In this document: positions 1-38,757 of the stretch, one piece after another
How the letters are laid out: each line of letters begins with the position of its first letter
Position numbering within the stretch: position 1 is the first letter of the stretch
Source: a candidate division WOR-3 bacterium
Lineage (GTDB): Bacteria > Hydrothermota > Hydrothermia > LBFQ01
Length of the DNA: 38,757 bases
Direction: 5' to 3'
Assembly: GCA_027050205.1 (NCBI GenBank)
Contig: JALUCS010000073.1
Span: 1 to 38,757 of the forward strand
Made by a program: the position numbers and the translations under genes
The notes under the pieces: model-generated
What the model was told of the DNA's origin: nothing
What the model saw: only the letters and a program-made list of their open reading frames with translations
Databases searched by the model: none

Positions 1-122
1 AAGGATGACCGCGACCCGGCATTACGGACGGAGGAGTAAAGGTCTTCTCACCGGACGGTAGGTTCCTGTACCCGCCAACCTCAAGCGGGGTATAAATTTC
101 CCACACGGCCCGCATTCAGCAG

Positions 123-128
123 TATAAT
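123..128 (+). promoter_or_regulatory. Putative -10 box for the tRNA-Trp/rpl/rpo operon
   Basis: Perfect TATAAT 35 nt upstream of the tRNA; no convincing -35 box. Confidence 0.45.
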
Positions 129-163
129 ACCTTCCGCATCCGCCGGGAGGGTGTTTTTAACGT

Positions 164-236
164 AGGGCCGTAGCTCAACTGGAAGAGCGGCGGATTCCAA
201 ATCCGCAGGTTGGGGGTTCGAGTCCCTCCGGCCCTG
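164..236 (+). tRNA. trnW: tRNA-Trp (CCA), 3' CCA not encoded
   Basis: Cloverleaf with acceptor AGGGCCG/CGGCCCT, anticodon arm GCGGA-TTCCAAA-TCCGC (CCA at 197-199), T-loop GTTCGAGT and discriminator G236. Confidence 0.97.
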
Positions 237-239
237 CTT

Positions 240-407
240 ATGGCCAAGAAGACGCAGGGTAGGCATACGGTGGGGTTGAAATGTACTGTGTGCGGACGTT
301 TTAATTACGCCATAAGCAAGCAGAGGTCCAACCGTAAGAAGATAGAGCTGCGGAAGTACTGCAAGTGGTGCAGGAGGCATACCCTCCACAAGGAGGCCAG
401 GATATGA
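240..407 (+). CDS. rpmG: 50S ribosomal protein L33 (zinc-ribbon form)
   Basis: 55 aa with LKCTVC...NY...ELRKYCKWCRRHTLHKE. ATG at 240; the track start at 210 lies inside the tRNA. Confidence 0.96.
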   Translation: MAKKTQGRHTVGLKCTVCGRFNYAISKQRSNRKKIELRKYCKWCRRHTLHKEARI

Positions 408-640
408 ACGTGATCGGGTCCCTGAAGGAGACCCTCGGCAAGTTCTGGGACATGCTCGTCAACCTCCCCGAATTTATGGAGGGGATGAAGGAGGAGTTGG
501 GGAGGCTGACCTGGCCCGACTGGAACAGCCTCGTCGCTGGGACCCTCGGAGTGATAGCCATATCCGCCTTCACCACCCTCTTCATCTGGATCTCCGACTT
601 CGTAATATCGCGGGTCATCCTCGCAATACTCGGCGGATAA
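404..640 (+). CDS. secE: Preprotein translocase subunit SecE
   Basis: ELGRLTWP motif (variant of ELxKVxWP) followed by one TM helix; lies between rpmG and nusG; ATGA overlap with the rpmG stop. Confidence 0.9.
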   Translation: MNVIGSLKETLGKFWDMLVNLPEFMEGMKEELGRLTWPDWNSLVAGTLGVIAISAFTTLFIWISDFVISRVILAILGG

Positions 641-649
641 GGGGGGAGT

Positions 650-1570
650 ATGCCGGAGGTAAAGGAGAAGAACTGGCTTGTTTTCTGGACGGTATCCGGT
701 CAAGAACTTAGGACTAAGCGTAGGATTGAGAAGTTGGTTAAGGATCTCGGTTTGGAGGACAAGGTTGAGAGCGTATTCGTTCCCACCATCCGCACTACCC
801 GTTTCATAAAGCGGAAGCGTAGGCCCCGTCTCGTAGACGTGATAATAGAGGACTGGGGGGACAGCCTCCCCCTGGATTTCATCAAGTTCGTCCAGCCCTA
901 CCCCATAGGTTTCAAGGGTAAGCCCGTCGGGGAACTTCCCTACGCCTACGAGGAGTTGAAGAGGGGGCTGTACCGCTTCCACAAGGTGGACAGGTACCGC
1001 CTTGAGGACCTGTTCCGTACCCTCCGAAACTACGGCCTCTACCCCGTCATCCTCGGCGTCAACGAGAAGGAGATGGCCAAGTACGAGGACAAGTTCAAGG
1101 AGTGGGGGATAACCTTCAAGACCACAAAGAGCGCCATAAAGCCCGCCCCCGGCCAGTACGAGGTCGTAGAGGAGAAGAGGATCGTAGAGAAGCCCATCTA
1201 CAGGGGTTACCTCTTCATTCGGATGGAGGAGGACCAGAGGGTCATAGACCAGATCACCCAGATCATCTCCCGGACGAGGCCGATAAGGGCGCAGGACCCC
1301 GAAACCGGCGAACCGACCTACATGAAGATGTCCGAGGAGGAGATAAAGCGGATAGAGGAACTCATCCGTCAGCAGGAGGAGGAGAGCAAGCGGAAGCTCC
1401 CCTTCGTTGAGGGCGACCGTGTGCGCGTCGTTGAAGGGGCCTTTAAGGGCCGGGAGGGTACGGTTGTCGCCGTGGACGGGAACAAGGGGATAGTGAAGGT
1501 GAAGGTGAAGGAGTTCGGCAAGTACCTGGAGCTGGACTTCAAGTTTTCTATGGTAGAAAGGATAAGCTAA
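650..1570 (+). CDS. nusG: Transcription factor NusG with a large insertion in the NGN domain
   Basis: NGN motifs (W...[18 protein letters not shown]) and KOW domain ([18 protein letters not shown]); secE-nusG-rplK synteny; 306 aa. Confidence 0.95.
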
Positions 1571-1583
1571 GGAGGTTGAAAAA

Positions 1584-2024
1584 ATGGCCAGGAAAAGGAA
1601 GAAGGAGGTCGTGGCGGTAGTCAAACTTCAGCTCCCTGCGGGGCAGGCCTCTCCCGCGCCGCCCGTAGGTCCTACCCTTAGCCCTCACGGTATCAACCTG
1701 ATGCAGTTCGTCAAGCAGTTCAACGATGCCACGAGGGACAAGATGGGTCTGATAATACCCGTCGTAATCACCATCTACAAGGACAGGACGTTTGACCTGG
1801 AGTTCAAGACGCCACCGGCCTCCGTACTTCTGAAGAAGGCTGCGGGCGTTGAGAAGGGTGCCAGCGAACCCGGTAAGCAGGTGGTCGGCACCGTAAAGCG
1901 TTCCCAAGTGGTTGAGATAGCCAAGCAGAAGATGCCCGACCTCAACACCACGGACCTTGACGCCGCCGTTCGCATGATAGAGGGTACCGCCCGGAGTATG
2001 GGCATAAAGATAGTGGAGGGATAG
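1584..2024 (+). CDS. rplK: 50S ribosomal protein L11
   Basis: [23 protein letters not shown] and [10 protein letters not shown] motifs. Confidence 0.99.
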
Positions 2025-2025
2025 C

Positions 2026-2751
2026 ATGGCCAAGGTCGGTAAGAGGTACCGCAAGCTCTTAGAGCTGTACGACCCGCACAAGGCCTACCCTCTCAAGGAG
2101 GCCGTGGAGATAGCCCGGAAGTTCCAGAGCGCCCGCTTCACCGAGTCCGTGGAGCTCCACGCCAAGTTAAACATAGACCCCCGCAAGCCGGAGCAGAACA
2201 TCCGTATCCCCGTCGTCCTCCCCCATGGCACTGGCAGAAAAGTAAGGGTCCTGGTCCTCACCAGCGACCCCGAGAAGGAGAAGGAGGCAAAGGAGGCGGG
2301 AGCCGACTACGTGGGCTTCAAGGAGTACATAGACAAGATAAAGCAGGGATGGCTTGAGTTTGACGCCGTGGTGGCCACGCCGGAGGCCATGCGGGAGGTG
2401 GGTAAGCTCGGTAGGATCCTCGGTCCCCGTGGCCTCATGCCCAGTCCCAAGACGGGTACGGTGACCAAAAACGTCGGGGACGTTGTCAGGGAACTGAAGA
2501 AGGGCCGTGTTGAGATAAGGAACGACAAGACCGGGAACGTCCACGTCATAATCGGCAAGACCAACTTCACCCCGGAGCAGCTCTACGAGAACGCCCTGAC
2601 CGTCCTTGAGGAGATCGCCCGTAACCGCCCCCAGGGCGTCAAGGGGAGCCTCTTCAAGTCCGTCTACGTCACCACCACCATGGGGCCGTCCGTCAAGGTG
2701 GACTTGAACGACATAACGAACATCCTGCGGAGCAGGGGGGTTAAGGTATGA
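2026..2751 (+). CDS. rplA: 50S ribosomal protein L1
   Basis: LPHGTG, LGRILGPRGLMPSPKTGTV and TTMGP motifs. Confidence 0.99.
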   Translation: MAKVGKRYRKLLELYDPHKAYPLKEAVEIARKFQSARFTESVELHAKLNIDPRKPEQNIRIPVVLPHGTGRKVRVLVLTSDPEKEKEAKEAGADYVGFKEYIDKIKQGWLEFDAVVATPEAMREVGKLGRILGPRGLMPSPKTGTVTKNVGDVVRELKKGRVEIRNDKTGNVHVIIGKTNFTPEQLYENALTVLEEIARNRPQGVKGSLFKSVYVTTTMGPSVKVDLNDITNILRSRGVKV

Positions 2752-3272
2752 AGACCAGAGAGTGGAAGACCAAGATGTTGGAGCAGCTCCGCCAGTGGGG
2801 CGAGGAGGCTACTATGATAGCCCTATTTGACTTCAAGGGCCTCACCGTGGCGGAGATGAACGACCTTCGGAAGCAGCTCAAACAGAAGGGTTACGCCGTA
2901 AAGGTCGTAAAGAACAACCTGATGAAGCTCGCCCTTCAGGAGAAGGTGCCGGAGATAGTGGACGTCCTCGTCGGCCCCACGGCCATAATCGTGTCCTTCG
3001 GGGACGAGGTGGAGCCGGTGAAGATCTTCGCCGACTTCTCCAAGGAGGTGGAGAAGGGCGAGTTCAAGGCCGCCATAATGCACGGCCAGTTCCTGAACAA
3101 GGACGAGGTCCTGCGTCTGTCCAAGCTCCCCTCAGCCCAGGAGCTGCGGGCGCAGGTCGTGGGGGCTGTAGCCGGTCCCCTCTACGGCATAGTGGGGGTC
3201 TTGAGCGGTGTGATGAGGAGCCTCGTCTATGCGCTTAACGCCATAAAGGAAAAGAAAGAAAAGGAGGGTTAA
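2748..3272 (+). CDS. rplJ: 50S ribosomal protein L10
   Basis: GLTVAEMNDLR, VVKNNL and LSKLPS motifs; the long C-terminal helix is compatible with three L12-dimer binding segments. Confidence 0.97.
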   Translation: MKTREWKTKMLEQLRQWGEEATMIALFDFKGLTVAEMNDLRKQLKQKGYAVKVVKNNLMKLALQEKVPEIVDVLVGPTAIIVSFGDEVEPVKIFADFSKEVEKGEFKAAIMHGQFLNKDEVLRLSKLPSAQELRAQVVGAVAGPLYGIVGVLSGVMRSLVYALNAIKEKKEKEG

Positions 3273-3275
3273 AAG

Positions 3276-3665
3276 ATGACCGAGAAGAAGCTTTCAGTGG
3301 AGGAGATCGTAGCCGCAATTGAGCAGCTTACCGTGCTGGAGCTCGCCGAGCTTGTCAAGGCCCTTGAGGACAAGTTCGGCGTGAGTGCGGCCGCTCCCGT
3401 GGCCGTGGCCGCCGTTCCCGGTGCCGCCGCCGGCGCCGAGGCCCAGGAGGAGGAGAAGACCTCCTTTGACGTCGTCCTCACGGCCATAGACAACAAGATC
3501 AAGGCCCTCAAGGTCATCCGCGAGGTCACCGGTGTGGGCCTCAAGGAGGCCAAGGAGATGATAGAGGGCCTGCCCAAGGTCATAAAGGAGGGCGTCTCCA
3601 AGGAAGAGGCCGAGGAGATCAAGAAGAAGTTCGAGGCGGCCGGAGCCAAGGTTGAGCTCAAGTGA
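3276..3665 (+). CDS. rplL: 50S ribosomal protein L7/L12
   Basis: [24 protein letters not shown], Ala-rich hinge, [10 protein letters not shown]...GLKEAK...GVSKEEA. Confidence 0.99.
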
Positions 3666-3683
3666 TCCCGCGCATAAGGCTGC

Positions 3684-3717
3684 GAGGGGAAGTCTCTACG
3701 GGGGGCTTCCCCTCTTT
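3684..3717 (+). terminator. Hairpin/attenuator between rplL and rpoB
   Basis: GAGGGGAAG...CTTCCCCTC stem, extendable with G-U pairs, followed by TTT; same position as the E. coli rplL-rpoB attenuator. Confidence 0.6.
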
Positions 3718-3738
3718 GGCGTTTAACAGGAGGGGGAC

Positions 3739-6700
3739 ATGGTAGAACCCGTGAGGGTAGGTAAGATAGAGGAGAAAGACATACCGTACCTCTTGGCCCT
3801 GCAGCTGAAGTCCTACGACGACTTTCTGGCCGAGAGGTTCAACGTCTTCTGGAGTCCCACAGGCAGGGGTTCCGCCTTTTTGAACTTCGTAAGGGACTTC
3901 ACGGATAGGTTTGCCCTCGCCATCAAGGTCTCCAAGGGTAAGACGAGCGAGAGGTACGAGAAGGCGAGGGAGATAGAGGAACGACTCCGTGAGCTCTTCG
4001 GTGATGAGGTGGTGAGGGAGGACATACCGAAGCCCCAGCAGCACTACATCATTCTGCCCAAGAGGAGCTACTCCAAGGAGGAGATAAAGGAGATCTTTGA
4101 AATAGCGAGCCAGTACGCCTCTCCGTACGAGGCGAAGGTCGGATTCGTAGGCCTGTCTAAGGATTCGCTTGGGGAGTTCCACGAAGCCGTAGCCAACAGG
4201 CTCGGCTCTTTGAGGTACGAGGTGGAGGAGTCCTTCTTTGACCACTCGGACCCCAGGTCCCGGACGAGCCTCCACCAGATATTCCGGGAGATCTTCCCCA
4301 TACAGAGTACGTCCGGGCGGGTAGAGATAGAGTACCACGACTACAGGGTGGGTAAGCCGGTGAGGACGGCAGAGGACGCCAAGAAGAAGGACCTGACCTA
4401 CTCCGTCCCCATCCACATAAGGGTGACCGAGAGGGTGTTTGACGAGAGCGGCATAATGGAGGAGGAGAGGGAGGACATCGTCTACTTCACCGACATCCCC
4501 TATATGACCGAGAGGGGAACCTTCGTCATCCAGGGCGTTGAGAGGGTGGTCATAAGCCAGATACACCGGTCCCCCGGTATCTACTTCGTCATAGACGAGG
4601 AGGGGTTAAACAAGATCTTCAAGGCCCTCCTCATACCCTACCGCGGCCCGTGGATGGAGCTGCGGATAGAGGGCGAGAAGGGGATATACTTCGTCCTCCG
4701 TAAGAGGAAGTTCTACCTCACCCGTTTCCTGCGTTTCATGGGGCTTGAGACCCCCAGACAGATAGTGAAGGTGGCCATCGGCAACATAGCGAAGGAGGTA
4801 CCCATCTCCGAGGCCGAGGGCTACATCCTCGCCGAGGACGTCGTATCAGAGGACGGCGAGATCATCGTCCCGATGTTTAAGGAGTCCAAGAAGGACAAGA
4901 ACATAGAGCCGGTCCTGATAGACGAGGACGTCCTTGAGGCTCTGAAGGAGCATCGCATCACCAAGGTGAAGGTCTTTGACCCCAAGGACCCGGCCGTAGC
5001 CCTGATATACAAGGCCCTGCGGGACGACAAGATGCGCACCAAGGAGGAGGCCATAAGGTTCATATACCGTACGATCAGGTTCTCCTCCTCAACGCTTGAG
5101 ACGGCGGAGGAGTTCCTGCGGGCCTACTTCTTCTCCCCCGACAAGACCTTCCTCGGAAGGGTGGGGCGGTACAAGATAAACGCCCGCCTTGACTTTGAGA
5201 GGCACTTGAGGGACCTTGAGGGGTACGGGGTACCCGGTGAGGACGTGGAGTGGTTCACGGAGGAGGATTTCATCGTAGCCCTGCGTGAGCTGATAGCCCT
5301 CTACAGGGGTGAGGGTGAGGAGGACGACATAGACGACCTCGCCCACAGGCGTATAAAGAGGGTGGGAGAGCAGCTCTACGAGGCCGTAAGGACGGAGTTC
5401 ATAAGGACGTCCAAGGGTATCCGTGAGAAGCTCATAGACGAGGAGAGTTCCCTGCGTAAGATAGTGCATCCTAAGATCGTATCCCGCTCCGTCGTGGCTT
5501 TCTTCACCCAAAACAGCCTCTCCCAGCTTCTGGATCAGACCAACCCCCTCGCTGAGCTTACCAACAAGAGGCGTATCTCCGCCCTCGGTAAGGGAGGGCT
5601 TACCCGTGAGACGGCCACCCTTGAGGTGAGGGACGTCCACCCCTCCCACTACGGCCGCATCTGTCCCATAGAGACCCCCGAAGGCCAGAACATCGGTCTG
5701 ATACTATCCCCCACGGTGTATGCCCGCATAAACGACCTCGGCTTCCTTGAGACGCCGATAGTGAAGGTGGAGAACGGCAAGGTGACCAACGAGGTGAGGT
5801 ACGTCGCCCCCCACGAGGATTACGACCTCCGCATCGCCCCAGCCGACCTGCCGATTCACCCCCGGACCAAGCTCATAAAGAAGGCCAAGAACATCATCGT
5901 CAGGCACCGCCGCAACTACATCTTCGTGGATAGGGAGCATATAGACTACATAGACCTCTCACCGAGGCAGATCATATCCCCCTCCACCTCCCTCATACCC
6001 TTCCTTGAGTACGACGACGCCAACCGCGCCCTGATGGGTTCTAACATGCAGCGTCAGGCCGTTCCGCTCCTCAACCCGGAGGCCCCCCTGGTGGGTACGG
6101 GGATGGAGGAGAAGATAGCCAGGGATAGCGGGGCCGTGGTCGTGGCGGAAGAGGACGGTGAGGTGGCCTACGTAGACTACAACAAGATAATGATCCGTCC
6201 GGAGGGGGCGAAGTTCAATCTGAAGACCTACAACCTCCGGGTGTTTGAGAGGTCCGGGCAGAACACCATCATACACTACGTCCCCCGTGTCAGGAAAGGG
6301 CAGAAGGTGAAGAAGGGAGACATCCTGGCCGAGAGCCTGTCCTCGGTCGGTGGGGAGATCTCCCTCGGAAGGAACCTGACCGTGGCCTTCATGCCCTGGT
6401 ACGGGTACAACTTTGAGGACGCCATAGTCATATCCGACCGGATAGTGACGGACGACCTCCTAACGTCCATACACATCCTTGAGTTCACGGCCGAGGTGCT
6501 GGACACCCGCCTTGGACCGGAGGTGGTGACGCCGGAGCCTTACAAGGAGAACCCTTCCCGTCTGAAGCACCTGGACGAGTACGGAATAGCCCGCATAGGT
6601 ACGAAGGTGGCCCCGAGGGACATCTTAGTGGGTAAGAACACGCCGAGGGAGGAGAAGAAGTTCAGCGAGCTGTCCCCGGAGGAGAAGCTCCTGATGTCCA

Positions 6701-8181
6701 TCTTCGGGGAGAAGTCCCGTCCGTGGAAGAACACCTCCCTGCGGGTGCCTCCGAGCGTGTACGGAACCGTCATCGGCGTTGAGATACTGACCCGGAACCT
6801 ACCCGACGACCCCATAGCCTTTGGAATGAACGACAAGGAGGGGAACTTCATACCCGGAGAGCTCTACGTTGATGACAGCGTGCGACCGGACCAGCCTTTG
6901 CCCAAGGACAGGCCAATAGGCCCCCGTCAGAAGAAGCTCCTTGACGAGATAAACCTCCGGATAGACGACCTAAGGAGTACGTTGAGGGAATCCCTGTCCA
7001 TAGCCCTCGGCCACAAGGTGAGAAAGCCCATCTACGTCCGAAAGGGCGGGGAGCTGGTTGAGGTCCTGAAGGCCGGGGAGGAGGTAACCCTTGAGTTCCT
7101 CCAGAGCGTAGACCCCTTGAGGCTGGTGGTTGAGAGCGGCACCTTTGAGGACAAGGACGTAGAGAACGAGGTCATAAAGACGATAGAGGACGGACAGGAG
7201 ACCTACGAGAGGTTGATGGAGGAGTACGACGAGGGCCTCAATATGATCCGCCGCGGGGACGACCTACCCGCCGGTGTGCGCCAGGTCATAAAGGTCTATA
7301 TAGCCCAGAAGCGTAAGATAAAGGTCGGGGACAAGTTGGCCGGCCGCCACGGAAACAAGGGCGTCATCTCCATCATAGCCCCGAGGGCCGACATGCCCTT
7401 TATGGAGGACGGTACGCCCGTGGATGTGGTCCTCAACCCCCTCGGTGTCCCCTCCCGTATGAACTTCGGTCAGATCCTGGAGACCGTCCTCGGATACGCC
7501 GCCATAAAGAACACGGAGAAGCTCCGCAACCTCCTGAAGAGCAAGGCCCCCGTCTCGGAGATAAGGGAGTTCTTGATGAAGCTCTACGAGCCGCATAAGG
7601 ACGAGGACCTGAAGAGGTGGATAAAGGAGGCGGAGAAGGAGGACCTCCTCCACTTCGCCCAGCAGTTGGCGGAGAGGGGCATAAAGTACGCCGCTCCTGC
7701 CTTCCAGAGCCTAACGGTGGAGGAGGTGAAGGAGCAGCTGAAGTTGGCCGGCCTATCGGAGGACGGGAAGATGCGGCTTAGGGACGGACGAACGGGTGAG
7801 TATCTTGACTACCCCGTCACCGTCGGGTCAATGTATATAATGAAGCTGATCCACATGGCCGAGGACAAGATTCACGCCAGATCCACCGGTCCCTACTCCC
7901 TCATCACCCAGCAGCCGGTCGGTGGCCGCGCCCACATGGGAGGGCAGAGGTTCGGTGAGATGGAGGTATGGGCGCTTGAGGCCCACGGCTCGGCTTACGC
8001 CCTCTGGGAGATGCTCACCATCAAGTCCGACGACATCAAGGGTAGGGTGCAGACCTACAAGGCCATCCGCGAGGGTACGGAACCGCCTCTACCCTCCACA
8101 CCTGCCACCTTCCAAGTCCTCACCAAGTTCCTGAAGGCCCTCGCGATAGATTTGAAGATGGAAAGGGAAGAAGAAAAGTAA
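3739..8181 (+). CDS. rpoB: DNA-directed RNA polymerase subunit beta
   Basis: ERVVISQIHRSPG, RDVHPSHYGRICPIETPEG, GSNMQRQA, GDKLAGRHGNKG and GGQRFGEME motifs. Confidence 0.99.
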   Translation: MVEPVRVGKIEEKDIPYLLALQLKSYDDFLAERFNVFWSPTGRGSAFLNFVRDFTDRFALAIKVSKGKTSERYEKAREIEERLRELFGDEVVREDIPKPQQHYIILPKRSYSKEEIKEIFEIASQYASPYEAKVGFVGLSKDSLGEFHEAVANRLGSLRYEVEESFFDHSDPRSRTSLHQIFREIFPIQSTSGRVEIEYHDYRVGKPVRTAEDAKKKDLTYSVPIHIRVTERVFDESGIMEEEREDIVYFTDIPYMTERGTFVIQGVERVVISQIHRSPGIYFVIDEEGLNKIFKALLIPYRGPWMELRIEGEKGIYFVLRKRKFYLTRFLRFMGLETPRQIVKVAIGNIAKEVPISEAEGYILAEDVVSEDGEIIVPMFKESKKDKNIEPVLIDEDVLEALKEHRITKVKVFDPKDPAVALIYKALRDDKMRTKEEAIRFIYRTIRFSSSTLETAEEFLRAYFFSPDKTFLGRVGRYKINARLDFERHLRDLEGYGVPGEDVEWFTEEDFIVALRELIALYRGEGEEDDIDDLAHRRIKRVGEQLYEAVRTEFIRTSKGIREKLIDEESSLRKIVHPKIVSRSVVAFFTQNSLSQLLDQTNPLAELTNKRRISALGKGGLTRETATLEVRDVHPSHYGRICPIETPEGQNIGLILSPTVYARINDLGFLETPIVKVENGKVTNEVRYVAPHEDYDLRIAPADLPIHPRTKLIKKAKNIIVRHRRNYIFVDREHIDYIDLSPRQIISPSTSLIPFLEYDDANRALMGSNMQRQAVPLLNPEAPLVGTGMEEKIARDSGAVVVAEEDGEVAYVDYNKIMIRPEGAKFNLKTYNLRVFERSGQNTIIHYVPRVRKGQKVKKGDILAESLSSVGGEISLGRNLTVAFMPWYGYNFEDAIVISDRIVTDDLLTSIHILEFTAEVLDTRLGPEVVTPEPYKENPSRLKHLDEYGIARIGTKVAPRDILVGKNTPREEKKFSELSPEEKLLMSIFGEKSRPWKNTSLRVPPSVYGTVIGVEILTRNLPDDPIAFGMNDKEGNFIPGELYVDDSVRPDQPLPKDRPIGPRQKKLLDEINLRIDDLRSTLRESLSIALGHKVRKPIYVRKGGELVEVLKAGEEVTLEFLQSVDPLRLVVESGTFEDKDVENEVIKTIEDGQETYERLMEEYDEGLNMIRRGDDLPAGVRQVIKVYIAQKRKIKVGDKLAGRHGNKGVISIIAPRADMPFMEDGTPVDVVLNPLGVPSRMNFGQILETVLGYAAIKNTEKLRNLLKSKAPVSEIREFLMKLYEPHKDEDLKRWIKEAEKEDLLHFAQQLAERGIKYAAPAFQSLTVEEVKEQLKLAGLSEDGKMRLRDGRTGEYLDYPVTVGSMYIMKLIHMAEDKIHARSTGPYSLITQQPVGGRAHMGGQRFGEMEVWALEAHGSAYALWEMLTIKSDDIKGRVQTYKAIREGTEPPLPSTPATFQVLTKFLKALAIDLKMEREEEK

Positions 8182-8191
8182 AGGGGGAGAT

Positions 8192-11100
8192 ATGGCAACC
8201 ACTTGGAAAACCATCAAGGCCGTGATAGCCTCTCTGGCCTCCCCGGAGGAGATAAAGCTCTGGTCGGAGGCCGAGAGGAAGGGTCGCGAGAGAGGGGAGT
8301 ACGGCGCCGGTGAGGTGAAGAGCGCCGAGACCATAAACTACAAGACCCTCAAACCGGAACCCGGGGGACTCTACTGTCAGAGGATCTTCGGCCCCGTAAA
8401 GGACTACGAGTGCGCCTGCGGCAAGTTCAAGGGACGGAGGTACGAAGGGGTCATATGCGACAGGTGCGGGGTTGAAGTCACGAGGTCCGACGTCCGCCGT
8501 GAGCGCATGGGCTACATAGTCCTCAACACCCCCGTGGTTCACCCGTGGTTCTACAAGATGCCCCCCTACATCATCCCCACCCTCCTGGGGATACCCAAGA
8601 GCAAGTTTGAGCTGATCATAAACTACGACGCGTACGTAATCTTGGACCCCAAGAGGTCCCCCAGCACCGTAAAGATTGAGATGGACGACGGCTCCGTCCG
8701 GACTATAAAGATGCAGAAGGGCCAGGTACTCTCGGTGGACGAGTACCGTAAGCTCATCAGCGTCCTCGGTCCCGACTCCTTCTCCGCCGGCTGGGGAGCC
8801 GAGGCCATCAAGAAGCTCCTTGAGGAGCTGAACGAGACCATAGAGGACCCCAACAGCAGGGAGAGGATAACCCGTCTTGAGTACCTCTACAGGGACACCA
8901 AGCTCAAGTTCATGCACACCACCAACCCCACGGAACGCACCCGCCTGATAAACCGCCTGAAGATCATAGAGGCCTTTATTCTCTCCGGCCAGAACCCCGC
9001 ATGGATGGTCCTTGAGGTCATACCCGTCCTGCCTCCCGACCTGCGGCCTCTCCTCCCCTTGGAGGGTGGAAAGTTTGCCAACACCGACCTTACGGACCTC
9101 TACAGGGACGTAATCCGTAGGAACCACAGGCTGAAGTTGATATACGAGAGGGGCGGCTTTGAGCTGATGATCATCAATGAGAAGCGCCAGATAAAGCACG
9201 CCGTTGAAGCTCTTATAGACAACTCCCGTCTCCGCCGCCCCTCAACCAACCGGAGCGGTCAGAGGAGGAAGTCCCTTACGGACTACCTCCGCGGTAAGAA
9301 GGGGCTGCTCCGTCGTAACCTCCTCGGTAAGCGTGTGGACTACTCCGGCCGTGCCGTGATAGTGGTCGGCCCGGAGCTGAAGCTCCATCAGGTGGGCCTG
9401 CCCAAGGACATGGCCCTTGAGCTGTTCAAGCCGTGGCTTGAGGAGAAGATGGAGAGGGCGGGCCTCGCCTACACCAGATCCGAGAAGCACGAGTTCATAA
9501 AGGAGAAGCACCAGCAGACCGTTGAGCTTCTCCTGGACGTGACTAAGCACTACCCCGTAATGCTCAACCGCGCCCCCACCCTCCACAGGGTGTCCATACA
9601 GGCCTTTGAGCCGGTACTGACGGAGGGCTACGCCATAAAGCTCCACCCCCTCGTGTGCGCCGCCTACAACGCCGACTTTGACGGCGACCAGATGGCCGTC
9701 TTCGTACCCATCCACCCTGAAGCCATAGCCGAGACCTACGCCCTCCTCCTTGCCCCCCACAACATCCTGTCCCCCGCCCACGGTGGGCCGCTCGCTACGG
9801 CCTCCCAGGATATGGTCATCGGTATAAACTACCTGACGAAGGAGAAGCCCACGGACAAGAGGGAGGAGGAACTTCCCCACTTCGCCGACCCCTACGAGGT
9901 TATGCTGGCCGTTGAGAATGGAAGGGTAGGTGTAAACGACCCCGTGGTGGTGATGCTTCCGGAGAGGGGCAACCCCTTCAACCCGGAGAAAGACGCGCCC
10001 ATCCGCCCTGTCCGTACCACGGCCGGTCGTGTGATATTCGCCTCCATCGTACCGGAGGACATGTGGGGTGAGGACTTCACCTACGGAGACCTGAATAAGG
10101 AGTACGGTAAGAGGGACATAGCAAACCTCGTCAGCCGCATCTACAAGAAGCTCGGCACGTGGAAGACGGCCCACTTCCTTGACGACATGAAGGACCTCGG
10201 TTTCAGGTGGGCGGCCTGGTCCGGCGTCACCTTCGGTATAGACGATGTCATCGTCCCGCCGGAGAAGGAGAAGATAATCAAGAAGGCCTTCAAGGAGATA
10301 GAGCAGGTTGAGAGGCTCCACGCCCAGGGTAAGATAACCCACGCCGAGAAGCAGCAGAGGATCTTTGACATATGGACCCGCGTGACCGAAGAGGTCACGG
10401 AGAAGATGCTTGAGTACCTAAGGAAGGACAAGGACGGCTTCAATCCCCTCTATATGATGGTGATGTCCGGCGCCCGTGGTAACATAGACCAGACCCGCCA
10501 GCTCGGGGCTATGAGAGGGCTGATGACGAGGCCCGCCAAGAAGGGACAGGCCGGTGAGCTCATACCCACCCCCGTACTCTCCTCCTTGAAGGAGGGTCTG
10601 TCCTCCATAGAGTTCTTCATCTCCTCCCACGGCGCCCGTAAGGGACTGTCCGACGTAGCCATGAAGACGGCCGACGCCGGTTATCTGACCCGTAGGCTCG
10701 TGGACGCCGCCCAGGAGGTCGTCGTAACCATGGAGGACTGCGGGGCCATACAGGGGCGCGCCGTCCAGGCCCTCAAGGAGGGAGAAACCATCATAGAGCC
10801 GCTCTCCTCCCGTATAGTGGGCCGGTACTCCCTCTACGACGTCTATCACCCCGTCACGGGCGAGGTGATAGTGAAGGCCGGCGAGGAGATAACCGAGGAG
10901 AAGGCCAAGGCCATAGAGGAGGCCGGTATAGACACGGTGCATATCCGCTCCGTCCTGTACTGTCAGGCCCCGCACGGCGTGTGCGCCAAGTGCTACGGCA
11001 GGAACCTCGCCACCGGCAAGAAGGTGGATACGGGCGAGGCCGTCGGTATAGTGGCCGCCCAGTCCATCGGTGAGCCGGGTACCCAGCTGACCCTAAGGAC

Positions 11101-12445
11101 GAAGCACACGGGTGGGGCGGCCGAACGTATAGTGGGCGAGTCCAAGCACGTCGCCCAGTTCCCCGGAATAGTCCGGTGGAAGGACATAAAGGCCATAGAG
11201 CAGCCGGACGGGGGATGGGTGGTCGTCTCCCGTAAGGGTAGCCTTGTCCTTGAGGGTAGGGATGGACGTACGAAGGAGTACGGACTGGAATACGGCTACA
11301 AGATATACGTCGGGGACGGTGAGAGGGTTGAGAAGGGGGACGTCCTCGCCGAGTGGGACTTCTACGCCATGCCCATCCTCGTCACCAAGGCCGGAAAGCT
11401 GGTGTTTGAGGGCCTCGTGGAGGGCGTATCCCTGAAGGAGGACCTGCAGGGTACCACCCTGGAGTACGTCGTTGAGGTAGTACGGCACCGTCGTCTCTAC
11501 CCCAAGGCGAAGGTGATAGACCCCAACACCGGAGAGGTGTTGGAGGTGATACCTCTGGCGAACGACGCCCGTCTGACCAAGAAGGCGTACGAGATCTTCA
11601 AGGGTACCGGCAACCCCTACGTCAACCCCGGTGAGGTTATAGCGAGGGTGCCGAGGCTCATCTACAAGACGAGGGACATCACCGGAGGACTGCCCAAGGT
11701 TGAGGAGCTCTTTGAGGCTCGTGTCCCGCGGAACAACGCCGTAATCGTGGAGAAGGACGGCGTCGTCAAGGACATCATCATAGACGACCGGAAGGGGATG
11801 ATCCGCATCATAGTGAAACACGATGACGGTACGGAGAGTACCTACCAGGTTAAGTACGGCGAGTATATCCTCGTCTCCAAGGGCGACCGCGTCCGGGCGA
11901 TGGACAAGCTCATAGAGGGAGACATCTCCCCCAAGGACATCCTGCGGATCAAGGGTAAGGAGGCAGCCGCCGAGTACCTCCTTGAGGAGATCCAGAAGGT
12001 CTATCGTGTCTCCGGCGTGAAGATAAACGACAAGCACATAGAGATCATAATCCGCCAGATGCTCCGCCGCGTCCGTATAGTGGACGGCGGAGACACCCGC
12101 TACCTGCCGGAGCAGATCGTAGATCTCAACCGCATCCTTGAGGAAAACCGCAGGGTTGTGGCGAAGGGTGGCAAGCCCGCCAAGTACGAGCCTATCCTCC
12201 TCGGTATAAGTAAGGTGGCCGCCACCACGGACAGTTTCCTCGCTTCGGCCTCCTTTGAGGAGGCTCCGAGGGTCCTCGCCGAGGCCGCCGTACGCAAGCA
12301 GCGGGACGAGCTTAAGGGCCTCAAGGAGAGGGTCATAATCGGGGACCTGATACCCGCCGGGACGGGCTTCCCTGCCTGGAGGATGGACAAGATTGTCCTT
12401 GAGGTGGAGGAGATGGAGGAGATGGAAACCCAGGCGGGAGGATAG
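8192..12445 (+). CDS. rpoC: DNA-directed RNA polymerase subunit beta'
   Basis: N-terminal zinc finger, LLGKRVDYSGR, catalytic NADFDGD, bridge helix, and an SI3-type insertion in the trigger loop. Confidence 0.99.
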   Translation: MATTWKTIKAVIASLASPEEIKLWSEAERKGRERGEYGAGEVKSAETINYKTLKPEPGGLYCQRIFGPVKDYECACGKFKGRRYEGVICDRCGVEVTRSDVRRERMGYIVLNTPVVHPWFYKMPPYIIPTLLGIPKSKFELIINYDAYVILDPKRSPSTVKIEMDDGSVRTIKMQKGQVLSVDEYRKLISVLGPDSFSAGWGAEAIKKLLEELNETIEDPNSRERITRLEYLYRDTKLKFMHTTNPTERTRLINRLKIIEAFILSGQNPAWMVLEVIPVLPPDLRPLLPLEGGKFANTDLTDLYRDVIRRNHRLKLIYERGGFELMIINEKRQIKHAVEALIDNSRLRRPSTNRSGQRRKSLTDYLRGKKGLLRRNLLGKRVDYSGRAVIVVGPELKLHQVGLPKDMALELFKPWLEEKMERAGLAYTRSEKHEFIKEKHQQTVELLLDVTKHYPVMLNRAPTLHRVSIQAFEPVLTEGYAIKLHPLVCAAYNADFDGDQMAVFVPIHPEAIAETYALLLAPHNILSPAHGGPLATASQDMVIGINYLTKEKPTDKREEELPHFADPYEVMLAVENGRVGVNDPVVVMLPERGNPFNPEKDAPIRPVRTTAGRVIFASIVPEDMWGEDFTYGDLNKEYGKRDIANLVSRIYKKLGTWKTAHFLDDMKDLGFRWAAWSGVTFGIDDVIVPPEKEKIIKKAFKEIEQVERLHAQGKITHAEKQQRIFDIWTRVTEEVTEKMLEYLRKDKDGFNPLYMMVMSGARGNIDQTRQLGAMRGLMTRPAKKGQAGELIPTPVLSSLKEGLSSIEFFISSHGARKGLSDVAMKTADAGYLTRRLVDAAQEVVVTMEDCGAIQGRAVQALKEGETIIEPLSSRIVGRYSLYDVYHPVTGEVIVKAGEEITEEKAKAIEEAGIDTVHIRSVLYCQAPHGVCAKCYGRNLATGKKVDTGEAVGIVAAQSIGEPGTQLTLRTKHTGGAAERIVGESKHVAQFPGIVRWKDIKAIEQPDGGWVVVSRKGSLVLEGRDGRTKEYGLEYGYKIYVGDGERVEKGDVLAEWDFYAMPILVTKAGKLVFEGLVEGVSLKEDLQGTTLEYVVEVVRHRRLYPKAKVIDPNTGEVLEVIPLANDARLTKKAYEIFKGTGNPYVNPGEVIARVPRLIYKTRDITGGLPKVEELFEARVPRNNAVIVEKDGVVKDIIIDDRKGMIRIIVKHDDGTESTYQVKYGEYILVSKGDRVRAMDKLIEGDISPKDILRIKGKEAAAEYLLEEIQKVYRVSGVKINDKHIEIIIRQMLRRVRIVDGGDTRYLPEQIVDLNRILEENRRVVAKGGKPAKYEPILLGISKVAATTDSFLASASFEEAPRVLAEAAVRKQRDELKGLKERVIIGDLIPAGTGFPAWRMDKIVLEVEEMEEMETQAGG

Positions 12446-12465
12446 GAAGCGGAATCTAAGGAACG

Positions 12466-12494
12466 GGGGAGGGGGAGGCCCCTCCCCTTTTTTT
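12466..12494 (+). terminator. Intrinsic terminator after rpoC
   Basis: GGGGAGGGG-GAGG-CCCCTCCCC followed by T7; overlaps the stop codon of the convergent gene. Confidence 0.85.
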
Positions 12495-14322
12495 ATCTGG
12501 AGATCACCCGATACACCTTCCCGTTCGCCTTTACGAAGTACACGCCACGCTCAAGTGGCACCACCACCTCCCCAACTACGTCGTCTCTCTTTATGAGACG
12601 GCCGTCAGATGAGAAGACCTCGTAGGTACCCCTACCCTTCAGTATCACCTTCCTACCGACGGTCCGTACCTCCAAGCTCAACACCTTCCCAACTTCAGAG
12701 GCGGAGAGGTCGTCCCCATCTCCCAAGATGTCGCAGTTGGGTACGATCCAGATGCTGTCCAACATCGGGGCGTTGTTGGTGGGAGGCCCTGTGCGTCTGA
12801 AGACTACCTTGTACTGAATGTAGTTGTCCCCGGAGGGGTGGAGACCGAGGTCTATCAGGCTCGTACCGGAGGCCACGGGGCCAACCCAAGGGGCGGAGGG
12901 TACATCCGTTGAGTCCCCTCCCCACCTGACGTACACTTCCAACTCCCAGTTGTCGGGGACGCACCCGATGTACTTCAGGGTGTCAAACGAGCAGGAGCCT
13001 ATCGGGGCCTCAAGGATGGAGGAGACCAACTCGGCGTAAGAGGCGTAGGTGGTGATGGTGCGGTTCCGGTATATGAAGTGGCCGTAAGGGGAGGCTAGGT
13101 TGGTGAAGACTATGTCCTGCTGGATGTCAAAGCACCCGTAGTTATCCACGTTGGCAAAGTAGAGGTTGTGGATATTCCAACCGGAGGAGAGGGTGTAGCG
13201 GGTGTAGGACGGGGCTACGTAGATATCCACGTTCCCAAGGCCTCCGAGAAAGTCCGTAAGGCCGTCCCCGTTGAAATCGCCGGCATAGAGGCCGTCGTAC
13301 ATCGTCCCCGAAGCCACATTCACCCTGGTAAAGGAGAAGCTCCCGTCGTTCCGGAGGTAGGACAGGTAGTAGCCCGACTGGTAAGGGGCGTAGGCTATGT
13401 CAATATCACCGTCGGCATCCACGTCTATGGGCCATGAGCCGTCAGAGTTGTCGGAAGAGCCACCGAAGTATGCGGCGAGAGTAAAGGTACCACCAGTGTT
13501 CTGGAAGACCATAACCGGGTAGTAACTCGTGAGAATATCCAACCACCCATCGTTGTTGAAGTCCGTCAGGTATATCCGCATAGCCTTGTAGTTGTTGTCT
13601 GTTGGATCAGAGTCGTATATCATTACCGGTATCCAGGATGAACCATCGTTTCTGAAAAGGACGACGTCTCCACCACCTCCACCGCCTCCCGGACCGCACC
13701 CGTTGGTGGCCACTATATCCACATCGCCGTCGTTATCCACATCTCCGGCATCGGCGTAGGAGATGTAGGTCCCACACCAGTAGGAGGACGAGGAGGACAC
13801 TATCTGGCTCCGGGTGAAGGTCAAGGAACCCGTCTGGTAATATACGTAGAGGCCGGACTTCATCGGGGCGAGGATGTCGGGCCTGCCGTCAAGGTCCACG
13901 TCCCTTATCCAGACCGGCCAGACCTTGCCACCGTAGAAGGAGGAGACGTCCTCAACCGTCGTTGGCGTAAAGTTCCCAAGGCCGTCGTTGAGATATACGA
14001 CCAAAACGGTGTTGGATCTGTACCCCACGAGGTCTATGTCCCCGTCCCCGTCCATATCGTAGGGGTAGGCGTTACCGTAGGGACCGGGACCGGTCAGCTC
14101 CACCGTGTCCAGTATCCACCTGGACCAGTCGTAGGCCGTGGCTACAGGGTTTATCTGACCCGGCATCCCCCACGCGACCGAATCCTGCGAACAGAACTGC
14201 GTACCCCAGGACGTAACCACACCGCATACCCCATCTCCACCATTCCAGTTGCCCTGGGCGTAGGGCTGGGCGTAAAGTCCTCCCGCCAGCAGAAGCGTAA
14301 GATACGTAAGTGACCTCCTCAT
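12493..14322 (-). CDS. Secreted FG-GAP/VCBS-repeat protein with T9SS-type C-terminal sorting domain
   Basis: Signal peptide MRRSLTYLTLLLAGGLYA. Repeated DxDGDGDxD motifs (DMDGDGDID, DVDLDGRPD, DVDNDGDVD, DFNNDGWLD, DFNGDGLTD). Tail VFSSDGRLI...GVYFVKANGKVYRVI. Confidence 0.8.
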   Translation of the reverse strand: MRRSLTYLTLLLAGGLYAQPYAQGNWNGGDGVCGVVTSWGTQFCSQDSVAWGMPGQINPVATAYDWSRWILDTVELTGPGPYGNAYPYDMDGDGDIDLVGYRSNTVLVVYLNDGLGNFTPTTVEDVSSFYGGKVWPVWIRDVDLDGRPDILAPMKSGLYVYYQTGSLTFTRSQIVSSSSSYWCGTYISYADAGDVDNDGDVDIVATNGCGPGGGGGGGDVVLFRNDGSSWIPVMIYDSDPTDNNYKAMRIYLTDFNNDGWLDILTSYYPVMVFQNTGGTFTLAAYFGGSSDNSDGSWPIDVDADGDIDIAYAPYQSGYYLSYLRNDGSFSFTRVNVASGTMYDGLYAGDFNGDGLTDFLGGLGNVDIYVAPSYTRYTLSSGWNIHNLYFANVDNYGCFDIQQDIVFTNLASPYGHFIYRNRTITTYASYAELVSSILEAPIGSCSFDTLKYIGCVPDNWELEVYVRWGGDSTDVPSAPWVGPVASGTSLIDLGLHPSGDNYIQYKVVFRRTGPPTNNAPMLDSIWIVPNCDILGDGDDLSASEVGKVLSLEVRTVGRKVILKGRGTYEVFSSDGRLIKRDDVVGEVVVPLERGVYFVKANGKVYRVISR

Positions 14323-14356
14323 AATATGCGTATTATAAAGCCGGGATGAGGCCAAC

Positions 14357-14790
14357 TAAAGTTTCCCCCACAAACGTGGGATTTCATTGGGAAAATCCAT
14401 ACCTTTAACCTCCGGCTTCGGATAAACCGGCCCCATATCAAACGAGGAGCAGGAGTCCGTGGAGCCTCTGTCGGGGCCGATGGAGAACGTTAGATCGTAG
14501 GATGACTGATAAAGACGTGATAGGTCCAAGGATACCGGGTAGGTACATCGTATCTCTATGCCATCAATTTACGACTTTGACAACTTTTTACCTCTAGCTC
14601 TCAATACCCCCTACGGTGTCATCAGGCCATACGTATATCCACCCTCATAGTGAGGATGCAGAACCTCTCCCCGCTTCCGACATAGACGATAAGGCTATCA
14701 ACCTTGGCATACTTTGTAGCCGGCACTAAACGCAGCCTCGGAGGGGAACCTGCCTTTATAACTACCCTGCCGATGGGATTCTCCACAAAC
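14357..14790 (-). pseudogene. Possible degraded gene remnant
   Basis: Two protein-like minus-strand fragments (VENPIGRVVIKAG...RVDIRMA* and IDGIEIRCTYPVSLDLS...) separated by stops; no family recognised. Confidence 0.25.
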
Positions 14791-14815
14791 GCACGGTACC
14801 GTATAATACCCTCTC

Positions 14816-15397
14816 GTGAAGAGACCCCCGATACTCTTCGCCACCGCGAACCCGCACAAAGTGAGGGAAATAAGGGAGATTCTGGGGCCGTGCTTTACCG
14901 TCCTCTCCCTCCTTGACTACGGCCTACCCGGCCCGGAGGAGAGCGGCACCACCCTTGAGGAGAACGCCGAGATAAAGGCGAGGTACGCCTACGAGCGTAC
15001 GGGGATACCGGCCGTAGGGGAGGATACCGGCCTCTTCGTCCGAGCCTTAAAGTGGGCGCCCGGTATATACTCCGCCCGTTTCTCCGGTGGGGGAGACAGG
15101 GAGAACAGGGAGAAGCTCCTGTACCTTATGAGAGGTGAGGGAGACAGGTACGCCGAGTTCCGTACGGCCCTCGTCTTCTACGACGGCCGTCGGCTGGAGA
15201 CCTTCTTGGGGGTCCTACCCGGTAGGATAGCGACGGTTGAGCGGGGGAAGGGGGGCTTCGGATACGACCCCCTCTTCGTACCGGAGGGACACACCCGCAC
15301 CCTCGCCGAGATGTCCCCACAGGAGAAGAACGCCATAAGCCACCGTAGGAAGGCCTTGATGTCCTTCCTCAAGTGGCTCGTAAGGGAGATAAGGTGA
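14816..15397 (+). CDS. rdgB: Non-canonical purine NTP pyrophosphatase (RdgB/HAM1)
   Basis: FATANPHKVRE, ENAEIKA, EDTGL, PGIYSARF, GFGYDPLF and KNAISHR motifs. Confidence 0.95.
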   Translation: MKRPPILFATANPHKVREIREILGPCFTVLSLLDYGLPGPEESGTTLEENAEIKARYAYERTGIPAVGEDTGLFVRALKWAPGIYSARFSGGGDRENREKLLYLMRGEGDRYAEFRTALVFYDGRRLETFLGVLPGRIATVERGKGGFGYDPLFVPEGHTRTLAEMSPQEKNAISHRRKALMSFLKWLVREIR

Positions 15398-16548
15398 GGG
15401 AGACCCGCATATACCTGAAACGCGGCAAGGACCGGAAAGTCCGGAACCTGTATCCGTGGGTTTATAGGGACGAGGTCCGTAGGATAGAGGAGGGGGACGT
15501 CGTAGCCGACCTCTTCTCCAACGATGGCGTATTCGTAGGCAGGGGACTGTACTCAAAGGGGGCGAGGATAGTCTGGAGGTTCCTAAGCCGGGAGTACGAT
15601 CCGATAGACCGGACTTTCTTTGAGAGAAGGATAGGGGAAGCCCTAAGCCGTCGCATCGGGATAAACTCCACGGCTTACAGGGTGGTATTCTCGGAGTCGG
15701 ATTTCCTTGGGGGTCTCGTCGTTGATAGGTACAACGGCAGCGTGGTAATACAGGTGCGCTCCAGGGGGATGGAGGAGGTGAAAAACCTGGTTGTGGATGC
15801 CCTTACCTCCACCCTCAATCCCCGATTCATCTACGAGAGGAGCGATATGGAGAGCAGGAGGGAGGAGGGCCTGGAGCCGGTGAAGGGTCCTATCCTCGGA
15901 GGTGAGCCACCCATCCTCACCATAACCGAGAATGGAGTAAGGTTCTACGTGGATGTCGTGGGCGGCCTCAAGACGGGTTTCTACCTTGACCAGAGGAGGA
16001 GTAGGGAGTACGTCGCCTCCCTAGTCCGTGAGGGGATGGAGGTACTGGACCTCTTCTCCTACACCGGGGGTTTCTCCGTATACGCCGCCCTGAAGGGGGC
16101 GAAGGTCCTCGCCGTGGATACGAAGGGGGAGGTTTTGGAGTTGGCTAAGGAGAACGCCAAACTGAACGGCGTAGAGATTGACGTCTTGAAGTACGACGCC
16201 TTCAAACTCCTTGGCGAGAGCGATAAGGCCTACGACGTCATAGTGGCCGACCCCCCGGCCATCTCCAAGCGGAAGGGGGAGAGGAAGAGGATACTGGGGG
16301 CGGTCTGGAAACTGACCTACAACGCCCTACCGAGGTTGAAGGTACCGGGCCACCTCTACATCTGCACCTGCTCCTATCAAGCCTCCCTTGAGGATATGCT
16401 GAAGTACATCCGCCTCGCTGCCATAGACCGGGGAATACCCATCCACATCCCCGCCGTCCTCGTACAGCCGGAGGACCACCCCTATTTCCCCCACTTCCCG
16501 GAGAGCCTTTACCTGAAGTGCGTCCATGCGGTCAGGGTGAGAATCTGA
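15394..16548 (+). CDS. rlmI: RlmI-like class I SAM-dependent rRNA methyltransferase
   Basis: PUA-like N-terminus (PWVYRDE), ESDFLGGLVVDRY, KTGFYLDQR, VLDLFSYTGGF, DPPA and YLK motifs; GTG overlaps the rdgB stop. Confidence 0.8.
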   Translation: MRETRIYLKRGKDRKVRNLYPWVYRDEVRRIEEGDVVADLFSNDGVFVGRGLYSKGARIVWRFLSREYDPIDRTFFERRIGEALSRRIGINSTAYRVVFSESDFLGGLVVDRYNGSVVIQVRSRGMEEVKNLVVDALTSTLNPRFIYERSDMESRREEGLEPVKGPILGGEPPILTITENGVRFYVDVVGGLKTGFYLDQRRSREYVASLVREGMEVLDLFSYTGGFSVYAALKGAKVLAVDTKGEVLELAKENAKLNGVEIDVLKYDAFKLLGESDKAYDVIVADPPAISKRKGERKRILGAVWKLTYNALPRLKVPGHLYICTCSYQASLEDMLKYIRLAAIDRGIPIHIPAVLVQPEDHPYFPHFPESLYLKCVHAVRVRI

Positions 16549-16568
16549 CGGATGGGGAAGTTGCACAA

Positions 16569-17135
16569 CGCCCTTTCAAAAACTGTAATTGTACTTTAGA
16601 AAACCTGCATCCGCGCTTCAATAAACTATAAGTCTCACTTCAGGGTCCTTGAAAAGCCGTTGAAAAGATCCGTCCGGAGGTGGATCATCCATTTAACGAA
16701 AAGCCGGACTTCAGGAACCAAAATTCGCACTTCAAAAAACTACAAAATTTTGAACAACATTGCACGCAACCCATCTTAAAAACCGAGTTTTGGTAGGCAT
16801 AAGATACAATTACCAGAAATCACCCATACGGGTTTAATCCTATGATACGGAAGATTCCATTTCAGCAGATCGTCGGAAGATACTTTCCCCAATCCACCGG
16901 AGGGCCATTGTTCGGGAGTGTAGCTCGTCCGCCTTTTCAAAAACTGTAAATCGCACTTCAAGAAATTGAAACCTGCACTTCAGTAAACTGCAAGTTGCAC
17001 TTTAGGATTCTTGCACTCCCATTAACGGATTCTAAAAGGTACGGGTGTGTTCCAACTTCAAAACTATCATTCCATCCGGCGAACGGTTGTCCCTTTCAAA
17101 AACCCGAAACCGACTTCAGGATTTTGAAACTGCAG
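16569..17135. repeat. Degenerate 20-22 bp repeat field (consensus about CACTTCARnAAACTGnAA)
   Basis: Units start near 16572, 16592, 16614, 16636, 16707, 16728, 16933, 16954, 16976, 16998, 17054, 17092 and 17112. Blocks 16569-16652 and 16930-17015 are diverged copies of each other. Confidence 0.75.
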
Positions 17136-17216
17136 AGTGGAATTGTACAACCACACCTCCTCGGACACCCTTCCATCCCCTCCGTTCGCTTGCCTAGGCT
17201 GCTGCTCCCTATCCCC

Positions 17217-17795
17217 CTACTTCATCCAATCCACCGACCTCTTCCCTATTATTTGGAGAAACTCGTTCCGGGTCCTTATATCCTCCCTGAAGACGCCCAA
17301 CATAGCGCTCGTTATCATCTTGTTGCGGGGCTTCTTCACCCCCCGCATCACCGAGCATAGGTGAATGGCCTCCACCACGACTGCTACGCCCAGCGGGTTC
17401 AGGAGTTTCTGAAGAGTCTCGGCTATCTGGACGGTCATCTTCTCTTGAATCTGGAGGCGGCGAGCATACATATCCACTATCCTGGGTATCTTGGATAGGC
17501 CTATCACCTTGTCCCTCGGGATGTAAGCCACGTGCGCGACCCCGAAGAAGGGGAGCATATGGTGTTCGCACATGGAGTAGAAGTCTATGTCCTTCACTAC
17601 CACCATCTCGTCGTACTTCTGGTGGAATATGGCGTTGTTGAGGATGACTTCAGGATCCTGTCTGTAGCCGGCGAATATCTCCTCGTACATCCGGGCTATA
17701 CGCTCCGGTGTCCCACGGAGACCCTCTCGGTCAGGGTCCTCCCCTATCTCTATCAGAAGTTCCCTTATGAGCTGGGCTATCCGTTCCCTGTTCAA
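17217..17795 (-). CDS. folE: GTP cyclohydrolase I
   Basis: [39 protein letters not shown] and HLCSVMRGV motifs. Confidence 0.97.
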
Positions 17796-17799
17796 CTCC

Positions 17800-18507
17800 C
17801 TACCTCCTTCCTGCGAAGAGCCTCACCCAGAACATCCCTATACCTCCGGCGACGGAGGCGTTGAGGGACTGAACGCGTCCAAACATAGGGATCTTAACGA
17901 GGTAATTGACGCTCCTCTTCACGATGTCCGACAGCCCTTTACCCTCGCTACCCACCACGAGGACGAGAGGGGAGGGTAGTTTAACGGCCGTTATATCCTT
18001 GCCGCTCATATCAAGGCCGACGGCTACGCCCCCCATCTTTTTGTACTCACTTATGAACTTGGCGGCGTTGTAGATGCTCACAGGGATGTGGAAGATGGCA
18101 CCGGCGGAGGTCTTTACGACGGCCGGAGTGATGGGGGCGGTCCTACGTGGCGGTATCACCACACCGGCAAAACCGAAGGCTTCGGCGCTCCTTATCAAGG
18201 CTCCGAGGTTCCGCACGTCCTGTATCCTATCAACGACGAGGACGGGCCTGTCGGTTTTTAGCGAGGCGTTTATTATCCTCTTGCGGTCGTAGGTTTTAAA
18301 CTCCCCTATGTCTGCCGCCACCCCCTGATGGTCCCTCACGCTCGTGAGCTTGTTCAACTCCTTGGAATTCACCAGAAGGGTTTTATGGCCGGTTATCAGT
18401 TCCAACAGGTCGTCGTCAAGGCGGCTCCCCTTCTGGATGTATATAACTTTCGGCCTACCCCCCGCCCGCAGGTACTCGTAGACCGGCCTCCTGCCGTATA
18501 TGATCAT
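17800..18507 (-). CDS. rlmB: TrmH/SpoU-family 23S rRNA 2'-O-methyltransferase (RlmB-like)
   Basis: [37 protein letters not shown] and IPM...SLNASVA motifs; start placed at ATG 18507. Confidence 0.85.
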
Positions 18508-18616
18508 AGAGGGTATTCTACGAGGGTTCAAACCTTACGATAGTGTTCTCCAGCGTTCGGGAACGGACGAACGGGCCGTAGCAGGATTTCCAACTGCAAC
18601 TATACAATCCGGAGTT

Positions 18617-19282
18617 ATGAACTTTTTTGCAGAGTTTCCCGGCAGGCTTGAGGGGATGGTGAAGATGCTTGAGGCGGAGGATGGGGTGGTGGTGAAGGAG
18701 TTCAGCATACGTCCCCCTCTCCCCGCGGAGGAGATAGAAAAGGTGGTGGCATCGGCCAAAGAGGAGGGTATAGAGGTACCCGGAGACGTCCTGGCCTTCT
18801 ACTCCGTATGCAACGGTTTCACTCTGAAGTGGAACCTTAGAAAGATGGAGGAGGAGTTAGATACGGAAGTTGTGGGTACGGCTGACGTTCTACCGATAGA
18901 GAACGTGTTCTCCGACTGGGACGGTTTCCTGTACTTCAGCGATGAGCCGGAGCTTAACGAGATAGACGGGTACGACCTTACCAAGGCGAAGGTATTTGAC
19001 AACTTCGTTGAGGAAGCGGGGGTCTTACTGTACTTCGGTGAAAGGCCGGGGTACGAGGTGCTTTACCACTACTACGGTGAGGAGATACTGCCCACCGGGT
19101 GGTCCCTGAAGGAGTACCTTAACAACCTCCTCAGGATGAAGGCCCTCTGGTACTGGCAGCCGGCCCTAATTGAGGCGGAGGGGGACGTTCTCAAAGCCTT
19201 CGTGGAGAACGACCTCTACCCCGACCTTGAGGCCCTCGGTCTGGACGGCCTCGTAAGGCGTCTACTCCTGAAGGAGGTTTAG
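18617..19282 (+). CDS. SMI1/KNR4 (SUKH) family protein, immunity-like
   Basis: PPLPAEEIEK...GIEVPGDVLAFYSVCNG matches the SUKH N-terminal signature; C-terminal SLKEYL; very acidic. Confidence 0.7.
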   Translation: MNFFAEFPGRLEGMVKMLEAEDGVVVKEFSIRPPLPAEEIEKVVASAKEEGIEVPGDVLAFYSVCNGFTLKWNLRKMEEELDTEVVGTADVLPIENVFSDWDGFLYFSDEPELNEIDGYDLTKAKVFDNFVEEAGVLLYFGERPGYEVLYHYYGEEILPTGWSLKEYLNNLLRMKALWYWQPALIEAEGDVLKAFVENDLYPDLEALGLDGLVRRLLLKEV

Positions 19283-19294
19283 ACCGGCCATCCC

Positions 19295-21379
19295 TCACAT
19301 CCGCAGGTACCCCTTGAGTTTGACGCCGAAGATGTAGTCCGCCCTCTCGTAGGTGAAGGGGTTGAGGTTGAGGGTATCCGTGGGCTTGAGCCTCGTATTG
19401 AGGGAGACGTATAAGCCGGTCAGACCCTTCTCAAAGGAGAGGAAGACCCACGCCCGGTCGTATATCCCCATCACAACGTCCGGACGCTCCACGACCTTCT
19501 CCCATCCCACCCTCGCTGTGGCTACGTTCCCCAGAGAAAGGGTCAGGCGGAGGATGTTCCTTATGGTGAGGGGCATCCCCGGATAGCTCCACACTGACAG
19601 GCCGTCGGATACGCTAAGGAACTGGGAGATCCTCCACGGCAGACCGAAGTGTGCTTTGGAGTAGGTTCCGAGGTCGCCCGTTGCGTAGTTGTACAAGTTT
19701 CCGGTGGAGAGGTCAAACTGCAGGTAGTTCGCCCGGAGGTTGAAGGAGGAAAAGAGGGAGACCTGTCTGCCGTAGAACCTGACCAGCGTATCCCTGTAGG
19801 GGTCGTACTCGTACTGTTCCCCAAAGTTAGCGCTGACGAAGACGTTGTGTCCCTTACCGAACCCCATACCCATCTCCCCGATCACACCCCTGGAGAAGGG
19901 TTCTCCGGCCTCCCTGTTTAGGAAGGCGGCGGCTCCCAACGAGAGGTAGTTGAGGTTGTGGAAGCGGTAGAGGGTACGTCTAACCCTGAAGAGCATATCC
20001 TTGGAGGCGGCGTAGGGCATGTAGGTTATCCTCTCGGCGTAGAAGAGGGAGTCTATCTCGCTGTAGGAGAAACCCACCACCCAGTAGGGGGACCGGTACC
20101 CCATGCCCCAGTTCCTGACCCAACCGCTCCGCCAACCGCCGGGATCGTCGTAGTAGTCGGCGTGCATAAGGGCGAAGCCTCCCTGAAAGTAGCCGTAGCT
20201 GAGGGCCACATCCACATCCGTGAGGACGTTGGTATCGGAAACCCTTACGGAACGGCCGGGGTTGAGGGGGTCCGGCAGGGGGTAGTACCCCCCGTACCTG
20301 CCCAGAAACGCCCCCGCGGATAGGTACTTACCCTTGTAGTTGGTTCTGAAGAGCCTCCAGTCCTGGCCGGAGTCGGTGCGCACGCTCATAAAGGCGAGGT
20401 TCGTCCCGAATAGCGATAGCCCTCCCTTGACGCCGTAGGTTATGGGAACCTCGTTGCCGTAGATATCCGCCCCGATGTTGCGGGTATAGACCAGCATGGA
20501 GTAGGGGAGAAACTCGTTGAAGTTGGGTCTGAAAAGCTCGTCATCGTGGGTGAAGAAGGGCCTACGCTCCTGAAGGAAGTACCGGTAGCGGCCGACGTTT
20601 ATGTAGTAGGGGTCGGACTCAACGTCCGCGAAGTCTGGCTTGATGGTCAGGTGGACGAAGTTGTCCTCAAGGGTGAGCCTTACGTCCCCGCCGCCGTATA
20701 TACGCCTCCGGAGGCTGTACTCCCCCGTCCAGAAGTCCCGAAGGGAGTCCCTCCTGTAGGTGGCGTAGGGCATAAGGCTCAAGGCCCACGAGAGGGGGGC
20801 GTTTATGAGGACGGGCTGCATGTCCGGGAACACGCCCCGTCGGTTCAGGGGGAGGCGCATCTGGTACCCGTCGGAGGTCCATCGGGAGAAGGCTATCCCC
20901 CACACCACCCCCCTCCGGTACCGGAAGGCCTTGAAGGGGATCCTCATCTCAACGATGTAGCCGTTCTCCGTTATCCTGCCGGCCGCCTCCCACTCCGTAT
21001 CCCACTGCGAATTGAACATACCGGAGTTCACCTCAACGTCCGCTCTGTTGCCGAAGGCATCGGCCGAGAAGATGTAGTACCTCTTACCGTCCCCGCCGTA
21101 GGGGTCAAGGGCGAAGGATACCCTGTCGGGGGAGAGGTCCCCCCTGCTTCCCCTTTGGAGGACGGGCTTTCTGCCATCGCATACGAAGGCGACGTATATG
21201 GCCCTGTCCGTATAGAAGACCTTGGCGGTCGTGGGATAGGGTACGTCCCCGTCAAGTGTTGGGGACTGCTGCCGGAAGTCCCTGAAGGTCAGGGCGGAGT
21301 CCCAGACCTCCTCCAGATGCCCGTCTATCTTCACATCGCCCAGTTTTGGGATGTAAGTTTGAGCGAGTACGAACAGCAT
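19295..21379 (-). CDS. CBM9-like/DUF5916 outer-membrane beta-barrel protein
   Basis: KIDGHLEEVW, YTDRAIYVAF, GYIVEMRIPF, TIKPDFADVESD, ERRPFF and YTRNIG motifs; amphipathic beta strands in the C-terminal half; SD GGGAGG. Confidence 0.8.
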   Translation of the reverse strand: MLFVLAQTYIPKLGDVKIDGHLEEVWDSALTFRDFRQQSPTLDGDVPYPTTAKVFYTDRAIYVAFVCDGRKPVLQRGSRGDLSPDRVSFALDPYGGDGKRYYIFSADAFGNRADVEVNSGMFNSQWDTEWEAAGRITENGYIVEMRIPFKAFRYRRGVVWGIAFSRWTSDGYQMRLPLNRRGVFPDMQPVLINAPLSWALSLMPYATYRRDSLRDFWTGEYSLRRRIYGGGDVRLTLEDNFVHLTIKPDFADVESDPYYINVGRYRYFLQERRPFFTHDDELFRPNFNEFLPYSMLVYTRNIGADIYGNEVPITYGVKGGLSLFGTNLAFMSVRTDSGQDWRLFRTNYKGKYLSAGAFLGRYGGYYPLPDPLNPGRSVRVSDTNVLTDVDVALSYGYFQGGFALMHADYYDDPGGWRSGWVRNWGMGYRSPYWVVGFSYSEIDSLFYAERITYMPYAASKDMLFRVRRTLYRFHNLNYLSLGAAAFLNREAGEPFSRGVIGEMGMGFGKGHNVFVSANFGEQYEYDPYRDTLVRFYGRQVSLFSSFNLRANYLQFDLSTGNLYNYATGDLGTYSKAHFGLPWRISQFLSVSDGLSVWSYPGMPLTIRNILRLTLSLGNVATARVGWEKVVERPDVVMGIYDRAWVFLSFEKGLTGLYVSLNTRLKPTDTLNLNPFTYERADYIFGVKLKGYLRM

Positions 21380-21413
21380 CAAAGCACCTCCCGTTTGGAA
21401 ATCCGCAGGCCAG

Positions 21414-21445
21414 CGGAGGAGAGAGAGCCGTACGGCTCCCCTCCC
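21414..21445 (-). other. GC-rich intergenic hairpin without U-tract
   Basis: Minus strand GGAGGGGAGCC-GTAC-GGCTCTCTCTCC, directly after the ABC gene stop. Confidence 0.5.
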
Positions 21446-21448
21446 ACC

Positions 21449-23125
21449 TCAAGGTTTGAGACCGTACTTCTTGAGTTGAAACTGCCACATCCTCGCATAC
21501 TCCCCTCCTTTGCGGAGCAGCTCATCGTGCGTTCCCTCCTCCACCACCTTACCCTCCTTGAAGACGAAGATCCGGTCGGCGTTCCTGACGCTCCAGAGGC
21601 GATGGGTGACCAGTATCAGGGTCCTATCCCTGTAGAGGTTCATCATGAAGTTGAAGATCTCAAACTCCGCCTCCGGGTCCAGGTTCTCCGTAGGCTCGTC
21701 AAATATGACGATATCCGCGTCCTCCCTGTACATCGTCCTCGCCAGGGCTATCCTCTGCCACTCCCCACCGGAAGGCTCAATACCTCCGAACTCCCTCCCT
21801 ATCTGGGTATCTGGCGGGAGCTTTATGCCTACCCTCTCCAGAACCTCCTTCAGCCTCCTGTGGTCCATATGGGCGTCCCCCCTGTAATCCGAGAGTACGA
21901 TGTTATCCTGCAGGCTCAACTTGTACTTCCCGAAGTTCTGGAAGGCCATGGTTATTCTTCCGGAGGAGACCCCGATGCTCCCCTCCGTCGGGTCGTAGAG
22001 GCCGAGAATTATCCTGCACAGGGTGGTCTTACCCGCACCGTTGTGGCCCACGAAGGCGACCTTCTGGCCCCTGTATATGGTCAGGTTTATGCCGTCAAGG
22101 ACGTAGCGTCTCCCATCGTAGGTGAATTTCAGACTATTGCACTTTACGGCGATGTCCCCGTCCGGGAGCCTGTACCTGTTCCTCCGCTCCCTCTTTACGG
22201 GCATGTTGATGAACCTCTCCAGCTCTTTAAAGGTCCCAAGGGTCCTGCTTGAGTACTCCGAGAACCACGCTATCAGGCTGAGGAGGGCCTCCTGCAGATA
22301 GACGAAGGAGAGGACGGTTGAACCCAGGAACCTCCCCTTAAACCCCAGGTATATCGCTGCTATTGACAGGATGGCCCCGAAGACGATGGCGGGGATTATC
22401 TTCAGGAGGTACGTCGTCCTCACCTTTCGCATCCGGCCGTGGAAGGAACGGTAGGCCTCACCGAACCTGTTCTTAAAGAGGGCGACCGCCCCGAAGGAGA
22501 ATATCTCGTAGATGTAGGGGAAGGTGAAGACGGTTGAGAGGGTGTAGTTCATCCTCCGGTTCTCCAGACTGGTGTCGTATATGGCCCACCACGACTTGTA
22601 GGAGAACTGGCCCCATACGATGCTGTAGGGCAGGACGGCTAAGATGATCGTAAAGGGTAGGACGGGGTTCAGGCGGAACAGGACGATGGAGATGCCGGAT
22701 ACGGTCAGGAAGGACTTCAGGATGTGGGAGAAGGTCCAGAGGAAGCTCGCCGGGGCGTACCTCGCCATGCTCTTGATGACCTCCAGACGGTTGTGTACGT
22801 CGGGGGACTCAAGCTGCTCCACGTTCCGAAACTCTTCCAGCTTTGAGAAGATCCTCTCCGCCATGTAGTTGGAGAACTTCTCGGTAAGATTGCCGCTGAT
22901 ATACGCGTTCAGGGGGTACGTGATGCTGTCCATAAACAGGAGTAAGGCGACGGCTACGATCAGGAGGGTGGTACTCCGGAGGACTTCCCCTTCGCTTATG
23001 AGCTGGACTACGAAGCCGGGTGCAAGGCCCGAGGGTAGCATCAGCCCCAGGAACATCAGGACCTCAAGGGGGGCTATTTTGAAAAGCAAAACAAAGTTGC
23101 GTAAAGCTACCTTCAGACTTTGCAT
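21449..23125 (-). CDS. ABC exporter (fused TMD-NBD), NisT/SpaT/lasso-exporter-like, no peptidase domain
   Basis: Several TM helices; Walker A GHNGAGKTT; FQNFGKYKLSLQDNI; signature SGGEWQRIALAR; DEPT and THR. Confidence 0.88.
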   Translation of the reverse strand: MQSLKVALRNFVLLFKIAPLEVLMFLGLMLPSGLAPGFVVQLISEGEVLRSTTLLIVAVALLLFMDSITYPLNAYISGNLTEKFSNYMAERIFSKLEEFRNVEQLESPDVHNRLEVIKSMARYAPASFLWTFSHILKSFLTVSGISIVLFRLNPVLPFTIILAVLPYSIVWGQFSYKSWWAIYDTSLENRRMNYTLSTVFTFPYIYEIFSFGAVALFKNRFGEAYRSFHGRMRKVRTTYLLKIIPAIVFGAILSIAAIYLGFKGRFLGSTVLSFVYLQEALLSLIAWFSEYSSRTLGTFKELERFINMPVKRERRNRYRLPDGDIAVKCNSLKFTYDGRRYVLDGINLTIYRGQKVAFVGHNGAGKTTLCRIILGLYDPTEGSIGVSSGRITMAFQNFGKYKLSLQDNIVLSDYRGDAHMDHRRLKEVLERVGIKLPPDTQIGREFGGIEPSGGEWQRIALARTMYREDADIVIFDEPTENLDPEAEFEIFNFMMNLYRDRTLILVTHRLWSVRNADRIFVFKEGKVVEEGTHDELLRKGGEYARMWQFQLKKYGLKP

Positions 23126-23147
23126 AGGACGGCTTTACCCCGTTATC

Positions 23148-23282
23148 TTAGGTTTCGGGCCGACCTCTGCAGCCCGATTTCCCCACCTGCGCGTTGTATG
23201 CGGCGACACTTACGACGTCGCCGATTTCGCTGACTAAGGGAAGATTGAAGGAAGATATTTTAACTACGGTGGGGTTGCTCAT
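23148..23282 (-). CDS. 44-aa small peptide, candidate RiPP/bacteriocin precursor
   Basis: MSNPTVVKISSFNLPLVSEIGDVVSVAAYNAQVGKSGCRGRPET; SD GGGAGG 9 nt before the ATG; own promoter; ends 22 nt before the ABC exporter. Confidence 0.65.
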   Translation of the reverse strand: MSNPTVVKISSFNLPLVSEIGDVVSVAAYNAQVGKSGCRGRPET

Positions 23283-23300
23283 CTTATAATCCTCCCGGTT

Positions 23301-23354
23301 GTGGCTGTCCCCGGCACCGGGGGACGACGACCCTCCGTCCTGGGTCGGTGCCAC
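23301..23354 (-). ncRNA. Structured 5' leader (three-way junction), candidate cis-regulatory RNA
   Basis: P1 GUGGC/GCCAC encloses P2 CGACCC/GGGUCG and P3 GUCCCC/GGGGAC; lies between the promoter and the SD. Confidence 0.5.
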
Positions 23355-23366
23355 CCTTGGGCGTTT

Positions 23367-23394
23367 ATTCTAAGCCCGAAGGGGATATCGTCAA
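23367..23394 (-). promoter_or_regulatory. Sigma70-type promoter of the peptide-ABC operon
   Basis: TTGACG-N16-TAGAAT on the minus strand. Confidence 0.7.
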
Positions 23395-23520
23395 GTGAAA
23401 ACTTCCTCCCAATTGATTAAAACGTAATATTTTCCGGTTTCACTACATTATGATGGGGGAGGAAGAGAATCATATAGCGACACCCAAAACCTCCTGGGCA
23501 ATCGCAACTCCCGTACCTTT

Positions 23521-23973
23521 CTACGGCCGGGAGATGTGCTTTTCCACGATGCGTATTATCTTTTCAACCTTCTCAAAACCATCGTCTATGGCCTTTTTAC
23601 TCTGGAGTTCCCGATAGTAGCCGTTTATGTGAAGTATATCGTAGACGTCCTTGAACAGGCCTTTTATTAGACCCTTGTCCTTTCCGATCCTCATGACCCT
23701 CTCAAGGTAGTAGTCGTACATATCCACCTTCTTAAGCCTACGGTTCAGATCCTTCGCCGAGATTAACCCTTCCCAGAGGAATAGGGCCTTCAGAGCTTCA
23801 AGGGCTGCCAAATAGGCCGTTCCGGAGGCTTCGGAGATGTATTTAAGGTCCATATACGCCCCCCTCCTCCTATCAACCCCGGCCTTCTTCAGTGTCTCTC
23901 TTGCGTTCTGTAGGTACCTCCTGGCCAGTTCCAATCTCTCCTGTGGGGTGGCGGGTGCCTTTACAACGGCCAT
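23521..23973 (-). CDS. DUF5618/PaREP1-like helical (HEPN-superfamily-like) protein
   Basis: ARRYLQNARETL, YxDxKY, AYLAALEALKA and YDILHINGYY motifs. Confidence 0.65.
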   Translation of the reverse strand: MAVVKAPATPQERLELARRYLQNARETLKKAGVDRRRGAYMDLKYISEASGTAYLAALEALKALFLWEGLISAKDLNRRLKKVDMYDYYLERVMRIGKDKGLIKGLFKDVYDILHINGYYRELQSKKAIDDGFEKVEKIIRIVEKHISRP

Positions 23974-23983
23974 AGGCTCTATT

Positions 23984-24439
23984 TTACGGCCGGGAGATGT
24001 GCTTCTCTACGATGCGGATAATCCTCTCCGCCTTCTCAAAACCATCGTCTATTGCCTTTTTACTTCGCAGTTCCCTGTAGTAGCCGCCTATGTGCAGTAT
24101 ATCATACACGTCCTCAAGTAGGTACATTAGTACGTCCCTGTCCTTTCCAAGGCCGCTCAAACCTTTCAACGTCCTGAAGTACATATCGTGCTTCTTCAAC
24201 TTCCTGTTCATTTCCGAGGAGTTCCTGAAGACCCCCCTGTCCAGAAAGAGGGCCTTTAGGGCTTCAAGTACCCCCCTGAAGGCCAAACCAGAGGCGGAAG
24301 AGACGTATTTGTAGTCTCTGTACGTGTTAGTTTCCTTTATCAGGCCTGCCTTTTTGAGTTCCTCTCTGGCGTTCTGTAGGTACCTCTTGGCCAGTTCCAA
24401 CCTCTCTTGCGGGGTCTCAAGCGTCTTTACTGCAGGCAT
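23984..24439 (-). CDS. DUF5618/PaREP1-like protein, tandem paralog
   Basis: Clear paralog of 23521-23973 (AKRYLQNAREEL, YRDYKYV, YDILHIGGYY, same C-terminus IVEKHISRP). Confidence 0.65.
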   Translation of the reverse strand: MPAVKTLETPQERLELAKRYLQNAREELKKAGLIKETNTYRDYKYVSSASGLAFRGVLEALKALFLDRGVFRNSSEMNRKLKKHDMYFRTLKGLSGLGKDRDVLMYLLEDVYDILHIGGYYRELRSKKAIDDGFEKAERIIRIVEKHISRP

Positions 24440-24448
24440 CTCCTCATT

Positions 24449-25024
24449 CTACGGCTGAGAGATAAAAACCTCCTTAAGGTCTATCTCCAGCCCTTTCAAC
24501 ACCTTACTTCTTATCTTCCCTTCACCCTCGGCTACACCGAAAAGTTCGTACTTCCCCTCATCGTTCAACACCCACACCTCAACGGCCCTCTCACCCGGAT
24601 AGATTATCCAGTACTCCTTAACTCCGTACTTCTCGTAAAGGGAGAACTTCTCATACCTGTCCCTGTAGAAACTTCCCGGGGATAGTATCTCAACCACAAG
24701 GTCAGGAGGACCGAAGAGCCTTCCCTGTTTGACGTCCTTTAGTTTATCCTTGGATATGAATACTATGTCCGGCTGTACGACGACTGTCTCTGACAGGATA
24801 ATGTCAAAGTGGGCAGGGAGGACCTTACCGAGGTCACGTTGATCCGTAAACGATCTGAATTTCAGGAGCAGTACCGTAAGCAAATCCTGATGCTCAAAGG
24901 ATGGTGCCGGCATCTCCTTCAACCTCCCGTTTATGACCTCGTAGCGTTTGCCATCCTCAAGGTGAAGGTAGTCTTCGTAGGTCCATACCTTCCTTTTTGG
25001 CCTCTCCTTAACCGCTACAGCCAT
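24449..25024 (-). CDS. Uma2 family (DUF820) PD-(D/E)xK endonuclease
   Basis: RYEVINGRL.EMPAP...HQ, QPDI, PDLVVEILSP and YEKYGVKEYWI motifs. Confidence 0.9.
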   Translation of the reverse strand: MAVAVKERPKRKVWTYEDYLHLEDGKRYEVINGRLKEMPAPSFEHQDLLTVLLLKFRSFTDQRDLGKVLPAHFDIILSETVVVQPDIVFISKDKLKDVKQGRLFGPPDLVVEILSPGSFYRDRYEKFSLYEKYGVKEYWIIYPGERAVEVWVLNDEGKYELFGVAEGEGKIRSKVLKGLEIDLKEVFISQP

Positions 25025-25982
25025 ATTTAACCTCCCCCGTCCTCATTTGAAGACCTCCTTAAGGTCTATCTCTAACCCCTCCAACACCTTACTTCTGACC
25101 TTACCCTCCCCCTCCGCTACGCTGAAGAGTTCGTACTTCCCCTCATCGTTCAGGACCCAAACCTCAACAGCCCTTTCTTCAGGATACACTATCCAGTACT
25201 CCTTGACCCCAAACCTCTCGTAGATGCCCTTCTTAACGACCGTATCCCTCCTTACCGTAGCGGGGGAGATTATCTCAACAACCAGGTCCGGAGGTCCCAT
25301 TATGGCCTTCTCGCCGATTATCCCAAGCCTATTCTTAGAGATGAAGACTATATCTGGCTGCAAAACGTACCTATCTCCTAAAACTACGTCTATGGGGGCA
25401 TCCAAAATTTGCCCTGCTCCCCTCTTCTGGATAAAACTCCACATCAAAAACTCAAGGTTCCTTGATATGATTTGATGCAAAGGTGTAGGTGCCGGCATCT
25501 CGTACAACCTCCCGTTTATGACCTCGTAGCGTTTGCCATCCTCAAGGTGAAGGTAGTCTTCGTAGGTCCATACCTTCCTTTTTGGCCTCTCCTTAACCGC
25601 TACAGCCATATTTAACCTCCCCCGTCCTCATTTGAAGACCTCCTTAAGGTCTATCTCCAGCCCCTCCAACACCTTACTTCTGACCTTACCCTCCCCCTCC
25701 GCTACGCTGAAGAGTTCGTACTTCCCCTCATCGTTCAGGACCCAAACCTCAACAGCCTTTTCTTCAGGATACACTATCCAATACTCCTTGATCCCAAACC
25801 TCTCGTAGATGCCCTTCTTAACGACCGTATCCCTCCGCACAGTAGCGGGAGAGATTATCTCAACGACCAGATCGGGAGGCCCCATTATAGCCTTCTCGCC
25901 GATTATCCCAAGCCTATTCTTAGAGATGAAGACTATATCTGGCTGCAAAACGTACCTATCTCCTAAAACTACGTCTATGGGG
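24920..25982. repeat. Near-identical ~478 bp direct repeat (24920-25397 and 25505-25982)
   Basis: Offset 585 nt. Each copy spans a Uma2 3' half, the 18-nt intergenic spacer and the next Uma2 5' end, with only scattered substitutions. Confidence 0.9.
25043..25609 (-). CDS. Uma2 family endonuclease
   Basis: Same motifs (PDLVVEIISP, YERFGVKEYWIV). Confidence 0.9.
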   Translation of the reverse strand: MAVAVKERPKRKVWTYEDYLHLEDGKRYEVINGRLYEMPAPTPLHQIISRNLEFLMWSFIQKRGAGQILDAPIDVVLGDRYVLQPDIVFISKNRLGIIGEKAIMGPPDLVVEIISPATVRRDTVVKKGIYERFGVKEYWIVYPEERAVEVWVLNDEGKYELFSVAEGEGKVRSKVLEGLEIDLKEVFK

Positions 25983-26194
25983 GAGGGAAGGACTTTCCCC
26001 CTACCTTTCTTCTTTGCAAACACCCTCATAATCAAAGCAATCTCCATCATCACATCCTGATGCAAAGGCGTAGGCGCAGGCATTTCTATCAACCTCCCGT
26101 TTATGACCTCGTACCGTTTGTCGTCCCCAAGGCGAAAGTAGTCCTCGTACGTCCAAACCTCCCTCTTTAGCCTTTTCTTAACCGCTACAGCCAT
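25628..26194 (-). CDS. Uma2 family endonuclease
   Basis: Same motifs; SD GGGAGG upstream of ATG 26194. Confidence 0.9.
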   Translation of the reverse strand: MAVAVKKRLKREVWTYEDYFRLGDDKRYEVINGRLIEMPAPTPLHQDVMMEIALIMRVFAKKKGRGKVLPSPIDVVLGDRYVLQPDIVFISKNRLGIIGEKAIMGPPDLVVEIISPATVRRDTVVKKGIYERFGIKEYWIVYPEEKAVEVWVLNDEGKYELFSVAEGEGKVRSKVLEGLEIDLKEVFK

Positions 26195-26238
26195 TTTCAA
26201 CCTCCCTTGCGAGGCAAAATTATATCCCCGAAATCAGA

Positions 26239-27039
26239 TTAGCCAACGAAGATGATGTTGTCGTAAAGAGGTACGCTGTCGTAATCCTCCACCGGAACCA
26301 TATCCGAAGGTCGCCTCTTGGTATCCCTTAGGACGAAAGGGCGGTAGCCCCTCTCTAACAGATGCAGATACCCACCCAGAAATAGCGGTCCCTTCTCAAC
26401 GATGAGGACGGGGCGAAACCTCTCAATCGTCCTTTCCATACCCTTCAGGACCTCGTTCTCCCACCCCTCAACGTCTATCTTAACCATCCGAACCCTATCT
26501 ATCCCCAGCTCATCTAAGACGTCGTCCAACCTCCTGATCCTTACCCGGAAGCCCCCTTCCTCCCCGCTTAGGAGGGTCGTTTCGCTCGGTGGCCTCCCCT
26601 TCGGCGTACGGATGTGGCGGTACTCCTCCCTGCTCCCCAGGGCGACGTTGAAGGCCATTACGTTGGGAACGTCGTTGAGGGTGAGGTTCTTGAGGAGGAT
26701 GCGGTAGGCTGGAGGGTTAGGCTCAAAGGCCAGTACCTTCCCCTTCCGTCCCACCCTTTTTGAGGCGTATATGCTGAAAAAGCCCACGTATGCCCCAACA
26801 TCAACGAAGACGTCCCCCTCCTTCAGGAACTCGTCCAAAACCCTCAAGGTACCCACCTCCCCCCTGCTGACGAAGTACTCCCCACCTACCTCCCTCTCAA
26901 CTACCATTCTGGCTCCGTAGGCGTTCCTGAAGTACAGGGGTAGGTTTAGGTATCCGAGGACCTTCAAAAGGAACCGTCTGTGTGCATAGACTACCCTCTT
27001 CTGCACCCTGTATAACCCCCTTTGCGACCCTACTTTCAC
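26239..27039 (-). CDS. FkbM family methyltransferase
   Basis: FVDVGAYVGFFS, VLAFEPNP and KIDVEGWENEVLKG motifs; start codon uncertain. Confidence 0.88.
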   Translation of the reverse strand: MKVGSQRGLYRVQKRVVYAHRRFLLKVLGYLNLPLYFRNAYGARMVVEREVGGEYFVSRGEVGTLRVLDEFLKEGDVFVDVGAYVGFFSIYASKRVGRKGKVLAFEPNPPAYRILLKNLTLNDVPNVMAFNVALGSREEYRHIRTPKGRPPSETTLLSGEEGGFRVRIRRLDDVLDELGIDRVRMVKIDVEGWENEVLKGMERTIERFRPVLIVEKGPLFLGGYLHLLERGYRPFVLRDTKRRPSDMVPVEDYDSVPLYDNIIFVG

Positions 27040-27098
27040 CCCATCGCCCTCCCTTCCCCGCAGTGCTGATTATAAAGGGGGCCTCCTGCTGCGGGCTG

Positions 27099-29054
27099 CT
27101 ATCTCACTACCGTTTTGGATACTTTCCCGTCCCGGATGATGAAGTAGATGCCCCGGTGCCTGATGTCCTTCGGGGATTGGCCAACCTTTCGGCCGGAGAC
27201 GTCATAGATACCCTCTTTCGTAAGGTACGGAGAGAAAGACCGGAACTCGGCCGTAGGGAGCGGCAACCTGAAGCGCAGGAAGTGTATCCCCTTATAGGTG
27301 GTACCTACCGCGAGGTTTCCATCCTTGAGGCGGAGTTTCCGGTAGTCGGGCGTTGTCGCGTTATCGTAGCTGTTGGAGCCGTAGTAGGCCACCGGGTTTA
27401 GGGAGTCGGAGGGGGAAAGGGCGAAGACACCGCCGGAGCCTACGGTCATAACGTAATCCCGAATCCCCTCGGCGGGGGTTAAGTCTCCGGGGATGTGGTA
27501 GAGGGGGTTTAGCGGAAGTAGGGAGAAGACGACCGTACTGTCCGGATAGGACCAGCCTTGATAGGAGAGGACGAGGTGGTGAGATGTGAGGGATAGGGAG
27601 ATAATGGAAAGGACGTAGTCGCTGAAGGTGGTGCTGTCTATCGTCGGATAGGAAGGGTTGGCAGCGTTCAGAACCTTCACCACCCCCGGCCCAGCGATGT
27701 ACCCGACGGCGAGTAGGGTATCCTGCAGGTCCATATGGCACCTGCTACACAGCACCGTATCAACGACGGGGGAAGAAGGATCGGCGAGGTTGAGGACGGT
27801 ACCGCTCCCCGGTACGAAGAGGAGGGAATCCAGGCTCTCCATATCCCCGCCGTAGAGGGGGGCGTATATCCTGGAGGCCAGCGTAGGGTTTTCGGGGTCA
27901 TATACGGCGTAGATGAGGAGGGTATCGGAGCCGTCGGGGTGGGCTACGAGGGCGTTCCCGGCCACCTCAAGGTCCGTTATGGGGCGGTCGGTAGGTACCA
28001 CCCTCATAAGGCGAGGGGAGGAGATGGTCGCTAATCTCACGACGGCTATACCCCTTCCGGTCCCTACGTACATGTAATCCCCGTAGAGGGCGAAGGTAAT
28101 GGAGTGGAGGGAGGGGATGCGGGATAGAAGCACACTGTCCTCAAGTATCAGCAGACGGGCGTGGAGGGTGTCTCCAAAGTGGCCGTTGAGGGCGACGTAG
28201 TTGAGTCCGGCGTAGGCCACAAACCCCTCCGGGACCGTCATATGGGGGAATCTCCTGCTCCATAGCCTTAGTGGGGATTCGGGGTCGGAGATATTGTAGG
28301 CGTACAGCGACGTACCGGAGACGTGATCGTAGCCGAAGAGTATCCCTCCGGAACCCCACATATCCCTTAGAGGTTCGGGTATGACGCTCCCCTTGTAGGA
28401 CAGGGCCGGCAGCACCTGGTAGACGTCCACGTACCTCCCGCCGCGATCGTACTGGCGCAGGGCGAGGAGGTAGTCCCCGTGGGAGGTTATGGCTCTGTAC
28501 GGCCCGCTCAAGAGGTAGAGGGTGTGGGAAGGGTCGGATGGGGAGAAGATCTCAACGTTCTCGCTTACGAGAGATGCAACGAGGGTATCCACAAAGACCA
28601 CGTCCCGCACCGTCCCCGGATGTACCCCTATCAGGGTGGAATCCCTGAAGATGAGGGTTCCGCAGTTGTAGGCGGCGAGTGCGACCGTACCCTCCCTAAC
28701 GTCCAGACCCATGGCCCCACCGCAGGGAAGGACGTACTCCCAAAGTTTAACTGGAGACAGGGGATCCCGTAGGTCGTAGGCCTCCAGACCTACGCCGAGT
28801 AATGCGATGTATAGGGTGGAGTCGGAGTAATCGTATGCCACATCCTTTACGAAATCCCTGGTGGTTATGCGTCCTATGAGGGATGGATTTCGGGGATCAA
28901 AGAGGAGGTATATCTCAACGCCGCTTCCTATGGGTAGGAACAGCAGCCCCCTCGCGGTGTCCCCCTCAAGGGAGGAGGTCATCCCGTAAGGAAAGACCCC
29001 TACAAGGGTCGCGTTCAGGGAATCCAAGGTGGTAAAGAGGACGGTCAGTAGCAT
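27099..29054 (-). CDS. Secreted LVIVD-type beta-propeller repeat protein with T9SS-type tail
   Basis: Repeats such as YDLRDPLSP, YNISDPESP, VYDPENP, LNLADPSSP and LNAANPSYP; tail IYDVSGRKV...GIYFIIRDGKVSKTVVR; SD GGAGGT. Confidence 0.75.
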   Translation of the reverse strand: MLLTVLFTTLDSLNATLVGVFPYGMTSSLEGDTARGLLFLPIGSGVEIYLLFDPRNPSLIGRITTRDFVKDVAYDYSDSTLYIALLGVGLEAYDLRDPLSPVKLWEYVLPCGGAMGLDVREGTVALAAYNCGTLIFRDSTLIGVHPGTVRDVVFVDTLVASLVSENVEIFSPSDPSHTLYLLSGPYRAITSHGDYLLALRQYDRGGRYVDVYQVLPALSYKGSVIPEPLRDMWGSGGILFGYDHVSGTSLYAYNISDPESPLRLWSRRFPHMTVPEGFVAYAGLNYVALNGHFGDTLHARLLILEDSVLLSRIPSLHSITFALYGDYMYVGTGRGIAVVRLATISSPRLMRVVPTDRPITDLEVAGNALVAHPDGSDTLLIYAVYDPENPTLASRIYAPLYGGDMESLDSLLFVPGSGTVLNLADPSSPVVDTVLCSRCHMDLQDTLLAVGYIAGPGVVKVLNAANPSYPTIDSTTFSDYVLSIISLSLTSHHLVLSYQGWSYPDSTVVFSLLPLNPLYHIPGDLTPAEGIRDYVMTVGSGGVFALSPSDSLNPVAYYGSNSYDNATTPDYRKLRLKDGNLAVGTTYKGIHFLRFRLPLPTAEFRSFSPYLTKEGIYDVSGRKVGQSPKDIRHRGIYFIIRDGKVSKTVVR

Positions 29055-29639
29055 AATCTTACCTCCGATCGTTATTCTATAACCGTCAAATTTATACCCA
29101 TCAAGTTCGGTTTTAGTTTGTAATTTTTGATATTATCATCAAATTCGTGAAATCTCATTTTTGATTGAAATCAAACATTTGGGTGATAGGAATCGTTTCA
29201 CCTTACGCTGTGGGATGACCGGGTATTCTACCGATGAGATGCTCCGGACCCCTTAAAACGGATCAGTTGGATTGGACAAGTTTATAGGGTCACTACCAGT
29301 TAAAAATTTTTAAAGGATTTATAAAACAAAATGTCAATATAGCATCAAATTGTTTAAAATTTTGAAATATATTTAGTACCTAAAAGCAAATTAATAATAA
29401 GTGAAGAAAGGGTCAAAATTTTCTCAACTTTTTCTACAATTTCCTGTGCATTATCCATAGAATGATACTCCATACCCCCACCGGGAAACCGATACAGCCC
29501 GCTAGAATGGGGAAATATTCCGCCCGAAGACGACTTTTCATCCCCACACGAACGCAACTCGGTACAGGGCGTCTTCTTCGTAGTGGCCGATGGCCACATT
29601 TACACGGTAGTCATTAAGGTAATCTCCCGATTATGGACA

Positions 29640-29676
29640 AAAATAGGGGGGCTTATGCCCCCCCTTTTCTTTTTTA
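29640..29676. terminator. Bidirectional intrinsic terminator downstream of nrdJ
   Basis: GGGGGGC-TTAT-GCCCCCC flanked by an A-run on the left and a T-run on the right. Confidence 0.8.
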
Positions 29677-29685
29677 AGGTATTCC

Positions 29686-32067
29686 CTACTCGCACTTGGA
29701 GTAGCCGCAGTTCTTACACACCCAGCACCCGTTCTCGTTTATCAACTTCTCCCCGCACTCCGGACAGAACACCCCCTCCACTATGTCCCCGTCCTCCCTT
29801 ACGGCTTCAACCTCGTACTTCACCCCCTCCTTCTCCGGCGTCAGCTTCACGACCACCTCCACGGGGGGCCTCTCGTTCTCCTCAACTACGGGGAGGCCTC
29901 CGCTCTCAAGGAAGGTCTCCAAGGCCCTTGCTATGGCGTCGGGGACCGACCATATCAGGCTACCGTCGGGCTGCCTGACGGGGGAGGAGGACTTTATCCC
30001 CTTCAGCTGGTGGATTATGGCGTCCGGTGAGACGTTGGAGCGGAGGGCGAGAGATATGAGGCGGCCTATGGCCTCGGACATAGCCATCAGGGAGGAGCCG
30101 GACTTACCGAGGTGTATGAATACCTCCTTGGGGCCGTTCTCACCGTCCGTATTCACGGTTATATAGACCGTGCCGAGTTCGGTCTTGAACTTGTAGGTCT
30201 TCCCCACCATCACCATAGGCCTGGGCTTAGGGGAGATCTTGCCGCTTATATGGACGACCTTCCTCTCCTTCTCCTCCTTTTTCTCCTCTTTCTTCTCGGT
30301 TATGAGGATGCCCTCCCTGGAGCCTTCGCGGTAGACGGTTACCCCCTTGAGGCCGGATCTGGCGGCGAGGGTGTATATCCTCCCTATCTCCTCCGGTGTG
30401 GTCTCCCTCGGTAGGTTTATGGTGGAGGAGATGGCCTGGTCTATGTGCTTCTGTATGGTAGCCTGCATCAGGACCCGCTTCTCCGGGTCTATCCTGTGGG
30501 CGGTGATGAAGAAGTCGGGGAACTCCTCCTCGTCCATCTCCTCCCTCCCCAGCATCTCCATGTACTGGCGGGCGAGGGGGTGGTAGACCCGGAACTCGCC
30601 TTTGGAGAGGCTTTCGCTTCTCCTGATGTAGTAGAGGGCGAAGATAGGCTCAATTCCAGAGGAGGTGCCGGCCAGAAGGGAGCCAGAGCCGACGGGGGGG
30701 ACGGTGAGGTAGGCGACGTTCCGGAGGCCGTACTTCGCTATCTTATCAATCAGCTCCCCGTCAAAGTCGGCGAAGAAGGGACTCTCAAGGTGCTTGCTTC
30801 CGTCGTAGTCGGGGAAGGTACCCCTCTCTATGGCCAGATTTACCCCCTCGTCGTAGGCGACGTGCTTTATCCATCGGAACAGCCGGCCCACCAGATCTAT
30901 CGCCTCGTCGCTGTCGTATCTCAGGCGGAGTTTGGCCAGCATGTCCCCCAGACCGGTGAAGCCCATCCCTATCCTCCGGCGCCTGTAGGAGGCTTCCCTC
31001 TGGCCGGGGAGTGGCTCCCGGTCAAGGTTGTAGTCGTTGATGTTGTCAAGGAAACGGACGTTGTACCGCAGGGCCTTCTCCAGGGACTCGTAGTCTATCC
31101 GGGCGTCTTCGGTGAAGGGGTCAAGGACGAAGTAGGAGAGGTTTACGTTGGAGAGGTTGCAGGCTCCGTAAGGCTCAAGGGGTATCTCGGAGCAGGGGTT
31201 GGTGCTTATCACGGGGGCGACGTACCAGCCGGTGTCGTACTTCTTGACGTTGGACCACAGTATTATACCCGGCTCTGCGGAGGCCCAGGCGTTGTTTATT
31301 ATCAGGTTCCACAGTTCGCGGGCGGGCATCCTCCTCTCTATCCTCCTCACCTCCTCGCTCTCGTAGGCCATCACCCAGACCTCGTCCCTCTCCACCGCCT
31401 CTATAAGCTCGTTGGACACCTTTACGGATATGTTGGCGAACCTGACCCTCCTCCTTTCGGGGTCGTTCTTGATGGTTATGAACTCCGGCACGTCGGGATG
31501 GTCGTCGTTTATGGTTATCATCAAGGCCCCCCTACGCCCCTGCTGGCCTATGGTCCCGGTGACGTGGGAGAACAGGTCCATAAAGGAGACGGATCCAGTG
31601 GAGAATATGGCGGCGTTGTTGACGGGGGCGCCGGCCGGTCTTAGGATGGAGATGTCTATCCCCACGCCTCCGCCCCGGCTGTAGGTCTTGGCCATCTCAC
31701 GGGCCGCCTCAAATATGCCGTCTATGGAGTCCTCTTTGATGGGAATGACGTAGCAGTTCTTTAGGGTGACCCTGCGGGGGTTCCCGGCCCCGAACATTAT
31801 CCTGCCGCCGGGTACCACCTTGAAGTCCTTCAGCATCCAGTAGAACCTCTCCTCCCATACCCTGCGGCTCTCCTCGTCCGCCTCTACGGAGGCCACCTCG
31901 CGGGCCACCCTCCTCCACATCTGCTCCGGGCTGTCCTCAAGGACGTTCCCGTCGTAATCCCTTAGGGCGTACTTGTCAAGGAAGACGCGGGCGCGCAGTT
32001 CGTCCCCGCCGAACCAGGCCTTTACCTTTTCAAAGGTCTCACTGTCGTATCCCTTACCCAGCGCCAT
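29686..32067 (-). CDS. nrdJ: Class II (adenosylcobalamin-dependent) ribonucleotide reductase with C-terminal TSCPD-like domain and zinc ribbon
   Basis: NCYV, GGGVG, RRGALM, TNPCSE, GACNL, RRIGMG, ISSTIN, KGVTVYREGSR and CPEC...CWVCKNCGYSKC motifs; no ATP cone. Confidence 0.92.
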   Translation of the reverse strand: MALGKGYDSETFEKVKAWFGGDELRARVFLDKYALRDYDGNVLEDSPEQMWRRVAREVASVEADEESRRVWEERFYWMLKDFKVVPGGRIMFGAGNPRRVTLKNCYVIPIKEDSIDGIFEAAREMAKTYSRGGGVGIDISILRPAGAPVNNAAIFSTGSVSFMDLFSHVTGTIGQQGRRGALMITINDDHPDVPEFITIKNDPERRRVRFANISVKVSNELIEAVERDEVWVMAYESEEVRRIERRMPARELWNLIINNAWASAEPGIILWSNVKKYDTGWYVAPVISTNPCSEIPLEPYGACNLSNVNLSYFVLDPFTEDARIDYESLEKALRYNVRFLDNINDYNLDREPLPGQREASYRRRRIGMGFTGLGDMLAKLRLRYDSDEAIDLVGRLFRWIKHVAYDEGVNLAIERGTFPDYDGSKHLESPFFADFDGELIDKIAKYGLRNVAYLTVPPVGSGSLLAGTSSGIEPIFALYYIRRSESLSKGEFRVYHPLARQYMEMLGREEMDEEEFPDFFITAHRIDPEKRVLMQATIQKHIDQAISSTINLPRETTPEEIGRIYTLAARSGLKGVTVYREGSREGILITEKKEEKKEEKERKVVHISGKISPKPRPMVMVGKTYKFKTELGTVYITVNTDGENGPKEVFIHLGKSGSSLMAMSEAIGRLISLALRSNVSPDAIIHQLKGIKSSSPVRQPDGSLIWSVPDAIARALETFLESGGLPVVEENERPPVEVVVKLTPEKEGVKYEVEAVREDGDIVEGVFCPECGEKLINENGCWVCKNCGYSKCE

Positions 32068-32195
32068 GAGTGGGTAGTCTTAGGGGGAAAGGGGAGGGGG
32101 TGCAAGGGGGAGGGAGTGAAGGATGGACGGGAGGTCGTACCGGCTCTGGTAAAATATGCCCACTTAAGGCGGGGGGTCGCCCTTAAACTCCTCGG

Positions 32196-32747
32196 ATGAG
32201 CAGGGAGGAGGCGATAGCGCTCGTTAGGAAGCACGTCAGCAAACCTAACCTCGTAAAGCACATGATAGCCGTCGGCGGGATAATGAGGACGTTGGCCAGA
32301 TATTTCGGGGAGGACGAGCATCGCTGGGAGCTGGCCGGCATCCTCCACGACCTTGACTACGAGTACACGAACGAGGACCCGGACAGGCACCCGGAGGTGG
32401 GGGTTGAGATGCTCCGGGAGATGGGGTTTGAGGACGAGGAGATCCTGCACGCCATACTGGCCCACAACCGGAAGGTTCCGTTTGAGACCTTGATGGATAA
32501 GGCACTCTACGTGGCCGACCCGACGAGCGGCTTCATAGTGGCGGCCGCCCTCATAAGGCCAGAGAAGAGTCTGGACGCCGTAGACGTACCTTTCCTTATG
32601 CGGAGGTTCAGGGAGAGGAGCTTCGCGAGGGGGGCGAGCCGGGAGCAGATGAGGATGTGCGAGGAGCTGCTCGGTCTGAAGCTGGAAGATTTCTACGCCA
32701 TAGCCCTTGAGGGTATGAAGGAGGTTAGGGAAGACCTGGGTCTTTGA
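32196..32747 (+). CDS. HDIG-type HD-domain phosphohydrolase
   Basis: KHMIAV, GILHDLDYE, AILAHN, ADPTSGFI and FARGASRE motifs. Confidence 0.85.
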   Translation: MSREEAIALVRKHVSKPNLVKHMIAVGGIMRTLARYFGEDEHRWELAGILHDLDYEYTNEDPDRHPEVGVEMLREMGFEDEEILHAILAHNRKVPFETLMDKALYVADPTSGFIVAAALIRPEKSLDAVDVPFLMRRFRERSFARGASREQMRMCEELLGLKLEDFYAIALEGMKEVREDLGL

Positions 32748-32894
32748 GGGGTTTTGACCTTCCGTCCTTATAAGCGTTGGCAGAGGTAAACCTCCGCTTT
32801 GGACACTACCGATAGATAGACGAAAATATCCCATAGGGCAATAGCCGTTATGAGTAACTACCAAAAATCTCCATCCCACCGTACAGGACGGGCC

Positions 32895-32917
32895 GGAGGG
32901 GGGATACCCCCCCTTTC
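32895..32917. terminator. Hairpin between the convergent HDIG and fadD genes
   Basis: GGGGGG-ATAC-CCCCCC followed by CTTT, adjacent to the fadD stop. Confidence 0.45.
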
Positions 32918-34588
32918 CTACCTCTGCTTCTTCTCCTCCTCCTCCCTCAACTTCCTCCGCAGGACCTTCCCTATGAAGGTCTTGGGTAGCTCGTCCCTGA
33001 ACTCCACCTCCCTGGGACACTTGTACTTGGCCAGTTTCTGGCGGCAGAACTCTATTATCTCCTCCTCTGTCGCCGTCGCCCCCTCCTTGAGGACGACGAA
33101 GGCCTTCACCCTCTCGCCTCTTTCGGGGTCGGGGACACCTACGACGGCCACCTCCTTCACGGCCGGGTGGTGGAAGAGGACCTCCTCAACCTCCCTCGGA
33201 TAGACGTTGTACCCGGAGACGATTATCATATCCTTCTTCCGGTCCACGATGTAGAAGTAGCCGTCCTCGTCCATCTTCGCTATGTCCCCGGTGTATAACC
33301 AGCCGTTGCGGAGGGTCTTGGCCGTCTCCTCTGGCCTGTTCCAGTACCCCTTCATCACCTGCGGCCCCTTCACTATCAGCTCCCCCGGCTCCCCTACGGG
33401 CATCTCCTTCTCCCCGGTCTCCGGGTCCACTATCTTGGCGTCGGTGTCGGGGAAGGGTATCCCTATACTTCCGGGCTTGTTTAAGCCGTGGATGGGGTTG
33501 GCGTGGGTCACGGGAGAAGCCTCGGAGAGGCCGTACCCCTCAAAGAGCTTCGCCCCGGTTAGCCTCTCAAACTCCTCCTTCACCTTCACCGGCAGGGGGG
33601 CGGACCCGGATATACAGGCCTTTATGGAGGAGAGATCGTACTTCTCAATATCAGGCATATGGATGATGTCTATGTATATCTTGGGCGCTCCGGGGAAGAG
33701 GGTGACGCGGTGCTTCTCTATGAGCTTGACCACCTGTCGCACGTTGAAGTGGGGGACGAGGATGATCTTGGAGCCTGTCAGGGTGGAGAAGTTCATGGCC
33801 ACCGTCATACCGTAGACGTGGAAGAAGGGAAGGACGGCGAGTACGGTCTCCTTACCCCACTCCAGCTTGGGGAACCAGTGGATGGTCTGGTACGCGTTGA
33901 CGACCAGGTTGTAGTGGGTCAGCATTACGGCCTTGGGGAAACCGGTCGTACCGCCAGTGTACTGGAAGAGGGCGACGTCCTCCTTGGGATCTATGGCCAC
34001 CTTCGGGGGGTTCGGAGGGTACTTCAGGAGGTCCTGAAAGGCGTATATCCCCTTCCCCTTGGGTATGCCCGTGGGCAGGCCCTTTATTCTCATCCGGAGT
34101 TTGTAGCCGAGGCCGAGGAGGGTGGGCATGTACTCGGCGAGGGAGGTGTATATCACCCTCTTGAGGGGGACCTTCTTGCTCACCTCCTCCACCTTCGGAC
34201 TCAGGACAGCGAGGGTTATTATGGTCTCGGCGCCGGAGTCCTTGAGGATATGCTCCAACTCGTAGGGCATGTACAGGGGGTTGGTCTGGACGACTATGGC
34301 TCCGAGTTTGAGGAGGGCGTAGTAGGAGATCATGAACTGGGGGGAGTTGGGGAGCATCACGGAGACCCTGTCCCCCTTGCGGATGCCAAGGTCGTAAAAG
34401 GCGGTGGCGAGGCGGTCTATGGCCTTCTGGAACTCCTCGTAGGTTATGTCGGTCTTCATGAAGTGTATGGCGACGTTCTTCGCGTACTCCTTCGCCTTCT
34501 CCTCAACCAACTGCGGGAGGGGTACCTCCGGGTAGTCTATGCTCCGGGGTACCCCCTCATCGTAAAACCTGTACCACGGTCTGTTCAT
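32918..34588 (-). CDS. fadD: Long-chain-fatty-acid--CoA ligase
   Basis: YTGGTTGFPK, EGYGLSEASP, TGDIA, DRKKDMII and PKTFIGKVLRR motifs. Confidence 0.92.
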   Translation of the reverse strand: MNRPWYRFYDEGVPRSIDYPEVPLPQLVEEKAKEYAKNVAIHFMKTDITYEEFQKAIDRLATAFYDLGIRKGDRVSVMLPNSPQFMISYYALLKLGAIVVQTNPLYMPYELEHILKDSGAETIITLAVLSPKVEEVSKKVPLKRVIYTSLAEYMPTLLGLGYKLRMRIKGLPTGIPKGKGIYAFQDLLKYPPNPPKVAIDPKEDVALFQYTGGTTGFPKAVMLTHYNLVVNAYQTIHWFPKLEWGKETVLAVLPFFHVYGMTVAMNFSTLTGSKIILVPHFNVRQVVKLIEKHRVTLFPGAPKIYIDIIHMPDIEKYDLSSIKACISGSAPLPVKVKEEFERLTGAKLFEGYGLSEASPVTHANPIHGLNKPGSIGIPFPDTDAKIVDPETGEKEMPVGEPGELIVKGPQVMKGYWNRPEETAKTLRNGWLYTGDIAKMDEDGYFYIVDRKKDMIIVSGYNVYPREVEEVLFHHPAVKEVAVVGVPDPERGERVKAFVVLKEGATATEEEIIEFCRQKLAKYKCPREVEFRDELPKTFIGKVLRRKLREEEEKKQR

Positions 34589-34592
34589 CTCT

Positions 34593-36368
34593 TCAGTCCG
34601 TGAAAGGGTACTTCTCGCCCTCTATCACCTTCTCGGCTATGCTACGGCGTATTATAACGGCGTTGGGCGGTGTGAAGGGCCTGGCGAGCTTGCGCACCAT
34701 GGAGACCAGAGCCTTAAGCTCGTCCCCCTCGGCCATGTACGGCAGGAAGTCGTAGGCCCGCCTCTCTATGTACTTGATGGCATCGTAGGCGTAAAGTTCA
34801 ACCATTGAGGCCATCAGGGAGTCCCCGCTCTTTAAGGCCCGCAGGAGGGCGCTCTCAAGTCCATAGACGGCGATGACGATGTCGGCGAGGCCACCGAGGA
34901 CCTCCTGCTCGTCCCTTATCCTCTCCCTGAACTTGTCGGCGGTTATGGCGGCTATGGTAAGGGCCATCCTCTTGGCCATCTGGAGGGCGAACTTGGGTTC
35001 GGATAGGGGTCCCTCCGGCCTCGGCAGCATAGTGGGCATAAGCGTTAGGGTCTCCTTCGCTACCTTAGCGGCGACGGGGACGAGGGGTATTAGGCCCTTC
35101 TCGGCCCTGCGGACGAGCATCCCCGGTATCAGGAGGCGGTTTATCTCGTTGGTACCCTCAAATATCCTGTTTATGCGGGAGTCCCTGTAGAACCTCTCGG
35201 CGGGGTACTCGGCTATGTAGCCGTACCCTCCGAATATCTGTACCGTCTCGTCCACGACGTAGTCCAACATCTCGGAGCCGAAGACCTTGACGATGGAGCT
35301 CTCAACGGCGTACTCGGCGACGGTGTCCCACGCCCTCTTTGGATAGTCCGGGGCCTCCGGGTCCAGCTCCTTGACGGCCTCGTCCAAGAGACCGGCGAGG
35401 CGATAGACCATGGACTCCGCCACGAAGAGGCGAAGGGTCATGTTGGCTATCTTCTCCCTTATCAGGCCGAAGTTGGCTATGGGCTGGCCGAACTGAACCC
35501 TCTCCTTGGCATACTTCACGGCCGTCTGGAGAGCGTACTTGGCGGCACCGACGGCCCCCACCCCCAGCTTGTAGCGGCCTATGTTGAGGATACCGAAGGC
35601 TATGTGGTGTCCCTTGCCTATCTCACCGAGGACGTTCTCAACGGGGACCTTCACGTTCTCAAGGGTTATGGCGCGGGTTGAGGACCCCTTTATCCCCATC
35701 TTCTTCTCCTCCGCCCCGAACTCCAGACCGGGGGTGTCCCGCTCCACTATGAAGGCCGTGAACTTCTCGCCGTCCACCTTGGCGAAGACGGTAAAGACGT
35801 CTGCTATGGCGGTGTTGGTTATGAACTGCTTGTTGCCGTTGAGGACGTAGTACTTCCCGTCGTCGGAGAGGGTGGCCTTGGTCTTTATGTTCATGGCGTC
35901 CGTTCCGGCGTTGGGTTCGGTCAGGGCGTACGCCCCTATCAGCTCTCCCGTAGCCAGTCCGGGCAGGTATTTCTGCTTCTGCTCCTCCGTCCCGAAGAAG
36001 ACTATGGGCAGGGTCCCTATGCCTGTGTGGGCGCCCCACGTCACGCTGAAGGACCCCTGCTTGGACATCTTCTCGGCTATGAGCATTGAGGACACCTTGT
36101 CCAGCTCAAGGCCTCCGTACTTCTCCGGTACGTCGGCAGCCAGGAGTCCTAACTCTCCGGCCTTCCTCATCAGGGAGCGGAGGAGCTCAAAGTCCTGGGC
36201 CTCTATGCGGTCCGTGTTGGGCAGGACGTCCTTCTCCATGAACTCGTCGGCCGTCTGGGCCAGCATCTTCTGCTCGTCCGTGAAGTCCTCCGGCGTGTAA
36301 GCCTCCTGAACCGGAGTCTCCTCAAGGAGAAATCCTCCGCCACGCTTATATACGGGTTTCTCTGCCAT
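34593..36368 (-). CDS. Acyl-CoA dehydrogenase (long FadE/AcdA type)
   Basis: KGGGFL-like N-terminus, YALTEPNAGTDA, KMGIKGSST, QIFGGYGY and RINRIFEGTNEINR; start placed at ATG 36368. Confidence 0.93.
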   Translation of the reverse strand: MAEKPVYKRGGGFLLEETPVQEAYTPEDFTDEQKMLAQTADEFMEKDVLPNTDRIEAQDFELLRSLMRKAGELGLLAADVPEKYGGLELDKVSSMLIAEKMSKQGSFSVTWGAHTGIGTLPIVFFGTEEQKQKYLPGLATGELIGAYALTEPNAGTDAMNIKTKATLSDDGKYYVLNGNKQFITNTAIADVFTVFAKVDGEKFTAFIVERDTPGLEFGAEEKKMGIKGSSTRAITLENVKVPVENVLGEIGKGHHIAFGILNIGRYKLGVGAVGAAKYALQTAVKYAKERVQFGQPIANFGLIREKIANMTLRLFVAESMVYRLAGLLDEAVKELDPEAPDYPKRAWDTVAEYAVESSIVKVFGSEMLDYVVDETVQIFGGYGYIAEYPAERFYRDSRINRIFEGTNEINRLLIPGMLVRRAEKGLIPLVPVAAKVAKETLTLMPTMLPRPEGPLSEPKFALQMAKRMALTIAAITADKFRERIRDEQEVLGGLADIVIAVYGLESALLRALKSGDSLMASMVELYAYDAIKYIERRAYDFLPYMAEGDELKALVSMVRKLARPFTPPNAVIIRRSIAEKVIEGEKYPFTD

Positions 36369-36478
36369 AATCTCCGGTATTATACGGCGGGAAACGGCTT
36401 GCAACCTTTTCAAAAACGCATATAACTTGACGGTATAATTCGGGCTCCATCCCGCCTTAACATACTCCCTACGGCTGC

Positions 36479-38323
36479 CTACCACTCCTTTACGACGTAC
36501 AGGTAGGCCACGGGGTAAATGAGATATACCGCCGTCGGGTCAGCTTTCGTCGTTGATATGAGGCGGTTGAAGAAGAATAGGAAGTTCCCCACACCGGCCT
36601 TGACCTTGAAACCCCTGTACTCCCACCCCTTACCGCTACCCACCATAAGCGTGGGTGTTGAGCGATTGAAGGAATACTCCAAAACGTACTTTACGCACTG
36701 ATATCTACCTCCGGGTAAGGGTTCCCACTTATCGCATCTGTAATACCACCCATAGGACGGGAGACCATCGGAAAATATGATGGTCAGGTAAGGCAGGGAT
36801 AGAGACAGGGCGTACCTCCTCTCCCATGGGGAGGCCCCACCCATACCCCTTACAAACCTGCTCCTTCCCACCGTGGCGGATACCCTGAAGTTATCCTTTG
36901 ACCTATCCGTAACCGTGAGATCAAAGCCATAGGAAAGTGCGATCGCCTTCACCGAATGCTTGAGAAAAGTTTCTGCAGACGGTTCCCCCCATTCGTCCGT
37001 TCCCCAGTTGTAGAAAAAGTACGGTGAGAACATTCCCGCATATACCTCCAGCTCGGTTACTACGAACCTGTAAAGGTTCTCCCTTCCGAAAGTTATCACA
37101 CCACCGTAAGGGTAGTCTCTGAAGTAGGACGAGGGAAAGACGGTTATGCTGCTCATGGGAAAGAAAGGGAGCGTGTACTGGTACGCGGTTGAAAGTGTGA
37201 ACCTGTAAGCCTCGTTTTCGCCCGTGAAGTACTTGAACTTCAGTCTGAACGTGGGCAGGAGTTTCTTTAACTCGTACGAGAACTTGCCCGGTCCAGATCT
37301 TGACAGGGCGAGGGTTAGCCTACCTCCTGCGTAGAGAAGCATCCTATCCGTCTCTTTCTTACCCTGCAGGAAGCCGGATACACCGAAGTACCGACTATAA
37401 AAGCTCACGAGGGATGAGAAGTTATATACGCTGTCGTATATCATCTCAAACCCACCGTACTTTAACGACAGTATTGCTCCGGTCATGGTGCGGGAGGTGT
37501 TAAACGTCCCTGATAGGGCGGAACCGAAGATTTTGGACAGGTCATAATCCGTGGAGCTCTGGACGTAGTACGCTTTCAGGCTCTTCCAGACGTTTATTGA
37601 TGCACCCATCAGGTCCGTAGTGTTGGTAAATCTACTCCTCATATCCACAAACTCGCCCGTTACCGAATCCTTTATTACCCCGCTTCTGAACCTGCTCCTG
37701 AAGTCCATCCACGAGTGGGCGTAGAGAACGTTGAGCCTGATCCTGCCCTTGAGGAAGTTCCTTATGAACGCTGCGGAGTAGTCCTCGGTCCTCCACCTCG
37801 GCTCATCACCTACCTTTACGTAGGCGGGGTTGTTGTACTGGCCAAAGAGTCCTTTGAAGAGGACGTACGTCGTCGGTACCCCAACTTGGGCCTCGTCGTA
37901 CACCGGCTCAACGTTCATGTCTATCACCCCACCCAAGAAGCCGTCGTACTCCATCGGGGCATCTCCACGGTAAACACGGGCAGAGGATATGAGATTCTCG
38001 TTTATGGGCAGAGGGGCGAGGCTGCTCAACATCATGTTGAGCAGGGGTATGCCGTTGATATACATCCTGTTGCTTGTGGGTGGTAGGCCCCTGACGCTGA
38101 AGGAGAAGCCAGCCGAAGGGAGGAGACCCCCTATCATCTGGTAGAAGTATGCTGTTCCTCCGAAGTAGCCCCTGCTTATCTGCGTCGGATAGACGAACTC
38201 GTTGATGCTGAACCTATGCCTGAAGTTCTCCTCTTCAACCGTCGTCTCTATGGGCTTGAGGACGAGGGGTCTTTTGTCCTTCGTAAGGTAGAGCGTGTCC
38301 TTTGCAAGGAACATCCACAGCAT
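36479..38323 (-). CDS. TonB-dependent-receptor-like outer-membrane protein (plug plus reduced barrel)
   Basis: Plug signature SVRG...NRMYINGIP...VYRGDAPMEYDGFLGGVIDM; beta-signal-like end YLYVVKEW. Confidence 0.65.
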   Translation of the reverse strand: MLWMFLAKDTLYLTKDKRPLVLKPIETTVEEENFRHRFSINEFVYPTQISRGYFGGTAYFYQMIGGLLPSAGFSFSVRGLPPTSNRMYINGIPLLNMMLSSLAPLPINENLISSARVYRGDAPMEYDGFLGGVIDMNVEPVYDEAQVGVPTTYVLFKGLFGQYNNPAYVKVGDEPRWRTEDYSAAFIRNFLKGRIRLNVLYAHSWMDFRSRFRSGVIKDSVTGEFVDMRSRFTNTTDLMGASINVWKSLKAYYVQSSTDYDLSKIFGSALSGTFNTSRTMTGAILSLKYGGFEMIYDSVYNFSSLVSFYSRYFGVSGFLQGKKETDRMLLYAGGRLTLALSRSGPGKFSYELKKLLPTFRLKFKYFTGENEAYRFTLSTAYQYTLPFFPMSSITVFPSSYFRDYPYGGVITFGRENLYRFVVTELEVYAGMFSPYFFYNWGTDEWGEPSAETFLKHSVKAIALSYGFDLTVTDRSKDNFRVSATVGRSRFVRGMGGASPWERRYALSLSLPYLTIIFSDGLPSYGWYYRCDKWEPLPGGRYQCVKYVLEYSFNRSTPTLMVGSGKGWEYRGFKVKAGVGNFLFFFNRLISTTKADPTAVYLIYPVAYLYVVKEW

Positions 38324-38350
38324 AGGTTAAACCGCACACGAGGTATTATA

Positions 38351-38372
38351 GGGGTGAGCCGAAGCCCACCCC
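38351..38372 (-). terminator. Hairpin with C(UUCG)G tetraloop
   Basis: Minus strand GGGGTGGGC-TTCG-GCTCACCCC, followed directly by TATAAT upstream of the TonB-like gene. Confidence 0.5.
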
Positions 38373-38395
38373 CTTTTCTATGTCTCTATGTCCTT

Positions 38396-38740
38396 TCACC
38401 AGAGCGGACGAACGTGAACGGTGTGGGGAGGGGTGATATACGTACCGAGATAACGTCCATTTGCAGAGTGATCGACCCTGCCGATGCTTAGACGGACGTT
38501 TGTGGTAAAGCTACACGATTCAAAGGTATATCCAGTTTCCATAATGTGGTGATCGCGGTCGATAGGGCGATCTCTTCTTACGTTTGGCCTGTCGCCCACT
38601 GATCCTACCCTTGGTACGTTATGTACATCTATGCTGTGTCCAATAATACTTTAGTAGGCGTATCATCCTTTTGACATTTTTCTGAATGGGTAATGGAATT
38701 ATGCGGCCAACATCAAGGCAGAAATGTACAACTTAAACAT
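38396..38740 (-). pseudogene. Pseudogene of a secreted protein
   Basis: SD GGGAG and ATG at 38740 encode the signal-like MFKLYISALMLAA, then in-frame TAA, TGA and TAA; the same frame continues into ORF 38396-38599. Confidence 0.55.
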
Positions 38741-38757
38741 TATCTCCCGTTTTATGT

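Follow-up and report, generated by a model that had tools for sequence, protein, structure and literature searches.

A family-restricted RpoB insertion with a predicted nested alpha/beta fold, and a similarly built NusG insertion, in candidate division WOR-3

Two conserved motifs near the N-terminus of the RNA polymerase beta subunit of a candidate division WOR-3 bacterium stand unusually far apart, which raises the question of what separates them, where it came from and what it may do. The window (the whole stretch of 38,757 nucleotides analysed here, contig JALUCS010000073.1) has the gene order nusG (650-1570), three ribosomal genes, which from their sequence and order are presumably rplK, rplA and rplJ, rplL (3276-3665), rpoB (3739-8181) and rpoC (8192-12445), with a tRNA gene 5' of nusG (164-236, plus strand). 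Directly after rpoC, a 620-aa protein is encoded on the minus strand (12493-14355), having repeated D-x-D-G-D-G-D motifs, taken here to be FG-GAP-like, and a weak C-terminal match to the T9SS type A sorting domain (TIGR04183, E 0.003, below cut-off).

The rpoB gene (plus strand) is one open frame of 1480 aa with Rpb2 domains. In the alignment with E. coli beta, residues 22-40 of E. coli correspond to RpoB 13-31 and residues 38-95 to RpoB 167-224; thus, about 136 residues are inserted at E. coli F38/I39. The initial annotation, made from the sequence alone, had proposed an insertion of about 135 aa, and the alignment together with 12 genomes bears this out, with 136 aa in frame (residues 32-167; 3832-4239, plus strand). 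The insertion is in the beta1 domain (beta-uD1), presumably the protrusion. The solved 'beta domain 1' construct 4xax matches the residues that directly follow the insertion, and the site falls inside beta-uD1 as bounded in Table 1 of PMC11515920. The large separation of the flanking motifs, also pointed out at the start, is a property of the whole family: the spacing from Q..S[YF] to F.E.FP is 149-155 aa in 12/12 family genomes versus 21 aa in 18/18 other class genomes with fetched loci (18 loci from 29 order/class genomes searched), for a net insertion of 128-134 aa. In all 12 genomes the frame is open, and the length is well above the 40-50 aa taken as the lower bound for a lineage-specific beta insertion between conserved beta regions. 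The insertion is not an assembly artefact, since it is common to 12 genomes and its 5' junction is crossed by contigs from two other studies; at the 3' junction, none of the listed pieces bridges by 31 letters. Runs labelled as hydrothermal vent metagenome contain the insertion-bearing DNA. The same RpoB also has a long insert in the flap region (residues ~1020-1180; window about 6800-7270, plus strand) with an extra Pro/Gly-rich stretch, at what is assumed to be the position where E. coli has beta-i9.

The distribution of the insert follows the family closely. With the RpoB N-terminus as query, the 12 family genomes, from two genera, match across all 224 residues, whereas the other 29/29 order/class genomes match only from residue 154-178 onward. 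A profile of the 12 inserts recovers those 12 at E <1e-58 among 272 phylum genomes, with no strong match in the other 260 and nine weak ones, eight of which were inspected and rejected. Against 1.84 billion representatives, where a homologous member of the Lane and Darst series beta-i1 to beta-i12 would have been expected to appear, the profile found nothing outside the family, its one match being a family RpoB fragment. The insert is therefore restricted to this clade and fixed in it (12/12), and it serves as a clean marker for the WOR-3 family. For the sister genus, a NusG falls into one cluster with a record under the name Candidatus Caldipriscus sp.; this WOR-3 lineage was originally reported from a spring in Yellowstone (PMC12542636). 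Three close records carry the depositor labels 'uncultured bacterium' or 'Thermotogota', the latter taken here as a mislabel; genomes of this family have also been deposited as 'Thermotogota/Thermotogae bacterium', which could mislead searches by name.

Among the 12 members, identity in the insert is 38-82%, with 38% across the two genera. The insert is under purifying selection, having a dN/dS of 0.05-0.36 in 10 of 15 pairs (dS was saturated in the other five), and it evolves faster than the next 480 rpoB codons. Its codon bias is that of its gene, and its GC3 is 0.78 versus 0.82 for the rest of rpoB. If the insert were what is left of a mobile element (an intein or a LAGLIDADG homing endonuclease) that had become fixed in rpoB, this would account for an in-frame insertion within an essential gene, and the LAGLIDADG fold, which the initial annotation had offered as an alternative for the inner unit, likewise includes a beta-alpha-beta-beta-alpha run. 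However, the insert does not start with Cys, Ser or Thr, does not end in His-Asn and is followed by Asp; intein terminal residues are lacking at the junctions in 12/12 genomes, as had been said of the single sequence. None of the 12 inserts matches a Pfam family, including that of the LAGLIDADG endonuclease, or shows its motif, and there is no NCBIfam match; no intron family was found in window 1-5000, only a tRNA, and the insert is fixed in all 12 genomes rather than patchy. A mobile origin is thus highly improbable, and the insert is a long-established, fixed component of the protein.

The structure model of the insert (pLDDT 92.3) has four helices and six strands by DSSP, in the order beta-alpha-beta-[alpha]-beta-beta-alpha-beta-alpha-beta, and predicts a ferredoxin-like unit nested within a second alpha/beta unit. 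The predicted outer unit consists of an N-terminal half (3832-3912, plus strand; strand 2-7 and helix 14-24 of the model by DSSP) and a C-terminal half (4150-4239, plus strand; a strand ending in G-L-S, helix 110-124 and strand 129-133), and structure-search rows for it span model residues 1-132/136 with 60-77 aligned residues. Between these halves, the inner beta-alpha-beta-beta-alpha-beta unit (3913-4149, plus strand; model residues 28-106) contains the residues invariant in the 12 inserts, G36, E40, R41, I65-P66, P68, Y72, P76 and Y80. In the initial annotation, both nested units had been read as similar to the C-terminal domain (CTD) of L12; this reading is partly supported, since the nesting is retained in the model, but the inner unit is predicted to be ferredoxin-like, and the L12 sequence signal is not significant for the RpoB copy. 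The model aligns with the L12 CTD of 8yeq (chain residues 60-129) over 68 residues with an rmsd of 2.6 and 16% identity, and the C-terminal half of the outer unit resembles the last beta-alpha-beta of that domain in shape; the top Foldseek match is 5cw9 (127 of 136 residues aligned, rmsd 5.6). This is a de novo designed ferredoxin-in-ferredoxin insertion protein; being artificial, its shared topology says nothing on descent or function, and the outer unit of the WOR-3 inserts differs from it in having three strands.

By predicted fold and by site, the insert is a lineage-specific RNA polymerase beta insertion different from the surveyed types. It is like beta-i1 to beta-i12, BEAN, beta-i4/SI1, beta-i9 and beta-In5 in being large, in frame, clade-restricted and placed on a surface lobe. 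According to PMC11515920, the large lineage-specific inserts have mostly two folds, BEAN in beta and HABAS in beta-prime, BEAN consisting of alpha-beta-beta / beta-beta-alpha brackets with a TG[DE] motif. BEAN was rejected because the element order of the model differs, the RpoB inserts have no TG[DE] column and the five beta sites of that survey do not include this one. A HABAS/SBHM domain was also rejected, given that four helices and six strands in the model depart from the definition in the same survey; the initial annotation had not recognised the insert among the usual SBHM/BBM types. The N-terminal beta-uD1 site can be called uncatalogued provisionally, against the five sites of that survey as available. 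Literature searches returned no description of such an RpoB insert, and the available text of PMC7819879 has nothing on such inserts.

A second insert was found in the NusG of the same window (306 aa; 650-1570, plus strand). Its family-specific core of 102 aa (827-1132, plus strand) is at the tip of the hairpin of the N-terminal domain, and, like the RpoB insert, it is present in 12/12 family genomes, while of the 272 phylum genomes the remaining 260 give no strong match. Its model (pLDDT 93) predicts a nested alpha/beta fold with the element order of the RpoB insert minus the one bracketed helix. Its top Foldseek match is again 5cw9 (101 of 102 residues, rmsd 4.3), so that, among the matches listed from 48,161 chains, the nearest full-length one for both inserts is this designed protein, and it aligns with the same L12 CTD over 66 residues (rmsd 2.6, 18% identity). 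A common origin of the two inserts is probable, the link resting mainly on predicted structure and shared range; in sequence, hhalign gives E 0.005-0.012 with a probability of 3.5-7%, and p is 0.22-0.25 against 2000 proteome windows and 0.054 among 17,280 element permutations. In NusA, too, the N-terminal domain has been altered in this family: a beta-rich insert of ~75 aa, presumably biotinyl/HABAS-like in look, occurs in the sister genus (L158:1270-2736, minus strand, genome G007), and the NusA of the source genome (L159:1237-2502, plus strand, contig C104) is without a loop present in other class members.

The candidate donor is the CTD (3465-3662) of the intact rplL (bL12; 3276-3665, plus strand), with 170 bases between its end and the insertion site in rpoB. 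The second PF00542 match of the source genome is on another contig and is presumably the EF-Ts N-terminus. The five identities to L12 in 23 positions on which the initial annotation relied do occur in the sequence, yet they are no more than chance would give: against shuffled L12, the N-terminal part of the insert has p=0.47, and BLASTP of the insert with the L12 encoded in the window returns E=2.3. In that register, itself not significant, the Arg is kept in 9/12 inserts and the lysines of the first helix are absent. The bL12 CTD has a beta-alpha-alpha-beta-alpha-beta fold and binds translational GTPases via the basic face of this helix. The outer C-terminal half has a weak L12 signal (p 0.03 by residue shuffle, 0.10 by block shuffle). 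The whole insert is in the top 1.4% of 2368 proteome windows, with p about 0.1 against block shuffles for a match out of structural register, 0.09-0.13 against proteome windows and 0.27 by element permutation.

The NusG insert has a better L12 CTD signal than the RpoB insert. Here hhalign gives E 9e-4 with a probability of 23%; the median score is reached by 0.08% of 2368 proteome windows and by 0/300 residue or block shuffles, both halves are collinear, and the pairing ranks first of 720 element permutations. In the two directions p is 0.005 and 0.027, with 0.023 for an S10-to-L12 control. This pairing had first been picked by eye, so its post hoc p-values (0.001-0.03) flatter it. The PF00542 profile matches 0/12 RpoB inserts and 0/11 NusG inserts at E up to 10. 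Compared with the bL12 CTD (PF00542; 8yeq) and the ClpS-like fold, the RpoB insert has no Pfam match and contains an insertion of ~50 residues that, in the model, forms a second unit, which is ferredoxin-like; its assignment to PF00542 is not warranted. Of the two links in the chain from L12 via the NusG insert to that of RpoB, one is thus a moderate match in sequence, and the other is based mainly on predicted structure and shared range. L12 ancestry of the inserts is rated a little below an even chance, and is plausible for the RpoB copy. Elsewhere, a 1175-aa protein of an NCBI record (P0041) ends in a tandem array of three L12-CTD-like domains (residues 929-1174), and its sequence suggests that such a domain can act as a mobile module. 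L10-L12 fusion proteins (~310 aa) are common among the hits of the search that gave this protein, some named Nitrospira/Nitrospirales or Ca. Fervidibacterota, and one rplL match in a 57%-complete genome (L102, G011:C19:11913-12278) has one internal TGA, maybe an assembly error or an early stop.

The predicted inner unit also has the ferredoxin-like core of uS10/NusE. As a mimic of S10/NusE (a loop-less uS10), it could capture the NusG KOW or NusB and alter Rho termination or ribosome coupling; against the PF00338 members, hhalign gives E 0.27 and p 0.24-0.47, with no Pfam match, and this proposal is considered quite improbable.

Here it is proposed, with a probability of roughly 0.45, that this fixed, family-only RpoB insertion of predicted nested fold, with a probable sister in NusG and possible descent from L12, is likely a passive surface platform that helps the elongating polymerase to hold NusG and upstream DNA. 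Each insert would have been acquired a single time, in the ancestor of the family, through domain shuffling inside the nusG-rplK-rplA-rplJ-rplL-rpoB cluster, with remodelling afterwards, the extra helix of the RpoB copy completing the inner ferredoxin fold. The RpoB insert would be at the upstream face, helping to retain NusG or upstream DNA, and its neutral charge favours a protein partner over DNA. The invariant loop residues lie in the inner unit. NusG touches the protrusion and lobe of beta through its N-terminal domain (bioRxiv 10.1101/324400), and the hairpin tip of the NusG paralog RfaH touches upstream DNA (10.1101/2023.06.26.546588). Thermotoga maritima NusG domain II and the Aquifex aeolicus NusG insert are likewise extra domains in the N-terminal domain of a thermophile NusG, proposed to stabilise the NusG-RNA polymerase complex by contacts with RNA polymerase and dsDNA; Thermotoga domain II binds beta, beta' and dsDNA (Kd 40 nM) and was proposed to act in heat (PMC5224480). 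The WOR-3 family differs in having a similarly built domain also in RpoB, none being reported for Thermotoga and Aquifex in the available part of that paper, and in a NusG insert predicted as nested alpha/beta, the one listed in PMC11515920 being a HABAS beta-sheet domain. A simple heat explanation is disfavoured, since 18/18 class relatives examined are without the RpoB insert, although the class includes a thermophilic vent isolate. By analogy with Firmicutes beta-In5, which docks PcrA (10.1101/2021.06.06.447298), the insert is a likely docking platform; a binding role near NusG rather than no role is held tentatively.

A strong rival, if an unlikely one, is that in RpoB a small, stable alpha/beta domain was inserted into a surface loop that tolerates such additions and is now an appendage with almost no function, conserved only by the need to fold, with the NusG insert independent and its similar element order convergent on a common fold. 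Its faster change than the core, its neutral charge and the absence of significant sequence similarity to either L12 or the NusG insert would agree with this, as would the 18/18 class relatives examined that manage without it and the minor defects of E. coli beta-i4 or beta-i9 deletions (PMC2939025). However, polar and loop residues (E40, R41, P66, P68, Y72, P76, Y80) are invariant across two genera at 38% identity, the nearest full-length match listed is a designed protein, and a double coincidence would be needed, with two inserts alike in their nested order and in their 12-genome range, in hosts that bind each other.

Exposed edge strands of ferredoxin-like units often pair. The two inserts could accordingly be cognate partners that bind directly, a lineage-specific fastener of NusG to the beta protrusion, as their identical genome range and the contact between their hosts would allow; co-occurrence in one clade, however, is a single event and not independent co-evolution, and this is judged improbable. 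Somewhat more doubtful is that a copy of the L12 CTD was recruited twice from the operon, into NusG and RpoB, and grew the nested unit, the domains now snapping together or gripping a shared ribosomal partner; if true, the family has a protein clip of its own that joins RNA polymerase to NusG.

If inert, the RpoB insert would be a curiosity of one uncultured family. It adds a different predicted architecture on the lobe used by NusG and CarD/Mfd-type factors, and with the matching NusG insert of the same range the family offers a rare paired test of the role of such inserts. A natural domain with one unit inside another, for which the nearest full-length match listed is a designed protein, also bears on how new domains may arise from operon neighbours.
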